Shown here in pieces: positions 1 through 64,000 of a DNA stretch of 64,000 nt. Under the pieces are notes generated by a model. That model made no database searches. It saw nothing but the letters and a program-made list of their open reading frames with translations, and was not told the DNA's origin. Position 1 is the first letter of the stretch. Each line of letters begins with the position of its first letter. The translations under genes and the position numbers were made by a program. The DNA lies in the NCBI GenBank assembly GCA_030698395.1, contig JAUYKW010000025.1, positions 4,179 to 68,178 on the forward strand, given 5' to 3'. Origin of the DNA: a bacterium. Lineage in GTDB: Bacteria; Patescibacteriota; Patescibacteriia; UBA9570.

Positions 1-48
1 GATCATTGTTTAGTATAGAACATAATAATAGTACCGTATTTTATTTTG

Positions 49-122
49 TGGACGGTAGTGGATTCGAACCGCTGACCTCTTGCGTGTCGAGCAAGCGCTC
101 TAACCAACTGAGCTAACCGTCC
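49..122 (-). tRNA. tRNA-Val (anticodon GAC); atypical C at position 33 and one C·A mismatch in T-stem
   Basis: Hand-folded cloverleaf on the minus strand: acceptor GGACGGT/ACCGTCC, D-arm GCTC/GAGC, anticodon stem CTTGC/GCAAG, loop TCGACAC, T-loop TTCGAAT. Confidence 0.7.
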
Positions 123-197
123 CTTTTATTTTTTAATGTTCACTATATAACCGTAGCAACAACAACCCCTTTGTACTCCCTTCCGGCAAGCAAGTAA

Positions 198-247
198 CCT
201 CCGCCAGAGGCGGATCAGCCTTCGGCTGAAACTGAGCTAACCGTCCC
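198..247 (-). repeat. Truncated 5' copy of tRNA-Val (18 nt, to D-loop CAGTT) fused to a 32-nt twin-hairpin element (tcagccgaaggctga + tccgcctctggcgga)
   Basis: The reverse complement of 230-247 equals the first 18 nt of tRNA-Val. Two adjacent 6-bp stem hairpins follow. Downstream sequence resumes tRNA-like 'ggtta..gcttgc'. Confidence 0.8.
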
Positions 248-254
248 TTTTTTG

Positions 255-327
255 TGCTCCTAGATGGAATTGAACCATCGACCCCAGTCTTATAAGGACT
301 GTGCTCTAACCCCTGAGCTATAGGAGC
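255..327 (-). tRNA. tRNA-Ile (anticodon UAU, reads AUA)
   Basis: Cloverleaf: acceptor GCTCCTA/TAGGAGC, anticodon stem CAGTC/GACTG, loop CTTATAA, T-loop TTCAATT. Confidence 0.75.
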
Positions 328-486
328 CTGGACAGTTCCTTCGGAACTGAACAGGCAAGCTGAATTTGTAAATAACCACTGCTTGTCTGTTCAATTACGA
401 ACAAAGTGAGTAATTGTCCAGAAGCTATAGGAGCTTATAATGTGATGTATATATTAGCAGACCAAGAAAATTGAACAAGTGTCTAC

Positions 487-1482
487 CTACTTCTTGGCTA
501 TCTTTCCAGCACCTACTAAGCGAATTGTTTTTCCCGTATGTTTTTCTTTTTGTATACGTTTAAATAACAGTGTCCATGAAACCCATTGCCATGTAGAAAA
601 AATCATCGCAAATATTAATGTAGCTACAACATAAAATGTTCCACCTACAAATAATACATTCAAGACATTCGCAACTTCACCCTCAGGACTAACAATCAAC
701 ATCAATCCTAAATATGGTGCTATTACTACAAACGTAGTTAAAATAATGAAGATACCCATTACTGTTGCTAAAACAAATACCACAGCAGCCATTTCAACTG
801 TAACTAACCAATTATTTAAAAATAATTGCAATCCTTGTACCAACGCAGATCCTAAATCTTTATCTTCTAATACAATAAAGTTAGCTGCATACCTAACAAC
901 AAAAGATATTACCAGAATCAATGGCACTAACAGCACGCTTCCAATCAACACTAATGAGATTTGCGCATCATATAATGAGCCAGCATCTCCCAGCTGAACA
1001 ATCAAACCATTCATGGGTAAAATCAACGAAGTAATTACTAACAAAGAAACGAAATTCAAAACAAACAATGAAAACGCATGTTTCACACCTGCTTGAAACG
1101 CTTCAATAAAAGTAACTGTTTTTGTTCGCCTTTTACCTTGCAAACCAGCTGCATAAATTAATCCACCTTCAGCAACCACAATCATGTAAGCTACAATTAA
1201 TAGAGATCCCAACAATAATCCACAAAATATTATTACAGACACATTTCCTGCAGATATTAAATTTATTGCATTATTTAGTAATTGTATCCAAGATTGTTGT
1301 TGCCAAAATTGAATACTAAATACACTATCAATATTCAATAAATTGTTTACATAACGTAGATATCTGTCAATTTCACCAGCAGTGCCCGTTATAAATACAA
1401 CGAACAGACCAAATACCCATAGTTGTGGGTGACGAGATGTGAGTATCCAACCTTGTGAGAGAACATCTTTATATAGCTTCAT
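487..1482 (-). CDS. polytopic integral membrane protein, function unknown
   Basis: 331-aa ORF with many hydrophobic helices; no recognisable catalytic motif. Confidence 0.5.
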   Translation of the reverse strand: MKLYKDVLSQGWILTSRHPQLWVFGLFVVFITGTAGEIDRYLRYVNNLLNIDSVFSIQFWQQQSWIQLLNNAINLISAGNVSVIIFCGLLLGSLLIVAYMIVVAEGGLIYAAGLQGKRRTKTVTFIEAFQAGVKHAFSLFVLNFVSLLVITSLILPMNGLIVQLGDAGSLYDAQISLVLIGSVLLVPLILVISFVVRYAANFIVLEDKDLGSALVQGLQLFLNNWLVTVEMAAVVFVLATVMGIFIILTTFVVIAPYLGLMLIVSPEGEVANVLNVLFVGGTFYVVATLIFAMIFSTWQWVSWTLLFKRIQKEKHTGKTIRLVGAGKIAKK

Positions 1483-1499
1483 ACTAAATGGATTACTTT

Positions 1500-3359
1500 T
1501 TATGCCACACTTGCCATTAAGACTTCGAACTCTTTTCGCTCCAAAGTTTCCTTCTCCATTAGTACTTTTGCTAGTTCCTCCAATTCCTTACTATGTTCAT
1601 GTAGAATCGATTTAGCAACCTTATATGCTGAATCAATTAACTCGTCTACAGATGTATCAATACGTTTTGCAGTATCTTCAGAGTAGTCGCGTTGCTCGGA
1701 TAATTCTTTACCAAGGAACACAACTTCTTCGCGATGTCCAAATGTGCGAGGACCAAGATCCTCACTCATACCATACTGAGTTACTAACAATCTGGCAAGT
1801 TTTGTTGCCTTCTGTAAATCATTACTTGCACCAGTTGTGATCTCTCCAAAGATTTGTTCTTCTGCAACCCTACCTCCAAGCATCACTGCTAAATCTGCTA
1901 AGAACTCTGCTTTTGTATGTAAGCTCTTATCTCTTTCTGGTAATTTTAATGTATAACCTCCAGCTCTGCCTCGTGAGATAATAGAAATTTTATGAACCGG
2001 ATCCGCATCTTTAGAAAAATGTGCTACCAAGGCATGTCCGCCTTCATGATAAGCTGTTATTTTCTTCTCCTCTTCATTTATCACAGCAGATTTTCTTTCT
2101 GGTCCCATCATCACTTTTTCAATTGCATCTAAACAATCTTTCATAGTAATACTTTTTCTATCTTCTCTAGCTGTTAGAATCGCTGCCTCATTCAAGATAT
2201 TCTCTAAATCAGCTCCAGAAAAACCAGGTGTTCTTTGAGCGATAGCTTTTAATTCAGCATCTTTATCAAGAGGTTTGTTTGCTGAATGCACTTTCAATAT
2301 TTGCTCTCTCTCTTTGATGTCAGGTAAATCAATAGTTACGTGACGATCAAATCTTCCTGGTCTTAACAATGCTGGGTCTAACACGTCTGGTCTATTCGTT
2401 GCTGCAATTACAATAACTCTTGTTTCATTATCAAAACCATCCATCTCTACTAATATTTGATTTAAAGTTTGTTCACGTTCATCGTGAGAACCACCTAAAC
2501 CAGTTCCACGTTGTCTACCTACTGCATCAATTTCATCTACAAATACAATTGCTGGAGCATTTTGTTTTGCTTTCTTAAACAAATCTCTTACTCGAGAAGC
2601 ACCAACTCCGACAAACATTTCTACAAATTCTGATCCAGAAATATGATAAAACGGAACATCAGCTTCTCCAGAAACTGCTCTGGCCATTAATGTTTTACCA
2701 GTTCCCGGGGAACCAACTAATAGCACACCACTAGGAACCTTGGCCCCTAATTTTGAGTATTTTTGGGGATGCTTCAAAAAGTCTACTACTTCCTGCAATT
2801 CTTCCTTAGCTTCAGTTGCACCAGCAACATCTTTAAAGGTCACCTTATTCTTCTTATCTGCTCCTTTTTCTTCTTTAGCACCAGAACGACCAAACATCAT
2901 TGCTTTATTATTAGCACCTTGCACCTGTCGCAACATAAACCACAAAATAAGACCAATAACTAAGATGCTAATCAAGCCAGGTGATAGCATTGATAACCAA
3001 TATGTAAACCCAGTATTACTTGTTACAATAATATCTTGTTGACGAATAACTTTTTCAGAAACACCCTGTTGAACTAACAATTCAGTAATTGGTTGGCCAG
3101 TTTCTTTTCTGGCAGTTACCACTGTATCGTCATTCAAGACAATCTCTAATGCTTGTTCACCTTTTACTTCAATCTGTTTTACTTCGCCCGCCTCTACTTT
3201 CTCTACTAACTGACTTAAGGTTATTTCTTCTGTGCTGTTACCTGGTTCATTGACCAAACTAAATACTGCACCAACTACAACAACCATCACCACAAAAGTT
3301 ATGAAATTTCTAAATAACTGTGGCCCTTTACCTTTTTTTGCTTTTGGTAATTTTGGCAT
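1500..3359 (-). CDS. ftsH: ATP-dependent zinc metalloprotease FtsH
   Basis: N-terminal TM region, AAA+ Walker A GSPGTGKT, second region of homology, HEGGHA zinc-binding motif. Confidence 0.95.
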
Positions 3360-3364
3360 AATAA

Positions 3365-4540
3365 TTATTCTTTAACTGTTTCTTCTTTTGGCTCCTCAAC
3401 TACAGCCACTTCTTCAATTGCTGGAGCTTCCTTTGGTGTCTCATGTAATGCTTTATAAGATAATCCCAATCTATGCTGATTTGGTTCGATAGAAATTATT
3501 TTAAATTCATAAGTTTTTCCTTCTTGAACTACTTCAGTAGGACTAGACAATTTTTTATATGAAAGCTCAGAAATATGTGCTAACCCATGAATCTCTGTAT
3601 CTAATTCCACAAATGCTCCAAAAGGATTAACTTTTAGAACAATACCTTCTACAGTATCACCAATATTATATTTTTTAGTGATAATCTGCCATGGATCAGT
3701 TTCTAGATTTCTAATACTTAATGAAATTTTAGAATCATCAATACTGATAATTTGAGCTTTCACATCCTGTCCAATACTTACAAAGTCAGATGGATTATCA
3801 ATTCTCTGCCATGCAATTTCAGATATATGTACTAATCCTTCTAGACCATCTCCAAATTCAATAAATGCCCCAAAGTCCACCACACCAGTTACTTTACCTT
3901 CAACTACATCGTTTACCTTGTACTGAGAGATCTTTTGCTGTTGTTGTTCAGCTTTAGCTAATTTTTCTGAAACTATTAATTTATTTTCAATTTCATCTAC
4001 ATCAATCACTTTTACTTGAAAAGCCTCAGATACATAATCTTTTAGCTTCTCTAAAATTCTACTCTTATTACCGCCTTCTACTCTTGGATAATGTTCAACC
4101 GACAATTGTGATACTGGTAAAAAACCAGATACATTTCCAACGCGGATAATTAAACCTCCTTTATTTGCGTCTAAGATATGTGCATCAACAACACTTTGTC
4201 CATGCATTAACTCTTTTAATGACTTCCATGCTTTATCATGACCAGCCTGCTGGAATGATAATTCTACTTCACCATTTTCATTTTCTACTTCAACTACACT
4301 TGCAGTTGCTTCATCACCTACCTTTAAATTTGAATATTCTCCAGATTCATCAAATAATTCTGGACCTCTTACTACTCCAGATGCATAACCTCCGATATCT
4401 AAATGAACTTCATTTTTTGAAGCTAAGATAACTTTACCTGTAATTATATCTCCTTGATTCGGAATAGCTATTTCACTATTATCCGCCAAGAGCTGAGCCA
4501 TGACGCTCTGTGTATCAGCCTTTTGGGTTAAATTGGCCAT
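3365..4540 (-). CDS. rpsA: 30S ribosomal protein S1 (multiple S1 domains)
   Basis: Repeated S1 RNA-binding motifs (G..V.G.V..V.DFGAFVE..G.EGLVHISE). Confidence 0.8.
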   Translation of the reverse strand: MANLTQKADTQSVMAQLLADNSEIAIPNQGDIITGKVILASKNEVHLDIGGYASGVVRGPELFDESGEYSNLKVGDEATASVVEVENENGEVELSFQQAGHDKAWKSLKELMHGQSVVDAHILDANKGGLIIRVGNVSGFLPVSQLSVEHYPRVEGGNKSRILEKLKDYVSEAFQVKVIDVDEIENKLIVSEKLAKAEQQQQKISQYKVNDVVEGKVTGVVDFGAFIEFGDGLEGLVHISEIAWQRIDNPSDFVSIGQDVKAQIISIDDSKISLSIRNLETDPWQIITKKYNIGDTVEGIVLKVNPFGAFVELDTEIHGLAHISELSYKKLSSPTEVVQEGKTYEFKIISIEPNQHRLGLSYKALHETPKEAPAIEEVAVVEEPKEETVKE

Positions 4541-4666
4541 AAATTAATTATTAATTAACCAAACCTGACCTAAAAGTTTGGATTACTTATTAAATATGCT
4601 AAAAATATAGCGTAATGATTATACAGAAAGATAGAAAAATTTGCAAGACTAGGGTATATTAAGGAT

Positions 4667-5230
4667 ATGACTAGAACAACACTCGATGGAGCAAAATTTA
4701 GAAAGATGGTGATGAAAGCCACTGGTACTAAGGGCTATCTATCTTCATCTGTATCAAAATCTATTCAATCGTCTGGTTCAAAGAAATTCATGCAATCTGG
4801 TGCCAAAGTATCAAAACGCGACGCAACTAAAGTAATTAAGCAATTGAAAGAGGAGGGTTTAGCTCACAAAGTAACATCAAATGCTACAAAATACGTCGGT
4901 ACTGCGTACGCAAAGGAAGAACGGCGCAAAGAATCGATAAAAAAGATGAATATCTCCGAACGTCAAAAAGAGATTTCTGCAGAGAAAGCTGCCGAACAAA
5001 ACGGCAAAATGGCAACCACAAAAACAAAATCATCTGGCGGACAAGGTGCAACCCATCTTCAACAAGCTTCGAGCATGCCCTCAAGTAGTGGGGGAAATAC
5101 TGATAGTTTCGTTGGATCAATTTACGGCAAAACAAATATCAAACCTCAAAGTGAACTTCCAACTCCTGTAGAAAAACCACAAGAATGGAAAGATGAAGAA
5201 GAAAATTTAATTGATCTAGCTATTGATTAG
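4667..5230 (+). CDS. hypothetical Lys/Ser-rich low-complexity protein
   Basis: 187-aa ORF; no recognisable domain. Confidence 0.4.
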   Translation: MTRTTLDGAKFRKMVMKATGTKGYLSSSVSKSIQSSGSKKFMQSGAKVSKRDATKVIKQLKEEGLAHKVTSNATKYVGTAYAKEERRKESIKKMNISERQKEISAEKAAEQNGKMATTKTKSSGGQGATHLQQASSMPSSSGGNTDSFVGSIYGKTNIKPQSELPTPVEKPQEWKDEEENLIDLAID

Positions 5231-5257
5231 TGCCTCCGGAAGTGTTATAGTGCTTCT

Positions 5258-5857
5258 ATGCAAATTCAATGGTTAGGCCTAGCGTCATTCAAAATTCAAA
5301 CAAAAAATTCAGTAATTATCACCGATCCATACTCGGATTCTTCTGGTTTGATAATGCCAAAATCAAAAGCAGATATTATATTAGTATCTGACACACAAAA
5401 TGCATTAGCCAATAATGTAAAAAGATTAAGTGGTGATTCATTTCTCATTACTGGTCCTGGTGAGTATGAAGTGAAGCATTCTTTTGTATATGGTATACCA
5501 GCAAAAAATACCATCTACTTAATAGAGGATGAAGATATTAAAATTGCTTTTCTTGGACTACTCGATTCCGACTTAAAAGATAAACACTTAGAAAGCATCG
5601 AAGGTGCTGATATCTTATTATTACCAGTTGGTACATTAACTAAAGAACAACGTACTATTTTAATTAGCCAGGTAGAGCCTAAAGTTATCATTCCTTATCT
5701 GTATAAACAACCAAAAGTAAAACAAAGCCTAGAACCCCTAGAAACATTCCTCAAAGAGATGGGCATTAAAGATACTGAACCAATCGATAAATACTCAATT
5801 AAAAAACAAAATCTTCCACAAGAAGAAACTATTGTGACCATATTAAAGCATGCCTAA
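5258..5857 (+). CDS. MBL-fold metal-dependent hydrolase (UPF0173-like)
   Basis: The N-terminal 'IQWLGLASFKIQTKNSVIITDPY' and 'ADIILVSDTQ' pattern is typical of the UPF0173/MBL-fold family. Confidence 0.6.
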   Translation: MQIQWLGLASFKIQTKNSVIITDPYSDSSGLIMPKSKADIILVSDTQNALANNVKRLSGDSFLITGPGEYEVKHSFVYGIPAKNTIYLIEDEDIKIAFLGLLDSDLKDKHLESIEGADILLLPVGTLTKEQRTILISQVEPKVIIPYLYKQPKVKQSLEPLETFLKEMGIKDTEPIDKYSIKKQNLPQEETIVTILKHA

Positions 5858-6551
5858 AATATCTAAAAAAGCTAAAACTACAAAAAAGACTTCAGCAAAA
5901 AAAACACCGGTTACTAAAGCAAAAAAAGCTTCTAAACCTGTTGCTAAAAAGTCTCCTGAAAAAAAGATTGTAGCCAAAAAGACTACTCAAAAAAAACCGC
6001 TTGTAAAATCTGTTACCAAAGCTAGGAAACGGAAAACAGAAAAAAAAGTTGTTAAAGCAAAAAAAACAACGCCAATACAAAATAAGAAACCCGTAACTCC
6101 AGAAAATCCAGCATTAGAAACACCATCTTTTCCAACAGTAAATGTCATCGAAACAGTATCTGAAACTGTAGAGGAAACTATTCCAGAAACCAAACCACAA
6201 ACTACACAAGTTAAAGTAAAAAATGCCCAATCAACTGTGTGGGTTACAGTAATATTTGTTACTACAGTAATATTTGGAGCTTGGTTATATTCTTTAAAAT
6301 TTACTGTATTAAAACCAATACCAGAAACTGCTGCTAGCACAGCTGTAACAGAAGTTCAGCTAGATGAATTCGTAGATAATCTAAAAGATGGTTGGTCTTC
6401 GCTTCAAGAAAACGTATCTGAGTTAGAAATAGAACCAGACACATTAACAAAAACAGAAGAGACTAAATTAAACTCTACGTCTCGCAAATTAGAGCCGAAG
6501 AGTGAGCCCAGCACGGAGGAGCTAGATTCCTTATTCTCTGATATTAACTAA
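5850..6551 (+). CDS. membrane protein with histone-H1-like Lys-rich N-terminal region
   Basis: KKAK/KKT repeats, then one TM helix ([18 protein letters not shown]); the start overlaps the upstream stop by 8 nt. Confidence 0.55.
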
Positions 6552-6553
6552 AT

Positions 6554-9109
6554 ATGGCAACAACAAAAAAAAATAAGCCCACTTCTTCAGATAAAGCGAA
6601 GAAGTCTTCAAGTAATAGTAAAAAACCAGAAACAGGAGTTGTAGAAGATACAACAAGACATATTGGTGTAGTACCTCAACCTATTGTTAAAGAAATGGAA
6701 GTTTCTTATTTAAACTACGCCATGAGTGTAATTGTAATGCGTGCCCTACCAGATGTACGTGACGGACTAAAACCTGTGCATCGTCGTATTCTTTATGCTA
6801 TGTGGACAATTGGCTTAAAATCCAATGCTAAATTTAGAAAATCAGCAACTGTAGTCGGTGAAGTTTTAGGTAAATATCATCCACATGGTGACTCTGCTGT
6901 ATATGATAGTTTAGTACGCCTTGCACAAGACTTTTCTATGCGATATCCATTAGTAAATGGCCAAGGTAACTTTGGTTCAATGGATGGAGATTCTGCTGCA
7001 GCCATGCGTTACACTGAAGCAAAACTACAGAAGATTGCAGAAGAAATGCTAACTGACATTGAAAAAGATACAGTTGATTTTAGACCCAATTATGATGGGA
7101 GTCATGATGAACCTACAGTAATGCCTTCAAAACTACCGAACTTATTACTAAATGGAACGGTTGGTATAGCAGTAGGAATGGCAACAAATATTCCACCACA
7201 CAACTTAACAGAACTATGTGATGCTCTAACTCATTTGATCGCACATCCCGAAGCAGATGTAGAACAATTGATGGAATTTGTGAAGGGACCAGATCTTCCA
7301 ACGGGTGGCATCATGTATGATGTTGAAGCTATTAAAACGGCTTATGCAACTGGTAAAGGTGGAGTGGTAATGCGCGGTCGAGCAAACATCGAAGAAGGAC
7401 CAAGAGGTCATCAAATAATTATTACTGAAATACCTTATCAAGTTAATAAAGCCACGCTTGTAGAAAAAATTGCAAATCTTGTTAAAGATAAAAAGCTTGA
7501 AGGAATCAGAGATTTAAGAGATGAATCAGATCGTAATGGTATCCGTGTTGTAGTTGATCTAAAAAAAGATGCATACCCAAAGAAAATTCTTAATCGTTTA
7601 TACAAACTAACTCAGCTCCAAGAAAAATTCCACTTTAACATGGTGGCACTGCTGGATGGACTACAACCACGCGTACTTACACTAAAGATGCTCTTGGAAG
7701 AATACATTAAGCATCGAGAGGTTGTAGTAGAACGAAGAACTAAATATGAATTAAAGAAGGCGGAAGAGCGTGCCCATATCTTAGAGGGCTTAGCAATGGC
7801 TTTGGAAAAGATTGATTTAGTAATCAAAACCATCAAACAATCAAAGGATAAAGGTGATGCAAAAATTAACTTGATGAAAAAGTTCAAGTTTAGTGAACGC
7901 CAAACTCTAGCTATTTTGGACATGAAACTACAGCAACTAGCTAATTTGGAGCGTATTCAAGTAGAAAAAGAACTAAAAGAAAAACAACAGTTAATAAAAG
8001 AATTAAAGAAAATTCTTTCTAGTCGATTAACAATTCTAGCGGTTGTAAAAGATGAAATTACAGACATGAAAGATAAATATGGTGACGAACGCAGAACAGA
8101 AATTGTTGCAAATGCTATCGGACAGTTCTCACAAGAAGATTTGATTCCAAAGGAACCAACATTAATTATGATGACGCGTGATGGCTACATCAAACGTTTA
8201 GCGCCGGATACTTTCAAACAACAACATCGAGGTGGAAAAGGAATTATTGGTTTAACTGCCAAAGAAGAAGATGCAGTAGAACGTCTATTAGATGCTAACA
8301 CTCATTCAGAAATTCTATTCTTCACATCTAAAGGTCGGATTTTTCAATTAAAGGCCTATGAAATTCCACAAGCTTCTAGAACCTCAAAAGGTCAGGCAGC
8401 AGTAAATTTCCTTCAACTAGGACCAGAAGAAGAAGTAAATGCTGTACTTTCATTAGATGATATTGCAAAGCATAAATATCTAGTAATGGTCACCAAAAAT
8501 GGCATCATCAAAAAAACCAAAACTGAAGCATTAACAAATGTTAGACGATCTGGATTAATAGCTATCAAGATTAAAGACAAAGATAAGCTACAGTGGGTTA
8601 AACCATCAAGTGGTAAGGATCAAATCATACTAGTAACAGATGATGGACAAGCTATCCGCTTTAATGAAGATAAAATTCGTGAAATGGGTAGATCTGCAGC
8701 TGGTGTTCGCGGTATTCGTCTAAAAAATGATGGACATGTTGTAGGTATGGATATGATATCAAATGATACCGAGGCATCTCATCAACTAATAATTGTTACA
8801 AAAAATGGTTACGGTAAAAGAACTGATGTAAAGAATTTTAAAATCCAAAACAGAGGTGGTTCTGGAGTAAAAACAGCTAAAGTAACCGATAAAACTGGTA
8901 GCGTGGTTCGAGGCTTCATAATTGATACAAAAACGGAATTAGAGGAAGACATTCTAATTATGTCTAAAAAGGGACAAGTTATCCGCTTACCACTTAAGGG
9001 TATATCAAAGATGGGCAGAGCAACCCAAGGAGTTCGAGTAATGAAGTTTAAAGCAGCTGGTGATGAAGTTGCTGGTATCACATTCCTCCAACAACTTCCA
9101 ACAGACTAA
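6554..9109 (+). CDS. gyrA: DNA gyrase subunit A
   Basis: [14 protein letters not shown] active-site region, GyrA-box-like QQHRGGKG, C-terminal beta-pinwheel repeats; 851 aa. Confidence 0.9.
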
Positions 9110-9142
9110 AAAAACAGTAGAGACGCGATTAAACAAATAAAA

Positions 9143-9176
9143 GTAGGGACCTGCCATGGCATGTCCCTACTTTTTT
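9143..9176 (+). terminator. intrinsic terminator (gtagggac...gtccctac hairpin + T-run) downstream of gyrA
   Basis: Near-perfect 28-nt palindrome followed by TTTTTT. Confidence 0.8.
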
Positions 9177-9261
9177 AATCAATAATTATCTCTACTGTTT
9201 TTGATTCCTTCGCGTCTCTCTATTTATATTTATTTTTAAATTCATTTAATTACAAAAATAT

Positions 9262-9289
9262 GTAGGGATAAGTCGCGACTTACCCCTAC
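9262..9289 (-). terminator. palindromic terminator-like element gtagggataaGTCGCGACttacccctac downstream of tpiA
   Basis: 28-nt near-perfect palindrome with GTCGCGAC core; an A-run precedes it on the plus strand. Confidence 0.6.
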
Positions 9290-9328
9290 ATATTTATCGC
9301 ATTTCTATAATATTATATTCCCTATATC

Positions 9329-10051
9329 CTAATAATTCACAATCTGAATAAAATCCTCTGATTTCAAACTCGCACCTCCAACCAAAGCTCCATCAATATC
9401 TGCTTGTTGCATTAATTCCACAACATTATCCGGTTTTACCGATCCACCATATAAAATACGCGTTTCTTCATTCACCTGTTTCCTAATTACTGCATGCATT
9501 TCCTGAGCCTGTTCTGGAGTTGCTGTTTCGCCTGTACCAATTGCCCATATAGGCTCATAAGCTACTACAATTTTTGATAATTGCTCATTAGATAAACCAT
9601 CTAAAGCAACTTTTAATTGATTTTCTACCACTGTAACCATCTCATTATTCTTCCGTTGTATTAAAGATTCACCCACACACACTATCGGAACAAAGTCAGC
9701 ATCTAAAGCAGCAAAAATTTTACTATGAACAGTCTCATCAGTTTCGTTATTATCTCTACGTCTTTCTGAATGTCCAATAATCACATAGGAGCAACCTAGT
9801 TCCTGTAACATATCAGCTGATATCTCACCAGTGTATGCTCCTGATTCTTCCCAATGAAAATTTTGTGCTCCGTATCCCACTTTTGTGCCAGCTAATAATT
9901 CCTGCATCTTACTTAATACAGTATAAGGACCACACAATACTACCTCTCGATCGCTATTTATCTCGTTTTTTAGGAATTTTTGAATAAAATCTTCCGCTTC
10001 TGCGTTGGTTTTATTCATCTTCCAATTTGCTGCTAATAAAGGAATTCTCAT
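9329..10051 (-). CDS. tpiA: triosephosphate isomerase
   Basis: AANWKMN and YEPIWAIGTG signatures. Start placed at the internal Met (MRIPLLAANWKMNKT); the ORF extends to 10096. Confidence 0.9.
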   Translation of the reverse strand: MRIPLLAANWKMNKTNAEAEDFIQKFLKNEINSDREVVLCGPYTVLSKMQELLAGTKVGYGAQNFHWEESGAYTGEISADMLQELGCSYVIIGHSERRRDNNETDETVHSKIFAALDADFVPIVCVGESLIQRKNNEMVTVVENQLKVALDGLSNEQLSKIVVAYEPIWAIGTGETATPEQAQEMHAVIRKQVNEETRILYGGSVKPDNVVELMQQADIDGALVGGASLKSEDFIQIVNY

Positions 10052-10183
10052 AAAGTAAAGTATAGCATATAATCTTTTTATGCTTAAAATAATCATGAAT
10101 ATCCAAATTGTTGCACTTGCATTATTGATTAATTCTAGTTATAGTAACGCTGATTTATGATGATCTTTAACGGTTTAATTTAA

Positions 10184-10642
10184 ATGTCCAATCGTCACTT
10201 AGCACGCACAATTGCACTTCAAAGCTTGTACGAATGGGATTTCACAGATCAACAACACGTTGCTCTTGAATTAGTAAAGCGTAATCAGGGTGATTTTGCT
10301 CCTGAATTTGATGATCAAAAATTCGCTGAAAATTTGGTAGAAAAAGTTATCGAGAATCTTAGTGCACTAAACGAATATATCGCAAAATACGCTCCAGAAT
10401 GGCCATTAGACCAAATTACAACAGTAGATAGGAATGTATTACGAATCGGCATATATGAACTTATCTTCGATGAAAATATTCCTCCGAAAGTTGCGATTAA
10501 CGAATCAATTGAACTTGCAAAAACTTTTGGTGGGCCATCCAGTGGAAAATTCGTAAACGGTGTGCTTGGTAGCATTTTTAAAGACATCGAAAAAGATATT
10601 GATAACAAAAAATCTAAGAAAGAAAGTGATAAACATGAATAA
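10184..10642 (+). CDS. nusB: transcription antitermination factor NusB
   Basis: [14 protein letters not shown] NusB-family N-terminus; 152 aa. Confidence 0.8.
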
Positions 10643-11345
10643 AGTAGCAGACTATCATAAAGATTTTAGTGCTTTAGAAAAAAAACTTGGAATCAAATTC
10701 AAAAATCTAGACCTTATCACTCAGGCATTTGTTCATCGTTCTTATTTAAACGAAAATAGAAATTTTCCAACCGGACATAACGAACGACTAGAATTTTTAG
10801 GAGATGCAGTTTTAGAACTAGTTGTTACAAAATATCTATTTGATCATTATGATAATCCAGAAGGTGAGCTAACTAATTGGCGAGCTAGTTTAGTTAACTC
10901 CCATATGTTATCAACATTGTCTATTGAATTAGAGGTTGAACAATATCTCTATTTATCTCGAGGTGAACAAAAAGATAGCACTGGAAAAGCTAGGGCTAAA
11001 ATTTTAGCAAATTCATTTGAATCTTTAATTGGTGCTATTTACCAAGAAAATGGCTATGAAGCCTGCGATAAAATTATCACGAATTTATTACTTAGCAAGC
11101 TAGATCATATTCTAGAAAATAAACTTTATTTAGATCCAAAAACATACTTCCAAGAAATTTCTCAAGAAAAGGTATCTATTACTCCTACATATAAAGTAGT
11201 TCATGAAGAAGGCCCTGATCATGATAAACAATTTACAGTTGCTGTATTTCTAGGACAAGAAAAAATAGCAGAAGGCTATGGATCATCAAAACAAGAAGGG
11301 CAGGTGAATGCCGCAACAAAAGCAATTGAAACAAAAGGCTGGTAA
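10635..11345 (+). CDS. rnc: ribonuclease III
   Basis: [15 protein letters not shown] RNase III signature plus a C-terminal dsRBD. Start at MNKVADY overlaps the nusB stop by 8 nt. Confidence 0.9.
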
Positions 11346-14044
11346 TGTATTTGGATAAGATTGTAATTAACGGTTTTAAATCTTTCGCAGAATCAACTGA
11401 GTTCAAATTTAGGCACCCTTTTGTAGCCATCGTAGGACCCAATGGTTCTGGAAAAACAAATGTTGCCGATGCTATGAGATGGGTTATGGGAGAACAGGCT
11501 CTTAAGCTAATTCGCATAAAAAAATCAACAGATGCAATATTTGCTGGATCCACAAACCGTGGTCGTCTAGGAATGGCTCAAGTTGATTTACATCTCAGCA
11601 ATCATGATGGACGCCTAAATATAGATTATCCAGAAGTTGTTATTACTCGACGCATCACCCGAGATGGTGAAACTGAATACTTCATCAACAAAAATAAATC
11701 TCGTTTACAAGACATCCTAATGTTGCTAGCTCAAGCAAACTTCGGCCAAAAAAGTTATGGTGTAATTGGGCAAGGCATGATTACAGATATTCTAAATGCA
11801 AACCCACAAGATAGAAAAGAATTTTTCGATGAAGCAACTGGCGTAAAAGAATTCCAGATGAAACGCGATCAATCAATAAATAAATTAATTCGTACAGAAC
11901 AAAACTTAGTGCGGGTTGAGGATTTATTGAATGAAATAGAACCAAGACTAAATTCTCTAATTCGACAAGTAAAAAAATTAGAAAAACGCAAAGAGGTTGA
12001 AGAAAAATTATCTATCATCCATATTCAGTATTATGGTTCATCTTTAGTAAACATAAATACTCAGCTGAAAGAATTATCAGATAGATTTACAGACGTCCAA
12101 TCTCAAAAAGAAATTACCAAAAATAAATTATCAGTAATCGAAGAAGAAATTGACATCATTGGCAAAGAAGAATCTCGCACTGAATTATATCAACGCATTC
12201 AAAATGAATATAGTGATATTATTGCTCAAAAAAATGAACTACTAAAGCAACAAGCTGTGTTAAAAGGTCGTTTAGAAGTAGAACATGAACGCACTGGAGA
12301 AATTGACTTGCTATGGATGCAGAGAAGAGCAGATGAGATTGTATCGCGGATAGATTCTACAAATACAGAGATTACTACTCTAGAACAATCAATTCAACAT
12401 CAAGAAGGACAACTTGAAAAAGTATACAAATCTCAAACAGAAATTGATGAAAGCTTTAAAGAGCTAGAAGATAAAATTGATGCTGCCCAAAAAGAATTAA
12501 CTAAGATGTCCGAAATATTATCTGTGCCCGAAATTAAACACCGTCTTGATGAATTATTTTCTGATCAAGAACAATTCCTGCGAGATATGCTAAGAACGTC
12601 ATCTTTAGATGAATTTAAGCAAATAAAAGAACAAGCAAAAGTAATTACCACTAAACTAGCTGAATTACTCGATGAATTACATGAGGAACGAGATGACGAA
12701 TTAACCCTCAAACAAAAAGAAATCAATTCAATTCAAGAAAGATTACAAAGCACTACACAACTAAAAGAAAAACTATTTGTTGATAGCACCGAATTAGTAG
12801 TAGCAATAAAGTCAAAACAAGAAAAGATTAGTCTCTTACAACAAAACTCAGCATCACTGACAAAAGAAAAAAATAGTATTACAAATGATATTAAACAAAA
12901 ACAAAATAACGCAACTACAAAAGAAAAAAGCTCAGCTCAATTAAAAGCTATCCAAAAGGAAGTTGCATCATTCGAAAAACAATTATCCGGTATTGAAGAA
13001 AAGCTAGCACTAAAAAAAGCATCACTAGACCAATTTAATCAATCAGAAGAAGTTAAAAAAAGACGATTACTTGAATTACAAACTGATGCTAGAAAAATTC
13101 AAATTGAATTAAACCAAATCACAAATAAAGCTCAGTCCATAGAAATTGAGGTGGTTAAATTGCAGACCAAAAAAGAAGATGTAAAAGAGGAAATCAGCCG
13201 AGAAGTATCAGCAGTCACTCAGCAAAAAATAGAGAAGTGGCAAGAAGTAAGACAAGATCAAGATCAATTACTAATTCAAATTGAACGATATAAACATCAA
13301 TTAGAACTAATTGGTGGTATAGATCCAGATATTGTTGTTGAACATGATAATACAAAAAATAGATTTGAATTTTTAAAAAAACAATCAACTGATCTCCGTA
13401 ATACTATTGATTCTCTAGAAGATATAATTGATGAACTTGATACAACAATAAAAATACAATTCAATAAATCATTCAAAGCCATAGCAACAAGTTTTAATAA
13501 ATATTTCAAATTAATTTTTGAAGGTGGTGAAGCAAAATTAAATATTGTAACTGAATCTGATCTTGAAAAAGAAAAATCGGAAGAAACACCAATCAATCCT
13601 ACTGATATTACCAATCCAGAAGAAACCCAAGAAGACCCAATAATTGAATCACTTGGCAAACGTAAGAAAAAACAACGCGTAATTACCGGCATTGATATAA
13701 TTGCCCAGCCAAAAGATAAAAAACTTCAATCAGTTCACGCACTATCTGGTGGAGAGAAATCCATGACTGCCATCGCATTGATTTGTGCAATCATCGATGC
13801 AAATACACCTCCCTTCGTTGTATTAGATGAAGTTGAAGCTGCCTTAGATGAATCAAATTCAGAAAAATTTTCAACAATCATAAAACATCTTTCGAAAAAA
13901 ACTCAATTCATTATTATTACCCATAATCGAGCAACCATGAATAAGGCAGATGTATTATTTGGCGTCACCATGGCCAAAGATGGCACTAGTCATATTCTTT
14001 CAGTTAAAATGACTGAGGCTGAAGAAATGCTTGATAAAGAATAA
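11345..14044 (+). CDS. smc: SMC-family chromosome segregation ATPase (short, 899 aa; no obvious hinge)
   Basis: N-terminal FKSF..VAIVGPNGSGKTNVADAMRWVMGEQ, long coiled coils, C-terminal LSGGEKSMTAIAL..VLDEVEAALD. Classic rnc-smc linkage. Confidence 0.8.
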   Translation: MYLDKIVINGFKSFAESTEFKFRHPFVAIVGPNGSGKTNVADAMRWVMGEQALKLIRIKKSTDAIFAGSTNRGRLGMAQVDLHLSNHDGRLNIDYPEVVITRRITRDGETEYFINKNKSRLQDILMLLAQANFGQKSYGVIGQGMITDILNANPQDRKEFFDEATGVKEFQMKRDQSINKLIRTEQNLVRVEDLLNEIEPRLNSLIRQVKKLEKRKEVEEKLSIIHIQYYGSSLVNINTQLKELSDRFTDVQSQKEITKNKLSVIEEEIDIIGKEESRTELYQRIQNEYSDIIAQKNELLKQQAVLKGRLEVEHERTGEIDLLWMQRRADEIVSRIDSTNTEITTLEQSIQHQEGQLEKVYKSQTEIDESFKELEDKIDAAQKELTKMSEILSVPEIKHRLDELFSDQEQFLRDMLRTSSLDEFKQIKEQAKVITTKLAELLDELHEERDDELTLKQKEINSIQERLQSTTQLKEKLFVDSTELVVAIKSKQEKISLLQQNSASLTKEKNSITNDIKQKQNNATTKEKSSAQLKAIQKEVASFEKQLSGIEEKLALKKASLDQFNQSEEVKKRRLLELQTDARKIQIELNQITNKAQSIEIEVVKLQTKKEDVKEEISREVSAVTQQKIEKWQEVRQDQDQLLIQIERYKHQLELIGGIDPDIVVEHDNTKNRFEFLKKQSTDLRNTIDSLEDIIDELDTTIKIQFNKSFKAIATSFNKYFKLIFEGGEAKLNIVTESDLEKEKSEETPINPTDITNPEETQEDPIIESLGKRKKKQRVITGIDIIAQPKDKKLQSVHALSGGEKSMTAIALICAIIDANTPPFVVLDEVEAALDESNSEKFSTIIKHLSKKTQFIIITHNRATMNKADVLFGVTMAKDGTSHILSVKMTEAEEMLDKE

Positions 14045-14052
14045 GTAGCAGC

Positions 14053-14850
14053 CTAAACCACGTCAGGCGTAGACTTCTTAGGATCGCTTTTATGCGATTC
14101 TTTTTTATGCGATGGTTTTTGCAACAAAGTATATAACAACATAGTAAATACTGTGGTAAAGCTACTGAAAACCACGCTAATAACCATGCCTAAAGCTACA
14201 AACCCAAAAACATCTGGTAGAGATGTAATAATTAGTAAGGATATTGCACCTACTATCAGCTGAGTTAAAACTAAATAAGAAAAAACTGTCCACCAATTTT
14301 CTCGGACAACTTTCCAACTTTTTTTCATTGCCTGAAGTGGCGTGGCATTTTCCCAAACAAGAATAGGTAATACAAATGCAAACATAATAGAAAATATAAT
14401 TCCCGGAATAAAAAATAAACCATATCCAATCAAAACAATGATATTTGTAATCAGCACAACAACCATTGCTTTGGGATAAAATGGTAAGGCCTCAGACAAC
14501 AAATGTTTAATTGTAGCTTTTTTATTAAAGTAAGCATGTTTCATTGTTATCAAGATAGCCACAGCTGCATATATAATCACTATTTCACCCACTAGCTGAA
14601 TACCTAAATTTAATAAATATGCAGGCTCCATAACTAAAGCAAAGACTTCATTTAAGCTAGATAATTGACTTTTAAATAGTTCTCTTGGTGTTGTCCAATC
14701 AACTAAAAGATAAACTGGGATAGCAACTACTAAATTAGCTAATAATACTACCTCAAAAAGGTTTAAATATTGCCTCCACGCTAGTCGCAGAAGGATAGAA
14801 TAAGTAGGAATTGGCTTCATATAGCTAATAGTATAACTTATTGACAGCAA
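14053..14850 (-). CDS. polytopic membrane protein, function unknown
   Basis: 265-aa hydrophobic ORF; architecture resembles the 487-1482 product. Confidence 0.45.
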   Translation of the reverse strand: MLSISYTISYMKPIPTYSILLRLAWRQYLNLFEVVLLANLVVAIPVYLLVDWTTPRELFKSQLSSLNEVFALVMEPAYLLNLGIQLVGEIVIIYAAVAILITMKHAYFNKKATIKHLLSEALPFYPKAMVVVLITNIIVLIGYGLFFIPGIIFSIMFAFVLPILVWENATPLQAMKKSWKVVRENWWTVFSYLVLTQLIVGAISLLIITSLPDVFGFVALGMVISVVFSSFTTVFTMLLYTLLQKPSHKKESHKSDPKKSTPDVV

Positions 14851-14933
14851 ATAGCATATTGGCTATGATTGCTGAGCTATCGCTAAATACTCAAATATAG
14901 CAACCTAGATTAATCTAAAATAATTGAAAAGCA

Positions 14934-15308
14934 ATGTTAACTATTCGTTTAGCACGTAAAGGTAGAAAAAAGAGACCAACCTACCGTATCGTATTACAAG
15001 AGAGAGAATGGGCACCATCTTCTAAAGTAATTGAAAATCTTGGTCATATGAATCCTCATACAGACCCCTCCACTGTAGTACTTGAAGAAGAAAGAATTAA
15101 ATACTGGATAGATCAAGGCGCTCAAACATCAAGTACTGTTCATAACATACTTGTAACTGCCGGAGTAATTACTGAACCAAAAAGAAGATCTGTTTTTGGT
15201 AAGAAAAAAGGTGGTGAAGAGAATTCAGAAGAAGCTACTAAAGAAAAACCTGCTGAAGAACCTAAAAAAGAGGAAGAAAAGGCCGAAACTGAAGCCACGG
15301 CATCTTAG
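14934..15308 (+). CDS. rpsP: 30S ribosomal protein S16 with acidic/Lys-rich C-terminal extension
   Basis: MLTIRLARKGRKKRPTYRIV N-terminus. Confidence 0.9.
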   Translation: MLTIRLARKGRKKRPTYRIVLQEREWAPSSKVIENLGHMNPHTDPSTVVLEEERIKYWIDQGAQTSSTVHNILVTAGVITEPKRRSVFGKKKGGEENSEEATKEKPAEEPKKEEEKAETEATAS

Positions 15309-15380
15309 AGTATTGACCAAACAAGTGCTCTAATATAAAATTATTAGTACATTGCAAATTAATAAGTTAATGCAACAGAT

Positions 15381-15725
15381 ATGGAAAAAGATCAAGAATT
15401 TGTTGAGTACGTTGTAAAAGCGCTGGTTGATAAACCAGAAGCTGTTACATCAGAGCGAACAGTCGACGAAATGGGTGTGTTAATCACACTTAAAGTTGAT
15501 TCAGCTGATCTCGGACAAGTTATTGGAAGACAAGGGCAAACTGCCAAGTCTATCCGTACACTTCTACGAGTAGTCGGAGCTAAGAATCACGCTCGAGTAA
15601 ACCTCAAGATCTACGAACCAGAAAAAATGGGTGGTCAACCAAGAGGTGGATCATCAACACCAACTACTTCTGCACCTGCAGCAGAAGAAGAAGTTGACAT
15701 CAGCGCAGTTGATCTCGACTTATAA
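15381..15725 (+). CDS. KH-domain RNA-binding protein (YlqC/UPF0109-like)
   Basis: VIGRQGQTAKSIRTLL KH motif; conserved position after rpsP. Confidence 0.8.
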   Translation: MEKDQEFVEYVVKALVDKPEAVTSERTVDEMGVLITLKVDSADLGQVIGRQGQTAKSIRTLLRVVGAKNHARVNLKIYEPEKMGGQPRGGSSTPTTSAPAAEEEVDISAVDLDL

Positions 15726-15750
15726 ATCTAGATAAAAAAAGAAAAAGCCC

Positions 15751-15783
15751 TGCTTAATAAAGTAGGGTTTTTTTGATTAAACT
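15751..15783 (+). terminator. intrinsic terminator after the rpsP-KH pair
   Basis: gccctgctt..agtagggt hairpin followed by TTTTTTT. Confidence 0.6.
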
Positions 15784-15928
15784 TTATTATTGCATATACA
15801 CATACTATTTGGCTAAAATTAGCCATTTTTTTTGTATATAATCAACTTTTACCATTGACAAAATAGCCTTTTTCCGATAGTCTGTTCGGTCGGTGTTTTA
15901 AATGCGCCGTTTTTATTTTCCAAAAATA

Positions 15929-16537
15929 ATGAAAAAAATCATATTACCAATATACAGATTAGCTCTGTTCTCTCGCTTAATGCCAGCCAAGCTACCCCGT
16001 ATTGATATCTATAAATTATTTACACAATTATTAATTGGCATCCTTCTAATTGGTAGTATGAGTCCAGCTTTATACGCTCAAGAAACCACACCTCTTAATA
16101 CATCAGAGCCAACAACTAAAACTTCTGGATCATATCTATCACAAAATGGATATGTAGATGGACGAATTACAAATATACAGTTAGGAACTCGATATTGGGT
16201 ATCATCTACTCATCGCCTTAGTCGTGGATTTACGAGCGGTCATAAAGCACTTGATGTAGATGGTGAATTTCATGATCCTATTTATGCTATGACAGATGGT
16301 GAAGTTATTGAAATCACTACTAGTGGACCTTATGGTAATAAGATAGTAATTGCTCACCCCGGAAATACAACTACCCTCTATGCTCATCTTCAAACTATTG
16401 ATGTTGTAAATGATCAAACTATATCTGGTGGGCAATTCATTGGCACCATGGGCAGCACTGGTCGATCCACTGGTTCACACTTGCACTTTGAAGTTCGTGA
16501 TAACGGTCAACTAATTGATCCAGCAACTTTGTTTTAA
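15929..16537 (+). CDS. M23 family metallopeptidase (in the position usually occupied by rimM)
   Basis: HKALDV...D, YAHL, GSHLHFEV M23 motifs. N-terminal signal/TM. The ORF could start at 15902. Confidence 0.85.
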   Translation: MKKIILPIYRLALFSRLMPAKLPRIDIYKLFTQLLIGILLIGSMSPALYAQETTPLNTSEPTTKTSGSYLSQNGYVDGRITNIQLGTRYWVSSTHRLSRGFTSGHKALDVDGEFHDPIYAMTDGEVIEITTSGPYGNKIVIAHPGNTTTLYAHLQTIDVVNDQTISGGQFIGTMGSTGRSTGSHLHFEVRDNGQLIDPATLF

Positions 16538-16600
16538 TATAATAAATATAGGAACATAGTGTGTTGCATCCCTATATTTTTGTTTGACATCAATTATAAT

Positions 16601-16640
16601 ACGTAGAGACAGGTCGCGACCTGTCTCTACGTATTTTTTT
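16601..16640 (+). terminator. perfect 32-nt palindrome acgtagagacagGTCGCGACctgtctctacgt + T-run
   Basis: Seen directly in the sequence; same GTCGCGAC-core family as 9262. Confidence 0.75.
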
Positions 16641-16682
16641 AATCATTGACATTGTCACAACACTTGTGCCAATCTAATCAAT

Positions 16683-17348
16683 ATGAGATTTGATATATTA
16701 ACAATTTTTCCAAATATACTAGACTCCTATATTAAAGAGTCCATCCTTAAAATTGCGCAAGCAAAAGAAAAGATAAAAATTAATACATACGACATTCGAG
16801 AATTTACCAAAGATAAACATAAAAAAATTGACGACACTCCTTATGGTGGAGGACCCGGAATGGTGATGATGGTACAGCCAATTTATGATTGTCTGAAAAG
16901 TATTCCTCGCATGGAAAGATCTCGCATTATTATGTTAGATCCCGCTGGCCCAGAATACACTCAAAAAACAGCTGCTTCCTATAGCAAAGTATTCGACCAA
17001 ATAATTCTAATCTGTGGGCGTTATGAAGGTTTTGATGATCGTGTTCACAAACTAGTAGATGAACGATTATCTATTGGTAAATACATTCTTAGTGGTGGCG
17101 AACTACCAGCTCTAATTATCGTAGAATCTGTCACCAGATTACTGCCCGGAGTTCTAGGCGATGCTGAATCAATAGTTGAAGAAACATACTCGGAAAATCT
17201 TGATTACGTAGAATATCCACAATATACTCGTCCTGCAACATTTAAAACAGATGGGGGCAAGGAATGGAACGTACCCAATGTCTTACAATCAGGTGATCAT
17301 GGAAAAATTGATAAATGGCGCGAAGAAAATCATAGAAAAAATGATTAA
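16683..17348 (+). CDS. trmD: tRNA (guanine37-N1)-methyltransferase
   Basis: MRFDILTIFP, GGGPGMVM, ILICGRYEGFDDR, SGGELPA motifs. Confidence 0.92.
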   Translation: MRFDILTIFPNILDSYIKESILKIAQAKEKIKINTYDIREFTKDKHKKIDDTPYGGGPGMVMMVQPIYDCLKSIPRMERSRIIMLDPAGPEYTQKTAASYSKVFDQIILICGRYEGFDDRVHKLVDERLSIGKYILSGGELPALIIVESVTRLLPGVLGDAESIVEETYSENLDYVEYPQYTRPATFKTDGGKEWNVPNVLQSGDHGKIDKWREENHRKND

Positions 17349-17366
17349 AATTTGTGTAAATATATA

Positions 17367-17400
17367 ATAGTAGGGTCATGCCCTGGTATGACCCTACTAT
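17367..17400. terminator. bidirectional hairpin terminator (tagtagggtcat..atgaccctacta) between convergent genes
   Basis: 12-bp stem; lies between the trmD stop (17348) and the minus-strand gene end (17411). Confidence 0.6.
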
Positions 17401-17410
17401 TTATCGAATA

Positions 17411-18583
17411 TTAAATTCCTAATTGTCTCTTCTTAGCGGCAACGGCTTGTTCTAATATTCCTAAAGTTAATCTATCACCTACATTCTGTACCCGCCGGGC
17501 AGGATGAAAAAATTGTTGCAAATCATCTGCTGTCATGTGATAACGGTCGAACCATTCTGGATTTTTCGCCAATATATTTATTAACGTTTCCTGATAAGTA
17601 TGAATCTGCTTCGGAATAATGATTGTTTTTCCATGAATATTTACCGACCTCTTATGCTGTAGCCCTTTTCCTGCGCGACCGATTTTTTTTATCTCTGGAT
17701 GATACTGAATCGCCCAACAAGTTTCTCCAGCTTTATACGCCACCACTTCATTGGTTAAACGATCTCTGGCTAATATTTGAATGTTTTTTGCCGGCCGATC
17801 TTTAATTAAATCTGCACCGTATATACGATAATGATTAAAAGACTCCACTGCAAAAGCTGGCGCTAGCTCGGAAAAAACCTCATCTCGTTTTCCTAAATCT
17901 GTAAGATCTACCACCTGAGTACCTACATGAAACATTCCTTCTTGCGGAGGTGGCACATGCTGACCCCGTTTAATGCCTATACACAAAACCTGATCAGCGA
18001 TAACTTGATAACTCATACAAACAGCTAGAACATATATCTCTTGCTGTAATACCCTACTCATAAATTGGGCAATCGGCCTATAAAACGGTTCATCAGATCT
18101 TCCTTCCCCACCACTCATGATAATTAAAACCTTCTTATCCAGATCTGAGTTCATTAACTTCTGATCATCTGCTGTCATTACACCATTGTTTGATATATAT
18201 ACTCGTGGCCATGGATAATCTTTCCAATTTTGTTTCGATCCAGACAAGCCAATTACCTCTACAAAATTATCTTTTCTAATCTTAGGATGAATTGATTTTG
18301 TTAAAGCTTCACTCGTTCGTAAGGATCTACCATAAATTCTAATCTCACCTCCAGTAGATTTTTGCTTTAATCTGATTTCTCGTAAATCATCTAATATTTT
18401 TTGAACGCGTTTTAAATCTGCTTCATGTTCTGCGTCGTCTGCTTTATTACAAATAGATTTAAAATCATCAACCGTAAGATAAAGATGTTTATCTCTACCA
18501 TATTCACTAAATACTGCTGGAAATTTTTCTTGATATTGAGTTGCCATAAATAAATATGTTGTTGGACCCTTTCTGGCCATCAA
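17411..18583 (-). CDS. class I glutamine amidotransferase-like domain protein with uncharacterised N- and C-terminal extensions
   Basis: Central region has a Cys (VLAVCMSYQ), His and QYHPE triad arrangement as in GATase1. About 140 aa at the N-terminus and 90 aa at the C-terminus have no recognisable similarity. Confidence 0.5.
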   Translation of the reverse strand: MMARKGPTTYLFMATQYQEKFPAVFSEYGRDKHLYLTVDDFKSICNKADDAEHEADLKRVQKILDDLREIRLKQKSTGGEIRIYGRSLRTSEALTKSIHPKIRKDNFVEVIGLSGSKQNWKDYPWPRVYISNNGVMTADDQKLMNSDLDKKVLIIMSGGEGRSDEPFYRPIAQFMSRVLQQEIYVLAVCMSYQVIADQVLCIGIKRGQHVPPPQEGMFHVGTQVVDLTDLGKRDEVFSELAPAFAVESFNHYRIYGADLIKDRPAKNIQILARDRLTNEVVAYKAGETCWAIQYHPEIKKIGRAGKGLQHKRSVNIHGKTIIIPKQIHTYQETLINILAKNPEWFDRYHMTADDLQQFFHPARRVQNVGDRLTLGILEQAVAAKKRQLGI

Positions 18584-18782
18584 TCACCTCGTCAAAATCA
18601 CTCTGAAATGAATGTTATTCTTTTTTCTCCCAGTTTCATTGAAACAAAAGTAATTCGAAAGTTATGTTAGCAATATATTTTATATATGACAAACAAAATA
18701 AACCCTATATTTATTGATGATTTATTAATTTTTACCAACATCTTACTTGTGGACAGCTTGTGTACCGACAAAAACCCCTTCC

Positions 18783-18811
18783 TTGACACATATATGAGCA
18801 TTCTGTAGAAT
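18783..18811 (+). promoter_or_regulatory. sigma70-type rRNA promoter (TTGACA-17nt-TAGAAT)
   Basis: Consensus -35 and -10 hexamers with a 17-nt spacer, about 290 nt upstream of the 16S start. Confidence 0.6.
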
Positions 18812-19107
18812 ATGAAAGCTCAAATATTGGGAAAAATTGACAATCTAAACCCCAAAAAAACACTGAGATCGACATCGTTGCTGATGTAAAGGAGTCGGTC
18901 TCAGGATTTTTATTTCGCAAGATTGAAATTGCATCCCTGTGAACTTTTACAACTGAATCGTGATAAGGATTCACCACGGCTCTATGGTTCAATTGAAGGA
19001 ACTATCAGAGTCCGTAATCCAACAATTCTTCTAACAAAAAAAATCCGGATAGTTAAACACTATCCAAAACACAACCAGCTCCCGATGCTACTTTGTAGCA
19101 AAGGGAT

Positions 19108-20597
<1,490 letters not shown>

Positions 20598-20718
20598 TAA
20601 GGAGTATTACGGTGTACAAATCCTGATTTATTTCAGGAAACACTAGTCGTTCGTTCAGTTTGATCTTCAAACTGTTCGAAGGTGAATTCCTTATCACAAT
20701 TCAGTCGTAAATAAAAAA

Positions 20719-20745
20719 ATCTCGGGTCAAACCGAGATTTTTTAT
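20719..20745. terminator. hairpin terminator (atctcgg..ccgagat) flanked by A- and T-runs, ~120 nt after the 16S 3' end
   Basis: Seen in the sequence; a convergent protein gene follows instead of a 23S gene. Confidence 0.7.
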
Positions 20746-20754
20746 TATCTATAT

Positions 20755-21501
20755 TTAGATTAAACTCTCTGCTAGAGTGCGAAAATAGCGTCGCTTAAAA
20801 TTACTCCTATATTTTCTTGAATATACTGATCGTACCTTTAACTTATACCTACTATCCCCCTTTAAACCAGTTATTGTAACTCCCGTTTTATCTTTACGTA
20901 ATCCTTTTTTTACATTCTTCGAAAACACAACTTTATTCTTCTTCTTTACCACAACTTTATAATGGGTTAGCAAGCGACTTCTTTTTACATTCTTCCACGA
21001 TGCATAAACTGAATTAGTTTTTTTGTTACTTACATTAATTTCATTCGGACGTTTTGGAGAAGTTCGAAATGATTTATAGAGAGACCAACTTGTTGTTTCA
21101 CCATCTGTAGCTACAGCTCTCACTTTAAATTTATAAGATCTATTTCTTTGCAAATCCTGAATTGATATACGTTTTCGTTCTGTTGTAATTCCTGTCCACT
21201 CCTGAACTAACGCTCCATTTATCCGGCGCAATTGGACTTCATAATAATCTAATTGATCACCTGATTCACAGCCTGTAAAACTAGTTTGATTCCAGCGCAA
21301 GGCAATTTTGTTCTTTAAGTTTGATTTTGTTAAACGCTTTGCATTTAATCCTGATACGTCATTTGCAGTACATGCTACATAACCATATCCATAGCCAGCA
21401 TAAACACCATATGAACCAAATATAACAGGTGCGAGCATTAAGGATAATACCACAACTACTAGTGATAAAATACTGATATTCTTTTTCTGCTCTTCTCTCA
21501 T
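20755..21501 (-). CDS. secreted/membrane-anchored protein with FN3-like repeats and a Lys/Arg-rich C-terminal tail
   Basis: N-terminal TM/signal; YKFKVRAV..TSW-type FN3 pattern; basic tail. Confidence 0.5.
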   Translation of the reverse strand: MREEQKKNISILSLVVVVLSLMLAPVIFGSYGVYAGYGYGYVACTANDVSGLNAKRLTKSNLKNKIALRWNQTSFTGCESGDQLDYYEVQLRRINGALVQEWTGITTERKRISIQDLQRNRSYKFKVRAVATDGETTSWSLYKSFRTSPKRPNEINVSNKKTNSVYASWKNVKRSRLLTHYKVVVKKKNKVVFSKNVKKGLRKDKTGVTITGLKGDSRYKLKVRSVYSRKYRSNFKRRYFRTLAESLI

Positions 21502-21524
21502 AACATAACTAGCCTACCAAATTA

Positions 21525-22964
21525 CTATAATCGATACAAGATTAATTCGGACCAGGGGCCAGAATCTGTACGATAAACTTGTTTTGATTCTTCTATCATT
21601 TCTAAAAGTGAATTACTTAATCTATATTTTGCTAATGTATCAATTAGTACATAGACATTTTTTTCACCAATATTCATCTTTTCAAACGTCTCTGCATCAA
21701 TATACTCTACTCCGGTATAGATCTCCCTCTCTGGCATAATATCGTCTCTACCAGTTGGATCAACATACAATGAATAATCATCTAAATTCGTTGAATATAG
21801 CCGTGTAATGGCTGGATAAGGCGTAATTAGAGCATCTACTTGTTGATTGCTTAAGAATTCATATGCAGATTTAAAATCCGGCTGTGGTGTAAAACTTTTA
21901 TAACTTAAATAGCTATCATTGGAATCAGATTCCAATGCATAATTTGATTGTGGTAAGAATACAAAACCAGAATAGGCAACTGTAAATATCACTACCACCG
22001 CCCATCCTAAATATGATCTACTCAATAACCAATCTACAGCTACTGCAGTCAACATAACTACCGCAGGAAATAGAAAGAATAGGTATCGATAATGTAAAAG
22101 TGGTACAGCATAACTAAGCACACCAAATCCAACAAGGAAAATTGCACTCAACCATAAGGCCTGTTCTACCTTACCTCGTTTAATTAATAACCAAATCCCA
22201 AATACAGCTAAAATTATTAATGCCAATTGTTCATTCATAATATAGTTGGAATAATGATTCCAATAATTTACTAATGGACCATTGTAAAAAAATATTCTCA
22301 CCAAAATAACAGAACTTATTATCATACCAAGTATGGTACTAACAAAAATTGTCACCAAGTATCCAGGTTTTAAAGAACTATTAAACAATTTTTTAATAAC
22401 AACTAAAAGGATAAAAGCAAAGATAACTAAATAACCAAATTGATGAGTCATTATTGTTAATATTGTAATTATCATCATCCAAATCAATAATTTTTTCTTC
22501 CCCTGTAACCAACAATCATATAAAAATAAAGCTAGCCAAAACAGCAATTGCAATAGCATGTACATTCTTACCTGCCGTGACCAAGCTATCTCCCAATAAG
22601 AAAAACTCATAACAACGAATGTAATTATGGCAACGCGATTTGAAAACCAATATTTGGCAATAATAGATATTACAATAATAGTAGCTATACCTAACAATAC
22701 TGACAGTAATCTACCGGCCAATATTGCATCACCTCTAAAATAAGTAGCGCCAGCAAGCAAAAAATGATACATCGGGGAACGCCAAACAACCTCTCCTGAA
22801 CCTGCTAACGGATATCCTTGTTCAACAATATCCTGAGCTATCGCTAAAGAATAAGCCTCATCCATCCAAACTGACTGATCCGAAATATAATATAACCTTA
22901 AGAAAATTGCCCAAAATAGCACTAGCGCTAGCCCAATAATTATTAATTTCTTTTTCATCACCAT
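21525..22964 (-). CDS. GT-C fold glycosyltransferase (family 39/83, PMT/ArnT-like)
   Basis: Multi-TM protein with an N-terminal loop 'WMDEAYS' DE motif. Start placed at MVMKKKL; the ORF extends to 23030. Confidence 0.7.
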   Translation of the reverse strand: MVMKKKLIIIGLALVLFWAIFLRLYYISDQSVWMDEAYSLAIAQDIVEQGYPLAGSGEVVWRSPMYHFLLAGATYFRGDAILAGRLLSVLLGIATIIVISIIAKYWFSNRVAIITFVVMSFSYWEIAWSRQVRMYMLLQLLFWLALFLYDCWLQGKKKLLIWMMIITILTIMTHQFGYLVIFAFILLVVIKKLFNSSLKPGYLVTIFVSTILGMIISSVILVRIFFYNGPLVNYWNHYSNYIMNEQLALIILAVFGIWLLIKRGKVEQALWLSAIFLVGFGVLSYAVPLLHYRYLFFLFPAVVMLTAVAVDWLLSRSYLGWAVVVIFTVAYSGFVFLPQSNYALESDSNDSYLSYKSFTPQPDFKSAYEFLSNQQVDALITPYPAITRLYSTNLDDYSLYVDPTGRDDIMPEREIYTGVEYIDAETFEKMNIGEKNVYVLIDTLAKYRLSNSLLEMIEESKQVYRTDSGPWSELILYRL

Positions 22965-23110
22965 AATCATAGCATCTCTTGCGAAAATTAGAATTTTTGA
23001 TATACTATCGAAGCATATTTGAGATAACACCTATCCAATATGTGTCCGAACGATTTGATTTTCAAATCGAACAGACCTGTTCAATTTTGACTTTTGTAAA
23101 AATTGTCCAG

Positions 23111-23187
23111 GGGTGTGTAGCTCAGGTGGTTAGAGCGCAGTCCTGATAAGACTGAGGTCCCTGGTTCGAGTCCAGGCATACCCACCA
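23111..23187 (+). tRNA. tRNA-Ile (anticodon GAU), CCA encoded
   Basis: Cloverleaf with anticodon loop CTGATAA. Confidence 0.9.
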
Positions 23188-23190
23188 GAA

Positions 23191-23265
23191 GCCGAGGTAG
23201 CTCAGTGGTAGAGCAGTGGACTGAAAATCCTCGTGTCGGGAGTTCAATTCTCCCCCTCGGCACCA
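23191..23265 (+). tRNA. tRNA-Phe (anticodon GAA), CCA encoded
   Basis: Cloverleaf with anticodon loop CTGAAAA; one U·U mismatch in the anticodon stem. Confidence 0.85.
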
Positions 23266-23274
23266 GCAAAAATA

Positions 23275-23426
23275 AAAACAAAAGAGAAATACAATTAAAG
23301 CCACTATCGGGGATTGGCGCAGTTTCCGCCAAAGGCGGATCAGCCTATGGCTGAGGCTAGAACCAATGTCTGAATAAAAACAAAAGAGAAATACAATTCA
23401 AGCCACTATCGGGGATTGGCGCAGTT
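23275..23426 (+). repeat. ~50-bp direct repeat (35 nt upstream flank + first 17 nt of tRNA-Pro) flanking a 51-bp insert that begins with the twin-hairpin element in inverted orientation
   Basis: The copies at 23275-23324 and 23376-23426 differ by 1 nt. The insert tccgccaaaggcggatcagcctatggctgagg sits exactly after 'gcgcagtt' of the truncated tRNA-Pro copy. Confidence 0.85.
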
Positions 23427-23483
23427 GGCTAGCGCGCGCCGTTTGGGACGGTGAGGCCCCGGGTTCGAGTCCCGGATCCCCGA
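23410..23483 (+). tRNA. tRNA-Pro (anticodon UGG)
   Basis: Acceptor CGGGGAT/ATCCCCG, anticodon loop TTTGGGA, T-loop TTCGAGT. Confidence 0.85.
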
Positions 23484-25117
23484 CCCTTTAGGAAAGCAGC
23501 TGATTTCTTATGGTCAAGCAAAATATTAAACGGTTCTTTGGCCTGAAAATCCAATACTTTTTTGTTTTTAATAGTAAAGTTCAAGAACATATTTTGGAGT
23601 ATTGTATCTAATAGCTTCATATCTCTAGTTTGAGCAATAATATCAGGCATTTTTTGAAAAAGTTCGAGAAACTCCTTTTGAGAAAAAATAAAACTTTTGG
23701 AATCATTCAAAATATTATTAATTGCATCTAGTCTAATTTCTAGCTCCTCAATTTTTTGAAGAGTAAGTTTATAATCAAGTTTAAAAGCTAGCTTTACTTT
23801 TTCATCTGTTTCATTTAAAAGTAATTGTTTTACTTGGTCTAAACTTTTTCTTTTGATATTCAATTTTTGAACTACGCTAGATTTTTCACTTGTTAACTCC
23901 TGTGCCTTAGCCTTGATTACAGTATTCATCTGATTCAAGTAAATTTTATAATTATGCTTAGTTGCCAGTTTATTTTTCCTAATAAGCTGAATAACAAAAT
24001 CAACAATCACTTTTGCTCTTATAGACTTATTATGAAAATTACATTTCTTGTTTTCACACCTGTAATAATAATATCCTTTCTTAGAGCCATTCTTTAAGTA
24101 TTTATAGGTAATACCTGAAGAAAATGGAAAATTACACACACCACACACAACTCTGCCGCGCAATAAATCTGCGCTTGTATATTTTTTTGACCTAAGTTGT
24201 GATGTAACTTTAAAACCTTTAGTTAGATCACTAATTTTATTGATCCTTAAAAAATCGATAACTGAAACGGCAGGGATAAAATCACATTTATCAGTTAGAT
24301 CAACAATACTATCTGCACCATATATTAAAACTCCCGTATAAAAGGGATCTCTCAATATTTCTGATAAACGTGATTTATTCATTTCATATAACTTACCAAG
24401 ATGTTGGTAACTGTTACTATTAATATAAAGAATGATGTCATTTAATGTTTTGCCATTCAATTTCATTTGAAAGGCTTGTTTGATTAGTACGAAATTATTT
24501 CCATTTGGATGATGAAATTGGGCAGCATCTTTATAATATCCATGCTTAGCCGTATTAATATATTTACCTTCGGCAATACTTCTTTTATTACCACGTTTTA
24601 CATTGTCACTTAATTGATCTGAATATTGTTTGGACAATACAAACGCCATTCCTAATAACATCTTCCCAGAGGCCGTATTTTCGAAGCTAAAGCTCTTAAA
24701 CTTCAAATCACGAATAACTCCCTTATCAAGTAAATCAATCAGCTCACCAGCCTCTTTCATATTGCGTGCTAATCTATCGGGATGCCAGGCAATAATTGCA
24801 TCGTATCTGCCCGCTTTGATGCGATCTACCATCTCTCTGAACTGAGGCCGTATATCCGGATCCTTGGCTGATTCAGACTCTCTATAAACCTTTACAACAT
24901 TTAAGCCCAGCTGCTGAGATAATTCTTCACATTCTGCGACTTGATCTGCCAACGACCGAGCCTGACGCTCTTCTCCTTCAGTAGATTTACGAACATATAA
25001 AATATATTTCAACAAGTCTGCCTCCTGCTGTGGTTCAATTAACATTCTATACAATAAATCGGTAAATTCTTGTGGGGTGCTTATTGAAGCACTTAAGTTG
25101 GATTGTTTATTGCTCAT
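23429..25117 (-). CDS. large serine recombinase (resolvase domain + recombinase domain + zinc ribbon); 3' end overlaps tRNA-Pro
   Basis: YILYVRKSTEGEERQARSLADQ catalytic-Ser motif, DRLARN, C-terminal CGVCNFPF...YYYRCENKKC; 562 aa. Confidence 0.85.
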   Translation of the reverse strand: MSNKQSNLSASISTPQEFTDLLYRMLIEPQQEADLLKYILYVRKSTEGEERQARSLADQVAECEELSQQLGLNVVKVYRESESAKDPDIRPQFREMVDRIKAGRYDAIIAWHPDRLARNMKEAGELIDLLDKGVIRDLKFKSFSFENTASGKMLLGMAFVLSKQYSDQLSDNVKRGNKRSIAEGKYINTAKHGYYKDAAQFHHPNGNNFVLIKQAFQMKLNGKTLNDIILYINSNSYQHLGKLYEMNKSRLSEILRDPFYTGVLIYGADSIVDLTDKCDFIPAVSVIDFLRINKISDLTKGFKVTSQLRSKKYTSADLLRGRVVCGVCNFPFSSGITYKYLKNGSKKGYYYYRCENKKCNFHNKSIRAKVIVDFVIQLIRKNKLATKHNYKIYLNQMNTVIKAKAQELTSEKSSVVQKLNIKRKSLDQVKQLLLNETDEKVKLAFKLDYKLTLQKIEELEIRLDAINNILNDSKSFIFSQKEFLELFQKMPDIIAQTRDMKLLDTILQNMFLNFTIKNKKVLDFQAKEPFNILLDHKKSAAFLKGRGSGTRTRGLTVPNGAR

Positions 25118-25457
25118 AATGCTTATTTATATCAAATTTTACTTTATATTAAAAATAAAGCTAACTAATTTTTTAAGCATACTCGTATATCATCTATTGT
25201 ATATATACAAAGCATCCTAGATAATTTTCAACTAAAACACACAGTATGAACACTAAATAATACACGAATCACATAAAATGCACTATATAATGCCAACACA
25301 GTATCAATTATCCTTATTGACCCATTGATAGCACTTAGCTACTGCCTAATACCACAATACCTACATAATCAGATGATCATCATTTAGTTCTCTATAACCC
25401 TAGTAACTCAACAAGGAAAAAGTAGCCACACAACACACACCATAGCGCCGATTTTTT

Positions 25458-26288
25458 CTAAAATCCCAGTTGAATTTCCTCGGTTTTTGAACCGAAAAGT
25501 TCTAAATCTGTTGCCTCAAAAGCTAAATTTTTTGCATCCTTAGGGACTTCATATATCGTAACAAAAGTATATGTTATGCCACTGTTAAGATTTGAAAATA
25601 TGAGTTCCTTACCCTCAGGAATCCATTCATATACATCACTAGGTGAAGTATATTGACGACCAGCATCATCTAATAGGTTTGGATCAGATATTGATTTGGT
25701 TGAGCTAGAGTTATGAGTTACCTCATATTCAACCTTAACATATTTACCCGTAGTAGTTTTACTACTTGCAATTGAAGCATACTTTGAATCTCGAGCTAGC
25801 AAGGTCTCACCTAAATCTTGGGCAGATAGTAGTTTCCACGTAACATCTTTTACTACTACTTCTTCACCAATCGCATAAGTCTTTTCTGCAATCGATTCAG
25901 GTTGCACTTCTTTTTCTTCTTTATCATTCGTGTCATCAACTATTTCCTCAGTTTGTTTAGTTTCAATTTTTGCTTTATTTTCAGTACGGTTTGAATCTTG
26001 TTCATCAGGTACATTACTAGTAAATACAGTTACTATAAATCCGAGAAAAAATAAACACACAAACACAACCACACGAAGGGCGCGACTTAAATGTATATTC
26101 ATTTTTTTACTCAAAAAATTGTACGTTGGTGGCAAAATAAACACCGACGCAATAAACGTAATCAAGGCACCTGTAGGTGCGCTCATTAACAAAAATATAA
26201 GTGAAAGAAATAAAGTAAATATCGCAACAACCCATGCCAGGATTGTTTTAACAGTGATAGTTCGTTTAGGTGTGGATGTATCTGTCAT
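25458..26288 (-). CDS. membrane protein with a DUF4352-like extracellular domain
   Basis: 3 N-terminal TM helices, an acidic linker, and a beta-rich C-terminal domain (EEVVVKDVTWKLLSAQDLG...). Confidence 0.5.
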   Translation of the reverse strand: MTDTSTPKRTITVKTILAWVVAIFTLFLSLIFLLMSAPTGALITFIASVFILPPTYNFLSKKMNIHLSRALRVVVFVCLFFLGFIVTVFTSNVPDEQDSNRTENKAKIETKQTEEIVDDTNDKEEKEVQPESIAEKTYAIGEEVVVKDVTWKLLSAQDLGETLLARDSKYASIASSKTTTGKYVKVEYEVTHNSSSTKSISDPNLLDDAGRQYTSPSDVYEWIPEGKELIFSNLNSGITYTFVTIYEVPKDAKNLAFEATDLELFGSKTEEIQLGF

Positions 26289-26317
26289 ATATGTTATAAA
26301 TACTTAATAAAAAAAGG

Positions 26318-26447
26318 GACAACCCTACTGGTTGTCTAGACCCAACCGGACAGATTATGCCCTGATTGTTTTAAGTAGGATTGCCCGTTTAAAAGCACAA
26401 TCCTACCCAAGTATGTTGGGCATTATAGTTCCGGTTGTAGTCTAGAC
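26318..26447. repeat. ~130-bp composite inverted-repeat structure (30-nt arms GTCTAGAC..AACCGGA..ATTATGCCC around a gtaggattg..caatcctac hairpin)
   Basis: Left arm 26331-26362, right arm 26418-26447 (26/30 complementary), central 9-bp stem hairpin 26375-26406. Confidence 0.7.
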
Positions 26448-26600
26448 TTCCTAATTATCCACTATTAAACGAAAATCGTCAAAATTGCTGTGTGATATTC
26501 TAAAATAGGCACGTACATCTGTTACTTTGCGTATAAAAACAAGCAGACCTACCCCTACATGAATTAGAGCTAGTTGAAGCTGATAAGGCCTAATAGTAAT

Positions 26601-26735
26601 TACTTATCCAATGTAACTATTTCTCCGTCGGAGGTTCGAACCTGACCATCATCAAGTTCAGTATCCTCAATGTTTTCGGATTCTTTTAAAGCATTAGCTA
26701 AGTCGGCAATGTTTTCTTCACCTTCATATATCATA
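26601..26735 (-). CDS. possible small acidic protein (44 aa)
   Basis: ATG-initiated ORF in otherwise non-coding AT-rich DNA. Below the ORF-track threshold; codon-level evidence only. Confidence 0.2.
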
Positions 26736-26895
26736 GATTGCTATTATATTTTGATTAAAAAACAATTTCAAGCTCTTTAGTATCGGAATTATTGCCCAAT
26801 AAGATATAAATATCCTTTATCCATTGGTCTAAATATACTTTTTCTGCTATAAATAGATCACTTAGTTCAAGTAAAGTTGGTTCTCCCCGACAAAT

Positions 26896-27783
26896 ATGAA
26901 ATCAAGATTTACAGCCTGCAAATGTATAGGCAATACACCCCTAATTAAAATTAGCGATAAATTATACGCTAAATTAGAAACGCCAAACCCTAGTGGAAGT
27001 ATTAAAGATCGAATGGCTCTTTACATTCTTGATCGTGCGGAAGAAAAAGGCGAAATCCAACCCGGAGCCACAATTGTAGAAGCTACCAGCGGTAATACTG
27101 GCATTGCATTTTCTATGTTAGCAGCTGAACGAAAATATAGAATGATTGTAGTAATGCCTTCCAACATGAGTACAGAACGAAAACAAATGATTAAAGCATT
27201 TGGTGCAGAAATTATAGAAGTTGGTCCTGGTGATTTTGCAGGTGCTGTAGAAAAAAGAGATGTCCTGGTAAAAGAACTTAATGCCTTTTGCCCGAACCAA
27301 TTTGCAAATTTAGATAATATTGAATGTCATTATAAAACAACTGGGCAAGAAATTATAAATCAAATTCCAGATGATCTTGAAATATCTGCTGTAGTTGCTG
27401 GCACTGGAACTGGTGGAACTTTAATGGGACTTAGCCAAGCCTTATTAGAAAAATTCCCAAACTGCAAAACTGTAGCAGTTGAACCTACCGAATCTGCCGT
27501 AATGAGTGGCGGTGAACCTGGCGAACATTTTATTCAAGGAATCGGAGATGGTTTTATTCCAGATTTAGTCGATATGAAAAAAGTTGATGAAGTAGTCACG
27601 GTAAGTAGTGAAGAATCACTTCAGCGCATGAAAGAGCTCACCAAGGAACAAGCTTTATTAGTTGGTATCAGCTCTGGCGCTAATGTAGCTGCAGCAGAGA
27701 AATATATCAAAAACTACAATCCCAATGGTATTGTAGTTACTGTTCTAGCAGACAGACAAGAACGCTATCTCAGTATGCTTTAA
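26896..27783 (+). CDS. cysK: cysteine synthase / O-acetylserine sulfhydrylase (PLP-dependent)
   Basis: NTPLIKI, SGSIKDRMALYIL (PLP-lysine), TSGNTGIAFSMLAA motifs. Confidence 0.85.
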   Translation: MKSRFTACKCIGNTPLIKISDKLYAKLETPNPSGSIKDRMALYILDRAEEKGEIQPGATIVEATSGNTGIAFSMLAAERKYRMIVVMPSNMSTERKQMIKAFGAEIIEVGPGDFAGAVEKRDVLVKELNAFCPNQFANLDNIECHYKTTGQEIINQIPDDLEISAVVAGTGTGGTLMGLSQALLEKFPNCKTVAVEPTESAVMSGGEPGEHFIQGIGDGFIPDLVDMKKVDEVVTVSSEESLQRMKELTKEQALLVGISSGANVAAAEKYIKNYNPNGIVVTVLADRQERYLSML

Positions 27784-27784
27784 G

Positions 27785-29698
27785 CTATGATTTAGCTATT
27801 GGTAGCTCTATCCAAAAAGTACTTCCTTTTCCTTCTTTGGAAACAAAACCAAACTTGCCATCATGTTTTTCAATAATAGCCTTGGCAATATATAAACTAA
27901 TACCCACTCCGTTTGGATGCATCAGTTGTGCATTTGATGCTCGGTAAAATCTAGAAAAAATATATTCTTGATCTATATTAGGTATGCCAATTCCTTCATC
28001 TTTAATTTCTATTCTTATTATCTTATTTTTTTCTAATATTTTTACAACAACCTTACTATGAATTTTTGAATATAGTAAAGCATTATCGATAATTATTTCC
28101 AGTGTACTCCTAATATATTTACTATCTATAGATAAAAGTATTGGTTTTTTTATTAAATTACTAATACTAATTTTTATATCTCGTAATTCTAAATTAGTCT
28201 GCAGTGCAGCAACTACGGAATTAACCAACTCAAGTGGAGAACTTAATGATTTATCTAATGTCAAAGTATTACGATCAATATCTAGAGTAGTATTCATATT
28301 ATCAATTAAGTGCAAAATCGACCTCTCTCTATCTAAAGCATGTTGCACTAATACTTTCTGACCCTTTTCTAACTCTCTAAAGTCACCGCTTAATAACATT
28401 TCTAAACTTAATCCAATCTCAGTTAATGGTGTACGTGTAGTATGTGTAATGGCCGTGATAAAACGCGACTTCAATTCATCTAAGTGTTTTATATTTTCCC
28501 CAGCTTTTTTATTTTCTGTAATATCACTAGAAAGGAATAAAATATATTTTACTTTTCCTTGTTCATCCATAATCGGAGCTAGCGAACTAAAACAATACTC
28601 TCCAGTTGAGGTGCCAGGCAGATGTCTAAGCTCCAATGAAGTAGTTTTTCCCTGAAGTGCATCTTTAAAAGCTACGTCAATTTTTTCATTTGTTTCCTCG
28701 TCAATACAGACTCGGTAATCCCATGCCAATGCTTCTTCGTCAGTTTTATCTGCTAAGTAATGTTCCTCTCTACCGTGCTGATTAATTGATATCATATTAA
28801 CTTCAGGATCAAATATTATAATACATAACGGTGCTAGCTCAATTAAAATTCTATATTTTTCTTCACTTGCTTTTAAATCCTTAGTTTTATCCTGTATCAA
28901 TCTTTCCAAATTATTATAGTAATAATCTAAATCGTGAGACATAATATTAATCGACTCTGTCAAATCTCCTATTTCGTCATTAGAAGCAACACGCAACTTA
29001 GTGTTAAAATTACCCTTAGCAATTGCTTTCACGCTCTTGGTTAATTTTATCAATGGTTGAGTAATTGAATTTATATAAATAAGTCCAATTAGTGTTATTA
29101 AAATCGTTATCAAAACTGATGTTATCAAAATAATAATTTTGATTCTTTCCGATCTCGCTTCTATATCCTCCTGTAAAAGTAAGATTTGTTCGGTAACTAC
29201 ATTAAGTGTTGAACTTATCTCTGATTGATAAATGCTAATTTCATTTATTAAAATATTAATTTCTTCTTGTGAACTACTACCATGAGCTGTCGTGTTGTCA
29301 ATACTTTTAGCATCCGAAGAATTTCTTAAATAAATTAGTCTATCAGAAAACGACTTTGATTGTTTTATATTTACACTAATTATTTTTAATAAATAAAAAC
29401 TAACGACATTATGATTACTTAATAATGCAAAATTCGTATCCATTTGTGATGATAGCCGTGCTATTTCATCTTCAATATTTGCAGCATTACCGGCATCATA
29501 GTTATAAATTAATTCATCAATTAATCGTTTGTAGGAATAACTATCATTTTCTAGTTGCTGAGCAATGAATAAGACATGTTCAGCATTAGCTTTAGATTCA
29601 AAATTCTTTTGCAATTGATCTAATGTAACAATATACAGAATTGACATTATAAAAATTCCGAACAAAAAAACAAACGAAATTTTTACCGACAATCTCAT
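27785..29698 (-). CDS. membrane sensor histidine kinase (extracellular sensor, HAMP, PAS-like, HisKA, HATPase_c)
   Basis: H-box LKSRFITAITHTTRTPLTEI. C-terminal N/G1/G2 boxes (GIGIPN, GVGISLYIAKAIIE). Confidence 0.85.
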   Translation of the reverse strand: MRLSVKISFVFLFGIFIMSILYIVTLDQLQKNFESKANAEHVLFIAQQLENDSYSYKRLIDELIYNYDAGNAANIEDEIARLSSQMDTNFALLSNHNVVSFYLLKIISVNIKQSKSFSDRLIYLRNSSDAKSIDNTTAHGSSSQEEINILINEISIYQSEISSTLNVVTEQILLLQEDIEARSERIKIIILITSVLITILITLIGLIYINSITQPLIKLTKSVKAIAKGNFNTKLRVASNDEIGDLTESINIMSHDLDYYYNNLERLIQDKTKDLKASEEKYRILIELAPLCIIIFDPEVNMISINQHGREEHYLADKTDEEALAWDYRVCIDEETNEKIDVAFKDALQGKTTSLELRHLPGTSTGEYCFSSLAPIMDEQGKVKYILFLSSDITENKKAGENIKHLDELKSRFITAITHTTRTPLTEIGLSLEMLLSGDFRELEKGQKVLVQHALDRERSILHLIDNMNTTLDIDRNTLTLDKSLSSPLELVNSVVAALQTNLELRDIKISISNLIKKPILLSIDSKYIRSTLEIIIDNALLYSKIHSKVVVKILEKNKIIRIEIKDEGIGIPNIDQEYIFSRFYRASNAQLMHPNGVGISLYIAKAIIEKHDGKFGFVSKEGKGSTFWIELPIAKS

Positions 29699-29782
29699 AT
29701 CCTAGTAACTACTATTATCATACTTACTCTATTCACCTCTACTGATTTCATACTTAATTTTAAAATTTCCTTCCTTAATTAA

Positions 29783-30634
29783 TTATAATACTGGCACCAT
29801 GTAATTGTTAATTAATTTCTCAGATAATGTCTCACTAAAAATATAATCTATATACTTTTGAACATGCTCTTTATTTATATTCTTATTATATAGAATCCCG
29901 TACTCTCTAATCATGACGTATGAACCATCCTCAACAGAACTCACTGACGGTACTATACCATCAATAGCTAATGGTACTATAGTAAGGTCATTCATCTTTA
30001 TGTCACCAAATGAAGCTTGACCAATTGAATTTCTAGTTTCAAGAATTGCATCTAACATTAGAGATGCCGTGGCAATTTCAATTGCATCAGTTCTAATAAT
30101 ACTTTCTCCTAAAATGTACTTTCTTAAAAGAATTTTGCTTGATTCGGTCTCACTACGATCCAATAGTATAATTATGCCATCGTCTCCTCCCACTTGATTC
30201 CAATTAGTGATTTCACCCGTAAATATTTTTTTTACTTGATCACTTGTTAAACCTCTTACATTCACGTCCGGATGAACTGCTAATACCATTGCGTCTTTAG
30301 CGAATGATCTTTCCTGAACATTAGGGTATGATAATTTCTCTTCATCGGTCATTTTCCTTGCTGCTGTTCCTAAATCTAATGAACCATCATTTACTCCTTT
30401 AACATCATCAATAGTTCCAGCTCCACCTAAGAACAGTAATGAAATATCTTCAAAAGGTTGGGTACCTCCAATTTTTTCCAATATAGACATACCGGACCCA
30501 GATCCAGATATTATGATATTTTTTTTCTGATCAACATCCTCAGTACTAAGAGTAATTATTAAATATAGTGTCCAACCAACAATCACAATTAATATTAAAA
30601 TAACTAGCGCTAATAAATTTTTATTTGGTCTCAT
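29783..30634 (-). CDS. PstS-like periplasmic phosphate/anion-binding domain protein (membrane anchored)
   Basis: N-terminal TM. IIISGSGSG...LTSDQVKKIFTGEITNWNQVGG pattern resembles the PBP/PstS family. Confidence 0.6.
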   Translation of the reverse strand: MRPNKNLLALVILILIVIVGWTLYLIITLSTEDVDQKKNIIISGSGSGMSILEKIGGTQPFEDISLLFLGGAGTIDDVKGVNDGSLDLGTAARKMTDEEKLSYPNVQERSFAKDAMVLAVHPDVNVRGLTSDQVKKIFTGEITNWNQVGGDDGIIILLDRSETESSKILLRKYILGESIIRTDAIEIATASLMLDAILETRNSIGQASFGDIKMNDLTIVPLAIDGIVPSVSSVEDGSYVMIREYGILYNKNINKEHVQKYIDYIFSETLSEKLINNYMVPVL

Positions 30635-30773
30635 AAATATTTAATGGACATATTATTAACTAAAAAATCCAATACAACATTGCTGATTGGATTTGTTATT
30701 TGCCTATTCCCATGTATAATAGCCATTACTAAAGTTATGAACTTATATATACATATATTATACTATAATTTTT

Positions 30774-31448
30774 ATGAAAAATCAATCAACAAAAACAATA
30801 TATATCTATAAAAATCCTTTAGTAGCAATATTTCTAGTAATTTTTTTAGTTGTTTGTTGGTTTTATCTAAACTCAACAATTTTTGGATTATACTCAGAAG
30901 AGGTGAACAACTTTATTTATAGCCTAGGAAAATGGTCACCCTTATTTATGATTGGTCTAATTATCTCTGAATATGTAATTGCACCATTGCCCGGTAGCTG
31001 GCTACCAATTGCATCAGGTTTTATTTTTGGTCCTTGGTTAGGTTTTGTATATTCATACATCGCAACTCTTTTAGGATCAATAATAGCTTTTGAAATTTCT
31101 AGACTTGTATTCCATCCTCTGATTAAAAACATTATTCAACCAGCCTGGCATGAAAAATTTAAAACCAAACTAAAATCAGTTAGTTGGGTAATTATACTAA
31201 TTTTTGCCCTACCATTATTCCCAGTGGATATTGTTGTTTGGATACTTGGTCTATTAAATATTGAACGAAAAAATTTCCTAATAATGGCGGCTATAGGATT
31301 AGTACCAAATATAGCCTTAACAAGTTTTTTAGGCACAAAAATAGCCTTCTCTCAATTTCAATATTTCTTAGTAATAACAACATTTATCATTATTGGTTTT
31401 ATCCTTGTAAACCAAATACGATTACGTCTTCAAAAAAAGCCTAGTTAA
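30774..31448 (+). CDS. DedA/TVP38 (SNARE-associated) family membrane protein
   Basis: LPGSWLPIASGFIFGPWLGFVYSYIATLLGSIIAFEISR motif region. Confidence 0.7.
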   Translation: MKNQSTKTIYIYKNPLVAIFLVIFLVVCWFYLNSTIFGLYSEEVNNFIYSLGKWSPLFMIGLIISEYVIAPLPGSWLPIASGFIFGPWLGFVYSYIATLLGSIIAFEISRLVFHPLIKNIIQPAWHEKFKTKLKSVSWVIILIFALPLFPVDIVVWILGLLNIERKNFLIMAAIGLVPNIALTSFLGTKIAFSQFQYFLVITTFIIIGFILVNQIRLRLQKKPS

Positions 31449-32561
31449 TTACCAAAGATCAGAGTATAACTCCAAACACTCTAAATCGCTTCCAACTTTA
31501 AAAGAATCTTTACCATCAATGGCCTCTGCTCCATACGGCGGGCAAACACTTTCTTTATCAATCAGAGTGCCGTCTTTTACTAGGCCGTAACTATAAGATA
31601 AGTAAGCGCTTGTAATAGGTGCCCAAGTATAGCCATCCCAAAATTCAAACCCACCAATAGTAAAAGGACCAAATTCAGGTAAATTATCCTTGCCTGGTTC
31701 ATTGGTAGTTAACTCCCAGAAAATATAAGAATTTCTCAAGGCTAAATCACAACTTCCTGTATAGGTTTTTCCAACCACTACATCGTTCACCCAAAATTCC
31801 CATTCACCTTCAACTGGATCCTGACATGTCATGGAGAAAGAGTTACTTTCGGATGTATCCCAATCATTAGAAACTAGCGGCTCTTGTAATCCATACAGAT
31901 AATTATCTTGATCATCCCACATTTCCCAGAAGTATCCCCATTCTGCATTACCATCGCCATCCGAATCATCCATCGCCATCAAGCCAATCTGTATAAAATA
32001 GTCATTATCCAATAAGGCACCTACCCATAATGAACCATCATTACCCTCTGATAATGGGGGGGTATTTTCCAACTCATCAACAGTAAATCTTACCGCTGGC
32101 CATTCCGTATCCGAACTGTCTACATCCGCATAAGCTCCTACTTGATATGCATATAAATCATCAGTTACTACATTTTCGTCAATTGAAAATCCCAAAGAAG
32201 ATCCATCTTCATCAACCAATTCTCCATTATCAAGCGCATCCACGCTATCATATTTATCTACAATATTTATATTAGTGTTGTAATTTTCGTTTGCATTATA
32301 ATCATACTCATCATAATCACTATTAAGATTATGGTTATAATTAGCATTATTCGTATCCAAATAAGAAGTATTGGTATTAACATTTAAATAAGTATCAACT
32401 GGATCGATATATTCTATATAAAGAAAATACCCGATTATTACTGCCACTATTAAAAACATAAAGCCAAACCATAAACAACCGATTGATCCCGCGATTAAGC
32501 ATCCAGTTCTTTTAGATTTACGCTGTAAATTGTTATTTTCTACCTTTGATTCTTCTATCAT
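31449..32561 (-). CDS. membrane-anchored, highly acidic, N/Y/D-rich extracellular protein, unknown function
   Basis: N-terminal TM helix, low-complexity N/Y/D segment, W/Y-rich C-terminal domain. Confidence 0.5.
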   Translation of the reverse strand: MIEESKVENNNLQRKSKRTGCLIAGSIGCLWFGFMFLIVAVIIGYFLYIEYIDPVDTYLNVNTNTSYLDTNNANYNHNLNSDYDEYDYNANENYNTNINIVDKYDSVDALDNGELVDEDGSSLGFSIDENVVTDDLYAYQVGAYADVDSSDTEWPAVRFTVDELENTPPLSEGNDGSLWVGALLDNDYFIQIGLMAMDDSDGDGNAEWGYFWEMWDDQDNYLYGLQEPLVSNDWDTSESNSFSMTCQDPVEGEWEFWVNDVVVGKTYTGSCDLALRNSYIFWELTTNEPGKDNLPEFGPFTIGGFEFWDGYTWAPITSAYLSYSYGLVKDGTLIDKESVCPPYGAEAIDGKDSFKVGSDLECLELYSDLW

Positions 32562-32619
32562 ATGTGGTTCAGTGTATCAAGATTGATTAAACTAGTAAAT
32601 TGCAGTAGGCTACATCCGT

Positions 32620-33564
32620 ATGAAAAAGAAAGGGAACACTATAATCCTCGTTTCATTCTCAATCTTAGTAATAGCCTTGGGTTTATTTGAAATATTTTTT
32701 TGGTTTGGAACGTCTTCTAATGATCTTGATGATGCAAAAGATAAGTTCATTACCGTACAAAATAATGATATTTACTATACTGTAAAAGGTAATGGACCGC
32801 CGGTACTTTTAATCCACTCGGGTAGTTGGTCTGGTGTTGAATATGATGGTATTATTGAGCAATTAAAATCAAATTACACCGTTTATGCTGTTGATATGCC
32901 AGGCTTTGGTAGGAGTGACAAACCGCAAACAAGTTACACTGTATCTTATTTGACCGAACAAATGTCTGGATTTATCGATAAATTTCCAGAAAAAGAATTC
33001 CATCTTGTAGGTGCTTCCGTTGGTGGAAGTATAGCTCTGCAACTTGCGGCTAATCATCCTAAACAAATTAAAACTTTAACTCTAATTGATCCCTTTGGAT
33101 TTGGAGATGATATTAATCAAACTGCAGTTTTAGCACAACTCCCAATACTTTCAGAGCTAGTTCTTTTTCCAAACCGCTTTACCTTTAATTACATTTTAAA
33201 TCACGGATTATTATCTAACAAAGCTTTAGATGATGATTACCGTGATAAATTATTTACTACTACTAAAGTTCCTAAAGCACAACGGGCAAAATTATCCTTA
33301 CTACGATCCACTATCACAGGCCGCGGTGTTCATAAGGATGTACGTACAGCAGTAGATGAAGCCGCAAAAAAAGTAAAGCAACCCGTTTTACTAATTTGGG
33401 GTGAACACGACACCTATGCACCTTTCGAACAGAGTGAAGCTGCTTTAAAAATAATTTCCAAATCTCAATTAAAATCTCTGCCCAAGGCTGGTCACTTCGC
33501 TCATATGGAAGCACCGCAACAGGTAGCCAAATATATTAATTCTTTTTTGAAGAATAAAAAATAG
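32620..33564 (+). CDS. alpha/beta-fold hydrolase
   Basis: HSGSWSG oxyanion-region loop, GASVGG nucleophile elbow, C-terminal GHF..H. Confidence 0.8.
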   Translation: MKKKGNTIILVSFSILVIALGLFEIFFWFGTSSNDLDDAKDKFITVQNNDIYYTVKGNGPPVLLIHSGSWSGVEYDGIIEQLKSNYTVYAVDMPGFGRSDKPQTSYTVSYLTEQMSGFIDKFPEKEFHLVGASVGGSIALQLAANHPKQIKTLTLIDPFGFGDDINQTAVLAQLPILSELVLFPNRFTFNYILNHGLLSNKALDDDYRDKLFTTTKVPKAQRAKLSLLRSTITGRGVHKDVRTAVDEAAKKVKQPVLLIWGEHDTYAPFEQSEAALKIISKSQLKSLPKAGHFAHMEAPQQVAKYINSFLKNKK

Positions 33565-33859
33565 ATTTCTATTGAAAACTATGTGTTTTTTTATCTGTAA
33601 TAAATTAGTGTTCAAACGCTACTTTTGAAAAACTCAATTATCAAGCAAATGTAGACTTACACACAGTTTATAGGCTTAACCCACAGGTTATCCACTGTTA
33701 TATAAACATTATTATCCCCTAAAAGCACAATAGCCTTGATTTAAAGGCTTTTATAGCATATAATGTTCGTTGCCACATTTGTTCGCCTGTTCGGCAGCTT
33801 TGGCTTCTGATAAGGCGTGCTGTGACCAAGCATATCCCCTTAAATAAGGGAATGCTTCG

Positions 33860-33932
33860 GCGGGTGTCGTATAATGGCTTATTATGTCTGCCTTCCAAGC
33901 AGAAGACGTCAGTTCGATTCTGATCACCCGCT
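33860..33932 (+). tRNA. tRNA-Gly (anticodon UCC)
   Basis: Close to the E. coli tRNA-Gly(UCC) layout; anticodon loop CTTCCAA, T-loop TTCGATT. The ORF-track 33751..33951 hit is spurious. Confidence 0.85.
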
Positions 33933-34018
33933 CATTGATCTCTTCCACCATTGACCAAAAAATTGAGGGAGGGGTATACTTCGTGTAATAGACTGACTTT
34001 AAGTCGAGCGACTAATCA

Positions 34019-35924
34019 TTGTATATCCTAAAAACTATGATCACTCGTATGTTACGCATTACAGGTATGGTGATACCTATATCACTTTTTACATTTGCGT
34101 TATCTAGTAACGCTGCACTGGCCGACCCTTGGACGGATGGTAGTAGTTCAGTGTATGTAACAGATACCAGTGATAAAGCAGGTATTGGGACAACAACTCC
34201 AGCAACACAACTTGAAGTGAACCACGATGCCAATTCATATTGGGGATTACGGCTGAAGAATACATATTCAGGAGGACACTCATGGACAATGGGTGATGGA
34301 AAATCTGCTCATGGTGGATTTTCAATTTATGATGATACAGCTGCAGCTGATCGTTTGTTTATTGCGAGTACGGGAAAGATTGGCATTGGATCCAGCAGTC
34401 CGAGCCGTTTATTGCATTTAAAAAATTCTGCATCAGATACCGGTATCCGTATTGAAAGTACGGGAACCAATGCTGACTTTTTACTATATTCAGGTGTAGG
34501 TAGCGCGGATAAATTTGGTATTTACGACGAGGATGCCAGTTTAGATAGGTTGGTGATTGATAGCTCCGGTAATGTTGGTATTGGCACTACTAGCCCTAGT
34601 TATAAACTAGATGTGAATGGTGATATTGGTGTGAATGAAACTTTGTATGGACCTGCCTCAACTGCATTAACACTACAATCAGCAACTGGAAGGGCAATGA
34701 TATTTAATACAAATGGAAGTAATGAGAGGATGCGGGATAACTAGTGATGGCGATGTATTAGTGGAAGGCCAATTAGGCGTAGAAAACGCAACACCCAATA
34801 TCGATTTAGCCATTGGTGATAATGATACAGGCATTGAACAAGTATCAGATGGTATTCTCACAATACTTACAAACAACTCTGAAGTATTACGAATGAATAC
34901 AAGTCAGGATGTACGCATTGGTAGCTCAACTGGTTCAGGTAGATTATATGTCACAAAAGATGATCAATGGGCAATGTATGGTCTAAGTTCTGCGGGTAGT
35001 GATGATTATGGTGGCATTTATGGTGAGGCTAGTAATAGTGGTAATTATAACGCCACGGGAATTTTCGGTGTTACAAAGGGACATGGGAATGTAAATGGCC
35101 AACCACTTGGCGTTCGGGGAGATGCACGCTATACAGGTAGTCCATCTGGAGGACAATTTGGAGTTTTAGGGTACAATTATTCTCAAGGAAATGGTACTGC
35201 TGTTGATAGTGCGGGCGTTTGGGGCGGATCAGTTGGAACACCAGGCTCCGAAGCTGAATTCGCAACTTATGGCAATGGGGTTCAGGGAGAAACTTATTCA
35301 AAAGCTAATACTGCTGGTGGAGGAATCTTTTACTCTTTATCTGATGATGGTGACGCTGATGGCGTTGTAGGTCAAACGGCCTCAAGTAGTGGGAATTCAT
35401 ACGGAGTTTATTCAAGTGGTAAATTTGGAGCTTCTGGCACAAAGTCTGCTGTTGTTTATACTGAAACACAAGGACCAACTGAGTTGTATGCCGAAGAAGC
35501 AACCGAGGTATGGTTTACAGACTATGGTGAAGGTAAACTGACAGATAGTTACACAAAAATTGACCTCGACCCTCTATTCCTAGAAACTGTAACAATTAAT
35601 GAGGATGAGCCAATGCAAGTATTCACGCAAAGTTATAGCTATGCTACTCTATATGTAACGAGAAATAACGATTCATTTGAAGTACATAGTATATCAGGTG
35701 AAAAAGATGCTAGTTTTGGATACAGAGTTGTGGCAAAAAGAAAATACTTTGAGAATGAACGAATGCAATCTACCAAAGCAGTTATAGACAGATTTATGCG
35801 ACCAGATTTAGATGAACCTGGACTTGAAGCACTAAATGAAAGTTGGAGTATTGATTATTTTACTGTTGATGAATTGTTGCCAGATTTAAAGGCAGAACCT
35901 GAGAAGATGTTAATTATGGATTAA
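34019..35924 (+). CDS. phage tail-fibre-like repeat protein, split into two overlapping frames (34019-34744 and 34713-35924) by an apparent frameshift
   Basis: Repeats of ..G(K/N)(I/V)GIG(T/S)(T/S)SPS..L.V... that I recall from tail-fibre-domain proteins (recollection, not checked). Both ORFs belong to the same repeat family and overlap by 32 nt in different frames. Confidence 0.5.
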
Positions 35925-35955
35925 TTCACCATATACGTAATAAGATAAATAATTT

Positions 35956-36990
35956 ATGGTTATGCACTTTAAAACCAAGTATTCTATAAGTAGCTTATTT
36001 TTGTTACTAGCATTTTTTATTCCACATTTTGCAACCGCAAGTACGCAAAGTACCATTGGTGTTTTTAGAGAAGATAATCTGAATTATAAGATATTTGATC
36101 CAAGTAATGGTGATGAAATTACTTCAAGTACTTTAGAAAGTAAAATAAATAGTTTCAAAAATAATGATTTTGAGATCAAAGACATGCTTTCTAATGAAGG
36201 TGCTGAATGGGTAACAGATACTGATGATGGCAAGCTTGGAATATATAACCAATCATTTGATTTGATTGATCAATTTAATGTTTTTTCAAATTATAGCAGA
36301 CCAATGGCAATTGCAATCGGAAACGTATCAACTGATTACAATGGCCCAGAAATTATTGTCTGTAAAAGCAGCTCCTCCGTACCTAGACTAAAAGTGTTTT
36401 CATATTCGAGTGGTGGGGTTGAAGAAAAAATACTTGGGTTTAAACCATTTGGAGACGGTAGTGCACATGATAGAGGATGTCTTGAGTTGGGAGTTGGTGA
36501 TTTTGATGGTGATGGAGATAACGAAATAATTACATTTAGGGGACATGAAAAAGGAGGTGATATTCAAGTGAAAATTTTTGACAATAATGCTGATCTTGAA
36601 AGCACATTTGAAATACCTGAATCTCTCTATGAGTGGAGCTTAAATGAAAACACGGAGCATATGATGGTAGCAAATATTAATAGTACCAATAAAGACGAGA
36701 TTATTTTTCAAGGAGGCACATATATGGTATATGCTTACAACAGTGAGGGTAATCAGCTATATAAATTTAATTCTCAAAAATATAACGGAAAATATATTAA
36801 AAAAATCGATGTCAGTGATATCGATGGAGATGGTGTCGCAGAAGTAGTGGTACAACAAATGGGGAAAAAAGTGCCGATTGTAATTCTTAACAAAAATGGA
36901 GAAGTTGAAAATTCATACAACTTATATCCAAATGCGACATCTAAAGCGGCACGATTTATGTTCCTTGGTCAATTTAGCACGGGATTGTAA
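35956..36990 (+). CDS. secreted FG-GAP/VCBS-like repeat protein
   Basis: Signal peptide; GVGDFDGDGDNEIITF and IDVSDIDGDGVAEVVV repeats. Confidence 0.6.
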   Translation: MVMHFKTKYSISSLFLLLAFFIPHFATASTQSTIGVFREDNLNYKIFDPSNGDEITSSTLESKINSFKNNDFEIKDMLSNEGAEWVTDTDDGKLGIYNQSFDLIDQFNVFSNYSRPMAIAIGNVSTDYNGPEIIVCKSSSSVPRLKVFSYSSGGVEEKILGFKPFGDGSAHDRGCLELGVGDFDGDGDNEIITFRGHEKGGDIQVKIFDNNADLESTFEIPESLYEWSLNENTEHMMVANINSTNKDEIIFQGGTYMVYAYNSEGNQLYKFNSQKYNGKYIKKIDVSDIDGDGVAEVVVQQMGKKVPIVILNKNGEVENSYNLYPNATSKAARFMFLGQFSTGL

Positions 36991-37124
36991 AAAGTTAAAG
37001 ATAGAGTGAGTTGAAGGGTGGGTGTTTACTAAGAATGACTCAAATTAGGTAATTCCAAAGCGTCGGAAAGCTCTATAGCAGTTCTAACGTCCTCTACGAA
37101 AGAGCTCAAAATTATAAAATAATT

Positions 37125-37388
37125 TTGAGCGTCCACTTAATTACTAATGGACGTTTTATGTTTTATACTTACATTCTACGAAGTCTGATCGATCAACGAA
37201 CTTACGTTGGTCATACAAATAATATTAAAAATAGAGTAAATAGACATAATTCTGTCTTGGTTAAGTCTACTAAAACAAGATGTCCTCTTAAACTAATCTA
37301 TCTAGAACAACATTCTACATTACAAAAAGCTAAACCTCCCGTATTCGACACTCATCTTTGGATATGCAACGGAATAACTCTTTCGTAA
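37125..37388 (+). CDS. GIY-YIG nuclease-domain protein (YhbQ/UPF0213-like), divergent C-terminus
   Basis: FYTYILRS...RTYVGHTNNIKNRVNRHN matches the GIY-YIG core. The likely start is the internal Met at 37158. Confidence 0.65.
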   Translation: MSVHLITNGRFMFYTYILRSLIDQRTYVGHTNNIKNRVNRHNSVLVKSTKTRCPLKLIYLEQHSTLQKAKPPVFDTHLWICNGITLS

Positions 37389-37507
37389 CATTAAACCAAG
37401 GATAAAGAATAGAAGTCTGTACTTTCAAACCTCACAACTTAATTATTTTATAGTATGATTTAAATAATACTTCACTGATAGAAAAAATAATGTACAATTA
37501 AATTACT

Positions 37508-37987
37508 ATGAGTCCAGAAAAATTACCAACAAGTGAAATACAACGCTTAACTCAATTTTCAAGGCTACTCGAACGCGCACACCAACAGTCCGAAGCTGAC
37601 TTAGTCATCAGATTAGAAAAAGATCCTGTTCCTACTGAGGAAGAGGTAATGCTGGGTGCATTTAGAGAAATGATTGAGCCAGAAGTACGTGATGCAGTTT
37701 TTGAAATGCTCCATAAAGGCTATGCCCCTGAATCTTCAGGATATGCTGGAAAGCATGGTGAGCGCCAACAAATTGATGGGTACTTTTTGATAGATCCAGA
37801 TACAAAGAAAGAAATTGAGGCTCTAGGTACGTCATTATCTGTAACGACATATGATGAACTCTCCCCGCATGGATCTAAAAAAATGAAACTAGTATTAGAT
37901 TCAAACCGCAGCAACCAAACTCTCAAAGGATTAAACAAACATGGGACCAGATTGTTGCGCTCTTACCAGACCGCGGAATCCCAATAG
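37508..37987 (+). CDS. hypothetical protein
   Basis: 159-aa ORF; no recognised domain. An in-frame-shifted extension ORF follows. Confidence 0.4.
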   Translation: MSPEKLPTSEIQRLTQFSRLLERAHQQSEADLVIRLEKDPVPTEEEVMLGAFREMIEPEVRDAVFEMLHKGYAPESSGYAGKHGERQQIDGYFLIDPDTKKEIEALGTSLSVTTYDELSPHGSKKMKLVLDSNRSNQTLKGLNKHGTRLLRSYQTAESQ

Positions 37988-38199
37988 AACCATCAATTAA
38001 CGGTGATCCAGAAACGTTTTTTCAACAATATAACATTGATCGACCTGATATTTTAATTAGTATTTATAAAAAAAGAATTGACCTAGTTGATACACACCCT
38101 GATGAAATTAATAGAATGCAAGCTATAATCGAGGAACTGCAGAAAACCTCATTATAAAAATATCAATTGGTTTAATATTGTAAGCATTCTTGCTATGCT

Positions 38200-39978
38200 A
38201 TGAATGCCATGGCTAAAAATGTAACTCGACTAACAATTCAACTCTATTGGCAATATGTTAGAAAGCAAGAAGGATTGCTAGCATTTGTATTGATTGGAAT
38301 TTTTACTGGTACTGCATCAAATGTTGGTATTTACTATGTTTTCAAATTGATTGTAGATCGCATCTCAGCGACAGGTGCACCAATTGATTTTGCAAACATC
38401 ATTAGTCTACTAATACCGTTAGCATTATTTTTAATCATAAACATGTTAGGATGGCGCACTGGATTGTACGCGCTATCTATACTTGAGCCAAAAGTAATGG
38501 CTGAACTAGTAGAACGAAGTTTCTATGAAATTCATAAACATTCCTTCAACTTCTTTAGTAATGAATTTGTTGGTTCACTTGTAAAAAAAGTAACTCGCCT
38601 GGGACGCTCCGTGGAAAATTTTATCGACATCGTTGCCGTTGATATGTTCCAAATGCTGATTCGTCTGACATTGGTAGTAGTTATATTATATATCCTGAGT
38701 CCGATACTAGGTACCATAATGTTAGTTTGGGCCATACTATTTATAATAGTAAATTACGTGGCAAGTACTTACAAACTTGAACACTACGATAAACCCCGAC
38801 TTCAAGCTGACAGTAATGTAACTGGTCAATTGGCTGATACAATTTCCAACAGCGCGAACATCAAACTCTTCTCAACTCGACATTACGAACAACAAAGATT
38901 TAGCGAAGCTAGTCAGGATTGGCGACATAAAACTACTCGCACATGGATTTTTTCCCAACACATTGAGTTTATTCAAAACGCCATGATGATTGCACTTGAA
39001 CTTATATTGATTTATATCTCTCTCAAATTATGGCAGAAAGGTGTACTATCCATCGGTGATTTTGTACTGATTCAAAGCTATCTAACGGAAATGTTTATAT
39101 TTATCTGGGATTTTGGTCGTAATGTTGAGCGCATGTATGAAGCATTTGCTGATGCTCAAGAAATGGTAGAGATTATTAATACGCCACATGAAATTCGTGA
39201 TACCAATAATGCCAAACCTATTAAGCTTGCAAATGGTAAGATTATCTTTCAAGATGTCACGTTCTCATATCATGAAAATGAACATGTCATTAGCAAACTA
39301 AATTTAACTATACCAGCTGGAGAAACGGTTGCATTAATAGGCCCATCGGGTGGTGGCAAAACAACTATTATTAAATTACTCATTCGTCTGTACGACCTGG
39401 ATGGTGGAAAGATCCTGCTTGATGATCAGAATATTGCCGAAGTTACCCAAGATAGTCTCAGATCTCAAATAGCTTTAGTACCGCAGGATGCAATACTATT
39501 TCATCGATCACTAATGGATAATATTCGTTATGGCAGGCTAACTGCTACCGACGAAGAAGTAATTGAAGCTGCCAAGCAAGCTTACTGCCATAAATTCATC
39601 AACAACTTTGAAAAAGGGTATAACACCCTGGTTGGCGAACGTGGAGTTAAATTATCCGGGGGAGAACGACAACGTATTGCAATAGCTCGTGCAATTCTTA
39701 GCAACGCTAAAATATTAGTTCTAGATGAAGCAACTAGTAATCTCGACGTTCATTCGGAAAAACTTATTCAAGCAGCTCTCCAAAATTTAAAAAAAAATAA
39801 AACCACGATAATAATCGCTCATCGCCTCTCTACCGTACGAAATGCAAATCACATTATTGCCATGGAAGATGGTAAAATTGCTGAACAAGGAAATCATGAC
39901 GAGCTATTACAAAAACAAGGATTATACTATTCTCTCTGGCAACTAAATAATACTGGACAACCCGTTAGCATAAAGTAA
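38200..39978 (+). CDS. ABC exporter, fused permease/ATP-binding protein (MsbA/LmrA-like)
   Basis: 6-TM domain plus NBD with GPSGGGKTT, LSGGERQRIAIARAIL and ILVLDEATS motifs. Confidence 0.9.
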   Translation: MNAMAKNVTRLTIQLYWQYVRKQEGLLAFVLIGIFTGTASNVGIYYVFKLIVDRISATGAPIDFANIISLLIPLALFLIINMLGWRTGLYALSILEPKVMAELVERSFYEIHKHSFNFFSNEFVGSLVKKVTRLGRSVENFIDIVAVDMFQMLIRLTLVVVILYILSPILGTIMLVWAILFIIVNYVASTYKLEHYDKPRLQADSNVTGQLADTISNSANIKLFSTRHYEQQRFSEASQDWRHKTTRTWIFSQHIEFIQNAMMIALELILIYISLKLWQKGVLSIGDFVLIQSYLTEMFIFIWDFGRNVERMYEAFADAQEMVEIINTPHEIRDTNNAKPIKLANGKIIFQDVTFSYHENEHVISKLNLTIPAGETVALIGPSGGGKTTIIKLLIRLYDLDGGKILLDDQNIAEVTQDSLRSQIALVPQDAILFHRSLMDNIRYGRLTATDEEVIEAAKQAYCHKFINNFEKGYNTLVGERGVKLSGGERQRIAIARAILSNAKILVLDEATSNLDVHSEKLIQAALQNLKKNKTTIIIAHRLSTVRNANHIIAMEDGKIAEQGNHDELLQKQGLYYSLWQLNNTGQPVSIK

Positions 39979-40053
39979 TTTCAGAAATACTAATATTATC
40001 TTAAACAAAAAACACCAGCTGTAATAGGTTGGTGTTTTTGGAATATGAATTAG

Positions 40054-40686
40054 CTATTTTCTCCTATGCGTACCTATCACAAAAAATATTACTGCCATAA
40101 AAATTATTGAGGGCACCACAATATAAGGTAAAGCTTTTCGCCAAAAAGGTCTTCCGGCTTTTTCAACATCTTTCTCCGTATATTCACCTTGATTGATTTT
40201 ATCAATCACAACTTTATCTTCTTTAGTATTAATAGATATTTCATAATCAATTTTCTTGCCATCACGAATTGCTAAATTAATATCTTCCAATAAATAAGAA
40301 AATTCTACATCTGCTTTATTATCTTTATAATACTTCGTTGTATCAACTGAAGATTCTAAAATATCTTTAGGAACTTTATCAGCTAATTTTTCTAAGTAAA
40401 ATTCTGGCTTATTTTTTTTATAATCCGTTTTCGAAAAAGATGCATATCCACATTCACCTTTATTACAACTATCCACTATTCTTTCAAAGTTCTTCTTTTT
40501 ATTCTTGGCGGTTCCTTCTAAAATGCGAGTTCTAACTACGTAGGATGAATTAACTTTTCTACCATTAACCTTTACTGTTAATACTGGTACATAATCAACT
40601 GATGTTGCAGAAACGCTAGACACACCAAATAAGGCAAGATTACTTACAATTATACCTATAGTTAATATCTGCAATGTTTTTTTCAT
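40054..40686 (-). CDS. hypothetical exported protein with a C-terminal TM anchor
   Basis: Signal peptide, Lys-rich body, C-terminal hydrophobic helix. Confidence 0.45.
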   Translation of the reverse strand: MKKTLQILTIGIIVSNLALFGVSSVSATSVDYVPVLTVKVNGRKVNSSYVVRTRILEGTAKNKKKNFERIVDSCNKGECGYASFSKTDYKKNKPEFYLEKLADKVPKDILESSVDTTKYYKDNKADVEFSYLLEDINLAIRDGKKIDYEISINTKEDKVVIDKINQGEYTEKDVEKAGRPFWRKALPYIVVPSIIFMAVIFFVIGTHRRK

Positions 40687-40764
40687 AATACTGGTTTAAT
40701 CCTGTTTATTTATTTTATTAAATTATTCATATCTTCTGAAGCAAGCTTGAAATTTGATTGCGCA

Positions 40765-41112
40765 TCATATTAGCAAACCAATCAAAAAACTGCAACTATT
40801 CATGAAAATCCCAGCAATTAGTGCTTGTAACCATTTTTTTCGAAAAATAATAGCCAAAATCAATCCTTCAACAAGTGCAATCATGATTTCTAACAAAATT
40901 AGTGTATCTGCCGGAGTACCCCAAGCAGTAGGATTTTTCATATACCAAAACCAAGTAATAGGATGTACAACAGCATTGATCAAAAATACAATAAAAAATA
41001 CTGATCTCTGCTTAATGATAAACCAAGCAATCGGCATTTCTATAATATTCGTAAGAACAAATGCTAACCAATAACTCATGTAATAGATATTACCCTCTTT
41101 TTGATAACTCAA
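40765..41112 (-). CDS. small hydrophobic membrane protein
   Basis: TM-rich 115-aa ORF; preferred over the overlapping plus-strand ORF 40754..41074 on hydropathy. Confidence 0.35.
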   Translation of the reverse strand: MSYQKEGNIYYMSYWLAFVLTNIIEMPIAWFIIKQRSVFFIVFLINAVVHPITWFWYMKNPTAWGTPADTLILLEIMIALVEGLILAIIFRKKWLQALIAGIFMNSCSFLIGLLI

Positions 41113-41276
41113 CCACTCTAGTGGTTTTAAACATACTGACGCAGTATCTCTACTGTTCGAATATTATATTAACGAATACCCTCAAAAGAGTAAAGATAAA
41201 ATTTTATATTTTCTGCTAATAACAAAAAACAGACTACAATTTACGCAGTCTGTTTAATTTTACTCTTTCTTAATCT

Positions 41277-41828
41277 CTATCTATGAAGTACTAGTGGCTC
41301 CTCCGGTTTATCAGTTGGATAAATAGTTATTTGTCCTTCAGTAGTTGTATCAACAGTTAATTTTCCTATTTCAGATGATAATTCCTCTGGAGTAGGCTCT
41401 TCCTCAGCAGCCATAGCAGCTCCTGTTGCTTCCCATGTGAAATTTGATAGTACTAGATTATAAACACCATCAGCTCCACTTTCTTCACTATAGTCTGATG
41501 TAATGTTTAAAGATCCGTTTGTTTCTACTTCCTGTGCTCCATTTGTTTCTTCTGCTCCTTCTTCATCTAAACCAGCAAGTTGTTCAGCCATTTCAGGTGA
41601 TAATTCAAGTGTTGTATCCCACTCATATTTACCATCAACAAAACTCATGCTAATAGAAGATGTTACACCTTCTTGACTGTCAGATTCTGTCCAAACTCCT
41701 GCATAAGGAACTCCCTGAGAAGTATCCGTAGTTGTTGTATCTGTTGTCTGGCCACAACTTGCTCCGATTAGCAATAAAACGCCCAAAACAGCTCCTAATC
41801 CACCCTTAATTAAAGTATTTCTTCGCAT
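41277..41828 (-). CDS. lipoprotein, acidic, unknown function
   Basis: Signal peptide with lipobox LIGASC. Confidence 0.55.
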   Translation of the reverse strand: MRRNTLIKGGLGAVLGVLLLIGASCGQTTDTTTTDTSQGVPYAGVWTESDSQEGVTSSISMSFVDGKYEWDTTLELSPEMAEQLAGLDEEGAEETNGAQEVETNGSLNITSDYSEESGADGVYNLVLSNFTWEATGAAMAAEEEPTPEELSSEIGKLTVDTTTEGQITIYPTDKPEEPLVLHR

Positions 41829-41881
41829 ATTTTATAGTTAATTTTTAATAGAAATAGTATATCATCTAATGTGCATTAAAG

Positions 41882-43003
41882 CTATATATTATCTACACCA
41901 ATCGCTTCTTTGATGGAGTTAAATCCATCACGCTTTAATAGCTCTACTAAACCTTGATTTATCTCTGAAATTGACTGTGGTCCCTGAAATATCATGCCAG
42001 TAATCAATTGGACCAATGATGCACCTAGCCTAATCTTTTTATAAGCGTCATCCGCTGTAAATACACCGCCTACACCAATAATTACATACTCACCATTGGT
42101 TTTTTTATAAATATATTTTATTAATTCGTTTGATAATTCTGCTACAGCCTTTCCACTAATACCTCCTTGCTCTGAAACATTGTCATCCCTAATAAAATAA
42201 TTATCTCTTTGCTTGGTTAAATTGGTGCAAATAAAACCGTCGATTTTATAATTTTTCACTAACATAAGTATCTCATCAATTTGCGGTCGGGAAATATCTG
42301 GTGAAAGTTTCAAGAAAATCGGTTTTGATTTTTTAACTTTATCAATTTTAACTAATAATTTCTCAAGAGAAATTGAATCGGTAAAAGGTTGGCCACCGAA
42401 TGTATTGGGGCAACTAATATTTATCGTATAATAAGCACCAATTTCAGAAAACTCTTCATACGCTTTTAAGTAATCATTTATTCCTGCATCTAGCCCCACG
42501 GTTTTTTCATTATTAGTTTTCGCGATACTTATTCCAATTGGAACACTAAATCTTTTATTTCTCAACCGGTTAGCAATAACTTCAGCACCATCATTCTTTA
42601 ATCCATAATATACAACTAAACTTTTGGACTTTATTAAACGCCACAGTCTTGGTTTCGGATTTCCGTCACACGCATCTCCTGTAATTGATCCAACTTCTAC
42701 AAAACCAAAACCTACTGGCGGTAAAATATTTGTAAGCTCAGCATTCTTGTCAAAACCAGCTGCTAAACCAATCGGATTAGAAAAATTAATTCCTAAAATC
42801 TCCTGCTTCAAAGATGGATGTGAGTAATAAAAAAGCAATTTTACAAAACGCCGCATTATTACATTAGTTCCAAAAAATTTTCCAAACACTAATATTCTAT
42901 CGTGAACCTTTTCTGGATCAATCTGAAAGAATATTGGCTTTAATATACCGATGTAAATAAATCTAATTATTATATTTCTTAGCTTGATTATCCTTTCCTT
43001 CAT
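41882..43003 (-). CDS. pyrD: dihydroorotate dehydrogenase (class 2, quinone-dependent)
   Basis: [44 protein letters not shown] motifs. Start set at MKERI because the longer ORF overlaps hisIE. Confidence 0.85.
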
Positions 43004-43580
43004 TATTTTTTCTACTTGCCAACTCTTTAAGTATTTGTTGCCATGATACATCACGTTGTACCAGTAGCACAAGTAGGTGATATATAACGTCAGTGACCTC
43101 TTCAATTACACGTTTTTTTGATTCCTGTAATGCAGCCATTGTCACTTCTGATGATTCCTCAATAACTTTTGCACAAATTTCTTCTGTACCTGCATTAAAT
43201 AATGAAGCGGTATACGAACCAATTGGTAACTCAACCTTGCGATTTAATAGTAACTGAAACAGTTCATCTATAATGTTAGCAGTAGAATTACCAAAACATG
43301 ACATATTACCTGTATGACATACAGAACCAGCCGGCTTAACTTTTATCAATATAGCATCTTGATCACAATCTGGATTAATAGTTACAACATCTAAAACATT
43401 ACCGCTAACTTCACCTTTCATCCATAATCTTTCTTTGGATCGACTATAAAACCATACTTGCCCAGTTTCTATAGTTTTATCAAGAGCTATCTTATTCATA
43501 TATCCCAGCATTAACACTTCTCCAGTAATATCGTTCTGGATAATAGCTGGTATTAATCTTTTATTAAAATCTATATTCAT
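42963..43580 (-). CDS. hisIE: bifunctional phosphoribosyl-AMP cyclohydrolase / phosphoribosyl-ATP pyrophosphatase
   Basis: [18 protein letters not shown]...[10 protein letters not shown]...CHTG (HisI) plus a C-terminal HisE-like helical domain. Confidence 0.85.
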
Positions 43581-45061
43581 ATTCTTACTTTTATGTTATT
43601 AGCTAACAAATACTTTTTTAATCGCTGTATATCTATTCCTCTGGAATGAAACACACTAGCTGCTAAAGCTGCGTCCACATCGGTTCTACTAAAAACATCT
43701 AAGAAGTCTCCTGATTTTCCAACTCCACTTGATGCAATTATTGGAATATTTACAGCCGTGCTAATTGTTTGCATTAGCGCCAAATCGTATCCTTGCTTAG
43801 TGCCATCACGATCTAAAGAATTTACTAATAACTCACCCGCACCTAGACGCTCCATTTTTCTGGCAAATTTAATCGCATCTATACCCGTAGCCTCTCTACC
43901 ACCCTTTATATATATCTCCCAACTATCACCAACTTGTTTTGAGTCAATCGATATTACAATACACTGAGTACCAAATCTCTCTGCTGCTTGCTTCACAAAA
44001 TCCGAATTAGTTACAGCTGTAGATCCAATAGAAACTTTATCAGCACCAAATTTTAATAATCTGCCAATATCTTCAAGAATTCTAATGCCCCCTCCTACGG
44101 TAAATGGAATATTAATCTGTGCTGCCACTTTTTCTACCAACTCATATAGTGTTAATCGATTTTCAATCGTAGCTGTAATATCAAGGAACACCAATTCATC
44201 AGCGCCTTTGTTAGAATACAACTTGGCTAACTCCACTGGATCACCAGCATCTTGTAATTGTTTAAAGTTAATTCCTTTTACAACGCGTCCATCTGCAATA
44301 TCCATACAAGGAATGATTCTTTTAGTTAAATTACTCACAGCATCTTTCCTAAACGAATCAGCCTCAAGTTGAAACTGAGAAATTCTACCTTCATATATAG
44401 CTTTACCAATAATTACTCCATCCAAACCTGCTTGTTCGCATCTCTGGATATCTACATCATTTGCTACACCCCCGGCAATCATCACCTTCATGTTGCCAAT
44501 CTCCGCTCTGCGCACTAATTCTATATTTGGTCCTGCTAACATGCCGTCTTTTGATACGTCGGTAATTATCAACTCACGTACACCTAGCATATAAATTCTC
44601 TTAACGGCTTGATTTAGCGAAAGCTCTGAACTGTCCATCCATCCCTCAATAACTACTTCATCCTCCTTTATATCTAAAGATACAACTATTCTTTCAGCGC
44701 CGTATTTTTTAAGCAAGCGTGCAACTAACTCAGGCTGTTTGATTGCTGCTGTTCCAATTATTATCCGATCCACTCTATTATCAAGATACTGTTGAGCAGT
44801 CCGCAAATCACGAACACCACCTCCAACTTGCACTGGAATTGACAATATATCAACAATCTCACAAATTAGATCAGCATTTATTGATCGTCCGAGTCTAGCT
44901 CCATCTAAATCAATTATGTGAATCATTGTTGCACCTTGTTGTTCAAAACTCTTTGCTATTCGAATGGGATCATCAAAATATTTTTTCTTGCAATTATAAT
45001 TGCCTTGCGTTAATCGTACACATTTACCATCTATTAAATCTATTGCTGGAATTACTTTCAT
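43577..45061 (-). CDS. HisA-HisF fusion: ProFAR isomerase fused to imidazole glycerol phosphate synthase cyclase subunit
   Basis: N-terminal [22 protein letters not shown] (HisA) and a second (beta-alpha)8 half beginning [16 protein letters not shown]...[12 protein letters not shown] (HisF), in one 494-aa ORF. Confidence 0.8.
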
Positions 45062-45636
45062 AAATTTAGAAAATTATTTAATAACTGTTGCCCCACACTG
45101 CCAGATTTCTCGGGATGGAACTGAACCCCAAAATAATTATCTTGCTTAATTACTGCTGAGAAATGCTTACCATATAATGTTGATCCTATTGTTTTGCTAA
45201 TTACCGGAACATAATATGAATGTACAAAATAGAAATAGCTTTTATTTGGTATATCAGAAAACAACGGATCATCATTTATTTCTGCTACAACATTCCAGCC
45301 AATCTGCGGCACCTTTAAGCTAGTAAATTTTTTAGTACTTCCTTTTATAATACCCAAACATTCAATCTCATCTTCAGCTGAAGATTGCATTAATAATTGC
45401 ATACCCAAACAAATTCCAAGTAATGGCTGTTTCAATTCACGAATAACCCAAACTAAATCTAGCTCCTGCAATTCTTTCATAGCTGGCTTAGCACGACCGA
45501 CTCCTGGCAGAATTACTTTGTCTGCTTGCCGGATGCTGTCCGGATCAGCGGTAATAATGTACTGCTGACCCAGACGATCCAATGCTGCTGACAACGAAGC
45601 AATGTTTCCTGATTTATAGTCTATAATTGCAATCAT
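45058..45636 (-). CDS. hisH: imidazole glycerol phosphate synthase, glutamine amidotransferase subunit
   Basis: MIAIIDYKSGN, GICLGMQ and HPE triad motifs. Confidence 0.9.
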   Translation of the reverse strand: MIAIIDYKSGNIASLSAALDRLGQQYIITADPDSIRQADKVILPGVGRAKPAMKELQELDLVWVIRELKQPLLGICLGMQLLMQSSAEDEIECLGIIKGSTKKFTSLKVPQIGWNVVAEINDDPLFSDIPNKSYFYFVHSYYVPVISKTIGSTLYGKHFSAVIKQDNYFGVQFHPEKSGSVGQQLLNNFLNL

Positions 45637-45665
45637 ATTTTCATGGTACGGTCAATCGACCGCAC

Positions 45666-46259
45666 TTACAGTTTATTTTTAGTTGAAGGTAACTGATTTT
45701 TAGCTCGTTCTTCTATTTCACAAGCTTCACGCAAAGCTCGAGCAAACGATTTAAAGATAGCTTCTAATCTATGATGTTCATTCCTGCCAGAATTCAAAAA
45801 CTGAATGTGTAAATTCATTTTTGCCTCGAGCGCAACTTGTTGCATAAAATGCCATAACATTTCAGTTGGAAAATCATTAACTTTTTCTCGCACTGGCTGA
45901 TAATTATCTTCATAAGCAAATCTTCCTGCCAAATCCACTGCTGTTAAACACAATACCTCGTCCATCGGCAATATTTGAGAGCCATAACGCTTAATGCCCT
46001 TCTTATTGCCAATTGCTTTATTAATTGCTTGTCCTAACACTATTCCAACGTCCTCAATAATGTGATGATCATCATACTCAACATCTCCTGTTGCCTTAAT
46101 AGTCAGGTCAAATAAGCCATGCTTGGAGAATAGCTCTAACATATGGTTAAAAAAACCAATCGGTGTATCTATTTGATATTTTCCGATGCCATCTAAATCC
46201 AACTCCAATTTAATTTGGGTTTCTTTAGTGGTGCGTTCAATTTTTGCTGTTCTGCTCAT
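45666..46259 (-). CDS. hisB: imidazoleglycerol-phosphate dehydratase
   Basis: RTAKIERTTKETQI...DDHHIIED motifs. Confidence 0.9.
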   Translation of the reverse strand: MSRTAKIERTTKETQIKLELDLDGIGKYQIDTPIGFFNHMLELFSKHGLFDLTIKATGDVEYDDHHIIEDVGIVLGQAINKAIGNKKGIKRYGSQILPMDEVLCLTAVDLAGRFAYEDNYQPVREKVNDFPTEMLWHFMQQVALEAKMNLHIQFLNSGRNEHHRLEAIFKSFARALREACEIEERAKNQLPSTKNKL

Positions 46260-46741
46260 AGTGGTAATCTATTTATATTCATAGGTGAGTTGGTTTCTGT
46301 TTTAATAAATTTTATTTTTAAGTTTTTAGCAAACTCTCCATCCGATTCCCGATCACCATACATGAATGATCTTTCTTCATCGATCTCATTGTCCTTTATC
46401 CATTCTTCCACCAAACCAAGCTTTGGCTTTCTACAAACACAACTATCTCTGAGGAAGTGCGGACATATAAATATCTCTGCAAATTCAATTTTATTCTCTA
46501 AAAAAATTTCCAACATTCTATTTTGCGGAACCAAAAATTTTTCTTCTGGAAATGAATCAGTACCTCTACCATCTTGATTTGATATCATCACTAACTTAAA
46601 TCCAACCGTAATTAATTTCTGCAATCCATCAATTACACCATTTAAAATTTTTAGCTTTTTCAAACTATCAATTTGATAATCATCTTGGGGTTCAAAAATC
46701 AATGCTCCATCTCGATCTAAAAATGCATATGCTTGTTTCAT
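46256..46741 (-). CDS. HAD-IIIA family phosphatase (histidinol-phosphatase-type)
   Basis: AFLDRDG HAD motif I; sits inside the his operon. Confidence 0.7.
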   Translation of the reverse strand: MKQAYAFLDRDGALIFEPQDDYQIDSLKKLKILNGVIDGLQKLITVGFKLVMISNQDGRGTDSFPEEKFLVPQNRMLEIFLENKIEFAEIFICPHFLRDSCVCRKPKLGLVEEWIKDNEIDEERSFMYGDRESDGEFAKNLKIKFIKTETNSPMNINRLPL

Positions 46742-47796
46742 AATATTTTCTCTTTATATATTTCAATAAATTTTGTCATTTGTTCTTTAGTACCTATCGT
46801 CACTCGTAATGTACTATCAATGTTTACGCCTTTTCGTGGACGAATGAGAAATCCATATTTTTTGAGTTTCTCAAACGTCTCCATGGGATTGTTTGGCCGA
46901 AATAATATAAAGTTACCAGCACTCTGATGCCACTGAATCTTATTTTTTGTAAAGAACTGTTCTACCATTAGCTTGGCTTCTGTCATAACTTCCTGCACAT
47001 ACGCTTTAACATTATCTATATCATCCAGCGCAGCTCGAGCCGCATAATAACCAGCCATATTCACATCATATGGCCCTCGCACCTTTATTAGTTCAGCAAC
47101 ATTTTCACAGTTTCCAACCACATAGCCGATACGCAAACCCCCTAAACCAAAGGCTTTTGAAAAAGTTCGTACACAAATAATGTTCGGGTATTTTTTTGTT
47201 AATTCTATAGCAGAAACTCCAGAAAATTCTGCGTATACTTCATCAACCAATACCATTGTTTGAGGATTAGCTAAAACAATTTCTTCAATCTGCTGTATAG
47301 AAGCTAATGAACCAGTTGGATTATTAGGATTGCAAATAACGATTAATGCAGTATCATTATTAATTTTATTAATAATTTCTTTTACAGGAAATGATAAATC
47401 TTTTCGATAAGGTATTTCAATAATTTTATTACCAACAACACCAGCACATTGATAAAACATTGCGAAGCTAGGAGATGGAATTATTACTTGATCACCCTTT
47501 TCTGTATATGTTCGAAATATCAATTCAATCCCTTGATCTGCTCCATTTGTAAGCATCACCATTTCGTTTTCCACGCCAATATACTCTGCGATCTTTTCTT
47601 CTAGATCAAAGTATTCAGGATACACTTGTAATTTATCCTGAGACACAAATTTCTTTAGCGCTTCTATTACAGCATCACTTGGCGAGATAGTGCGCTCATT
47701 GAAATCCAATAACACTCCATCATAAGCCGCCCTACCAGCCAACGGTGGTTGGTAGGGTTTTATCTTTTGAATATTTTTATTAGCTAGATTTTTCAT
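46738..47796 (-). CDS. hisC: histidinol-phosphate aminotransferase
   Basis: Class II aminotransferase fold with KAFGLGGLRIGY (PLP-Lys). Start set at MKNLANK; the ORF extends to 47877 and overlaps hisD. Confidence 0.85.
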   Translation of the reverse strand: MKNLANKNIQKIKPYQPPLAGRAAYDGVLLDFNERTISPSDAVIEALKKFVSQDKLQVYPEYFDLEEKIAEYIGVENEMVMLTNGADQGIELIFRTYTEKGDQVIIPSPSFAMFYQCAGVVGNKIIEIPYRKDLSFPVKEIINKINNDTALIVICNPNNPTGSLASIQQIEEIVLANPQTMVLVDEVYAEFSGVSAIELTKKYPNIICVRTFSKAFGLGGLRIGYVVGNCENVAELIKVRGPYDVNMAGYYAARAALDDIDNVKAYVQEVMTEAKLMVEQFFTKNKIQWHQSAGNFILFRPNNPMETFEKLKKYGFLIRPRKGVNIDSTLRVTIGTKEQMTKFIEIYKEKIL

Positions 47797-47803
47797 AATG
47801 TTA

Positions 47804-49105
47804 TTAATTATTTTCGAAACGAACTGAGCATGAATATTTATGTGCTGGCAATTGTTCAACCTCTGCAAATATTTCAATGCTCTGCCGAATTTCTGTAAGT
47901 CCTTTTACTGTAACTTGTTGATACTCAACTGCCTTCATAAAATCGTATATTGATAAGCTAGAAAACATTTTAGCAGCTCCACCTGTTGGCAACACATGAT
48001 TTGCACCAGTCGCATAATCTCCAGCAGATTTACAAGCATACTCTCCAATAAACACTGAACCTGCATTAGTAACTTGTTCTGCTATATTGGATGCATCTTT
48101 TGTTGATATTAAAATATGTTCCGCAGCGTATTCATTTGCAAATTCAAGTGCCTTTTTCATGTTTTTTGCAACTATAATTGCTCCAAATTTCTCTAAAGAT
48201 TCCTTTATTCTTTGCTGAGTAGTAAACCGAGGTATTATTCGCTCTAATTCCTCAGCAACTTGCTCTGCCAAAACTGAAGATGTTGTTACTAACACAGCCG
48301 CAGAGTCATTACCATGTTCAGCATCACAAACTAAGTCTGCGGCTACATACTTCGGATTCGCTGTTTCATCAGCTAATACCAATACTTCTGATGGACCAGC
48401 TGGTGAATCAATAGCAACCTCACCGTTCGCTGCAGCTAATTGCTTTGCAGCGACGACATATGTATTTCCGGGGCCAAATATCTTATACACCTTAGGCATG
48501 CTCTCAGTTCCATAAATTAATGCTGCAATAGCTTGGGCCCCTCCAATTTTATATATCTCTTTCACTCCGACCAAATCTGCCGCCACTAAAACATACGGAG
48601 ATATCGAGCCATCATTTTGAGGTGGAGTAGTCATCACTATCTGTTTGCAATCCGCCACTTTTGCTGGAATGGCATTCATCAACACTGATGATGGATATAC
48701 CGCATTACCGCCCGGTACGTATAAACCAACTTTTTCAATTGGTTTCCATTCCTGCCAAACAGTTATACCGCTACGAGGCATAACAGTAGTATGTTTCATT
48801 TGTAATAACTGCTGTTCAGCAACTCCTCTGATATTACGACTAGCTACTTCCAGTGCTTTTAAAAAATCCGCATTAACTAGTTCATATGCTATTTTTATTT
48901 CCTTATCACTTACTCGAAAATTTGAAATATCAATGTTATCAAAATCTTTTGTATATTTCCTTAAAGCTTGATCACCATCACGCTTAACATTATCTAAAAT
49001 ATCTTGCACGACTGACAATACAGAATCATAACTAAATCTACTTCGCTGCATAATAACTTGATAGCGATCGGATTTTATAAATTGGTCAAAAGTTTGTACT
49101 TTCAT
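47804..49105 (-). CDS. hisD: histidinol dehydrogenase
   Basis: 433 aa; conserved HisD core (GPGNTYVVAAK, CDAEHG region). Confidence 0.9.
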   Translation of the reverse strand: MKVQTFDQFIKSDRYQVIMQRSRFSYDSVLSVVQDILDNVKRDGDQALRKYTKDFDNIDISNFRVSDKEIKIAYELVNADFLKALEVASRNIRGVAEQQLLQMKHTTVMPRSGITVWQEWKPIEKVGLYVPGGNAVYPSSVLMNAIPAKVADCKQIVMTTPPQNDGSISPYVLVAADLVGVKEIYKIGGAQAIAALIYGTESMPKVYKIFGPGNTYVVAAKQLAAANGEVAIDSPAGPSEVLVLADETANPKYVAADLVCDAEHGNDSAAVLVTTSSVLAEQVAEELERIIPRFTTQQRIKESLEKFGAIIVAKNMKKALEFANEYAAEHILISTKDASNIAEQVTNAGSVFIGEYACKSAGDYATGANHVLPTGGAAKMFSSLSIYDFMKAVEYQQVTVKGLTEIRQSIEIFAEVEQLPAHKYSCSVRFENN

Positions 49106-49719
49106 AAATCTATATTGACGGAGTTCATTGGACTTCTCACTAATACTGCCTGAGATTGCATGACTGTGACTATTGGACGCAACTGGTGCGCTTGTAACGT
49201 TTTACCAGTCTGTACCAAATCACATACTGCATCTGCAACACCAAGTTGAGGTGCCACTTCTACCGATCCCTCCATTTTTATTATTTCTACTTTAACACCC
49301 AATCTATCTAAAAAAGTCTGCAACAACCTCGGATATGACGTTGCTATTCGCTTCCCCCTGAGATTTATTGCGCTTTTAAACTTGGAGTGTTCGGGTACGG
49401 CAATCAATAGTTCGCATTTTCCAAAACCAAGTTTCTTAACCACCTGTAAAGGACTGGCTTTTTCATATAAAACATTCTCGCCAACTATGCCAAAATCAGC
49501 AGCGCCTCGCAATACATATTCAGGAATATCATCGTCGCGTAGAAATAATACTTGCGCCCCTGTATTATCACAGCTAGCTATCAACTTAATCTGCTCACTG
49601 TTAACACTAATGCCTAAAGTACGAAGTATTTTTTCGCTGGGCTGACGCAATCTGCCCTTCCGTTGTATAGCAATTGTCATTGTTGATTCAATTGTTTTAA
49701 TTTGTGGTAAATAATTCAT
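49102..49719 (-). CDS. hisG: ATP phosphoribosyltransferase (short form)
   Basis: TIAIQRKGRL...DFGIVGENVL motifs; the alternative start MTIAIQ at 49680 is likely. Confidence 0.85.
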   Translation of the reverse strand: MNYLPQIKTIESTMTIAIQRKGRLRQPSEKILRTLGISVNSEQIKLIASCDNTGAQVLFLRDDDIPEYVLRGAADFGIVGENVLYEKASPLQVVKKLGFGKCELLIAVPEHSKFKSAINLRGKRIATSYPRLLQTFLDRLGVKVEIIKMEGSVEVAPQLGVADAVCDLVQTGKTLQAHQLRPIVTVMQSQAVLVRSPMNSVNIDL

Positions 49720-49720
49720 A

Positions 49721-49747
49721 AATAATTTTTTATTAAAAAATCCCGCT
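49721..49747 (-). terminator. hairpin (tcccgc-tattct-gcggga) + U-run between yerC and hisG; possible terminator/attenuator
   Basis: 6-bp GC-rich stem, then TTTTTT on the minus strand. Confidence 0.5.
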
Positions 49748-49785
49748 ATTCTGCGGGATGGGGTGAATACAAATTCTGTTGTGCT

Positions 49786-50076
49786 TTAGGATTTCATTCT
49801 ATCCAGCACTAACTTGTACCCACCCATACCATGATGCAAATACTGCGCAACTCGAGTTATTGTAGCTGTGCTAACACTAGTTGCTTTACTGATGTCTCGA
49901 TAAGTTTTTTTTGCATTAACCTGTTTTGCAACCTGAAATCTCTCACTCATTGCATCCAATTCAGACAATGTGCAAAGATCACGTAAAAAACGTTTACATT
50001 CATCAGATGTTTTTACTTGAAGAAAAGCTTTATATAAATCCTTCATCTCTTTATTGTTCAACTGTGGTTCAATCAT
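49786..50076 (-). CDS. TrpR-like YerC/YecD family DNA-binding protein
   Basis: LYKAFL...CKRFLRDLCT..EL..MSERFQVAK...TYRDISKATSVSTATITRV matches the YerC/YecD family. Confidence 0.7.
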   Translation of the reverse strand: MIEPQLNNKEMKDLYKAFLQVKTSDECKRFLRDLCTLSELDAMSERFQVAKQVNAKKTYRDISKATSVSTATITRVAQYLHHGMGGYKLVLDRMKS

Positions 50077-50185
50077 ATACTTTAATTATTTGTATTAGCG
50101 TATTAAAACACTACTACATAGTATCAGATAGAATATTTATGTCAAGTAGCTTGCCATATTTAGCTAAACATAGCAAAATAAAACT

Positions 50186-50410
50186 ATGTTTAAAGTAATT
50201 GGTATTCTCGGCCTAATTTTTATTATTGCTGGCATTGTATTAAAAAGCAGGCAATCTAGAAATATTGTTTATATTATTGGTGGTATTTGTTTAACAATTT
50301 ATAGCATTGCAATCAACGATATTATTTTTATCGTCTTGCAAGTTGTTTTCACAGGTGTAACAATCTTTGACCTTATTTGGTCAGCGAAAAAAAATAAAAT
50401 TAAAAGCTAA
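50186..50410 (+). CDS. small two-TM membrane protein
   Basis: 74-aa hydrophobic ORF. Confidence 0.3.
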   Translation: MFKVIGILGLIFIIAGIVLKSRQSRNIVYIIGGICLTIYSIAINDIIFIVLQVVFTGVTIFDLIWSAKKNKIKS

Positions 50411-51330
50411 TCTTCAAGAGACTCTACAAATTTAATAACTTCCATACTAGCTCTACAACCTTCACCAGCTGCGCTGATGGCTTGTCGATATCTTTCATCG
50501 GCACAATCTCCAGCAAAAAATACTCCAGAGACACTTGTTGTCATTAAATCATTTGTTTTAATATATCCAGATTCTAAAAGCTCTACTTGATCCTTAAATA
50601 TTTCTGTATTTGGAGTATGTCCAATAGCTAGAAATACAGCATCAATATTTTTTTCTGATTCTTCGCCAGTTTTTTTATTCCTCAACATTATAGAATTTAA
50701 CTTTTCCTCACCATTAAAAGCGATAATTTCCGAATCCCAGATCACACTAATCTTATCATTATTCAATACTCTATCGGCCATAATTTTACTTGCTCTAAAT
50801 TCGTCCCGACGATGAACAATAGTTACAGAATTACAAAACTTAGTTAAAAAGTTCGCTTCTTCCATTGCAGTATCACCACCTCCCATTACTATTACATCCT
50901 TGCCTTTGTAGAAAAATCCATCACAAGTAGCACATGTTGATACTCCTTTAGCAAATAATTTGTCCTCTCCTGGCGCATTAGTTCTACGAGCACGTGCACC
51001 CGTAGCGATTATCACAGTCTTGGTTTGATATTCTGTTTCTCCTACAAACACCTTTAAAGGTTGTTGAGAAAAGTCTACTTTAGATACAGTATCACTCTTC
51101 ATTTCAGCACCGAATCTTTTTGCTTGTTTCTCCATGTCCATCATTAAAGTATTACCGTCTACTCCATCTTCATAACCTGGCCAATTTTCAATTACAGTAG
51201 TAGTTGTTAATTGTCCGCCTGGTTGCGTCCCTTTAAATACTAAGGTTTTTAAATCTCCCCGTGCAGCGTAAATTGCTGCAGTATATCCTGCGGGACCAGA
51301 TCCAATAATTATTACATCATGTATATTCAT
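50407..51330 (-). CDS. trxB: thioredoxin reductase
   Basis: GSGPAGYTAAIYAAR FAD-binding motif, CATCDG redox-active disulfide, NADPH-binding GGGDTA. Confidence 0.9.
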   Translation of the reverse strand: MNIHDVIIIGSGPAGYTAAIYAARGDLKTLVFKGTQPGGQLTTTTVIENWPGYEDGVDGNTLMMDMEKQAKRFGAEMKSDTVSKVDFSQQPLKVFVGETEYQTKTVIIATGARARRTNAPGEDKLFAKGVSTCATCDGFFYKGKDVIVMGGGDTAMEEANFLTKFCNSVTIVHRRDEFRASKIMADRVLNNDKISVIWDSEIIAFNGEEKLNSIMLRNKKTGEESEKNIDAVFLAIGHTPNTEIFKDQVELLESGYIKTNDLMTTSVSGVFFAGDCADERYRQAISAAGEGCRASMEVIKFVESLED

Positions 51331-51366
51331 ATCAATATCATTAAAATTTATTAATCAGAATTAATT

Positions 51367-52122
51367 TTATATAAAGCTTAATAAATAATCTATTATATAG
51401 TTGATAGATCCCGTAAGCATAATCAAGCCCAATATAATTATTAAACCACCGGCTATCTTCTGGACCAACATCAAATACTTTCCAAATTTTCGAATTAGCG
51501 GTAAAAATTTTGTTACCCCCATTGCCATTACAACAAAAGGTAGACCTAATCCTAAAGCAAAAGTTAATAAAAGGAAAAATCCTTCCAAAGATCCTCCAGA
51601 AAATGTTGCCAAGAATAAAATTGTGGCTAACACCGGGCCAATACAAGGCGTCCAAGCCAAACCAAATGACACACCAACAATAAAGGAGTTAGCCCATTTT
51701 GCTTTTTTGAAATGAGGTTTAAAATCTATTTTTCCTTGTTTGTATAACCACGGAACCCGAATCAACTCCATTAAAAATAATCCTAAAATAATCAAGAATA
51801 TTCCACCAATCCGTTGTAACGATGCTTTATATGTTGCTAAAAAACTACCCAACGCTCCAGTTGCCAGACCAAGTAAAACAAATATTAATAGAAAGCCAGC
51901 AACAAATAAAAGTGAGTGAAATAAAAGTTGTTTTTGATATTTCTTATGCTCTTCAGGTTTTGCATTTTTTAATTCATTAATGCCTACGCCTGTAAAAAAA
52001 CTTACATATGCAGGGATCAATGGCAAAATACACGGAGAGAAAAAAGCTATTACACCAGCAAGAAAAGCGATGCCGAATCCGACATCGCTTCCTTGAAAGT
52101 TACTGATATTTAACCAGTCCAC
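51367..52122 (-). CDS. ccdA: cytochrome c-type biogenesis / thiol-disulfide transporter CcdA (DsbD core)
   Basis: FLAGVIAFFSPCILPLIP and a second WTPCIGP Cys motif; 6 TM helices. Confidence 0.8.
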   Translation of the reverse strand: MDWLNISNFQGSDVGFGIAFLAGVIAFFSPCILPLIPAYVSFFTGVGINELKNAKPEEHKKYQKQLLFHSLLFVAGFLLIFVLLGLATGALGSFLATYKASLQRIGGIFLIILGLFLMELIRVPWLYKQGKIDFKPHFKKAKWANSFIVGVSFGLAWTPCIGPVLATILFLATFSGGSLEGFFLLLTFALGLGLPFVVMAMGVTKFLPLIRKFGKYLMLVQKIAGGLIIILGLIMLTGSINYIIDYLLSFI

Positions 52123-52132
52123 TTTCTACTAA

Positions 52133-52906
52133 TTACAAGTGTTTATCTAATACTTCAGCTATTGAAGATGCAGGTAACGCCCCTGGAATTTCTTCTAAGA
52201 TATTTCCTTCATTATCAATTACTACAGAAAAAGGAGTACCTTGTCCGCCTAATGAAGTAGCTTCACTAGAATCTTCTTTAACTCTGTCTAAATATTTTTC
52301 TGATTCTAAACAATCTGTAAACTGATCCTTATCTAAGCTAAGATCATCAGCCATTGTGAACAATTCTGTATCTGCTAATCCATCATTTGAAGTTGTACGC
52401 TCAAATATCAAATCAATATAATCCCAGAAAGAACCTTGTTCAGCTGCGCACTCAGAAGCTAATGCTTCACGTTCAGCCTTTTGATGTAAACTCTTTAGCG
52501 GTAAATGTTTATATCCCCACTTAACTTGACCATCATAATCACTCATTACTTCCGTCATAGTTTCGTGATATCTCTTACAGAATGGACATTCTGTGTCTGA
52601 GTATTCTACGATTGTAATATCTCCACTACCTTTGATGTTTCGAATTTTTTCTGGATCGATTGATCCTGATGGTGCAGCTTTAGCTACTTCAGCTGTGCCG
52701 CCATCATCGTTCTTATCAACTACTGCTGCTTTTTTTGTATCTTTTACAGAATCAGCGCCAGGAAAATCAACTTGCACTCCTTTTACCATCATAGTTAGTA
52801 GAATTAAAAAACCTAAGGCAAATGCAACGCCTGCAGTTAATAAAACGCCAGTCCAAAATGCCATGCGTGGTGGCAACTGATCCAACATGTTTTTATTTTG
52901 CTCCAT
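52133..52906 (-). CDS. DsbA-family thiol:disulfide oxidoreductase (membrane anchored)
   Basis: N-terminal TM; thioredoxin-fold CPFC active site. Confidence 0.8.
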   Translation of the reverse strand: MEQNKNMLDQLPPRMAFWTGVLLTAGVAFALGFLILLTMMVKGVQVDFPGADSVKDTKKAAVVDKNDDGGTAEVAKAAPSGSIDPEKIRNIKGSGDITIVEYSDTECPFCKRYHETMTEVMSDYDGQVKWGYKHLPLKSLHQKAEREALASECAAEQGSFWDYIDLIFERTTSNDGLADTELFTMADDLSLDKDQFTDCLESEKYLDRVKEDSSEATSLGGQGTPFSVVIDNEGNILEEIPGALPASSIAEVLDKHL

Positions 52907-53041
52907 AATAGATGTTTGAATTATTAATAAATTTATATTATCTAATGAATCTACTACATATAATAGTAGATAGTTAATTCTCAGTCAATAGAGAACTATA
53001 TTATTATCCACATTTTTGCCGGCTAATGCAAGCCATACGAC

Positions 53042-54577
53042 TTACCCCAAACTCTTTCTTAACTTTCCAGCCTTTAATATGGCAATTGAAATATCTTTAC
53101 GCTGACGTGATAGATAGTAAATATCTGAAGTTGTATTACGATGTAAGAAATGGTTAGTATTTTTTGGTTCTAGAGTAGTACCAAAATAATCTTGGATAAA
53201 TTCAATATCTTCTTTAATTTCTCTCCAGGCTTTACTTCGTTTCGCAAACTGATCCAAGTTTTCAGTATTCAAATAATGGCCAGCTCGTTTAATATCATGT
53301 TCCATATAGCGATAAACCTCATGTACAATTTCGCCTTCACCTTTACTTAGAGATCGCAATGTTTTACCAATACCAATTAATTCTGGAGGAACACCCAATG
53401 AATACATAGCAGCAGTAAATGTAATTGCGCGCGGAAATTCTTTCTTGCCAATAGATCTGCTATACCCCAATAATCCAATATGCAATCTCCGCTCTCGTCG
53501 TCGTGGAATAAATGGCGTAATCCTAAACATATCATTCGATATACCAGTAATAGATTCTCTATACTGACGCTCGGCACGTCTCACTATTGTATGTAAAATT
53601 TCTTTATCCCGCTCTGAAAAAATTCGTGGCTTACTATTTGGTAATTCTCTTTGTAATGTTTTAATTGCTGACTTCACCTGCTTTAATGGATAATCATATC
53701 GAAATGCTGATTGTACAGTTACAGTACTAACACCCTGATATTCTCCAATAAATTCTTTAATATGATCCGGTGAACATGATCCACGAAATGGTAACGAACC
53801 AGTACCAATTATAGGATAAACACGAATGCTACGCTTCTTACCCCATTGATACATTTCAGATAAAGCAATTTTGTTTGCAATCACTGCAGGCAAAAGTCCG
53901 GCTAACAAAGCTGGATCGCTACGAGCCAAAAACGGCCTGATGTAAGGAATGTCTTTTTTATAATACTTTTTATGAGCTCGACTATAAGTCTCCAGTAACT
54001 TAGCAATATTAAACATATCATCAACACCTTCAACTAATGGAATTACCTCTATATAATTGAAAGACTTAGTTTTATCTGTAAATAACTCATGCTTAACTTT
54101 TGCTAACTTGGTGAAAGTTTCTTGAATATGCAACAACTGCTCCGCTGATGTCGTCATTGGAAGGATAACTTCAAACAATGGATTTGATTTCATACCTAAA
54201 TCATGAGCTAAATCTGATGCTGTTAACATAGCCATAAATGCTCTAGCTAAAGAGTAACCCTTTTCTTCCCAAATATTAGGAATGCGAAAAGTTAAAAATT
54301 TATCTATGCCAATTAAGTTCTTCTGAAAGTAATCGTAGTATTCAGTCATTAATCGTTCTACAACAGCTTCGTCAACGTACTTTCCTTCCCAATCCCACAT
54401 GTATTCATCCACTCCCAAATCTTTAAAAGCAGATGCAGCCTCAGCTACTTCTTCTTGCGCGGAAACAAAGCCATCACCGTCCTTTTCCCAGAAAGGAGCA
54501 GAGGCATTATCCGGATGTTGTGTCGCCATTACGGCAGGAATTTTTCTCATACCAGTGTATTGTACAGGTATTGACAA
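53042..54577 (-). CDS. ppcA: archaeal-type phosphoenolpyruvate carboxylase
   Basis: N-terminal MATQHPDN motif and ~510-aa length characteristic of the archaeal-type PEPC family. Confidence 0.75.
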   Translation of the reverse strand: MSIPVQYTGMRKIPAVMATQHPDNASAPFWEKDGDGFVSAQEEVAEAASAFKDLGVDEYMWDWEGKYVDEAVVERLMTEYYDYFQKNLIGIDKFLTFRIPNIWEEKGYSLARAFMAMLTASDLAHDLGMKSNPLFEVILPMTTSAEQLLHIQETFTKLAKVKHELFTDKTKSFNYIEVIPLVEGVDDMFNIAKLLETYSRAHKKYYKKDIPYIRPFLARSDPALLAGLLPAVIANKIALSEMYQWGKKRSIRVYPIIGTGSLPFRGSCSPDHIKEFIGEYQGVSTVTVQSAFRYDYPLKQVKSAIKTLQRELPNSKPRIFSERDKEILHTIVRRAERQYRESITGISNDMFRITPFIPRRRERRLHIGLLGYSRSIGKKEFPRAITFTAAMYSLGVPPELIGIGKTLRSLSKGEGEIVHEVYRYMEHDIKRAGHYLNTENLDQFAKRSKAWREIKEDIEFIQDYFGTTLEPKNTNHFLHRNTTSDIYYLSRQRKDISIAILKAGKLRKSLG

Positions 54578-54661
54578 AATATTTCTATCTGTTAAAATCT
54601 TGCCGTCAATTTAAACCAAAAATACACCTATTTAAAGGGTGTTTTTAATTGGTACTATATT

Positions 54662-55084
54662 ATGAATCCAAGTATTATCAACAATTTAGTGACGCTTGCA
54701 GTTGCTCTAACTAGCATTCAACCGCTAGATACAACTGCTCCCCAACCGCAAGCTCAGCCACCTGAAGACAGTATTGTTATTGAATATGAAACTGAAGAAA
54801 TGTCAGCTACTTTGTATGCTTATAGTAGTACTGCTAGCCAAACAAATGGCAATCCATTCGTAACTGCATCTGGTGAAACGGTCACTGACGGCATTATTGC
54901 TAACAATTGCTTAGCATTCGGCACGGAAGTGATGTTTCCTGAAATATATGGCGATAAAATATTCCGTGTTCAGGATAGAATGGCTACTCGTTATGGATGT
55001 AACTCATTTGATGTTTGGTTCTCGAATACCGCAGATGCAATTCAATTTGGAAAAAAATACACTACAGCTGAAGTTATTCAATAA
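54662..55084 (+). CDS. secreted 3D-domain protein (MltA/RlpA-like)
   Basis: Signal peptide. The C-terminal block (TASGETVTDGIIAN..AFGTEVMFPEIYGDKIFRVQDR) resembles a 3D domain. Confidence 0.55.
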   Translation: MNPSIINNLVTLAVALTSIQPLDTTAPQPQAQPPEDSIVIEYETEEMSATLYAYSSTASQTNGNPFVTASGETVTDGIIANNCLAFGTEVMFPEIYGDKIFRVQDRMATRYGCNSFDVWFSNTADAIQFGKKYTTAEVIQ

Positions 55085-55129
55085 GGTAGGTATAAAAACA
55101 AATCGCGACCTATCTCTACTGTGCAATCA

Positions 55130-55855
55130 TTAACGCCGAGCCTCCCACTCGCCTTTATCAACTTTGTGTAGAATAAATTGGTTGAACCAATTTCGGCCCC
55201 ATTGCCATAATATTTTTGGCCAGCCATCACGATGAATTCTGCGCGCTGACATCTCGATATAATATTTACTAAATACTTGTATTTCACCCTGTTTAGCTAA
55301 GCGCTGAAACAATTCATGATCTTCCGATGTAGCCATAATAGGATTAAACCCTTCGAGCTTCTGAAAAGTTGAACTTCTAATAATTTGACAATCACCAGGT
55401 GCGCCACCAGTTTTTGTAATTCTATTCTGTAAATAAGTCATCATATTAGTAAAACCAAACCAAAATTTATCCCAAAATTTTACATCTTCCGGATATATAG
55501 TAATTGGAATTGTTGCTGCAACAATATTTTTATTATCTTTGAACAAATCTCTAATCTCAAATAATATCTGCTTTATTTTCGGAATTCGTACATCTGCATC
55601 GATAAACCATAAGATATCTCCACTTGCAGCTCGTGCGCCCCTGTTTCGGCACTCACCAATAGTGGATCTTTTATCACTTGGTAAATGTATTACTGCATCT
55701 GCCACCTGATATGCCTTCTCCCTGGTTTTATCTGTACTACCATTATCAGATACGATGATCTCAAAATCATCATCATGCACATCTTTAAATTGTTCAAGTG
55801 CTTGAAGAATGCCTTTCTCTTCATTATATGCTGGAATTATTAATGAAATTTTCAT
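55130..55855 (-). CDS. family 2 glycosyltransferase
   Basis: MKISLIIPAYNEE, SDNGSTD and DADV (DxD) motifs. Confidence 0.85.
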   Translation of the reverse strand: MKISLIIPAYNEEKGILQALEQFKDVHDDDFEIIVSDNGSTDKTREKAYQVADAVIHLPSDKRSTIGECRNRGARAASGDILWFIDADVRIPKIKQILFEIRDLFKDNKNIVAATIPITIYPEDVKFWDKFWFGFTNMMTYLQNRITKTGGAPGDCQIIRSSTFQKLEGFNPIMATSEDHELFQRLAKQGEIQVFSKYYIEMSARRIHRDGWPKILWQWGRNWFNQFILHKVDKGEWEARR

Positions 55856-55961
55856 GAGTGCATTATAGCACTTAATCTTTACAAATACCGTTTATTTTGG
55901 TAAATTTCTAAAACCCATTAAAGTGATTTACCCGTACGATTCACGTATGTGAAACGTTCGT

Positions 55962-56035
55962 GGCCATGTACCCAAATTGGTTAAGGGAGCAGTTTGCAAA
56001 ACTGTTATGTGCAGGTTCGAGTCCTGTCGTGGCCT
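55962..56035 (+). tRNA. tRNA-Cys (anticodon GCA)
   Basis: Acceptor GGCCATG/CGTGGCC, 3-bp D-stem, anticodon loop TTGCAAA, T-loop TTCGAGT. Confidence 0.75.
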
Positions 56036-56187
56036 CAATTGTAATATGTCCGAACAACGGGACAAAATTCAAAACAACATACTCTCCACAACGTCCAGAA
56101 AACATTTACGGAGGCAAATGATACCAGTTAGAAGTAATATAATTTACGATTGACAGGCTAAAATAACTTGGATATTATACCTCCTAC

Positions 56188-56353
56188 GCGGGGATAGCTC
56201 AGTTTCAGCCAAAGGCTGATCCGCCTACGGCGGAGGATAGAGCCCTTACCTACGATAGTCTATTTATAATGCGGGGATAGCTCAGTTTCAGCCAAAGGCT
56301 GATCCGCCTACGGCGGAGGATAGAGCCCTTACCTACGATAGTCTATTTATAAT
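56188..56353 (+). repeat. two tandem 83-bp units, each = first 17 nt of tRNA-Gly(GCC) + 32-nt twin-hairpin element + degenerate D-arm-like tail
   Basis: Units 56188-56270 and 56271-56353 are identical. The insert follows 'gctcagtt' and the tail begins ggatagagc (compare native ggtagagcg). Confidence 0.9.
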
Positions 56354-56429
56354 GCGGGGATAGCTCAGTTGGTAGAGCGTCTGCTTGCCATGCAGAAGGT
56401 CGCGAGTTCGAATCTCGTTTCCCGCTCCA
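56354..56429 (+). tRNA. tRNA-Gly (anticodon GCC), CCA encoded
   Basis: Cloverleaf with anticodon loop TTGCCAT. Confidence 0.9.
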
Positions 56430-56433
56430 AATA

Positions 56434-56470
56434 AAAAAGCGCAGTTCAAAAATGATACTGCGCTTTTTCT
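56434..56470. terminator. bidirectional hairpin terminator (aaagcgcagt..actgcgcttt) flanked by A/T runs
   Basis: Lies between tRNA-Gly (+) and the convergent 800-aa gene (-). Confidence 0.75.
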
Positions 56471-56479
56471 TTAATAGAT

Positions 56480-58882
56480 TTAGCTCGGCCAGTTTTTCAG
56501 TCTAGCTTTTTTATTAACTTTATACTGAATAATTACTTTGCCACCATTCTTAATCTGAACTCTTTTATGCTTTTTCTTTAATTTAAATTTTTTCTTAGTG
56601 AAAGGATCTAAAACTTTAGTATTTCTTTTTGCTAACTTACTCCCTTTCTTCTTTGGAGAAAGCTTTAAAGAAGTTGTTCTTAGTTTGCCGTTTTTCTTCG
56701 TTGTAACTATTACTTCGTTCTTTTTGTTAGTTTTGTAAAAATTAAATACTCCCAGTCTAGATATCTTTTGACCCTTATTCCTTACTTTCTTCGATGATTT
56801 TTGGACACAGTTTGCAGTATTAAATATTCTTACCTTGATGCCATTCTTTTTTAGCACGATTAGTCTATTTCCATCCTTGGATAACTTAGCTTTTGGCTTA
56901 CCTTTTCCTTTCGTAAAAGCTGTACAAGTTAGAGTTGAATCATCTTCGTAAGTAAGCATGACCTTGCTATTCTTCTTAGAAGTTACTTTTGTAACATCTC
57001 CGCGGGATACTACTTCTACATCTCTGGTGGATGTAGCTATATTTCCTGAATCATCTGTGGCTATATAGGTAACTGTATATGTTCCTAGTTTATTAGTATT
57101 TACGTCACTAATGTCTGTTTCTAGGGTTCCGGTTGAGTAACTTGCTATAGCTTTATCAGAATCGCAAGTATCGGTTGCAGTTGCTCCAGCATCAGCATAT
57201 GTTGCGCCTTGCTTTACGGTTACAGAACTGTCTCCTGCCATGGTGATTACTGGATCTTTAGTGTCTGTCACGTTTACTGTGCGGATGGCAGTTCCAATAT
57301 TGCCGTCATTATCTGTTGCAGAGTAAGCTACACTGTAGCTACCTAATATATCGGTATCAACATTATTCGAAATAATTGCTGCACTTATTGTCGAATCAAA
57401 ATTGTCAGTTGCTGTTGCGCCAGAATCTGTATATGTTGAAGTACATTCTTGGATAACTGTGCTATCACCGGTTGCAGTTATAGTTGGATTTGTTTGATCT
57501 AGTTCATAAGCTCCAACGTCACAAGTACTATTCTCTGGTCGAACTAAACCACGTTGATCCCGCGTTTCGGTGCCGCTTAAACTAGAACATGTTCCAGTAT
57601 CTTTAGCAGGTGATGTTGATTGAATAGAGATCGTTTGATTTTCTCCACCATTATTTTCTAATCCCGCTACATCTAAAAGTGGATCCGTACTTGAATGATC
57701 ATTTATCTCCGTAAAACCGCAACTAGTCCCACCTTCAATATTATAATTTTGAGAAGTTATAGTTGGCGTACCAGCACCAGAAATATCACAATCTTCATCC
57801 GCAACGCTATTAGCACTATTCCCAGAAAGAATTGAATTTTTAACTCTCACAGTTGCTAGGTCATTTCCTTCTCCTTGCGCATGAATACCACCACCGCTTC
57901 CTTCAGCAGAATTACCTGAGATAGTACTATGCGATATATCAAATACATCTGCTACTCCAACGCTAGGATGACTACAGTATGAAAGAATGCCCCCACCATT
58001 ACCCGCTATATTATCTGCCGCATTTCCAGTAATAGTCGAATTAATTATAGAATGAGTACTAACCCCACATACACTAGCTATACCTCCACCACCGCCAGCT
58101 GTATTATTGGCGATAGTTGTCTGTTCTATTGAAATGTCTGATTCTCCAGAAATATAAATTGCTCCACCAACATCATCGTTATCAGCTCCACCATTATTTC
58201 CGGTAAATGTACTATCAACAACTGTTAAAGCTGCTGTAGTAACTGCCACTCCCGCACCATCATTAGCTGTATTATCTTTAATTGTTGATCTAGTAATAGT
58301 AACTGTCGCACTAGCATCAACCGAAATTCCACCACCTGCAACATTACTGTTATCTGTAACAATACTGTCAATAACATTCAACACGGTAGTTGCACCGCTA
58401 GCTGCATGTACACCACTTAACACACCTCCAGTTACAGTAATATCTTGAAGGGTAAGGGTGTTGAGAGCAAAAACGTCAAAAACACGATCACCTGTTATTG
58501 CGCCATTACCGTCAATTATAGTTGTTGTAGCACTATCACCTTGAACAGTAATATCACTAGCTGTACCTGATACATCAAGATCACCCGTTGCTGAGTTATC
58601 TTCGCCTATACCCGAAATTTGTAATGTTATTGTATCTGCAGGCACATTAATTGTATGTGTTCCTCCTGCTGTATCAGCTGCAATAAATGCTTCACGCAAT
58701 GAACAATCGTTTCCGCCACCGCCGTCAGCAACACACGATCCATCTGGTGCCGGATCTGCATTAGCATGAGCGCCTAGATCATTATCCGAAACGTTTACTG
58801 TATACGTTGCTGCATGAGCTGGTATCACCCATACACCAAACACCGCTAATGCCGTAATTAGAATTAATTTAGCTTTTTTCAT
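56480..58882 (-). CDS. secreted parallel beta-helix repeat protein with two Ig-like (DUF5011-type) domains and a Lys-rich basic C-terminal tail
   Basis: Signal peptide. Repeated G-rich beta-helix turns (NNTAGGGGGI, GNAADNIAGNGGGI). Two Ig-like repeats (P.IT..GDS.V....G..Y.D.GATATD). K-rich 170-aa tail. Confidence 0.7.
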   Translation of the reverse strand: MKKAKLILITALAVFGVWVIPAHAATYTVNVSDNDLGAHANADPAPDGSCVADGGGGNDCSLREAFIAADTAGGTHTINVPADTITLQISGIGEDNSATGDLDVSGTASDITVQGDSATTTIIDGNGAITGDRVFDVFALNTLTLQDITVTGGVLSGVHAASGATTVLNVIDSIVTDNSNVAGGGISVDASATVTITRSTIKDNTANDGAGVAVTTAALTVVDSTFTGNNGGADNDDVGGAIYISGESDISIEQTTIANNTAGGGGGIASVCGVSTHSIINSTITGNAADNIAGNGGGILSYCSHPSVGVADVFDISHSTISGNSAEGSGGGIHAQGEGNDLATVRVKNSILSGNSANSVADEDCDISGAGTPTITSQNYNIEGGTSCGFTEINDHSSTDPLLDVAGLENNGGENQTISIQSTSPAKDTGTCSSLSGTETRDQRGLVRPENSTCDVGAYELDQTNPTITATGDSTVIQECTSTYTDSGATATDNFDSTISAAIISNNVDTDILGSYSVAYSATDNDGNIGTAIRTVNVTDTKDPVITMAGDSSVTVKQGATYADAGATATDTCDSDKAIASYSTGTLETDISDVNTNKLGTYTVTYIATDDSGNIATSTRDVEVVSRGDVTKVTSKKNSKVMLTYEDDSTLTCTAFTKGKGKPKAKLSKDGNRLIVLKKNGIKVRIFNTANCVQKSSKKVRNKGQKISRLGVFNFYKTNKKNEVIVTTKKNGKLRTTSLKLSPKKKGSKLAKRNTKVLDPFTKKKFKLKKKHKRVQIKNGGKVIIQYKVNKKARLKNWPS

Positions 58883-59048
58883 GAGGAAATTTTTTTTATT
58901 ACTTATCTATATATCATTCTACCAAAAATATGGAATCTAACACAGTGACAGTTTTTAGAAAATATTTTATCAATATTTAAACTTGAAATTTATTGAAAAC
59001 TATTGTTTAATATAACTAATTAAGTAGCTAATAATTGCTCGCTAGTTA

Positions 59049-62000
59049 ATGAATTTTTATTATTGGAAAAAGTTATTAAGATTTACAGCACTTCTTTTGA
59101 GTATGGCTATTTTCTTTGCAATATCTTCCCCCGTTCATGCAGCTATAGTAACTTGGGATGGTGGCGGAACAACTGGTACATGCGGAGCTGGCAACGAAAA
59201 TAATTTCAATTGTAAAGAAAACTGGTTAGGTGATGTTGCACCAACAAGTACTGATTTTGCAGCTTTCGATGGAACATCTACCAAAGATGTAATTATAGCA
59301 GATGGTATTAGTATATATGGAATTGATATTAACTCAGGATACACTGGAACGATAACTCAAAACGCAGGAGTGGTTTTTCCAAATTTTGGAGGCGGAAATG
59401 GTTTTGAGCAAGCTGATGGCACTTATACGATTAATTCTGCCAGCTATTTTGAATCTAGAAAATCATTCGTACTATCTGGTGGTACATTTAATGCATCCTC
59501 TGGGACAACCCAACTTGGCCATAGTCTCACAATTACTGGTGGTACATTTAATCATAATTCTGGGACATTACTTTTTCAAAATTCAATAAATAATTCAGTA
59601 TATTCGTGTAACAATACTGTATTCAATACAATTACACTATCTCGTAGCACTGGTACAAGTACCATTGGCAGTGATTGTACGTTTCCGCTCGGAGATTCCC
59701 CGACTTCATCAGGTTACATAACAAATAACGGAGTTATTCAAATCACCTCAGGCAACTGGAGTCACACAACTGGAACTATGGATAATTACGGGACCATTAC
59801 GGTTAACGGAACAGGGGATGTGACTTTATCTGGCATATTTTATAACCGAACCAGTGCCATCTTATCAATGGATGGAAGCAATATTACTTTTAATTCAGAC
59901 ATTAACATTGATTCAGCTAGTACATTCCCAGCAAGTTTGAATGTAACTTTCGGTGGAAGTACATCATCTAGTTTATATTGTGGTAATAAAGTATTTAGCT
60001 CAGCCACAATAAATAAATCTTATTATTACAATGCGATTCAAGTTCGTACTGGCTGTACCTTGCCACTAGGCAATTCTCCAAGCACTAAAGGTCTAATTCA
60101 AAATTTCGCAACTATTAATATTGGTACAGGCACATGGACTCATGACGGAGAATATAATGGTAAGCCTACTGGAAATCTAAACTTTGATGGAACTACAATA
60201 AATTTTTCAGGATCATATATTTCTGAAATGGGAAGTAATAAATTTGTAGCTCCTGCACTTACAACTGTTACTGTTTTTGGCGGATTTCGTGACGACAATA
60301 ATGCTATGCCAGACGGTGTAGATTTAACATTTACTGCTGTAGGAACAGCCTATCAAGCTCTTCAGGGATCAGGTGGAATAATATTTGGATCTGTAACAAT
60401 AGAAGGAGCCGGACAAGTACAATTAGCTGGTGTAAAAACTGGTGATCTTTATATCAACGGCACAACATGGGTGCCTCCTGTTTTACTTCCAGTAATCGCA
60501 ACTGGAAATGTAATTATTGGTAGTGGTGGCAAATTAACCGGATATGAGTTGAGGCTTCAAGGATCTGCAGATCAAACTATTGCTGTAAATGGTGGAACTT
60601 TTGATTCGCAAATTAATATCAATAAAACCGGCGGAACTGTAAAACCAATCACAGATATTTCAACATCTGAAGCATGTACTGTTGCAGAAAAAACTATTGA
60701 TCTTGATGGCAAAAATTATATCTGTGGATCCCTCACAATCCAAGATGGCGGTGTCCTCCGTATGCACGGATCCGAAACCGTTACCACTCCCACACTTAAT
60801 ACAGGATCATCTGTAATTTATAGTGGCGATGGTGACACAGTCAACGATAGCTACACCATTTATGATTGGGCCTACAAACATCTCACCATTGATGCCGCCG
60901 ATCCACAAGACTCTTTTAATTGCGCTCCTGCAGGTGGATTAGAAGGAGATTTTGAAAGCGGTGTACCTCCTACAGGATGGACTACCGGTGGCGACACTTC
61001 CTGGACTCAAGATACTACAACATATAATGAAGGATCAGCGTCTGCTAATACTGGCGCAATCACACACGGCCAAGAAACTTGGATCAAGCGTGTATATGCA
61101 CCTGCCACGAACGTTAGTATAGATTTTGAATGGAAAGTTTCATCTGAAGAAGGTTATGACTATCTACTATTCTGTGTAGACAATGATTCCTGTACTGCAG
61201 AAACAGGATATACAGAAAGAATATCTGGAGAAGTTGACTGGACTCAAGTGACAGCAGATTTAACCGCTGGATCTCACTCTTTAGTTTGGAAATATGTTAA
61301 AGATGACTCACATGACGGTGGTACAGATGAAGGTTGGATCGATAATGTAGGTGAGCTTTTCTATGACATTAATGTAGACCAGAACATGGTAGTGCAAAGC
61401 GGAATATTTAAAGCTCCAGGCAACCTTATAATTGGTGGCAATCTAGATACTTCATCTGGAACCTTTTATCATAAAGGAGCTGAGGTATTTTTCGATGATA
61501 CCTCACAAACTTCAGTTATTACGGGCACGGAATTTTATGATCTAACAATCACCACTCCCGGAAAAGTAATTACCTTCAATGCTGGTGATACCAAAACTGT
61601 AAATGGTCACCTAACCGTTACCGGTACCGCTGGCAATCTAATTAGACTACAAAGCTCTGCTGGCGGATCTCCCTGGTATCTCAACTCACTGGGTAGCCAC
61701 GATGTATCTTATGCAAACGTTTCAGACTCTGATGCATCTGGTGGTAAAGAAATCTGTGCCAAGAACTCAACTGATTCAACTGGTAATACTAACTGGGATT
61801 TCACTTGTGCCAATCAAACCCCAACCGCAAACGATCAAACTATCAACGTAACTGAAGAATTAGCTCGAGCTATTACACTATCTGGAAACGATCCCGAAGG
61901 ATCTCCTCTTAACTACACAGTCCTCACTAACCCAACCAAAGGCGTTCTTTCTGGAACCGCACCTAATCTAACCTACACTCCAGCTACTAACTTAACCGGA

Positions 62001-64000
62001 ACTGACTCATTCACTTTTCGAGTAAATGATGGCACCCTCAATAGTGCTACTGCAACTATCACTTTAAATATTTCAAATGTTAATGATGCTCCGGTTGCAT
62101 ATAACCAGAGCACCTCAACAAACGAAGATACAGCAAAAGTTATCACTATTCTTTCTAACGATATTGAAAATGATGCTCTCACATATTCCATAGTTTCCAA
62201 TCCAACTCACGGTATTCTTTCTGGAACTGGCAATAAAAGAACATACACTCCGGCTAAAAACTACAATGGTTCAGATTCCTTCACTTTCAAAACCAATGAC
62301 GGAGAATATAATAGCAACACTGCAACAGTAAGTTTAACCGTCAATGCAATCAATGATGCACCAACTGTAAATGCCCAAGTTATAACTGTAATTGAAGATA
62401 CACCAAAATCATTCACCCTAACTGGTAGTGATGTTGAAAATGATCCTTTAACATTTTCTGTTGCATCACAAGGCTCTAAAGGAACTGTTGCATTAATTGG
62501 AACAAATGTTACCTACACACCAAATGCAAACGCCACAGGATCTGACTCTTTCACTTTCAAAGCTAATGATGGCAAGCTCAATAGCACAACTGCCACCGTC
62601 ACTGTTACCATAACTCCAGTTAATGACACACCAAATGCTCCAACAATATTCTCACCTTGTTGTGAAGATACTACTTCTTCTTTAAAACCAACTATCTCTT
62701 GGAATGATGCCATTGATGTAGATAATACATCTGCTGAGTTGAAGTATGAAATTAGATTAGGCACAAATACAAATCCAGAGAATACCTATGACTTCACTTC
62801 AACAACCTCTAGTGGTATCACTCAAACTATTATAAACAACAACCTCTCGAACGAAACAATCTACTATTACGTTGTACGTACAATTGATCTTGACAAAAAA
62901 ACATCCTCATGGTCTACAATTCAACAATTTTATGTGAATACAGCATATCTTCCAGAATTAACATTAACCAAAGCAAGTTCTGTTAGTAATGCATCAATAG
63001 CTGTGAGAGCTGTTAATTGGTTAAATAGAGCGTTTAAAATATTACCCCTCCCAACGCAGGTTTCTGCTGCTACTGTGATAAATAATTTTGATGCACTATA
63101 TACTCTGACACATTCTCTAATTGGATTACTAATCCTAATATTAATCGCAACATCAGTTGCTATTCTGAGGCACGCCAGAAAAGTACATCATGTTGCACCT
63201 CTATTGATCGGTCATCCAGCAAATACATATGCAAAATTAGCAGAACTGAAAGAAAGTCCTGTTAAAGAAACATCCTTTTCAAGTTTTAAACAAACTCTCC
63301 AAGTTGGTAGACTTATTTTTTCAGCTGCAACTATTACTCTGTCTGCCGTCATAATCATTCAAGAATTGATTCTACCCAATTCAGTATTAGCAGAAAAGAT
63401 TATCTCTGCTTCACAGGGTGTAGTTGAACCAGGGAATGTAATTACAGTATCGCTTGATTATGAAAACACCGGAGATGGTGATGCTACATCTTCCTTTATC
63501 GCTGATTCTATTCCAAATGGAGCTAGCTTTATTGCAGGATCAGCCAGTATTAATGGAATTCCCGAGCCTGATGACAATTTCATCTCTGGATCAAGTATTT
63601 CTGCTCAAGTTGGATCTATCACGGATAGAGATGATAATACAAATAAATCAGGGACTGTTAGTTATAATATTCAGGTTAACAACCCTTACACATACACAAA
63701 TACTCTAACTCTAGCTGTTGCAACTTTAACATCAAATGAAGTTAATCCAGTCAGCTCAAACTCTCTAGCTTACGATGTAGTCTGGGGGAGTATTACCGGA
63801 ACAGTTACAAATAGTGACACCGATGCTGGGGTCAGTAATGTTCAAATTAGCTTGTTTCAAAATGGTGAGGCTATCGCTACTACTACCACAAATAATAATG
63901 GTAATTATTCTTTTGATGGAATTTCATCTGGCGATTACACATTGATTATCACTCCACCAGCAGGATATAAAACTCCTACCCACCCCTTTACTTCTCTTGA
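59049..64000 (+). CDS. giant multidomain surface adhesin-like protein (5' partial in window; continues beyond 64000)
   Basis: ATG at 59049 with a signal peptide. I hand-checked in-frame continuity only at 59049-~59700, 61830-62110 and 62634 to the window end; continuity through the rest is inferred, not translated. Beta-helix-like G/T-rich repeats, three ~92-aa cadherin-like repeats (..TGSDSFTF.VNDG...S..ATVT..V..VNDAP..), FN3-like region, DUF11-like region, and a Cna-B/CarboxypepD_reg-like domain at the window end. Absent from the ORF track because no stop lies within the window. Confidence 0.75.
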   Translation, partial: MNFYYWKKLLRFTALLLSMAIFFAISSPVHAAIVTWDGGGTTGTCGAGNENNFNCKENWLGDVAPTSTDFAAFDGTSTKDVIIADGISIYGIDINSGYTGTITQNAGVVFPNFGGGNGFEQADGTYTINSASYFESRKSFVLSGGTFNASSGTTQLGHSLTITGGTFNHNSGTLLFQNSINNSVYSCNNTVFNTITLSRSTGTSTIGSDCTFPLGDSPTSSGYITNNGVIQITSGNWSHTTGTMDNYGTITVNGTGDVTLSGIFYNRTSAILSMDGSNITFNSDINIDSASTFPASLNVTFGGSTSSSLYCGNKVFSSATINKSYYYNAIQVRTGCTLPLGNSPSTKGLIQNFATINIGTGTWTHDGEYNGKPTGNLNFDGTTINFSGSYISEMGSNKFVAPALTTVTVFGGFRDDNNAMPDGVDLTFTAVGTAYQALQGSGGIIFGSVTIEGAGQVQLAGVKTGDLYINGTTWVPPVLLPVIATGNVIIGSGGKLTGYELRLQGSADQTIAVNGGTFDSQININKTGGTVKPITDISTSEACTVAEKTIDLDGKNYICGSLTIQDGGVLRMHGSETVTTPTLNTGSSVIYSGDGDTVNDSYTIYDWAYKHLTIDAADPQDSFNCAPAGGLEGDFESGVPPTGWTTGGDTSWTQDTTTYNEGSASANTGAITHGQETWIKRVYAPATNVSIDFEWKVSSEEGYDYLLFCVDNDSCTAETGYTERISGEVDWTQVTADLTAGSHSLVWKYVKDDSHDGGTDEGWIDNVGELFYDINVDQNMVVQSGIFKAPGNLIIGGNLDTSSGTFYHKGAEVFFDDTSQTSVITGTEFYDLTITTPGKVITFNAGDTKTVNGHLTVTGTAGNLIRLQSSAGGSPWYLNSLGSHDVSYANVSDSDASGGKEICAKNSTDSTGNTNWDFTCANQTPTANDQTINVTEELARAITLSGNDPEGSPLNYTVLTNPTKGVLSGTAPNLTYTPATNLTGTDSFTFRVNDGTLNSATATITLNISNVNDAPVAYNQSTSTNEDTAKVITILSNDIENDALTYSIVSNPTHGILSGTGNKRTYTPAKNYNGSDSFTFKTNDGEYNSNTATVSLTVNAINDAPTVNAQVITVIEDTPKSFTLTGSDVENDPLTFSVASQGSKGTVALIGTNVTYTPNANATGSDSFTFKANDGKLNSTTATVTVTITPVNDTPNAPTIFSPCCEDTTSSLKPTISWNDAIDVDNTSAELKYEIRLGTNTNPENTYDFTSTTSSGITQTIINNNLSNETIYYYVVRTIDLDKKTSSWSTIQQFYVNTAYLPELTLTKASSVSNASIAVRAVNWLNRAFKILPLPTQVSAATVINNFDALYTLTHSLIGLLILILIATSVAILRHARKVHHVAPLLIGHPANTYAKLAELKESPVKETSFSSFKQTLQVGRLIFSAATITLSAVIIIQELILPNSVLAEKIISASQGVVEPGNVITVSLDYENTGDGDATSSFIADSIPNGASFIAGSASINGIPEPDDNFISGSSISAQVGSITDRDDNTNKSGTVSYNIQVNNPYTYTNTLTLAVATLTSNEVNPVSSNSLAYDVVWGSITGTVTNSDTDAGVSNVQISLFQNGEAIATTTTNNNGNYSFDGISSGDYTLIITPPAGYKTPTHPFTSL
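61830..62640 (+). repeat. three tandem ~270-bp coding repeats (cadherin-like domains) inside the giant adhesin gene
   Basis: The protein-level repeat is visible in a manual translation. Confidence 0.7.

What the first reader, a model, noticed from the sequence alone, without database searches (positions are those of the whole stretch)
49..330. tRNA-Val is preceded by a truncated 5' copy of itself interrupted at the D-loop by a 32-nt twin-hairpin element
On the minus strand the order is tRNA-Ile(UAU), 7 nt, the first 18 nt of tRNA-Val ending CAGTT, then tcagccgaaggctga+tccgcctctggcgga, then 'gg'. Degenerate tRNA-Val-like sequence (ggtta..gcttgc) follows, then a ~57-nt spacer, then the intact tRNA-Val. 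The same element in the same D-loop position occurs upstream of tRNA-Pro (23325) and twice upstream of tRNA-Gly(GCC) (56205, 56288). This looks like a tiny site-specific palindromic insertion element or a structured processing/regulatory module, not chance.
Basis: seen in the sequence. Interest (0 to 1): 0.8.

Follow-up and report, generated by a model that had tools for sequence, protein, structure and literature searches.

The report
Palindromic insertion element in tRNA remnants
A 30-base "twin-hairpin" palindrome sits at the same D-loop position in leftover 5' pieces of three tRNA genes of a Patescibacteria genome. It belongs to an apparently undescribed family of tiny selfish DNA insertions found in many uncultured bacteria, including in frame inside essential protein genes and in tRNA genes split by cassettes that carry a replacement tRNA.

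Summary
On the minus strand, tRNA-Ile(UAU) is followed by nt 1-17 of tRNA-Val, a 30-nt twin hairpin (200-229), GGTTA, a 72-nt spacer and the intact tRNA-Val. The same layout precedes tRNA-Pro and, twice in tandem, tRNA-Gly(GCC).

The hairpin pair (EL) is a two-fold symmetric palindrome, TCMGCC-NRA-GGCKGA|TCMGCC-TYN-GGCKGA. All 522 hairpins examined have complementary arms.

EL is not tRNA-specific. A capped genome scan returned 120 loci from many phyla. Of 125 copies, 39% lie inside long ORFs, mostly read as SAxGGSAxGG. In one CysRS it is a precise 30-bp insertion with no target duplication. Only about 10% lie near tRNAs.

The tRNA layout is nevertheless widespread: 39 of 112 metagenomic AGTT-EL-GG sites show it, for 17 anticodon types. 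It is linked to ~85-aa GIY-YIG nuclease genes packed against tRNAs. Two loci (L190, L129) show a resident tRNA split by a cassette carrying a replacement tRNA. Relatives have empty sites for Val and Pro.

Best reading: a selfish palindromic insertion lodged in dead, displaced tRNA 5' fragments. No RAYT/IS200 transposase was found and a regulatory role is not supported. The mobilising enzyme and the origin of the window's duplications are inferred, not shown.

The parts
254..327 (-). tRNA-Ile(UAU), immediately upstream of the pseudo-Val fragment (context)
   Evidence: ARAGORN; Rfam tRNA 70.6 bits
230..251 (-). Displaced 5' fragment of tRNA-Val: 5 leader nt (AAAAG) plus tRNA nt 1-17, 22/22 identical to 105-126
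200..229 (.). Twin-hairpin element (EL) copy 1: TCAGCCgaaGGCTGA|TCCGCCtctGGCGGA (tRNA orientation), inserted between tRNA nt 17 and 18
195..199 (-). GGTTA = tRNA-Val nt 18-22, continuing the fragment after the element
176..194 (-). CTTGCTTGCCGGAAGGGAG: imperfect hairpin at D-loop position 21/22. Resembles the CCTGCCTGCCGGCAGGCAGG palindrome found at that position in L122, L217 and L129 (inference by eye)
123..175 (-). AT-rich spacer of unknown origin that now serves as the leader of the intact tRNA-Val
   Evidence: no significant similarity to the tRNA, to GIY-YIG genes or to other loci
48..122 (-). Intact tRNA-Val(GAC)
423..434 (-). 12-nt 5' fragment (GCTCCTATAGCT) of tRNA-Ile(UAU), 107 nt upstream of the gene, without the element. 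The relative L122 has nt 1-21 + 20-nt palindrome + nt 22-32 at the same place
23271..23324 (+). First copy of the tRNA-Pro leader (37 nt) plus tRNA-Pro nt 1-17 (23308-23324); 53/54 identical to 23373-23426
23325..23354 (.). EL copy 2: TCCGCCaaaGGCGGA|TCAGCCtatGGCTGA (opposite orientation of the A/C hairpins relative to the tRNA)
23355..23372 (+). GGCTAG (tRNA-Pro nt 18-23) plus 12 nt of unknown origin
23373..23486 (+). Second leader copy (23373-23409) and intact tRNA-Pro(UGG) (23410-23486)
56150..56178 (+). Sigma-70-like promoter TTGACA-17-TATTAT (11/12), ending 9 nt before the first pseudo-Gly fragment
56188..56270 (+). Unit 1: tRNA-Gly nt 1-17 (56188-56204) + EL copy 3 (56205-56234) + GGATAGAGC... 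decayed continuation and spacer (56235-56270)
   Evidence: spacer versus rest of tRNA z 2.9
56271..56353 (+). Unit 2, identical 83-nt repeat: tRNA-Gly nt 1-17 (56271-56287) + EL copy 4 (56288-56317) + spacer
56354..56429 (+). Intact tRNA-Gly(GCC)

Best explanation
**Tier 1 (largely shown)**
- The twin hairpin is one copy of a widespread family of 30-bp, two-fold symmetric palindromic insertion elements (EL). It is selfish DNA without coding capacity.
- EL enters DNA as a precise 30-bp insertion without target duplication, usually after TT and before R-A.
- It persists only where tolerated: intergenic DNA, protein genes where it reads as the linker-like peptide SAxGGSAxGG, and non-functional pieces of tRNA genes.
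- In this genome all four copies sit between nt 17 and 18 of the D-loop of dead 5' fragments of tRNA-Val, tRNA-Pro and tRNA-Gly. These fragments lie just upstream of the working genes, are co-transcribed with them, and would be removed with the leader by RNase P.

**Tier 2 (inferred from related loci)**
- The fragments are the displaced 5' parts of resident tRNA genes. An essential tRNA gene can be interrupted only if a replacement copy arrives with the interruption or already exists.
- Fuller versions elsewhere show a resident tRNA gene split in the D-loop by a cassette: palindrome, replacement tRNA, with or without a small GIY-YIG endonuclease gene, palindrome.
- Recombination between the duplicated tRNA parts would then delete the nuclease gene and the displaced 3' part. 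That leaves 5' fragment + EL + a few tRNA nt + foreign spacer + intact tRNA, which is the layout in the window.
- Tandem amplification explains the two Gly units. At Pro the duplicated leader shows that the spare copy was made locally.
- The GIY-YIG nuclease is the best candidate for the enzyme that makes the breaks, but its activity on EL or on tRNA D-arms is untested.
For: **The element**
- All 522 hairpins matching TCMGCC..GGCKGA have M/K complementary. Loop 1 is N-R-A and loop 2 is T-Y-N, so the 30-mer is a palindrome centred on GATC and is found in both orientations.
- It folds stably as DNA.
- 49 of 125 copies lie in open frames of at least 150 codons, 37 of them in the SAxGGSAxGG frame. 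Host genes identified by eye from the translated sequences (only CysRS was checked by a search) include RpoC, AspRS, ValRS, CysRS, UvrB, DnaG and Mfd.
- The CysRS alignment to PDB 3sp1 shows an exact 10-residue gap two residues before KMSKS. The insertion is precise and leaves no target duplication.

**The tRNA layout**
- 112 non-redundant AGTT-EL-GG metagenome sites gave 39 with at least 13/17 identity to a downstream same-strand tRNA, across 17 anticodon types. A further 28 had diverged flanks, 6 had the mirror form and 11 lay at contig ends.
- Identity starts at tRNA +1, and the few nt after EL follow the local D-loop variant.
- Empty sites exist in relatives: tRNA-Ile, 5 nt, tRNA-Val in L122, and tRNA-Phe, 194 nt, a near-identical tRNA-Pro in L258.

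**Cassettes**
- L190: removing the 440 nt from the first EL through the second EL rebuilds a valid tRNA-Pro(GGG). It differs from the intact tRNA-Pro(GGG) carried inside together with a GIY-YIG gene.
- L129: a resident tRNA-Val is split at 21/22 by an insert carrying another tRNA-Val allele.
- GIY-YIG genes lie between fragment and intact tRNA in L164, L169, L184, L231, L156, L176 and L222. In four of them the stop codon is tRNA U8-A9-G10.
- Mirror forms occur in L160, L193, L234 and L190.
- The L165 spacer keeps a GIY-YIG C-terminal remnant.
- 25 of 32 GIY-YIG domains in the held DNA are within about 160 nt of a same-strand tRNA. In the unbiased set, 6 of 9 are within 300 nt of an EL.
- Among the metagenome sites, GIY-YIG is near 18 of 84 tRNA-associated sites and 0 of 28 others.

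**Transcription**
- The Gly promoter ends 9 nt before the first fragment.
Against: - The window has no GIY-YIG gene at any of the three loci. It has only one decayed copy, at 37158-37334, about 13.8 kb from the nearest element.
- No displaced 3' tRNA part is present, and the spacers show no GIY-YIG remnant.
- At Pro the native leader is duplicated. That points to a local duplication rather than a foreign cassette.
- Only two complete split-tRNA composites were found among about 84 tRNA-associated sites.
- The metagenome set was selected with AGTT...GG flanks, so the frequency of the D-loop site is inflated by design.
- No transposase-like activity is known for ~85-aa GIY-YIG proteins that lack a DNA-binding domain.
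- It is unexplained how EL reaches sites without homology, such as CysRS or RpoC.
- GIY-YIG proteins beside different tRNA species are up to 73% identical. How the tRNA-specific duplicated parts are made anew each time is unexplained.
Confidence: 0.6

Rival explanations
1. Palindrome first, local repair second. EL inserts directly into the working tRNA gene. The palindrome or the break is then repaired from the sister chromosome with template switching or unequal exchange. Only products that regenerate an intact gene next to the interrupted piece survive. No cassette or nuclease gene is ever involved at these loci.
For: - The Pro locus duplicates its own 37-nt leader.
- Gly is a tandem array of identical 83-nt units, and tandem arrays are common elsewhere (L150, L218, L223, L155).
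- Fragment and gene are 100% identical over nt 1-17 at all three window loci.
- There are no GIY-YIG remnants in the window spacers.
Against: - In most loci the identity stops exactly at tRNA +1, and the spacer is unrelated to the native leader. A local duplication should copy the leader.
- Some fragments belong to a different allele from the downstream gene (L138, L161, L168).
- L190 and L129 show real cassettes.
- The Val spacer matches nothing local.
Confidence: 0.2
2. The fragment plus twin hairpin is a functional part of the pre-tRNA leader. It could be a processing, stability or regulatory module, for example a decoy 5' half that competes for the 3' acceptor strand, or hairpins that protect or time RNase P cleavage.
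For: - The fragments are co-transcribed with the tRNA (promoter).
- The fragment is identical to the gene's 5' end. In the minimum-energy fold of the Ile-Val precursor it pairs with the 3' acceptor strand of tRNA-Val.
- The layout recurs for 17 anticodon types.
- The hairpin arms always pair.
Against: - The identical 30-mer is translated inside essential proteins and scattered in intergenic DNA.
- It occurs in both orientations.
- It is absent from the orthologous loci of relatives with a nearly identical tRNA-Pro.
- Copy number, spacer length and fragment length vary freely and the fragments decay.
- There is no Rfam family.
- The fold of the whole precursor is not unusual (z -1.6).
Confidence: 0.1
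3. A REP/BIME-like or IS200/IS605-derived miniature element mobilised in trans by a Y1 (RAYT/TnpA) transposase.
For: - The element consists of short hairpins.
- Insertion leaves no target duplication, as in the IS200/IS605 family (established knowledge).
- There are many dispersed copies.
Against: - No Y1 transposase was found among 28 window ORFs, nor among protein families shared by 120 element-bearing loci.
- There is no GTAG head.
- The flanks are symmetric (T-T | R-A-A on both sides), unlike the one-sided target of IS200/IS605.
- 39% of copies are inside ORFs, unlike extragenic REPs.
Confidence: 0.07
4. A scar (att site) of an integrase-mediated genomic island, for example of the large serine recombinase encoded next to tRNA-Pro.
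For: - A large serine recombinase ORF (25117..23429, minus strand) abuts and overlaps the 3' end of tRNA-Pro.
- tRNA genes are classic integration sites (established knowledge).
Against: - The duplicated part is the 5' end, on the other side of the tRNA from the recombinase.
- Val and Gly have no recombinase nearby.
- There is no repeat of the tRNA-Pro 3' end in the window.
- The same 30-mer occurs as a simple insertion in ORFs.
Confidence: 0.03

Closest known systems
Rickettsia palindromic elements (RPE; Ogata et al. 2000, from my own knowledge)
   Same: Short palindromic selfish repeats that insert in frame into essential protein-coding genes as well as non-coding DNA. No known transposase. 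Tolerated as extra peptide segments.
   Different: RPEs are about 100-150 bp and confined to Rickettsia. EL is 30 bp, has an unrelated sequence, spans many phyla, and shows the tRNA D-loop layout and the GIY-YIG link.
Mitochondrial double-hairpin elements (DHE) of Allomyces and other GC-rich hairpin repeats of organelle genomes
   Same: Two adjacent short hairpins. Dispersed in intergenic regions and genes. Considered mobile. They co-occur with free-standing GIY-YIG endonuclease ORFs in the same genomes (papers listed; the original Paquin et al. 2000 paper was not held).
   Different: Organelle, not bacterial. Sequence relationship was not tested because no DHE sequence was available. No tRNA-fragment layout has been reported, to my knowledge.
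REP/BIME elements with RAYT transposases; IS200/IS605 PATE-type miniature elements
   Same: Hairpin-forming short repeats. The IS200/IS605 family also inserts without target duplication.
   Different: EL has no GTAG head, is not extragenic, and has no Y1 transposase nearby. Its flanks are symmetric and its stems are perfect and invariant.
Free-standing GIY-YIG homing endonuclease genes that duplicate part of their target gene (T4 SegB in the tRNA cluster, PMC2330249; Allomyces atp6-ORF360, from my own knowledge)
   Same: The nuclease ORF is packed against or inside a conserved gene. The gene is regenerated and a displaced partial copy is left beside it. Relatives show presence/absence polymorphism.
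   Different: Here the proteins are about 85-aa catalytic domains without a DNA-binding domain. The cassette carries a whole or partial replacement tRNA. The junction is marked by a palindromic element. Cleavage specificity is unknown.
tRNA-targeting integrative elements (integrase-borne islands that restore the tRNA 3' end)
   Same: An essential tRNA gene is interrupted. The incoming DNA supplies the missing part and leaves a displaced tRNA fragment as a direct repeat.
   Different: The displaced part is usually the 5' end. The elements are 50-450 bp. No integrase is present, and the junction lies in the D-loop.

Membership tests
REP/BIME-RAYT | Imperfect 20-40-nt palindrome with a conserved 5' GTAG head | tested here: not met
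   EL is two perfect 6-bp/3-nt hairpins with no GTAG
REP/BIME-RAYT | Extragenic location | tested here: not met
   49 of 125 copies lie inside open frames of at least 150 codons. Precise in-frame insertion in CysRS
REP/BIME-RAYT | Cognate Y1 (RAYT) transposase gene flanked by the repeats | tested here: inconclusive
   None among 28 window ORFs or among families shared by 120 loci. The whole genomes were not available
IS200/IS605-derived miniature elements | Insertion without target-site duplication | tested here: met
   Exact 10-residue gap in the CysRS alignment. Clean insertion between tRNA nt 17 and 18
IS200/IS605-derived miniature elements | One-sided target (a specific tetra- or pentanucleotide 5' of the left end) and distinct left and right end hairpins | tested here: not met
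   Flanks are symmetric: T 84% at -2 and A 76% at +2. The two hairpins are interchangeable
Rickettsia palindromic elements | Palindromic repeat inserted in frame in protein-coding genes | tested here: met
Rickettsia palindromic elements | 100-150-bp consensus families of Rickettsia | tested here: not met
   30 bp; hosts are Patescibacteria and other phyla. EL works like an RPE but is not a member
Mitochondrial double-hairpin elements | Two adjacent hairpins forming a dispersed repeat | tested here: met
Mitochondrial double-hairpin elements | Sequence relationship to the Allomyces DHE consensus | not tested
Free-standing GIY-YIG homing endonuclease cassette | GIY-YIG catalytic domain encoded in the element | tested here: inconclusive
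   Met in related loci (Pfam PF01541, E 1e-13 to 1e-17). Not met at the three window loci; the window has only a decayed copy at 37158-37334
Free-standing GIY-YIG homing endonuclease cassette | Presence/absence polymorphism at the same site in relatives | tested here: met
   Empty Val site in L122 and empty Pro site in L258. L190 rebuilds a valid tRNA when the insert is removed
Free-standing GIY-YIG homing endonuclease cassette | Site-specific cleavage of the element-free allele; DNA-binding domain conferring specificity | not testable with these tools
   The proteins are about 85 aa, catalytic domain only. Needs biochemistry
Integrase-borne tRNA-targeting island | Integrase gene inside the element and direct repeats of the tRNA 3' part | tested here: not met
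   The 5' part is duplicated. No integrase lies between the copies. The serine recombinase lies beyond the 3' end of tRNA-Pro, and there is no 3' repeat
tRNA intron (group I/II or bulge-helix-bulge) | Both exons present around the insert, plus a ribozyme or splicing motif | tested here: not met
   The 3' part of the interrupted copy is missing in the window. The insert is 30 nt. No Rfam intron hit. The published Patescibacteria tRNA intron survey does not describe it

The most novel reading that the evidence does not exclude
EL and the ~85-aa GIY-YIG proteins together form a previously unrecognised kind of mobile system. A structure-specific nuclease without a DNA-binding domain would recognise hairpin or cruciform DNA, meaning both the element's own twin hairpin and the extruded arms of tRNA genes. 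It would mobilise a 30-bp palindrome without target duplication. It would also drive cassettes that replace resident tRNA genes with their own nuclease-resistant copies, a toxin-antidote-like gene-replacement drive acting on tRNA genes across many uncultured phyla.
Probability: 0.2. Interest if true: 0.85.

Novelty: new variant of a known kind. Interest (0 to 1): 0.72.

Why it matters
- **Smallest insertion element.** If confirmed, this would be among the smallest insertion elements known (30 bp). It is shared by many uncultured bacterial phyla and is able to live inside essential genes (RNA polymerase, aminoacyl-tRNA synthetases) as a harmless ten-residue linker.
- **Recurrent tRNA invasion.** tRNA genes of Patescibacteria appear to be invaded and replaced repeatedly. 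That leaves fragment arrays which lengthen pre-tRNA leaders.
- **Annotation and assembly.** The fragments confuse tRNA annotation and break assemblies. The Logan contig ends inside the element.
- **A role for orphan nucleases.** The work links a large family of orphan mini GIY-YIG nucleases to a concrete genomic role.
- **Practical uses.** The element marks recent horizontal exchange among candidate phyla. The SAxGGSAxGG sites mark insertion-tolerant positions in conserved proteins.

Tried and rejected
- **Rfam.** Searches at gathering and permissive thresholds found no family for the element.
- **Literature.** I searched by sequence and by topic. I found only cloning primers, mitochondrial hairpin repeats and a Patescibacteria tRNA-intron survey that does not mention this layout.
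- **A 7-bp target duplication.** The flank register test was significant (z 7.6). I rejected it as a target duplication because the CysRS gap is exactly 10 residues. The signal comes from elements sitting inside short tandem 6-8-nt repeats.
- **Long flank duplication as a general property.** Only 21 of 124 loci exceed the control 95th percentile.
- **Window spacers as decayed GIY-YIG genes or copies of other loci.** No similarity was found. Only L165 keeps a remnant.
- **Val spacer as a decayed tRNA-Val.** Not significant (z 1.3).
- **RAYT/IS200 or any other shared transposase.** None was found.
- **More split-tRNA composites.** I looked for them by rebuilding tRNAs in silico. Only L190 and L129 emerged.
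- **The serine recombinase next to tRNA-Pro as the cause.** There is no repeat of the tRNA 3' end.
- **Fetching the NCBI contig of this MAG by exact protein.** It was not on record.
Full report
**1.

ARAGORN and Rfam find eight tRNA genes in the window.

On the minus strand, tRNA-Ile(UAU) lies at 327..254 and is followed by six A. A 22-nt stretch at 251..230 is identical to the region spanning the start of tRNA-Val (126..105). It comprises five leader nt and tRNA nt 1-17 and ends in CAGTT. Next come the following parts:
- the 30-nt twin hairpin TCAGCCgaaGGCTGA|TCCGCCtctGGCGGA at 229..200;
- GGTTA (tRNA-Val nt 18-22);
- 72 nt of spacer;
- the intact tRNA-Val(GAC) at 122..48.

The same element sits after nt 17 of a tRNA-Pro 5' copy at 23325-23354. 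There a 37-nt leader is duplicated as well. It also occurs twice, in identical 83-nt tandem units, before tRNA-Gly(GCC), at 56205-56234 and 56288-56317.

The single-hairpin pattern has 9 hits in the window against 0.1 expected, and all exact hits are these four twins. As single-stranded DNA each twin folds at -11.6 kcal/mol, z about -4 to -5.

An independent Logan assembly of run SRR13727534 reproduces the tRNA-Ile / pseudo-Val / element junction and stops 8 nt into the element. The junction is therefore not an artefact of one assembly.

- The similarity of the sequence after GGTTA to the rest of tRNA-Val is not significant (z 1.3).
- A fourth case was missed. A 12-nt 5' fragment of tRNA-Ile(UAU) lies 107 nt upstream of that gene. 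So four of the eight tRNA genes in the window carry upstream 5' fragments.

**2. The organism**

FtsH and its neighbours place the window in Patescibacteria (CPR), near Kerfeldbacteria-like MAGs. The closest relatives in the protein collection share only 75-79% FtsH identity. GC content is about 35% and the 16S gene is not linked to a 23S gene.

**3. What the twin hairpin is**

They come from Patescibacteria and also from Omnitrophota, Ignavibacteria, Kiritimatiellae, Verrucomicrobiota, Lentisphaerae, gammaproteobacterial and deltaproteobacterial MAGs and others. Thirteen viral contigs carry it too.

Across all held copies, 522 of 522 hairpins have the variable stem position complementary (338 C-G, 184 A-T, none mismatched). 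The first loop is N-R-A and the second is T-Y-N. The 30-mer is therefore a two-fold symmetric palindrome centred on GATC, with invariant stems and free loops. It occurs in both orientations. Flanks are also symmetric: T-T before, R-A-A after.

The element is not tRNA-specific:
- Only 12 of 125 copies in the unbiased set lie within 300 nt of a tRNA gene. That is about three times the expectation.
- 49 of 125 lie inside open frames of at least 150 codons, and 37 of those 49 are in the one frame that reads S-A-x-G-G-S-A-x-G-G.
- By eye from the translated sequences, the host genes include RpoC, AspRS, ValRS, CysRS, UvrB, DnaG and Mfd. Only CysRS was checked by a search.
- Aligning the CysRS to a solved homologue (3sp1) shows an exact 10-residue gap opposite SAEGGSAFGG, two residues before the KMSKS motif.

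The element is thus a precise 30-bp insertion without target duplication, tolerated as a flexible linker. This is how Rickettsia palindromic elements behave. The two-hairpin form resembles the double-hairpin elements of chytrid mitochondria.

No Rfam family matches. I found no description of it in bacteria.

**4. The tRNA layout is widespread**

The 112 non-redundant sites break down as follows:

| Category | Sites |
|---|---|
| Upstream 17 nt at least 13/17 identical to the 5' end of a same-strand tRNA within 400 nt downstream (17 anticodon types) | 39 |
| Downstream tRNA present but flank diverged | 28 |
| Mirror arrangement: intact tRNA, then a few nt, element, 3' part | 6 |
| Contig end | 11 |
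| Other, mostly Gly/Ser-rich coding repeats | 28 |

In the first class the identity begins at tRNA +1 (leader match of 0-5 nt in about 22 of 26 cases). The few nt after the element (mode 7, GGYTAGA) follow the local D-loop variant. The spacer is unrelated to the native leader.

In the unbiased genome set the element also sits in anticodon loops (L076, L042, L032), T-loops (L083, L084, L079) and a D-stem (L014) of tRNA fragments.

Tandem arrays of fragment units are common (L150, L218, L223, L155).

Relatives give empty sites. L122 has tRNA-Ile, 5 nt, tRNA-Val with no fragment or element. L258 has tRNA-Phe, 194 nt, tRNA-Pro, and that tRNA-Pro differs from the window's at two positions. The Val and Pro events are therefore younger than these splits.

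In L122, tRNA-Ile is preceded by its own nt 1-21 + CCTGCCTGCCGGCAGGCAGG + nt 22-32. So the process is recurrent in this lineage and uses more than one palindrome.

**5. The link to small GIY-YIG nucleases and to cassettes**

Clustering all ORFs around the 120 genome loci gave one family shared by element-bearing loci. It is an ~85-aa protein that is a bare GIY-YIG catalytic domain. Key numbers:
- Six of its nine occurrences are within 300 nt of an element.
- In all held DNA, 25 of 32 such domains lie within about 160 nt of a same-strand tRNA. Four of those are far from any element.
- Among the metagenome sites a GIY-YIG gene is near 18 of 84 tRNA-associated elements and 0 of 28 others.

Two arrangements recur:
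- fragment(1-17) - element - few nt - GIY-YIG ORF - intact tRNA. In four of seven cases the ORF stops on the tRNA's U8-A9-G10.
- intact tRNA - 13 nt - GIY-YIG ORF - 9 nt of D-arm - element - 3' part (18-76) - native trailer.

L190 has both ends. Deleting the 440 nt from the first element through the second rebuilds a valid tRNA-Pro(GGG). That gene differs from the intact tRNA-Pro(GGG) carried inside next to the nuclease gene.

In L129 a resident tRNA-Val is split at 21/22 by an insert bounded by the arms of the second palindrome. The insert carries another tRNA-Val allele.

One nuclease-less spacer (L165) still encodes the nuclease C-terminus. L220 has a cassette broken by a 2.7-kb insertion. 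Nuclease proteins next to different tRNA species can be 71-73% identical, so cassettes change tRNA hosts.

**6. Most likely mechanism**

*Shown.* The element is a precise, duplication-free, palindromic insertion that spreads widely and is filtered by selection. In the window it lies in non-functional 5' fragments that are part of the tRNA transcription units. For Gly, a TTGACA-17-TATTAT promoter ends 9 nt before the first fragment.

*Inferred.* The fragments are the displaced 5' parts of resident tRNA genes whose function passed to a replacement copy. That copy was either delivered by a cassette of the L190/L129 kind or made by local duplication. Recombination between the duplicated tRNA parts then removes the nuclease gene and the displaced 3' part, and unequal exchange amplifies units. 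The mini GIY-YIG nuclease is the best candidate for making the breaks.

*Weak points for the window itself.* There is no nuclease gene at the three loci, only a decayed copy at 37158-37334. There is no displaced 3' part. The Pro leader is duplicated, which argues for a local event there.

I give the two-tier explanation 0.6. The purely local palindrome-then-repair rival gets 0.2, a functional leader module 0.1, a REP/IS200-like element 0.07 and an integrase scar 0.03.

**7. Comparison and novelty**

The element works like RPEs and mitochondrial double-hairpin elements. The cassettes work like free-standing GIY-YIG homing endonuclease genes that regenerate their target and leave a partial duplicate (T4 SegB, Allomyces atp6-ORF360), and like tRNA-targeting islands.

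It is not a member of REP/RAYT, of IS200/IS605 miniatures or of any tRNA intron class, because defining features were tested and not met (see the membership table).

I rate it a new variant of a known kind.

Noticed in passing
window 423-434 (-): A 12-nt 5' fragment of tRNA-Ile(UAU), GCTCCTATAGCT, lies 107 nt upstream of the gene without a twin hairpin. In relative L122 (8864-8938) the same gene is preceded by its nt 1-21 + CCTGCCTGCCGGCAGGCAGG + nt 22-32.
   Followed up: partly
window 176-194 (-); L122, L217, L129, L139, L196: A second family of GC-rich hairpin insertions occupies D-loop position 21/22 (after GGTTA, before GAGC) of tRNA fragments. The window sequence CTTGCTTGCCGGAAGGGAG looks like a decayed copy.
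   Followed up: partly
window 23429-25117 (-): A large serine recombinase ORF (562 aa; Resolvase, Recombinase and Zn-ribbon domains). Its last ~20 codons read antisense through the 3' part of tRNA-Pro. No repeat of the tRNA 3' end occurs elsewhere in the window.
   Followed up: partly
window 37125-37388 (+): A decayed mini GIY-YIG gene (Pfam E 1.5e-12; the C-terminal half is replaced). It is not next to any tRNA or element.
   Followed up: partly
window 254-327 (-): A tRNA-Ile with anticodon UAU. From my own knowledge this is uncommon in bacteria, which usually decode AUA with a lysidine-modified CAU tRNA. It is conserved in relatives L122 and L123.
   Followed up: no
window 19109-20596 (+): A 16S rRNA gene with no 23S or 5S gene in the window. 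It is followed by an fn3-domain protein and a family-39-like glycosyltransferase, then a tRNA-Ile(GAU)-Phe-Pro cluster 2.5 kb away.
   Followed up: no
L106, L020, L049, L109, L031, L002, L055 (coordinates): The 30-mer is translated as SAxGGSAxGG inside proteins I read by eye as RpoC, AspRS, ValRS, CysRS, UvrB, DnaG and Mfd; only CysRS (2 residues before KMSKS) was confirmed by a search. Only the TCCGCC hairpin type occurs in this frame, because the TCAGCC type would create a TGA stop.
   Followed up: yes
L057, L103, L101, L034, L050, L062, L102, L254: Intergenic copies often sit inside short tandem repeats of 6-8 nt (AAAAGTC, GAAAGTN, GAAATTG, GAACTTA) present on both sides. This is not a target duplication and remains unexplained.
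   Followed up: partly
L155 1990-2700: Four tandem 5' pseudo-copies of tRNA-Thr each carry a CCCCGCCGTGGCGGGG hairpin. They are followed by the intact gene, a GIY-YIG gene whose stop is the TAG of yet another fragment, and the hairpin again.
   Followed up: partly
L032 150-540: A full-length tRNA-Ser(CGA)-like copy lies upstream of the real gene, with hairpin insertions in the D-loop, anticodon and T-loop. Its T stem and variable arm differ from the real gene by compensatory changes. It is either a recently killed foreign allele or a structured RNA.
   Followed up: no
L258 2334-2527 (-): In the relative with the empty Pro site, a 3' fragment of tRNA-Phe (GATCCTCGCCCTCGAAGCA) lies about 75 nt downstream of the intact tRNA-Phe.
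   Followed up: no
window 48-330 (-), RNA fold: In the minimum-energy fold of the Ile-Val precursor, the pseudo 5' strand pairs with the 3' acceptor strand of tRNA-Val in place of the true 5' strand. The fragment could therefore interfere with folding of the precursor.
   Followed up: no
L220 212-3302: A fragment-element-GIY-YIG-tRNA-Met cassette whose nuclease gene is interrupted by about 2.7 kb bounded by inverted repeats (ctatatagataactaccctaaa / tttagggtagttatctatatag). This is probably an insertion sequence nested in the cassette.
   Followed up: no

What the first reader, a model, noticed from the sequence alone, without database searches (positions are those of the whole stretch)
23275..23483. 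The same twin-hairpin element, inverted and with stem identities swapped, sits in a duplicated tRNA-Pro 5' end
Here the element reads tccgccaaaggcgga+tcagcctatggctga. It is the reverse-complement orientation of the copies at tRNA-Val and tRNA-Gly, with different loop sequences but both 6-bp stems conserved, which suggests selection on structure. It is flanked by a 50-bp direct repeat (35 nt of upstream flank plus the first 17 nt of tRNA-Pro, 1 mismatch). The truncated copy again continues with 'ggctag', the native D-loop continuation, after the insert. Occurrence in both orientations argues for a mobile or invertible palindromic unit rather than a leader-specific motif.
Basis: seen in the sequence. 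Interest (0 to 1): 0.75.

Follow-up and report, generated by a model that had tools for sequence, protein, structure and literature searches.

The report
Tiny twin-hairpin jumping DNA element
A 30-base piece of selfish DNA that folds into two small hairpins has landed in a dead, duplicated front end of a proline tRNA gene. The same element is scattered through many bacterial phyla, even in frame inside essential protein genes, and I found no published description of it.

Summary
Window 23325-23354 reads TCCGCCaaaGGCGGA+TCAGCCtatGGCTGA. It sits exactly between nt 17 and 18 of a truncated 5' copy of tRNA-Pro, inside a 54-nt direct repeat (37 nt flank + 17 nt tRNA, 1 mismatch).

It is not a leader motif. 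It belongs to a 30-nt family, TC[M]GCC-NNA-GGC[K]GA|TC[M]GCC-TNN-GGC[K]GA, found in at least 120 genome loci, about half of them Patescibacteria/CPR. In 142 copies M and K always pair within each hairpin. The loops vary, and the two stem types assort independently, so "inverted" has little meaning.

It inserts as exactly 30 nt with no target duplication. About a quarter of copies lie in frame in proteins as SAxGGSAxGG, and close orthologues have empty sites. A relative's Ile-Phe-Pro locus and two relatives' Ile-Val loci lack both remnant and hairpin.

Copies are strongly enriched in loops of disabled tRNA copies that sit next to an intact gene, often beside small GIY-YIG nuclease genes (none at the window loci).

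Best reading: a non-autonomous, RPE/REP-like mobile palindrome parked in a dead tRNA remnant, with no function here. The mobilising enzyme and the reason for the tRNA-loop bias are unknown.

The parts
23271..23324 (+). Direct-repeat copy 1: 37 nt of upstream flank plus tRNA-Pro nt 1-17. This is the 5' part of the dead tRNA-Pro remnant.
   Evidence: 54 nt, 98% identical to 23373-23426.
23325..23354 (.). The 30-nt twin-hairpin element, TCCGCCaaaGGCGGA | TCAGCCtatGGCTGA, inserted between tRNA positions 17 and 18 (the D-loop alpha variable region).
   Evidence: family anatomy.
23355..23360 (+). 'ggctag': continuation of the remnant (tRNA-Pro nt 18-22/23). It shows that the hairpin is a precise insertion inside the remnant.
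   Evidence: compared with the intact gene at 23426-23431.
23361..23372 (+). 12-nt filler 'aaccaatgtctg' of unknown origin between the remnant and repeat copy 2.
   Evidence: no match to the tRNA or its flanks.
23373..23426 (+). Direct-repeat copy 2: flank plus the first 17-18 nt of the working gene. It serves as an internal 'empty site'.
23409..23486 (+). Intact tRNA-Pro(tgg).
   Evidence: Rfam tRNA, 61 bits.
200..229 (.). Sister twin hairpin in a tRNA-Val(gac) 5' remnant. The remnant covers 230-247 on the - strand and continues at 195-199. The intact tRNA-Val is at 48-122 (-).
   Evidence: The remnant is absent from the orthologous loci L258 and L259.
56188..56353 (+). Two identical 83-nt units. 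Each is tRNA-Gly(gcc) nt 1-17, a twin hairpin (56205-56234 and 56288-56317) and a decayed rest of the tRNA. They lie upstream of the intact tRNA-Gly at 56354-56429.
   Evidence: (period 83, 2.2 copies, 100% identity).
423..434 (-). 12-nt 5' remnant of tRNA-Ile(tat) without a twin hairpin. This is the fourth of the window's eight tRNAs with an upstream 5' remnant.
   Evidence: Relative L259 has a longer Ile(tat) remnant there with a different GC-rich hairpin in the D loop.

Best explanation
The 30 bases at 23325-23354 are one copy of a non-autonomous, DNA-level insertion element made only of two adjacent perfect hairpins (6-bp stem, 3-nt loop). The family is widespread in Patescibacteria/CPR and several other, mostly uncultivated, phyla.

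The element enters DNA as an exact 30-nt block without duplicating the target, preferentially at TTY^RAA-like sites. Because 30 is a multiple of 3 and one frame reads Ser-Ala-x-Gly-Gly twice, it survives inside protein genes as a flexible 10-residue loop. This resembles Rickettsia palindromic elements.

At this locus it sits in the D loop (between nt 17 and 18) of a redundant, 3'-truncated copy of tRNA-Pro made by a local partial duplication. The working gene lies 54 nt downstream. Here the element is a passenger with no function for the host.

Shown: family membership, precise insertion, empty sites, stem covariation, lineage-specific presence, and enrichment in disabled tRNA copies.

Inferred: intrastrand hairpins are what the unknown mobilising enzyme recognises, in a single-strand, hairpin-directed, no-duplication mechanism like IS200/IS605 or REP-RAYT. 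Also inferred: tRNA D, anticodon and T loops are hotspots whose hits are seen only in copies that are not needed.
For: **Family**
- In those loci TCCGCC (239) and TCAGCC (67) stems dwarf every other 6/3 hairpin; the next is CCCGCC with 9.
- Nearly all copies are twins.

**Anatomy and covariation**
- 142 copies give 0 mispaired M/K combinations.
- Stem types assort independently.
- Loops read NNA then TNN.

**Precise 30-nt insertion without target duplication**
- Internal paralogous empty sites at Pro, Val and Gly.
- The same in L031, L075 and L082.

**Coding insertions**
- 51 of 142 lie in stop-free frames of at least 200 codons, 35 of them in the SAxGGSAxGG frame.
- L025 PheT has two inserts that almost all 29 nearest orthologues lack.
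- The DNA alignment shows an exact 30-nt gap.

**Orthologous loci without remnant or hairpin**
- Ile-Val locus in L258 and L259.
- Ile-Phe-Pro locus in L260.
- No twin hairpin in about 75 kb of relatives' DNA.

**Not RNA, not a terminator**
- No Rfam match.
- No terminator-like site.

**tRNA bias**
- 10 of 142 copies lie in loops of disabled tRNA copies.
- The same gcagtt^ggctag site is hit in tRNA-Pro remnants of unrelated metagenome contigs L176 and L194.
- In the window, exactly the three tRNAs with GCNCAGTT^GG carry it.
Against: - No mobilising enzyme was identified. Within about 4 kb of 133 elements no transposase family recurs.
- The general target shows no structural preference, so the more than 100-fold enrichment in tRNA remnants is not explained by the measured target rules.
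- Every tRNA-Pro remnant found in 120 metagenome loci (nine loci, some related to each other) carries some GC-rich insert in the D arm, including unrelated sequences. This hints that insertion and remnant formation may be mechanistically coupled rather than independent.
- No close (species-level) relative was available to show presence/absence polymorphism at the Pro site itself.
- Loop diversity among copies within one genome is unexpectedly high for a simple copy-and-paste element.
Confidence: 0.8

Rival explanations
1. The hairpin is part of a tRNA-gene replacement process driven by stand-alone GIY-YIG homing-type nucleases. The nuclease cuts conserved loop-coding DNA of a tRNA gene. Repair duplicates or replaces the gene, and the GC-rich hairpin marks and disables the cut site in the leftover copy, as an immunity or junction scar.
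For: - The only gene family recurring next to elements is an 80-100-aa GIY-YIG ORF (PF01541).
- 6 of 11 independent tRNA-linked events have one within about 300 nt: L013, L041, L060, L075, L176 and L194.
- In L176, L194 and L075 the remnant and the intact copy differ by compensatory stem changes, so one copy is foreign or old.
- All nine tRNA-Pro remnant loci carry a D-arm insert.
- Precedent: phage SegB, a GIY-YIG nuclease in a tRNA array, cuts inside tRNA genes at a T-loop-like motif and drives tandem tRNA amplification (PMC13096335).
Against: - None of the three window loci has a GIY-YIG gene. The only one in 64 kb is a degenerate ORF at 37125-37388, far from any element.
- About 90% of family members are nowhere near a tRNA or a GIY-YIG gene, and they insert in frame in ordinary proteins.
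- The window's Pro remnant shares 36 of 37 nt of non-tRNA flank with the working copy, so it is a local duplication, not an imported cassette.
- A 2-nt staggered GIY-YIG cut would not by itself give a scar-free 30-nt insertion.
Confidence: 0.2
2. The twin hairpin is a functional RNA or DNA signal of the tRNA operon: a leader or processing site, a terminator or attenuator, or a decoy 5' half.
For: - It lies inside a probably co-transcribed Ile-Phe-Pro cluster.
- It recurs upstream of three tRNA genes in one window.
- The hairpins are very stable.
Against: - It is absent from orthologous loci in relatives and from 120 tRNA-Pro loci that share the same first 23 nt.
- It occurs in frame inside protein genes and in AT-rich spacers in many phyla.
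- The constraints are two-fold symmetric on both strands.
- No T tract or terminator and no Rfam family.
Confidence: 0.04
3. It is a recombination or inversion site used by the adjacent large serine recombinase (23429-25117, - strand), or the duplication is an att-site remnant of that recombinase's element.
For: - The recombinase gene abuts and overlaps the 3' part of tRNA-Pro.
- The element has dyad symmetry around a central GATC.
- tRNA fragments commonly arise from integrating elements (10.1101/2022.07.05.498093).
Against: - No recombinase recurs near the other elements.
- There is no shared crossover dinucleotide at the two junctions.
- The remnant is a 5' fragment lying upstream, whereas the recombinase island lies downstream.
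- The Val and Gly loci have no recombinase nearby.
- The swapped stem order is explained by independent assortment.
Confidence: 0.03
4. It is a chance palindrome within an ordinary recent tandem duplication, or an assembly artefact.
For: - The flanking repeat is a simple local duplication.
- Logan contigs of the same population break inside the repeat.
Against: - 4 twin copies in the window against about 0 expected.
- The identical 24 specified bases occur in more than 130 independent assemblies.
- In-frame protein inserts come with orthologous empty sites.
Confidence: 0.01

Closest known systems
Rickettsia palindromic elements (RPE)
   Same: [quoted passage not shown] It has no coding capacity of its own, and its mobilising enzyme is unknown. 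(Properties of RPEs are from my own knowledge.)
   Different: RPEs are about 100-150 bp and confined to Rickettsia. This element is 30 bp, consists only of two 15-nt hairpins, and is found across many phyla with invariant stems. No sequence relation was tested.
Mitochondrial double-hairpin elements (Allomyces/chytrid DHEs) and yeast mitochondrial GC clusters
   Same: Very short GC-rich elements in AT-rich genomes that fold into two adjacent hairpins (DHE). They are found in spacers, RNA genes and occasionally in frame in proteins, and their mobility was inferred from presence/absence polymorphism. (Own knowledge; these appear only as citations in papers listed.)
   Different: Those elements are organellar. 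Their sequences and lengths differ, and GC clusters often show short target duplications. Here the host is bacterial, the length is exactly 30 nt, and there is no duplication.
REP / BIME / REPIN elements mobilised by RAYT (HUH Y1) transposases
   Same: Short bacterial palindromes whose hairpin, rather than its loop, is conserved. They are non-autonomous, multi-copy and probably mobilised as single-stranded hairpins.
   Different: REPs carry a GTAG/CGTC tag (PMC3733652, listed), are extragenic, and cluster around a RAYT gene. Here there is no tag, about a quarter of copies are intragenic, no RAYT-like gene was seen nearby, and the two hairpins sit side by side rather than forming one long REPIN hairpin.
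tRNA gene fragments left by integrating elements, and SegB-type GIY-YIG nucleases in tRNA arrays
   Same: A partial tRNA copy lies next to an intact one (10.1101/2022.07.05.498093). A GIY-YIG nuclease gene embedded among tRNA genes cuts tRNA loop-coding DNA and causes tandem duplication (PMC13096335).
   Different: At the window loci the gap between remnant and gene is only about 50-130 nt, with no integrase or nuclease gene in it. The remnant is the 5' part and includes host flank. The hairpin insert has no counterpart in those systems.

Membership tests
REP/REPIN (RAYT-associated) | Conserved GTAG or CGTC tetranucleotide at one end of the palindrome | tested here: not met
   Copies start TCCGCC or TCAGCC. 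The left flank is T-rich with no GTAG.
REP/REPIN (RAYT-associated) | Extragenic location | tested here: not met
   35-51 of 142 copies lie inside long open frames. Two are in PheT and two in an S41 peptidase.
REP/REPIN (RAYT-associated) | A RAYT (Y1 HUH) gene flanked by the repeats somewhere in the genome | tested here: inconclusive
   No recurrent transposase-like family within about 4 kb of 133 copies. Whole genomes could not be scanned.
MITE (DDE-transposase derived) | Terminal inverted repeats | tested here: met
   The element can be read as two abutting 15-nt inverted termini, TCMGCCNNAGGCKGA and its complement.
MITE (DDE-transposase derived) | Target-site duplication of fixed length | tested here: not met
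   The insertion is exactly 30 nt with no duplicated base at Pro, Val, Gly, L031, L075, L082 and PheT site 2.
IS200/IS605-type palindrome-associated elements | No target duplication; hairpins at the ends; insertion 3' of a short specific motif; TnpA in the genome | tested here: inconclusive
   No duplication and terminal hairpins: met. The left flank prefers A[T/G]TT, but the flanks are two-fold symmetric, which is unlike IS200/IS605. No TnpA was seen nearby.
Rickettsia palindromic elements | In-frame insertion into protein genes with empty sites in orthologues | tested here: met
Rickettsia palindromic elements | About 100-150 bp consensus families restricted to Rickettsia | tested here: not met
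   The element is 30 nt. Hosts are Patescibacteria, Omnitrophota, Ignavibacteria and others.
tRNA intron (group I, or archaeal bulge-helix-bulge) | Interrupts an otherwise complete, functional tRNA gene | tested here: not met
   All carriers are truncated or decayed copies next to an intact gene. ARAGORN and Rfam call only the uninterrupted genes.
Intrinsic terminator | GC-rich hairpin followed by a T run | tested here: not met
   0 terminator-like sites in 22900-23700. Flanks are T-rich upstream and A-rich downstream.
CRISPR repeat | Regularly spaced identical repeats separated by unique spacers | tested here: not met
   Copies are dispersed. The only tandem pair (Gly) has identical 53-nt 'spacers'.
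Serine-recombinase att/inversion site | Association with a recombinase gene and a shared crossover dinucleotide at both junctions | tested here: not met
   A recombinase is present only at the Pro locus and is not recurrent. The junctions are TT|TC and GA|GG.

The most novel reading that the evidence does not exclude
The twin hairpin and the other GC-rich hairpins seen in D loops of tRNA remnants are the visible trace of an undescribed system. That system specifically attacks loop-coding DNA of tRNA genes and is coupled to their duplication or replacement, probably with stand-alone GIY-YIG nucleases. It would amount to a tRNA-gene 'replacement drive' operating across CPR and other phyla, with the 30-mer as its mobile substrate or immunity mark.
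Probability: 0.15. Interest if true: 0.85.

Novelty: new variant of a known kind. Interest (0 to 1): 0.68.

Why it matters
If confirmed, this would be among the smallest mobile DNA elements described (30 bp, two hairpins, nothing else). It has essentially invariant stems across many bacterial phyla, so some widespread and still unidentified enzyme must recognise a very simple structure.

It inserts 10-residue Ser/Ala/Gly loops into essential proteins of streamlined CPR genomes. That affects protein annotation, alignments and phylogenies.

It also marks disabled tRNA gene copies. Together with the small GIY-YIG genes, these point to unrecognised turnover of tRNA genes in these organisms. The precise, scar-free 30-nt insertion is mechanistically interesting in its own right.

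Tried and rejected
1. **Insertion at the centre of palindromes or hairpin loops as the general target rule.** Flank complementarity beyond the TTY^RAA core is not above control (2.05 vs 1.90±0.10). Reconstructed empty sites are not more often in predicted hairpin loops than control TT^RA sites (29% vs 25%, p=0.36).

2. **The whole 30-mer as one long palindrome.** Loop dinucleotides are not complementary more often than chance (19 vs 17.9). AAA/TTT pairs are in fact depleted (1 vs 7.0).

3. **Loops templated by the flanks.** There is no meaningful association.

4. **A species-level empty site at the Pro locus.** The metagenome scan returned only unrelated tRNA-Pro genes. Logan contigs of the same population end inside the repeat.

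5. **Known RNA family.** None found.

6. **Literature.** Searches for the sequence core, the encoded peptides, CPR hairpin repeats and GIY-YIG/tRNA remnants gave no description of this element.

7. **Short motif CAGTTGG as a sufficient target.** Eight other copies in the window are uninterrupted.

8. **A recurrent transposase or recombinase next to elements.** None found.

Full report
**1. The observation**

Window 23325-23354 reads TCCGCCAAAGGCGGA TCAGCCTATGGCTGA. Each 15-mer pattern occurs four times in the 64-kb window, against 0.06 and 0.00 expected. The hairpins are always paired as twins: 200-229, 23325-23354, 56205-56234 and 56288-56317. Either strand folds into two 6-bp/3-nt hairpins (-11.3 kcal/mol, z about -4 to -5).

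The flanking direct repeat is 54 nt (23271-23324 and 23373-23426, one mismatch). It consists of 37 nt of flank plus the first 17 nt of tRNA-Pro(tgg), which lies at 23409-23486. After the insert the copy continues 'ggctag' (tRNA nt 18-22/23) and then diverges. The hairpin is therefore a clean 30-nt insertion inside a 3'-truncated tRNA-Pro copy, not the duplication junction.

The same layout occurs upstream of tRNA-Val(gac) and, as two identical 83-nt units, upstream of tRNA-Gly(gcc). All four inserts sit at GCNCAGTT^GG. These are exactly the three tRNAs of the window that have this D loop. A fourth tRNA, Ile(tat), has a 12-nt 5' remnant without the element.

**2. It is a family, not a leader motif**

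About half the loci are from Patescibacteria/CPR lineages. The rest include Omnitrophota, Ignavibacteria, Kiritimatiellae, Lentisphaerae, Planctomycetales, Elusimicrobia, Bacteroidota and MAGs labelled Gammaproteobacteria. Thirteen viral contigs also carry the element.

In those loci the two stems TCCGCC (239) and TCAGCC (67) dwarf every other 6/3 hairpin. Solo or degenerate copies are a minority.

The 142 copies give this anatomy: TC[M]GCC-NNA-GGC[K]GA | TC[M]GCC-TNN-GGC[K]GA.
- M and K pair in every one of 284 hairpins, although the pattern allowed mismatches.
- The stem type of one hairpin is independent of the other (CC 83, CA 28, AC 27, AA 4).
- The free loop bases vary.

The element looks the same on both strands, so the 'inverted' order at tRNA-Pro needs no inversion. 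Flanks prefer TTY^RAA.

The host of the window is itself a Patescibacteria-like MAG. Its GyrA is identical to an NCBI 'MAG: bacterium' protein on a 141-kb contig. The nearest named relatives are Patescibacteria, Kerfeldbacteria and Komeilibacteria at 73-76% identity.

**3. It moves at the DNA level**

Wherever the uninterrupted sequence is known, exactly 30 nt were added and nothing was duplicated. This holds for the three window loci and for L031, L075 and L082.

Of the 142 copies, 51 lie in stop-free frames of at least 200 codons. Thirty-five of those are in the frame that reads S-A-x-G-G-S-A-x-G-G, typically as F|...|K, which corresponds to TTT^AAA.

PheT of a Campbellbacteria MAG (L025) carries two such inserts.
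- Among its 29 closest orthologues (80-57% identity) nearly all lack both.
- One shares site 2 with a different loop.
- One has a decayed relic at site 1.
- One has an insert elsewhere.
- Against an 80%-identical orthologue from the same metagenome, site 2 is an exact 30-nt gap.

For the window itself, two syntenic relatives (GyrA 76% and 74%) have tRNA-Ile(tat) and tRNA-Val(gac) 46 nt and 5 nt apart, with no Val remnant and no hairpin. The window has 131 nt there. A more distant relative with the same PMT_2-fn3 / tRNA Ile-Phe-Pro arrangement has no tRNA-Pro remnant, no hairpin and no recombinase. About 75 kb of relatives' DNA contains no copy at all.

**4. What it is not**

- It matches no Rfam family.
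- It is not a terminator.
- It is not a CRISPR repeat.
- It is not a tRNA intron, because all carriers are truncated or decayed copies beside an intact gene.
- It is not tied to the neighbouring large serine recombinase, because no recombinase recurs near other copies.

**5. The tRNA connection**

Ten of the 142 copies (four of four in the window) lie in loops of disabled tRNA copies:
- D loop: the window copies, L013 and L060.
- Anticodon loop: L031, L041 and L075.
- T loop: L082.

An intact gene is always adjacent.

Among 120 metagenome tRNA-Pro loci sharing the window's first 23 nt, nine loci (some related to each other) hold a tRNA-Pro remnant, and all nine carry an insert in the D arm:
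- L176 and L194 have twin-hairpin variants at the identical gcagtt^ggctag site.
- L154, L172 and L247 have a long hairpin with the same TCCGCC/GGCGGA stem.
- L253 has an unrelated 32-nt GC-rich hairpin.
- L178 has another hairpin insert.
- L159 and L225 have an approximately 90-nt structured insert.

The only gene family recurring beside elements is a stand-alone GIY-YIG ORF of 80-100 aa (PF01541). It lies within about 300 nt in six of eleven independent tRNA-linked events. In several of these the remnant differs from the working copy by compensatory stem changes, which means one copy was imported or is old.

There is a published precedent. The GIY-YIG nuclease SegB of T-even phages sits in a tRNA array, cuts within tRNA genes at RAWTSGAAC (a motif that resembles the T-loop consensus, by my reading) and drives tandem tRNA amplification (PMC13096335). 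Partial tRNA copies are also a known by-product of integrating elements (10.1101/2022.07.05.498093).

The three window loci, however, have no GIY-YIG gene. Only a degenerate one exists at 37125-37388. The Pro remnant also shares host flank with the working copy, so it arose by local duplication.

**6. Mechanism**

Shown:
- precise, duplication-free insertion;
- selection for, or a mechanistic guarantee of, intrastrand pairing;
- tolerance in one reading frame;
- lineage-specific gain.

Inferred:
- mobilisation through single-stranded hairpins by an unidentified trans-acting enzyme, in the style of HUH enzymes;
- a real hotspot in tRNA loop DNA, whose hits are seen only where the copy is dispensable.

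Two structural target hypotheses were tested and rejected. The tRNA bias therefore remains unexplained. The coupled GIY-YIG model is kept as the main rival, at about 0.2.

**7. Novelty and verdict**

Seven literature searches (sequence core, encoded peptides, CPR hairpin repeats, GIY-YIG with tRNA remnants) found no description of this element.

The closest known things are Rickettsia RPEs, mitochondrial double-hairpin elements and GC clusters, and REP/REPIN. It fails defining tests for REP (no GTAG tag, not extragenic) and for MITEs (no target duplication). I file it as a new variant of the known kind 'short selfish palindromic insertion elements'.

At this locus it is a passenger in a dead tRNA-Pro fragment. 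'Invertible' and the recombinase link do not.

Noticed in passing
window 23429-25117 (-): A large serine recombinase (Resolvase + Recombinase + Zn_ribbon_recom, 562 aa) whose last ~19 codons run antisense through tRNA-Pro. Relative L260 has a terminator and no recombinase after tRNA-Pro, which suggests an integrated element at the tRNA-Pro 3' end in this lineage.
   Followed up: partly
window 37125-37388 (+): A degenerate stand-alone GIY-YIG ORF (PF01541) that is not adjacent to any tRNA or twin hairpin.
   Followed up: partly
window 254-327 (-); L258 3904-3977; L259 3782-3855: A tRNA-Ile gene with anticodon TAT, conserved in three related Patescibacteria-like genomes. This is unusual for bacteria, which normally use a CAU tRNA modified by TilS (the latter from my own knowledge).
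   Followed up: no
window 19109-23111: The 16S rRNA gene is not followed by a 23S gene. Two protein genes on the opposite strand (fn3, GT39/PMT_2) lie between the 16S and tRNA-Ile(gat).
   Followed up: no
window 43577-49105 and 53042-54577: Histidine biosynthesis genes (HisA/HisF-type fusion, HisD) and an archaeal-type PEP carboxylase (PEPcase_2) in a genome whose GyrA groups with Patescibacteria. As far as I know, this group usually lacks such pathways.
   Followed up: no
L253 11437-11470; L259 ~3880-3900; L210 ~3090; L246 ~6296: A second, unrelated family of GC-rich hairpin inserts (CCTGCC...GGCAGG type). It sits in D loops of tRNA-Pro (L253) and tRNA-Ile(tat) (L259) remnants, and a similar sequence occurs next to single TCAGCC hairpins in L210 and L246.
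   Followed up: partly
L159 4590-4692 (-); L225 ~4883-4975 (+): A conserved, structured insert of about 90 nt placed after G22 of tRNA-Pro 5' remnants in two metagenome contigs. It has no Rfam match.
   Followed up: partly
L082 2040-2340: An intact tRNA-Ile(gat) flanked by 16-bp inverted repeats is nested inside an older, split tRNA-Ile whose 3' piece carries the twin hairpin in its T loop. It looks like a tRNA gene cassette inserted into a tRNA gene.
   Followed up: no
142 family copies: Loop pairs that would make the whole 30-mer a perfect palindrome of the AAA/TTT type are depleted (1 observed vs 7.0 expected), whereas CAA/TTG is enriched (6 vs 0.7). AGA/TTY and AAA/TCY are the commonest pairs.
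   Followed up: partly
L025 4441-6930 (-) and homologues P0001-P0120: PheT (phenylalanyl-tRNA synthetase beta subunit) of many CPR bacteria carries an NlpC/P60 (PF00877) domain, and some sources name it 'C40 family peptidase'.
   Followed up: no
L048 4843-7080 (+): A Saccharibacteria ValRS-like ORF with a twin-hairpin peptide near its N terminus. It also contains a stretch resembling a histidine-phosphatase motif (RHGET...) in mid-protein. This was not checked against Pfam.
   Followed up: no
window ~23046-23054 and ~56050-56058: The shared motif TGTCCGAAC lies upstream of the Ile-Phe-Pro cluster and again in the spacer between tRNA-Cys and tRNA-Gly(gcc). It may be a promoter-associated element.
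   Followed up: no
L260 4440-4470 (-): A 3' remnant of tRNA-Phe (ggatcctcgccctcgaagca) lies in the Phe-Pro spacer of a relative. This is another sign of frequent partial tRNA duplication in this lineage.
   Followed up: no

What the first reader, a model, noticed from the sequence alone, without database searches (positions are those of the whole stretch)
23410..26900. Putative small integrated element at tRNA-Pro: large serine recombinase overlapping the tRNA 3' half, a DUF4352-like membrane protein, and a 130-bp inverted-repeat structure
The recombinase ORF's last ~18 codons are encoded by the complement of tRNA-Pro, a classic att-site overlap. The downstream 3.4 kb is AT-rich and gene-poor, and carries a membrane protein plus a complex inverted repeat (26318-26447) before housekeeping cysK resumes. 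I could not find a second copy of the tRNA-Pro 3' segment (attR) by eye.
Basis: partly seen in the sequence, partly recalled or inferred. Interest (0 to 1): 0.55.

Follow-up and report, generated by a model that had tools for sequence, protein, structure and literature searches.

The report
Serine-recombinase mini-element inserted at tRNA-Pro
A 3.4-kb mobile element sits at the 3' end of a tRNA-Pro gene; its serine recombinase belongs to a large, apparently undescribed candidate-phyla clade whose genes consistently abut tRNA gene ends and whose reading frame is cut by the act of integration.

Summary
The finding holds, and its coordinates are almost exact. Window 23485-26891 (3,407 bp) is an integrated element. 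Its left end is the last 8 nt of tRNA-Pro (TCCCCGAC, 23477-23484). The same 8 nt recur at 26884-26891, 4 nt before the cysK start codon.

The element carries, all on the minus strand:
- an intact large serine recombinase (LSR);
- a membrane protein preceded by a promoter, a long hairpin and a terminator (the "130-bp inverted repeat");
- a 44-aa acidic ORF;
- the orphaned last 42 codons of the LSR.

Joining the two ends restores a 589-aa LSR. Its tail aligns with LSRs from free 4.6-4.9-kb circular relatives, which carry the same acidic ORF.

In 59 of 71 evaluable related loci the LSR gene abuts an antisense tRNA gene, and in 57 its ORF runs into it; 13 isotypes are involved. The tRNA T-loop heptamer lies 17 nt from the tRNA end. 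A mimic of it lies 22 nt from the repeat at the element's far end, matching the 5-bp attB/attP shift known for serine integrases.

The region is neither AT-rich nor gene-poor. A 54-nt repeat upstream of tRNA-Pro is a separate, unexplained feature.

The parts
23410..23486 (+). Resident tRNA-Pro(TGG) gene, the integration target (attB left arm). Its T-loop heptamer GTTCGAG is at 23463-23469.
   Evidence: Detected by ARAGORN and Rfam. It is syntenic with tRNA-Ile-Phe-Pro in relative L082 and about 97% identical to that tRNA-Pro. The heptamer coordinates were checked.
23477..23484 (+). attL core TCCCCGAC: the last acceptor-stem bases, the discriminator and 1 nt more. The crossover is inferred to lie inside it.
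   Evidence: The identical 8-mer recurs at 26884-26891. L084 and L085 have the analogous core TGGTGCGG(G) at both ends.
23429..25117 (-). LSR gene as it reads in the integrated state (562 aa). Codons encoded from 23485 to 25117 belong to the element. The last 18 codons plus stop (23429-23486) are antisense tRNA-Pro.
   Evidence: Pfam Resolvase 2e-24, Recombinase 7e-7 and Zn_ribbon_recom 9e-9, all above cut-off. The catalytic R43/S45 and four Zn-ribbon Cys residues are invariant in 38 homologs. More than 1500 homologs were found at 42-52% identity.
25118..25457 (-). Non-coding spacer between the cargo gene and the LSR start; presumed to hold the LSR promoter.
   Evidence: It contains no ORF of 25 aa or more. 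No homology was found in other loci.
25458..26288 (-). Cargo: a 276-aa membrane protein with N-terminal TM helices and a weak DUF4352-like C-terminal domain.
   Evidence: ORF listed. Pfam DUF4352 scores E=0.032, below the cut-off. There is no PADLOC hit.
26310..26482 (-). Promoter-like site (26454-26482), a 117-nt structured hairpin (26334-26450) and an intrinsic terminator (26318-26336 followed by a T run). This is a candidate cis-regulatory RNA leader of the membrane-protein gene.
   Evidence: Fold z-scores are -6.8 and -8.1. The promoter site scores 10/12 and the terminator was detected. A homologous structure with one compensatory change in the terminator stem lies inside the L084/L085 elements, again directly upstream of a small TM ORF. 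Rfam gives no significant match.
26600..26734 (-). A 44-aa acidic ORF ending DGEIVTLDK. It is conserved next to the LSR 3' end in free circular relatives and is a candidate accessory or directionality factor (inference).
   Evidence: It aligns with the 46-aa ORF of L211 and the 41-aa ORF of L214, with invariant D-G-E-I-x-T-L. It was called as a gene on the Logan contig.
26758..26883 (-). Orphaned last 42 codons of the LSR (EPTLLELSDLF...ELEIVF, stop at 26755-26757). They are in frame with the LSR when the two ends are joined. This stretch holds the pseudo-T-loop heptamer (GTTCAAG on the + strand, 26865-26871) of the attP arm.
   Evidence: The tail aligns with the free-form LSRs P0099 and P0064 and with the rebuilt L084 and L011 tails. 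The heptamer lies at +22.
26884..26891 (+). attR core TCCCCGAC, 4 nt upstream of the cysK ATG (26896).

Best explanation
Window 23485-26891 is a 3,407-bp integrative element. It belongs to a large clade of large serine recombinases (LSRs), mostly from Patescibacteria, that I did not find described.

Proposed life cycle:
- The free form is a small circle. Its attP site lies inside the 3' end of the LSR gene.
- The LSR recombines attP with an attB site made of the last ~25 bp of a tRNA gene plus the DNA just downstream.
- Here the crossover falls within the 8 bp TCCCCGAC that attP shares with the 3' end of tRNA-Pro, so the tRNA stays intact.
- Integration cuts the LSR frame. The first 547 codons stay next to the tRNA and now run into antisense tRNA until the D-loop TAG. 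The last 42 codons end up 3.4 kb away, beside cysK.
- The element's other contents are a membrane protein under a structured RNA leader and a 44-aa acidic ORF.

How the target is recognised:
- The T-loop heptamer GTTCGAG is nearly universal in tRNA genes and lies 17 nt from the CCA-equivalent end.
- A mimic, GTTCAAG, lies 22 nt out in the attP arm.
- This is the 5-bp offset by which the zinc-ribbon domain of a serine integrase tells attB from attP.

What is shown by sequence and comparison:
- the domain architecture and the ORF/tRNA overlap;
- the 8-nt repeat and the restored frame;
- circular relatives;
- the family-wide tRNA abutment and the +17/+22 geometry;
- absence of the recombinase from a syntenic relative.

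What is inferred:
- the exact crossover dinucleotide;
- which protein domain reads the heptamer;
- whether the truncated enzyme still excises;
- the roles of the acidic ORF, the leader and the membrane protein.
For: 1. LSR identity. Pfam domains are above cut-off, and the catalytic Ser and Zn-ribbon Cys residues are invariant in the alignment.

2. Family-wide tRNA abutment.
- Of 71 evaluable homolog loci, 59 have an antisense tRNA at the ORF end, and in 57 the ORF overlaps it. Thirteen isotypes are involved.
- The conserved xPF motif lies 29-35 nt (mode 32) from the tRNA 3' end in most loci where it could be located.
- Many database homologs end in antisense-tRNA peptides such as GxRTRTxDL or GIEPP.

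3. Boundaries. L084 and L085 share a 2.7-kb block that starts with TGGTGCGG, the antisense of the last 8 nt of tRNA-Gly, and ends at that tRNA. The window has TCCCCGAC at 23477-84 and 26884-91.

4. Far-end arm. I scanned for 6 nt or more of identity to the tRNA end together with a [CT]T[CT]NA[AG]C heptamer at +21..23. This gave 24 hits upstream of LSRs in 465 kb. The controls gave 3 in 522 kb and 2 in 465 kb. The window is one of the 24.

5. Geometry. The heptamer lies at +17 in the tRNA arm and +22 in the far arm in the window, L084, L085 and L011. This matches the 5-bp ZD-motif shift reported for LI integrase (PMC3783163).

6. Restored frame. Joining the ends extends the LSR by 38-45 codons in the window, L011, L084 and L085. 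The window tail aligns with the free-form LSRs P0099 and P0064 over G..E.TLLEL.

7. Free circles. L211 and L212 are circular permutations of one ~4.6-kb sequence from two samples, which indicates a free circle (a tandem repeat is not excluded). L214 has a 30-nt terminal overlap. None carries a tRNA gene.

8. Conserved neighbour. The acidic ORF ending DGEI(I/V)TL follows the LSR in those circles and in the window once it is circularised.

9. Empty site. Relative L082 keeps the flanking synteny but has only a terminator and unrelated genes after tRNA-Pro.

10. Mobility. LSR blocks that are 90-93% identical sit in otherwise non-syntenic Saccharibacteria contigs.
Against: - No close relative with a precisely empty tRNA-Pro/cysK junction was available. 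L082 shares only 44% aa identity in the neighbouring gene, and its tRNA-Pro is not followed by cysK. The whole 7.4 kb up to 30857 differs between the two genomes.
- An 8-mer repeat alone is weak evidence: 0.47 copies are expected per window on both strands, and a third copy lies at 59697.
- The second half-sites, P' inside the LSR 3' end and B' before cysK, show no clear dyad partner of the heptamer.
- Conservation of the TLLEL tail could be a by-product of the DNA motif CTTGAAC rather than of protein function.
- The tRNA-Lys subgroup shows no far arm by the +22 rule, and one member (L033) is joined to non-tRNA DNA.
- Nothing here shows that the window copy is still active.
Confidence: 0.8

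Rival explanations
1. The mobile unit is the whole 7.4-kb segment 23487-30857 (LSR through cysK, the histidine kinase and the PstS-like protein). This is the stretch that differs from the syntenic relative.
For: Synteny with L082 is conserved on both sides (16S-fn3-PMT2-tRNA-Ile-Phe-Pro on one side, VTT-317aa-abhydrolase-tRNA-Gly on the other). The 7.4 kb between them is replaced by 1.6 kb of unrelated genes in L082.
Against: - The core repeat, the +22 heptamer, the in-frame LSR tail and the conserved acidic ORF all place the end at 26891.
- No tRNA-Pro-like core with a heptamer was found anywhere in the 9.5 kb scanned beyond the LSR start, that is up to about 34,600, and there is no tRNA fragment elsewhere.
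- cysK, PhoR-like and PstS-like genes look like host genes.
- The two genomes are distant (44% aa identity), so unrelated rearrangements are expected.
Confidence: 0.08
2. The element is an IS-like unit of about 2 kb holding the LSR only, ending in the 340-nt spacer 25118-25457. The membrane protein, hairpin and small ORF would then be host DNA.
For: In the tRNA-Lys and tRNA-Met subgroups the blocks shared between genomes are only the LSR plus 150-570 nt upstream.
Against: - No copy of the tRNA-Pro end and no heptamer arm lies in 25118-25457.
- The hairpin with its TM-ORF module lies inside the delimited L084/L085 elements.
- The LSR tail and the acidic ORF at 26600-26883 are contiguous with the LSR in circular relatives.
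Confidence: 0.06
3. The recombinase is a resident, domesticated chromosomal gene. Its overlap with the tRNA is a fixed arrangement or an ORF-calling artefact, and no mobile element is present.
For: Only an 8-nt repeat marks the far end. The composition equals that of the flanks. The family is very widespread in Patescibacteria.
Against: - The gene is absent at the syntenic tRNA-Pro of L082.
- Circular relatives exist without a tRNA.
- Nearly identical LSR blocks sit in non-syntenic contexts.
- The family sits next to 13 different tRNA isotypes at a fixed offset.
- The ORF has no stop before the tRNA.
Confidence: 0.04
4. The 54-nt direct repeat upstream of tRNA-Pro (23271-23324 and 23373-23426) marks the att sites of the recombinase.
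For: It is by far the longest repeat near the tRNA, at 98% identity. It ends 2 nt before the position of the LSR stop codon.
Against: - The same structure, tRNA nt 1-17 followed by a 30-bp palindrome and then GGNTA, precedes tRNA-Val and occurs twice before tRNA-Gly(GCC). No LSR lies within the window next to tRNA-Gly(GCC); the 3' side of tRNA-Val runs off the window.
- It lies on the 5' side of the tRNA, whereas family comparisons put the junction at the extreme 3' end.
- The repeat encloses only 48 nt.
Confidence: 0.02

Closest known systems
Phage-type large serine integrases (phiC31, Bxb1, A118/LI, TP901-1)
   Same: - The Resolvase + Recombinase + zinc-ribbon architecture is shared.
- The att sites are short, with only a few bp of shared identity.
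- One arm shows a recognition motif shifted 5 bp between attB and attP, as described for LI integrase.
   Different: - Identity to phage LSRs is only 22-26%. The only PDB sequence hit is the TP901-1 catalytic domain, at E=2e-4.
- NCBIfam XisF and CcrA/B models score far below their cut-offs.
- The target is the 3' end of tRNA genes. [quoted passage not shown]
- attP lies inside the integrase ORF.
- The carriers are 2.6-9-kb elements without phage genes.
SSV1-type integrases of archaeal viruses and plasmids (SSV1, pTN3, pT26-2)
   Same: The attachment site lies within the integrase's own gene, so integration partitions the gene. The targets are tRNA genes (PMC8371274).
   Different: - Those enzymes are tyrosine recombinases, and the review describes self-disrupting recombinases as exclusive to archaea.
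- Here the enzyme is a bacterial serine recombinase, and only the last ~40 codons are displaced.
- All recognised domains stay intact, so the truncated protein may remain active.
Tycheposons and other tRNA-associated genomic islands
   Same: These are small cargo-carrying elements that integrate next to tRNA genes. Repeated use of the same tRNA can build up arrays; L011 has three far-arm-like sites. A minority of tycheposon-like elements carry an LSR.
   Different: - 910 of 937 of those elements use tyrosine recombinases and leave ~40-nt partial tRNAs.
- Here the repeat is 6-11 nt.
- The hosts are Patescibacteria.
SCCmec Ccr recombinases and XisF-type developmental excisases
   Same: They are LSRs that act at the 3' end of a conserved housekeeping gene. 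They give the best NCBIfam hits, at E 1e-20 to 1e-14.
   Different: The scores (53-74 bits) are far below the family cut-offs of 375-900 bits. The targets and the element types differ.

Membership tests
Large serine recombinase (serine integrase) | N-terminal resolvase catalytic domain with the catalytic serine | tested here: met
   PF00239 scores E=2.2e-24, 86.7 bits against a cut-off of 23.3. R43, K44 and S45 are invariant in the 38-sequence alignment.
Large serine recombinase (serine integrase) | Recombinase domain followed by a zinc beta-ribbon domain | tested here: met
   PF07508 scores 29.9 bits (cut-off 21.1) and PF13408 scores 36 bits (cut-off 25.3). C325, C328, C354 and C359 are invariant.
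Large serine recombinase (serine integrase) | Short att sites in which the ZD motif sits 5 bp closer to the centre in attB than in attP | tested here: met
   This was met for one arm only. GTTCGAG lies at +17 in the tRNA arm and GTTCAAG at +22 in the far arm. The same holds in L084, L085 and L011, and 24 family loci pass the +21..23 rule against 2-3 in controls (rule from PMC3783163). The second half-sites were not recognisable.
Large serine recombinase (serine integrase) | Recombination by a 2-bp staggered cut at a central dinucleotide; unidirectional unless an RDF is present | not testable with these tools
   This needs biochemistry. The position of the crossover inside the 8-bp core is inferred from the half-site geometry.
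tRNA-gene integrative island (Islander-type signature) | An intact tRNA gene at one end, a displaced copy of its 3' segment at the other, and the integrase gene next to the tRNA | tested here: met
   The signature is met in minimal form, as an 8-nt copy. The LSR is adjacent to the tRNA.
tRNA-gene integrative island (Islander-type signature) | The integrase is of the tyrosine recombinase family | tested here: not met
   The integrase is a serine recombinase. No tyrosine recombinase ORF is present in 23.4-26.9 kb.
tRNA-gene integrative island (Islander-type signature) | Absent from the same site in relatives | tested here: inconclusive
   L082 keeps the tRNA cluster and lacks the LSR. However, it is distant, and its downstream genes also differ.
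Self-splitting (SSV1-type) integrase | attP lies inside the integrase ORF, so integration partitions the gene | tested here: met
   Joining the ends restores 42 further in-frame codons that are homologous to free-form tails. Free circles encode the long form.
Self-splitting (SSV1-type) integrase | Tyrosine recombinase of archaeal elements | tested here: not met
   This is a serine recombinase, and its homologs come from Patescibacteria MAGs.
Serine transposase elements (IS607, Tn4451 TnpX) | Transposition into many loosely defined targets | tested here: not met
   The junction with tRNA 3' ends is at a fixed offset in 59 of 71 loci. The IS607 model scores 29 bits against a cut-off of 110.
Known RNA family for the 117-nt hairpin | A match to an Rfam covariance model | tested here: not met
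   Nothing reached a gathering score. The best match was potC at 17 bits against 44, E=5.6.
DUF4352 (PF11611) for the membrane protein | A score above the Pfam gathering threshold | tested here: not met
   The score is 15 bits against 25.9, E=0.032, though 114 of 122 profile positions are covered.

The most novel reading that the evidence does not exclude
This clade would be a natural set of tRNA-reading serine integrases with a built-in state switch.
- The zinc-ribbon domain would recognise the universal T-loop heptamer. Small changes in the core would then retarget the enzyme to any tRNA gene.
- Because attP lies inside the gene, integration swaps a ~40-aa C-terminal tail for a tRNA-encoded tail.
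- That swap, possibly together with the 44-aa acidic protein, would set the direction of the reaction, favouring integration, excision or lock-in.

If true, this would be the first self-splitting integrase gene in bacteria and in the serine family.
Probability: 0.3. Interest if true: 0.85.

Novelty: new variant of a known kind. Interest (0 to 1): 0.7.

Why it matters
Serine integrases are the main tools for inserting large DNA segments, and their natural targets are mostly protein-coding genes.
- **An unusual target.** The LSR genes of this clade of more than 1,500 homologs (in most of the 71 loci examined) abut the 3' ends of tRNA genes of 13 isotypes, apparently by reading the conserved T-loop sequence at the spacing known to distinguish attB from attP. 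That runs against the older view that serine integrases do not specify tRNA genes. It also offers many enzyme/att pairs with conserved, ubiquitous landing sites.
- **A self-cut gene.** Having attP inside the recombinase gene, so that integration changes the enzyme's own C-terminus, has been described only for archaeal tyrosine recombinases. It gives a testable idea for how direction is controlled.
- **Mobile elements in a poorly known group.** For Patescibacteria, whose mobile elements are little studied, these 2.6-9-kb elements look like a common vehicle for small cargo. They also exist as free circles. Cargo includes defence candidates (PDC-S42, an AriA/OLD-like ATPase) and membrane or lipoproteins.

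Tried and rejected
- **Long displaced tRNA-Pro fragment.** I searched for one at up to 25% mismatch over the whole window and found none.
- **D-loop crossover.** I first read the 54-nt repeat (tRNA nt 1-18 plus 36 nt upstream) as attL/attR with a crossover in the D loop. I dropped this when the same pseudo-tRNA plus palindrome turned up at tRNA-Val and tRNA-Gly, with no LSR in the window beside tRNA-Gly (the 3' side of tRNA-Val is off the window), and when family comparisons put the junction at the 3' end.
- **D-arm repeats as att sites.** D-arm-like repeats 6-8 kb upstream in L009, L011 and L053 turned out to be other tRNA genes.
- **Displaced terminator.** I aligned the terminator downstream of L082's tRNA-Pro to the window to look for a displaced B' arm. 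The result was no better than shuffles.
- **Cargo in other loci.** tblastn of the membrane protein and the small ORF against the LSR loci gave no hits, so this cargo is not family-wide.
- **Covariance model for the hairpin.** MAFFT misaligned the 5' halves, so no model was built. A strict pattern search found the structure only in the window, L084 and L085.
- **Viral contigs.** The two relatives in IMG/VR sit beside a prophage with its own tyrosine integrase, on the opposite side of the tRNA. The LSR is therefore not the phage integrase.
- **Failed look-up.** One look-up of the exact LSR protein failed for lack of capacity. The same contig was reached through cysK. Its left end falls within the 54-nt repeat, which probably caused the assembly break, so it says nothing about population heterogeneity.
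- **Literature.** Eight full-text searches found no description of this clade.

Full report
**Observation**

ARAGORN and Rfam place tRNA-Ile, tRNA-Phe and tRNA-Pro(TGG) at 23111-23486 on the plus strand. The ORF 23429..25117 on the minus strand encodes 562 aa. It carries Resolvase, Recombinase and Zn_ribbon_recom domains, all above Pfam cut-offs. The catalytic R43/S45 and four zinc-ribbon cysteines are invariant in an alignment of 38 homologs.

The last 18 codons plus the stop are the antisense of tRNA-Pro, and the stop is the complement of CTA in the D loop. The inverted repeat is an imperfect 117-nt hairpin at 26334-26450, with z-scores of -6.8 and -8.1. The element is 33.2% GC against 33-34.6% in its flanks, and about 80% of it is ORF. 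It is therefore neither AT-rich nor gene-poor. The DUF4352 match of the membrane protein is below threshold.

**The overlap is a family trait**

The LSR has more than 1,500 homologs at 42-52% identity, nearly all from Patescibacteria where a name is given. Many end in peptides such as GxRTRTxDL, GIEPP or GLEPT, which are translations of antisense tRNA.

I fetched 80 genomic loci. Of 71 evaluable loci (these plus two from viral contigs and the window itself), 59 have an antisense tRNA gene at the end of the LSR ORF, and the ORF overlaps it in 57. The isotypes are Pro, Leu, Lys, Ser, Met, Gly, Gln, Asp, Ala, Glu, His, Val and Ile. The conserved C-terminal xPF motif lies 29-35 nt (mode 32) from the tRNA 3' end in most loci where it could be located (41 nt in the window). 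The overlaps cluster at 22 and 58 nt, in one reading frame.

**Where the junction is**

Among tRNA-Lys-associated copies that are 90-93% identical, only about 2 kb (the LSR plus 0.4-0.6 kb) is shared between contigs that are otherwise non-syntenic. The 3' strand of the acceptor stem differs between genomes, and in each genome it pairs with that genome's own 5' strand. One copy (L033) is joined to non-tRNA DNA straight after TGGTGA, the antisense of the tRNA's 3' TCACCA. The junction is therefore at the extreme 3' end of the tRNA. The evidence favours the tRNA body being host DNA, with the recombinase frame reading across the junction into it.

The two viral-collection relatives, L084 and L085, settle the other end. 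Their 2.7-kb shared block begins exactly with TGGTGCGG(G), the antisense of the last 8-9 nt of tRNA-Gly, and it ends at that tRNA.

**The window's far end**

The last 8 nt of tRNA-Pro, TCCCCGAC (23477-23484), recur at 26884-26891, 4 nt before the cysK ATG. On its own this is weak: 0.47 copies are expected and 3 are seen. Three independent features back it up.

1. Far-arm geometry.
   - Twelve nt beyond the core lies CTTGAAC on the recombinase strand, 22 nt from the CCA-equivalent end. In the tRNA arm the true T-loop heptamer CTCGAAC lies at 17 nt. L084, L085 and L011 show the same +17/+22 pair.
   - Scanning all loci for 6 nt or more of identity to the tRNA end plus such a heptamer at +21..23 gave 24 hits upstream of the LSRs in 465 kb. 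The controls gave 3 in 522 kb downstream and 2 in 465 kb on the opposite strand. The implied element sizes are 2.6-9 kb (a simpler motif test gave 6 against 0).
   - A 5-bp inward shift of the zinc-ribbon motif in attB relative to attP is what Rutherford et al. described for LI integrase (PMC3783163).
2. Restored reading frame. Joining 23485 to 26883 extends the frame by 42 codons (EPTLLELSDLF...ELEIVF), giving a 589-aa protein. The same reconstruction extends L011, L084 and L085 by 38-40 codons that share QNLLKLF...IIY.
3. Free-form relatives.
   - Homologs P0099 (594 aa) and P0064 (577 aa) carry such tails natively (GG.EGTLLELY..., GG...TTLELF...), and the window's rebuilt tail aligns with them.
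   - Their contigs look circular. L211 and L212, from two samples, are circular permutations of one ~4.6-kb sequence, and L214 has a 30-nt terminal overlap. None has a tRNA gene.
   - In these circles the LSR is followed at once by a 41-46-aa acidic ORF ending DGEI(I/V)TL. The window has its homolog at 26600-26734, exactly where it should be once the element is circularised.

**Empty site**

The nearest available relative (L082, GCA_024277435.1) keeps 16S-fn3-PMT2-tRNA-Ile-Phe-Pro on one side and VTT-317aa-abhydrolase-tRNA-Gly(TCC) on the other. After tRNA-Pro it has a terminator and two unrelated genes, and no recombinase. However, the genomes are distant, and the whole 7.4 kb up to 30857 differs, so it does not fix the boundary.

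**The inverted repeat**

On the minus strand a promoter-like site (TTGACG-17-GATAAT, 26482-26454) precedes the hairpin. An intrinsic terminator (GACAACC...GGTTGTC followed by a T run) comes next, and it ends about 22 nt before the membrane-protein ATG.

L084 and L085 contain a homologous structure. It has the same GTCTAGAC outer stem and a terminator with one compensatory pair (GACAGCC/GGCTGTC). It is preceded by a -10 box and followed directly by a 56-aa TM ORF, and it lies inside the delimited element. Rfam has no match. I read it as a cis-acting RNA leader, a conditional terminator, of a small membrane-protein cargo module. Its function is unknown.

**Cargo**

The circular relatives carry a PDC-S42 defence candidate (7e-93), an Ltp-like lipoprotein and an AriA/OLD-like ATPase. 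This suggests that these elements ferry small defence or exclusion genes. The window's membrane protein has no such hit.

**Comparison with known systems**

The enzyme is an LSR by every sequence criterion, but it is only 22-26% identical to phage integrases. The library holds no description of this clade.

[quoted passage not shown] - Tycheposons include a few LSR-bearing elements.

I therefore file it as a new variant of a known kind: serine-integrase integrative elements, with tRNA 3'-end targeting and attP inside the integrase ORF.

**Limits**

- No close empty site and no reads were available.
- The second half-sites are not recognisable.
- The tail's conservation may partly reflect the DNA motif.
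- The tRNA-Lys subgroup does not obey the +22 rule.
- Activity of the window copy is untested.

Noticed in passing
window 23271-23372; 56190-56355; about 123-246 (minus strand): Three tRNA genes (Pro-TGG, Gly-GCC twice in tandem, and Val-GAC) are preceded by pseudo-5' copies. Each copy is tRNA nt 1-17 ending CAGTT, then a 30-nt double hairpin (TCMGCC-N3-GGCKGA twice), then GGNTA from the D loop, then unrelated spacer. For Pro the copy also includes 36 nt of upstream DNA, giving a 54-nt repeat with period 102. Only tRNAs whose D loop reads CAGTTGG have these copies, and the hairpin occurs nowhere else in the 64 kb. The recombinase model does not explain them.
   Followed up: partly
loci L089-L208 (metagenome contigs); for example L168 3282, L187 56: The 30-nt motif is often a perfect palindrome with a GGATCC centre. 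Most copies are not near tRNAs. They often sit at the tip of longer hairpins, with a T run before and an A run after. L168 repeats the pattern of pseudo-tRNA-Val, motif and real tRNA-Val. In L187 the motif sits in the D loop of a tRNA-like sequence. It may be a miniature mobile palindrome or a protein-binding site.
   Followed up: partly
L062, L070, L072, L073, L075, L079: A distant LSR subgroup (29-30% identity) sits next to tRNA-Ser, Gln or Ala. It is flanked by perfect 24-28-nt inverted repeats. One arm spans the tRNA 3' end, and the other lies 1.6-1.7 kb away, just upstream of the LSR. This looks like an IS-like or invertible unit holding the LSR only.
   Followed up: no
L029 1945-2104; L031 11630-11745: In L029 the LSR is followed by a 29-nt tRNA-Lys 3' fragment whose acceptor strand matches another host's tRNA (the L037 type). 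The real tRNA-Lys lies 54 nt further on, after its terminator. L029 and L031 also have pseudo-5' copies of tRNA-Lys, with a 37-42-nt insert in the D loop, about 95 nt upstream.
   Followed up: partly
L011, 3890, 4482 and 6157 nt upstream of the LSR start; L052, 540 and 9493 nt upstream: Several far-arm-like sites (a tRNA-end core plus a +22 heptamer) lie upstream of one LSR. This suggests that elements or their remnants pile up at the same tRNA.
   Followed up: no
window 26896-30634: cysK, a PhoR/WalK-like histidine kinase and a PstS-family protein fill the rest of the 7.4-kb segment that is missing from the syntenic relative L082. cysK starts 4 nt after the attR core, so in the empty site its ATG would lie 4 nt after the core, right at the 3' end of tRNA-Pro.
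   Followed up: partly
L082 about 9440-9530 (minus strand): In the relative, roughly 75 nt downstream of tRNA-Phe, there is a direct repeat of about 14 nt of the tRNA-Phe 3' end (gatcctcgccctcg). A 90-aa ORF also lies between tRNA-Ile and tRNA-Phe. This may be the scar of another tRNA-targeting element.
   Followed up: no
L084 10619-20406: A prophage-like region with a tyrosine integrase, an endolysin and a tail protein lies on the 5' side of the same tRNA-Gly that carries the LSR element on its 3' side.
   Followed up: partly
L211 68-982 and 1572-2144; L214 118-1821: The free circular relatives carry a PADLOC PDC-S42 candidate (7e-93, full length), an Ltp-like lipoprotein and an AriA/OLD-like ATPase.
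   Followed up: partly
window 19109-20596; 254-327: The 16S rRNA gene is not followed by a 23S gene; protein-coding genes and a tRNA cluster follow it instead. A tRNA-Ile with anticodon TAT is present.
   Followed up: no

What the first reader, a model, noticed from the sequence alone, without database searches (positions are those of the whole stretch)
56188..56429. Tandem 83-bp repeat = [tRNA-Gly 5' 17 nt + twin hairpin + degenerate D-arm tail] x2 immediately upstream of intact tRNA-Gly(GCC)
Two identical units precede the functional tRNA. Each unit reads like a tRNA-Gly pseudogene copy broken at the D-loop by the 32-nt element and truncated after ggatagagccc. Tandem amplification of the insert-bearing unit suggests repeated insertion/duplication activity, or a rolling, replication-associated mechanism as with REP/IS200-like elements.
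Basis: seen in the sequence. Interest (0 to 1): 0.7.

Follow-up and report, generated by a model that had tools for sequence, protein, structure and literature searches.

The report
Nuclease-element scar in tRNA-Gly gene
The two 83-bp repeats in front of tRNA-Gly are most likely gene-less leftovers of a small selfish DNA element (a 30-nt double hairpin that elsewhere travels with a tiny GIY-YIG nuclease gene) which breaks into tRNA genes of Patescibacteria at the sequence CAGTT|GG while leaving a working tRNA copy beside the broken piece.

Summary
In detail: 56188-56370 is an 83-bp tandem repeat (2.2 copies, 100% identical). Each unit is the first 17 nt of tRNA-Gly(GCC), a 30-nt twin hairpin, GGATAGAGC (rest of the D-arm) and 27 nt of filler, followed by the intact tRNA.

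It is not unique to this locus. The same architecture precedes tRNA-Val(GAC) and tRNA-Pro(TGG) in this window. These three are exactly the 3 of 8 tRNAs whose D-loop reads CAGTTGG.

Metagenome and genome scans returned the 120-locus maximum of such junctions, including tandem arrays of up to five units. In the full-size version an 81-97-aa GIY-YIG nuclease ORF sits between the twin hairpin and the intact tRNA. Six homologues chosen by protein sequence alone all show this layout, two with the same gene order as the window's Val and Pro sites.

Relatives with conserved synteny have an empty tRNA-Gly site. Their promoter matches the one upstream of unit 1.

Best reading: an ORF-less relic or non-autonomous form of a tRNA-invading GIY-YIG/twin-hairpin element, later duplicated by recombination or slippage. 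The nuclease mechanism is inferred from SegB and Ssn precedents, not shown. Copy number is not verified by reads.

The parts
56150..56178 (+). sigma-70-type promoter TTGACA-17-TATTAT, ending 9 nt before unit 1. It is the ancestral tRNA-Gly promoter.
   Evidence: 11/12 consensus match. It aligns with the promoter directly upstream of intact tRNA-Gly in relative L271.
56188..56204 (+). Unit 1: displaced tRNA-Gly 5' fragment (positions 1-17, ending CAGTT). This is the ancestral 5' end of the gene.
   Evidence: 17/17 identical to 56354-56370. Promoter orthology.
56205..56234 (.). Twin hairpin copy 1 (TCAGCCAAAGGCTGA + TCCGCCTACGGCGGA)
56235..56270 (+). Unit 1 tail: GGATAGAGC (D-loop/D-stem remainder, one extra base relative to the tRNA) plus 27 nt of AT-rich filler ending in TATAAT
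   Evidence: Inner homology arms of 2-14 nt are typical of this class.
56271..56353 (+). Unit 2: exact copy of unit 1 (5' fragment 56271-56287, twin hairpin 56288-56317, tail 56318-56353)
   Evidence: 100% identity
56354..56429 (+). Intact tRNA-Gly(GCC), D-loop CAGTTGG
   Evidence: ARAGORN; Rfam tRNA 71 bits
56434..56468 (.). Perfect 12-bp hairpin flanked by an A-run and a T-run (AAAAAGCGCAGT...ACTGCGCTTTTT). Probably a bidirectional terminator for tRNA-Gly and the convergent 800-aa gene.
   Evidence: inverted repeat I13; read from the sequence. The simple terminator scan did not flag it.
23271..23372 (+). Second site: 54-nt duplicate of the tRNA-Pro upstream flank plus positions 1-17 (23271-23324), twin hairpin in the opposite hairpin order (23325-23354), then GGCTAG and 12 nt of filler, upstream of intact tRNA-Pro(TGG) at 23409-23486
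   Evidence: Same gene order with a GIY-YIG ORF present in L262.
123..247 (-). Third site: tRNA-Val 5' fragment (247-230), twin hairpin (229-200), then GGTTA and about 72 nt of filler, upstream of intact tRNA-Val(GAC) at 122-48
   Evidence: Same gene order with a GIY-YIG ORF present in L266.
37125..37388 (+). The window's only GIY-YIG ORF (87 aa). N-terminal motifs are present and the C-terminal RE..LKSG.GR segment is missing, so it is probably decayed. No twin hairpin or tRNA lies next to it. Candidate remnant of the nuclease partner.
   Evidence: HMM hit E = 2e-14; sequence and translation

Best explanation
The array is the ORF-less footprint of a selfish element that invades tRNA genes in Patescibacteria.

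Anatomy of the full element: a 30-nt twin hairpin plus an 81-97-aa single-domain GIY-YIG nuclease gene. It sits inside a tRNA gene at the sequence CAGTT|GG, usually D-loop positions 17|18. A duplicate of the tRNA end on one side of the cassette keeps an intact, co-transcribed tRNA. The original end is left behind as a displaced fragment capped by the twin hairpin.

At this locus: the ancestral arrangement was promoter followed directly by tRNA-Gly. An 83-nt block (twin hairpin + GGATAGAGC + 27-nt filler + a new copy of positions 1-17) came to lie between positions 17 and 18.

The block was then duplicated once. This most likely happened by unequal recombination or slipped-strand mispairing between the repeats, perhaps triggered by nuclease breaks as in SegB-driven amplification. 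The two units are now transcribed as a 166-nt leader and removed by 5' processing of the tRNA.

What is shown: the architecture, its recurrence at three window tRNAs, the target motif, the link with GIY-YIG ORFs, and the empty sites in relatives.

What is inferred: the GIY-YIG protein recognises the twin hairpin (probably as single-stranded DNA, as Ssn nucleases do) and/or cuts CAGTT|GG; host recombination then copies the element; short forms are either mobilised in trans or are relics.
For: (1) The same architecture occurs at Val-GAC, Pro-TGG and Gly-GCC in the window. These are exactly the 3 of 8 tRNAs whose D-loop reads CAGTTGG, which is 1 in 56 by chance.

(2) The metagenome scan for AGTT+twin+GG returned the 120-stretch maximum. 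Of 114 unique neighbourhoods, 86 have a tRNA within 500 nt. In 34 the flank is >=85% identical to the first 16-19 nt of a tRNA, and all 34 of those tRNAs lie downstream.

(3) The outer homology arm is 16-21 nt in most loci, so it starts at tRNA +1. The inner arm is 2-14 nt. Filler length is bimodal, 12-70 nt or 250-290 nt.

(4) The long fillers encode GIY-YIG proteins (PF01541, E = 1e-12 to 1e-16). The ORF is always co-oriented with an intact tRNA and lies -7 to +30 nt from it, with the twin hairpin on its far side. Both mirror orientations occur, with displaced 5' or 3' fragments.

(5) Test independent of the hairpin: six homologues chosen by protein sequence alone (8 loci) all show ORF + tRNA + twin hairpin. 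L262 and L266 have the gene orders of the window's Pro and Val sites.

(6) Empty sites: L271, L269 and L268 have promoter followed directly by tRNA-Gly. The window's promoter upstream of unit 1 is orthologous to L271's.

(7) Hairpin stems covary: C-G 187, A-T 63, T-A 10, G-C 4, against about 18 non-Watson-Crick combinations (7 of them T-G). Outer pairs covary too, e.g. CCAGCC..GGCTGG.

(8) Tandem arrays of such units occur elsewhere: L188 with 5 units, L195 with 3, and L228, L204, L221 with 2 each.

(9) Precedents: Ssn nucleases are 94-aa GIY-YIG proteins that bind a hairpin repeat in ssDNA and cut beside it (PMC11893778). SegB is a GIY-YIG nuclease that cuts inside tRNA genes and, with recombination, drives tandem amplification (PMC2330249, PMC13096335).
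Against: No nuclease ORF lies at any of the three window sites, and the window's only GIY-YIG ORF looks decayed.

In the unbiased genome scan only about 4% of twin hairpins had a GIY-YIG ORF within 150 nt, and most were not at tRNAs. The hairpin therefore has a life beyond this cassette.

The intact tRNA still contains CAGTTGG, so a simple homing model does not explain how the host copy escapes cutting.

The window's Pro site has a 54-nt repeat that includes upstream flank. That looks like a plain tandem duplication rather than a derivative of an ORF-bearing cassette.

No cleavage or binding data exist for these proteins, and their assignment to the Ssn family (cd10448) could not be tested. 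The copy number of two is unverified.
Confidence: 0.72

Rival explanations
1. A nuclease-independent palindromic element. The twin hairpin is a REP/MITE-like or mitochondrial double-hairpin-like element that spreads on its own, for example by template switching at stalled replication forks or by ectopic gene conversion between the conserved D-arm sequences of different tRNA genes. Insertions in essential tRNAs survive only when a partial tandem duplication accompanies them. GIY-YIG genes are separate occupants of the same tRNA hot spots.
For: About 96% of twin hairpins in the unbiased scan have no GIY-YIG ORF nearby, and many lie in non-tRNA contexts with TTT|...|AAA flanks. The window's Pro site looks like a simple 54-nt tandem duplication. 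Flanking direct repeats are enriched but seen at only a minority of elements (>=12 nt: 5.3% vs 0.6% at control positions). The arms AGCTCAGTT and GGTTAGAGC are shared by many tRNAs, which would allow ectopic conversion.
Against: In the unbiased set, 5 of 8 GIY-YIG ORFs lie within 150 nt of a twin hairpin, against about 4% expected by position. All 8 protein-selected loci have a twin hairpin next to the ORF. The fixed order (fragment, twin, ORF, tRNA, and its mirror) is hard to get from independent insertions.
Confidence: 0.17
2. A functional RNA leader. The 5' fragment plus twin hairpin is kept because, within the pre-tRNA, it regulates tRNA-Gly folding, processing or stability. It could, for example, compete for the 3' acceptor strand or act as a protective 5' structure.
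For: The units lie between the promoter and the tRNA, so they are transcribed. The 17-nt fragments are often 100% identical to the cognate tRNA (21 of 34 loci). The hairpin stems covary.
Against: The element is strand-symmetric (near-palindromic) and occurs in either hairpin order. It occurs upstream or downstream of tRNAs, in T-loops, anticodon loops and anticodon stems, and far from tRNAs. Relatives lack it at the same tRNA. Displaced fragments decay to varying degrees. There is no Rfam match.
Confidence: 0.05
3. Assembly artefact. The second unit, or the whole array, is an assembler expansion of a repeat. The true locus has one unit.
For: The units are 100% identical. Independent short-read contigs break inside twin hairpins. 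The source is a MAG.
Against: Comparable arrays with diverged units (L188, about 95% identity, 5 units) and 2-3-unit arrays occur in independent assemblies. An artefact would affect only the count, not the existence or nature of the unit, which is seen three times in the window.
Confidence: 0.06

Closest known systems
Phage T4/T6 SegB, a free-standing GIY-YIG homing endonuclease in tRNA gene clusters (PMC2330249; PMC13096335)
   Same: A GIY-YIG nuclease gene embedded among tRNA genes. It cuts inside the tRNA genes at conserved loop sequence (motif RAWTSGAAC). Nuclease activity plus homologous recombination gives unstable tandem segmental amplification of the tRNA region. segB genes co-localise widely with tRNAs.
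   Different: SegB is a longer protein whose C-terminal part is needed for its toxicity when overexpressed (PMC13096335); from my own knowledge it is about 220 aa with a DNA-binding region. It is phage-encoded and lies between tRNA genes rather than inside one. No hairpin repeat or regenerating tRNA-end duplicate is reported for it. Here the ORFs are 81-97 aa, chromosomal in Patescibacteria, and always paired with a twin hairpin and a displaced tRNA fragment.
Ssn nucleases and their SRM/NTS hairpin repeats (cd10448; Chenal et al. 2025, PMC11893778)
   Same: A single-domain GIY-YIG protein of about 94 aa (catalytic Y6, Y17, E64; the ORF from locus L230 has Y5, Y16, E63). The gene is flanked by a GC-rich hairpin repeat with a 3-nt loop, and the repeat is dispersed in many copies. 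The authors note the IS-like layout repeat-gene-repeat.
   Different: The SRM is a single 9-bp hairpin with a different sequence (CGTCATTCCCGCGMAVGCGGGAATCYRG) and is orientation-specific. The paper does not mention tRNA at all. Here the repeat is a double 6-bp hairpin, nearly palindromic, inserted in tRNA genes together with gene-end duplication. Family membership of these ORFs was not tested.
Mobile endonuclease ORFs that carry a piece of the target gene, and double-hairpin elements (DHE) in Allomyces and other mitochondria (Paquin et al. 1994, 2000, from my own knowledge; DHEs are also cited in PMC2800124)
   Same: A GIY-YIG ORF inserted into a gene together with a replacement copy of the gene's end, leaving the original end as a displaced fragment. 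G+C-rich double-hairpin elements of 26-79 nt are scattered in an A+T-rich genome.
   Different: These are in organelle genomes and target protein-coding or rRNA genes. No sequence relationship was tested. A link between DHEs and the endonuclease was not established there.
REP elements with RAYT (IS200/IS605-like Y1 transposases) (PMC3733652)
   Same: Short GC-rich extragenic palindromes in many copies, associated with a dedicated nuclease that acts on hairpins.
   Different: REPs carry a GTAG or CGTC tag and pair with HUH/Y1 transposases. Neither is present here. REPs are not known for generating tRNA-end duplications.

Membership tests
Free-standing GIY-YIG homing-endonuclease cassette (SegB-like) | A GIY-YIG nuclease ORF within the inserted segment | tested here: not met
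   No ORF lies in the 83-nt units or at the Val and Pro sites. An ORF is present in the long forms elsewhere. The window loci are therefore ORF-less derivatives, not autonomous members.
Free-standing GIY-YIG homing-endonuclease cassette (SegB-like) | Presence/absence polymorphism at the same site in related genomes (filled and empty alleles) | tested here: met
   L271, L269 and L268 have tRNA-Gly(GCC) directly after the promoter. L262 and L266 have ORF-bearing versions of the window's Pro and Val sites.
Free-standing GIY-YIG homing-endonuclease cassette (SegB-like) | Site-specific cleavage of the empty allele by the encoded enzyme | not testable with these tools
   Only indirect evidence: insertion always at CAGTT|GG, including in the anticodon stem of tRNA-Asn, and 3 of 3 CAGTTGG tRNAs occupied in the window.
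Free-standing GIY-YIG homing-endonuclease cassette (SegB-like) | Insertion destroys the recognition site, making the host allele immune | tested here: not met
   The regenerated tRNA keeps CAGTTGG. This departs from classical homing.
Ssn / SRM system (cd10448) | A single-domain GIY-YIG protein of about 90-100 aa | tested here: met
   81-97 aa, with PF01541 covering nearly the whole protein. This applies to ORFs at related loci. The window's own ORF is truncated or decayed.
Ssn / SRM system (cd10448) | Gene flanked by a hairpin-forming repeat that is also dispersed in the genome | tested here: met
   8 of 8 protein-selected loci have a twin hairpin within about 100 nt. The window has 4 copies in 64 kb. 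Genome and metagenome scans each returned the 120-locus maximum.
Ssn / SRM system (cd10448) | The repeat matches the SRM/NTS consensus | tested here: not met
   The twin is TCNGCCnnnGGCNGA x2, whereas the NTS is CGTCATTCCCGCGMAVGCGGGAATCYRG. The sequence differs, and it is double rather than single.
Ssn / SRM system (cd10448) | ssDNA-specific binding of the hairpin with cleavage a few nt upstream; CDD cd10448 assignment | not testable with these tools
   No CDD library or SsnA sequence was available. The nearest solved structures are UPF0213 proteins 1ywl and 1zg2, at E = 7e-6 and 7e-4.
REP / RAYT | GTAG or CGTC tetranucleotide tag next to the palindrome | tested here: not met
   Flanks are CAGTT|..|GG at tRNAs and mostly TTT|..|AAA elsewhere.
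REP / RAYT | An associated Y1 (HUH) transposase gene | not tested
   Only ten window ORFs were scanned against Pfam. None was a transposase. The whole genome is not available.
Integrase-mediated att duplication at a tRNA gene | An integrase-bearing island between direct repeats of the tRNA 3' end | tested here: not met
   The repeats are of the 5' end, 66 nt apart, with no ORF between them. The neighbours are a glycosyltransferase and a surface protein.
Rfam RNA families | A covariance-model match over the unit | tested here: not met
   Only the two tRNAs and weak terminator-driven hits were found at E <= 10.

The most novel reading that the evidence does not exclude
Patescibacteria and some other uncultured lineages carry a previously undescribed class of selfish element: a minimal, Ssn-like GIY-YIG nuclease whose recognition motif is the twin hairpin. 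It homes into the near-universal tRNA sequence CAGTT|GG, carries its own replacement tRNA end so the host gene survives, is expressed from the tRNA promoter, and leaves twin-hairpin-capped tRNA fragments and tandem arrays as scars. The dispersed twin hairpins, including in-frame 30-nt insertions in coding genes, would be its non-autonomous offspring.
Probability: 0.4. Interest if true: 0.75.

Novelty: new variant of a known kind. Interest (0 to 1): 0.62.

Why it matters
If the model holds, there are four consequences.

1. It explains a recurrent oddity of CPR genomes: broken tRNA pieces and short tandem arrays next to tRNA genes. These break short-read assemblies and can confuse tRNA annotation.

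2. It links two recent lines of work, hairpin-guided Ssn nucleases and SegB-driven tRNA-locus amplification, in one chromosomal system.

3. It shows how a mobile element can exploit an essential, highly conserved target by carrying a replacement gene end.

4. It points to very small (about 80-aa) nucleases with a defined DNA motif, which could be useful as tools.

For this window alone, the practical message is that the repeat is a non-coding scar and not a new gene.

Tried and rejected
- Rfam at E <= 10 over 55800-56600 gave nothing on the units. A weak L20-leader hit is only the terminator hairpin.
- A hammerhead or other ribozyme reading of the hairpins was considered by eye and dropped, because the core motifs are absent.
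- A universal target-site duplication was rejected: most twin hairpins have no long flanking repeat.
- A strictly intergenic element was rejected: about half of the copies are spanned by frames of >=600 nt.
- Random decay of the ORF as the origin of short forms is unlikely, because filler lengths are bimodal with almost nothing between 75 and 245 nt.
- An integrase att-site duplication was rejected: it is the 5' end that is repeated, the spacing is 66 nt, and there is no integrase.
- Independent copy-number evidence was sought, but the Logan contigs stop inside the hairpins.
- Global MAFFT alignments of short against long forms (A1, A2) misplaced the hairpin against the ORF interior and were not used.
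- Eight literature searches found no description of a GIY-YIG/twin-hairpin cassette in bacterial tRNA genes. The Patescibacteria tRNA-intron paper (PMC13011429) does not mention it.

Full report
**Observation.** Tandem Repeats Finder reports an 83-bp period, 2.2 copies and 100% identity at 56188-56370. ARAGORN and Rfam call an intact tRNA-Gly(GCC) at 56354-56429. Each unit reads as follows:
- GCGGGGATAGCTCAGTT, which is tRNA positions 1-17
- TCAGCCAAAGGCTGA and TCCGCCTACGGCGGA, two hairpins with 6-bp stems and 3-nt loops
- GGATAGAGC, where the tRNA has GG-TAGAGC
- 27 nt unrelated to the tRNA

The insert is 30 nt, not 32. As single-stranded DNA it folds into the two hairpins at -11.3 kcal/mol, z = -4.55, with 0 of 200 shuffles folding as well.

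**The same thing at two other tRNAs in the window.** The twin hairpin recurs at 200-229 and 23325-23354, against 0 matches in 100 shuffles. Every exact match to the single-hairpin consensus lies in these sites. Reading them gives the same plan:
- The first 18 nt of tRNA-Val(GAC), the twin hairpin, GGTTA, about 72 nt, then intact tRNA-Val.
- A 54-nt duplicate (37 nt of upstream flank plus tRNA-Pro positions 1-17), the twin hairpin in the opposite hairpin order, GGCTAG, 12 nt, then intact tRNA-Pro(TGG).

No other window tRNA has a partial duplicate. The three occupied tRNAs are exactly those whose D-loop reads CAGTTGG. The other five read CAGGGG, CAGGTGG, CAGTGG, ATAATGG and AAATTGG. That match is 1 in 56 by chance.

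**Organism.** The window is a bacterial chromosome with FtsH, GyrA, SMC, HisF and PEP carboxylase, at about 36% GC. Its GyrA is 100% identical to a protein on a 141-kb NCBI MAG contig. Named relatives, at 76% identity or less, are Patescibacteria, Kerfeldbacteria and Komeilibacteria.

**The twin hairpin is a dispersed element.** A pattern with no tRNA flanks (TCNGCCNNNGGCNGA twice) returned the 120-stretch maximum in representative genomes, plus 16 viral contigs. The lineages include many Patescibacteria as well as Ignavibacteria, Kiritimatiellae, Omnitrophota and others. Features of these copies:
- The free stem position covaries: C-G 187, A-T 63, T-A 10, G-C 4, with about 18 non-Watson-Crick combinations, 7 of them T-G.
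- The first loop is purine-rich and the second pyrimidine-rich. 12 of 141 copies are perfect 30-nt palindromes.
- Flanks favour TTT|...|AAA.
- About half of the copies are spanned by open frames of at least 600 nt. The element is depleted from coding sequence but not excluded from it, and 30 nt keeps the reading frame.
- Long flanking direct repeats are enriched (12 nt or more: 5.3% against 0.6% at control positions) but occur at only a minority of copies.
- 9 of 141 copies lie within 200 nt of a tRNA. Those nine show either the window's plan or its mirror image, which is intact tRNA, spacer, a few nt of homology, twin hairpin in the T-loop at GGTT|C, then a 3' fragment running to CCA. One locus has insertions in both the D-loop and the anticodon loop.

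**The tRNA junction is common.** Scanning metagenomes for AGTT + twin + GG again returned the 120-stretch maximum.
- Of 114 unique neighbourhoods, 86 have a tRNA within 500 nt. In 34 the flank is at least 85% identical to the first 16-19 nt of a tRNA, and 21 of those are perfect. All 34 tRNAs lie downstream. They include Val, Met, Pro, Ile, Asp, Arg, Ala, Asn and Thr.
- The mirror class has the intact tRNA upstream and a long 3' arm after the hairpin.
- The outer homology arm is 16-21 nt in most loci, so it begins at tRNA +1. The inner arm is 2-14 nt.
- The filler between the inner arm and the intact tRNA falls into two classes, 12-70 nt or 250-290 nt.

**The long fillers encode a nuclease.** The 250-290-nt fillers align with one another. 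Each holds an 81-97-aa ORF on the tRNA strand that matches the Pfam GIY-YIG domain over nearly its whole length, with E = 1e-12 to 1e-16. A profile built from these ORFs finds 39 GIY-YIG ORFs across the fetched loci. Each ORF is co-oriented with an intact tRNA and lies -7 to +30 nt from it, with the twin hairpin on its far side. The arrangements are:
- twin hairpin, ORF, tRNA (13 loci)
- tRNA, ORF, twin hairpin
- twin hairpin, tRNA, ORF, in which a displaced 3' tRNA fragment follows the ORF
- twin hairpin, ORF, twin hairpin (two loci)

In the unbiased genome set, 5 of 8 GIY-YIG ORFs lie within 150 nt of a twin hairpin. Conversely, only about 4% of twin hairpins have such an ORF nearby.

**A test independent of the hairpin.** Homologues of one ORF number 64 proteins of 53-133 aa (most 80-116 aa). 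The named ones come from Patescibacteria and Paceibacterota MAGs. Six were chosen only because they lie on long contigs (8 loci). All six show an ORF abutting or overlapping an intact tRNA, plus a twin hairpin in a displaced tRNA fragment.
- L262 reads Ile(GAT), Phe, [pseudo-Pro + twin], ORF, Pro(TGG). This is the gene order of the window's Pro site.
- L266 reads Ile(TAT), [pseudo-Val + twin], ORF, Val(GAC). This is the gene order of the window's Val site.
- The hairpins in these loci show compensatory changes at the outer pairs (CCAGCC..GGCTGG, CCCGCC..GGCGGG, TTCGCC..GGCGAA).
- In tRNA-Asn loci the insertion lies at GCAGTT|GGCT in the anticodon stem. The target is therefore the sequence CAGTT|GG, not the D-loop position as such.

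**Empty sites at this locus.** Relatives keep the order glycosyltransferase, tRNA-Cys, tRNA-Gly(GCC). In L271, L269 and L268 the tRNA-Gly gene follows its promoter directly, with no hairpin and no pseudo-unit.
- The window's near-consensus promoter (TTGACA-17-TATTAT, 11/12, ending 9 nt before unit 1) aligns with L271's promoter.
- The sequence directly upstream of the window's intact tRNA does not align with it.
- Unit 1 therefore holds the ancestral 5' end of the gene. The 2 x 83 nt lie between ancestral positions 17 and 18.
- L271 has CAGTTGG and is unoccupied. L269 and L268 have CAGCTGG.

**Arrays elsewhere.** L188 has five 110-nt units at about 95% identity. Each unit is a pseudo-tRNA with the twin hairpin in the D-loop and a palindrome in place of the anticodon arm, cut off at the T-loop GGTTC. 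The contig ends inside the array. L195 has three pseudo-Thr units upstream of tRNA-Thr and a GIY-YIG ORF. L228, L204, L221 and L236 each have two twin-hairpin junctions.

**Mechanism.**

Shown: the cassette anatomy, the target motif, the presence/absence polymorphism, the association with the ORF, and the tendency to form arrays.

Inferred from precedent:
- Ssn proteins are 94-aa single-domain GIY-YIG nucleases. They bind a GC-rich hairpin repeat only as ssDNA and cut a few nt upstream. Their genes are flanked by the repeat (PMC11893778). That paper never mentions tRNA.
- SegB is a GIY-YIG nuclease encoded among phage tRNA genes. It cuts inside those genes and, together with recombination proteins, drives unstable tandem amplification of the locus (PMC2330249; PMC13096335).

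My proposal is that the small nuclease uses the twin hairpin and/or CAGTT|GG to make breaks. Host recombination then copies the hairpin, with or without the ORF, and only products that keep an intact tRNA survive. Repeats of 17-83 nt then expand by unequal exchange or slippage.

Open problems:
- The regenerated tRNA still carries the target sequence.
- Most twin hairpins are not next to a nuclease gene.
- The window's Pro site looks like a plain tandem duplication.
- The window's only GIY-YIG ORF (37125-37388) lacks the C-terminal catalytic segment.

**Verdict.** The finding is real. It is best read as an ORF-less scar, or a non-autonomous copy, of a tRNA-invading GIY-YIG/twin-hairpin element, duplicated once. 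I found no description of this combination in the searchable literature. It is a new variant of known kinds (free-standing GIY-YIG endonuclease cassettes; hairpin-repeat-associated Ssn nucleases), not a new category. The copy number and the enzymology remain to be tested.

Noticed in passing
window 254-327 (-): There is a tRNA-Ile with anticodon TAT. Most bacteria read AUA with a lysidine-modified CAT tRNA. The same Ile(TAT)-Val(GAC) pairing is seen in relative L266.
   Followed up: no
window 37125-37388 (+): A lone 87-aa GIY-YIG ORF with intact N-terminal motifs but no C-terminal RE..LKSG.GR segment. It is preceded by a hairpin (GTCCAC..GTGGAC-like) and is not next to a tRNA or a twin hairpin. 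It is possibly a decayed copy of the element's nuclease.
   Followed up: partly
L260 1370-2150 and L261: A 116-aa GIY-YIG ORF sits in an Asn-like tRNA gene so disrupted that ARAGORN finds no tRNA. The locus has two different twin hairpins and a long structured-looking stretch before the tRNA 3' end, which could be a group I intron. Introns in Patescibacteria tRNA-Asn genes are reported in PMC13011429.
   Followed up: no
L188, L242, L175, L240 (displaced tRNA copies): In displaced tRNA fragments the anticodon arm is often replaced by a perfect short-loop palindrome. In L240 it is a single hairpin of the twin family (TCCGCCTTTGGCGGA). The hairpins seem to replace tRNA arms as well as insert into loops.
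   Followed up: partly
L001-L136 (genome and viral hits): About half of the twin hairpins lie inside long open frames. The element is 30 nt, so it would add 10 codons in frame (for example SAxGGSAxGG), like Rickettsia palindromic elements. Many other copies sit in runs of 6-8-nt tandem repeats such as GAAAGT or GGAAATT.
   Followed up: no
L137 (starts at about window 222) and L138 (ends at about window 56217): Logan short-read contigs of the same sample end inside twin hairpins. These elements fragment short-read assemblies at tRNA loci.
   Followed up: yes
literature, PMC1564403: The 2006 GIY-YIG survey reports prokaryotic Slx1-like GIY-YIG domains fused to a TrmH-like methyltransferase, the enzyme that modifies tRNA G18. 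G18 is the base next to the insertion point 17|18 seen here. This may be coincidence.
   Followed up: no
window 23429-25117 (-): The mechanical 562-aa ORF overlaps the 3' part of tRNA-Pro (23409-23486) by about 58 nt. The true start codon is probably further downstream.
   Followed up: no
L259 1300-1420: Upstream of the pseudo-Asn fragment lies the 3' end of another GIY-YIG-like reading frame (..KYFKTGFGRAFLK..). Cassettes can therefore be nested or arranged in tandem.
   Followed up: no
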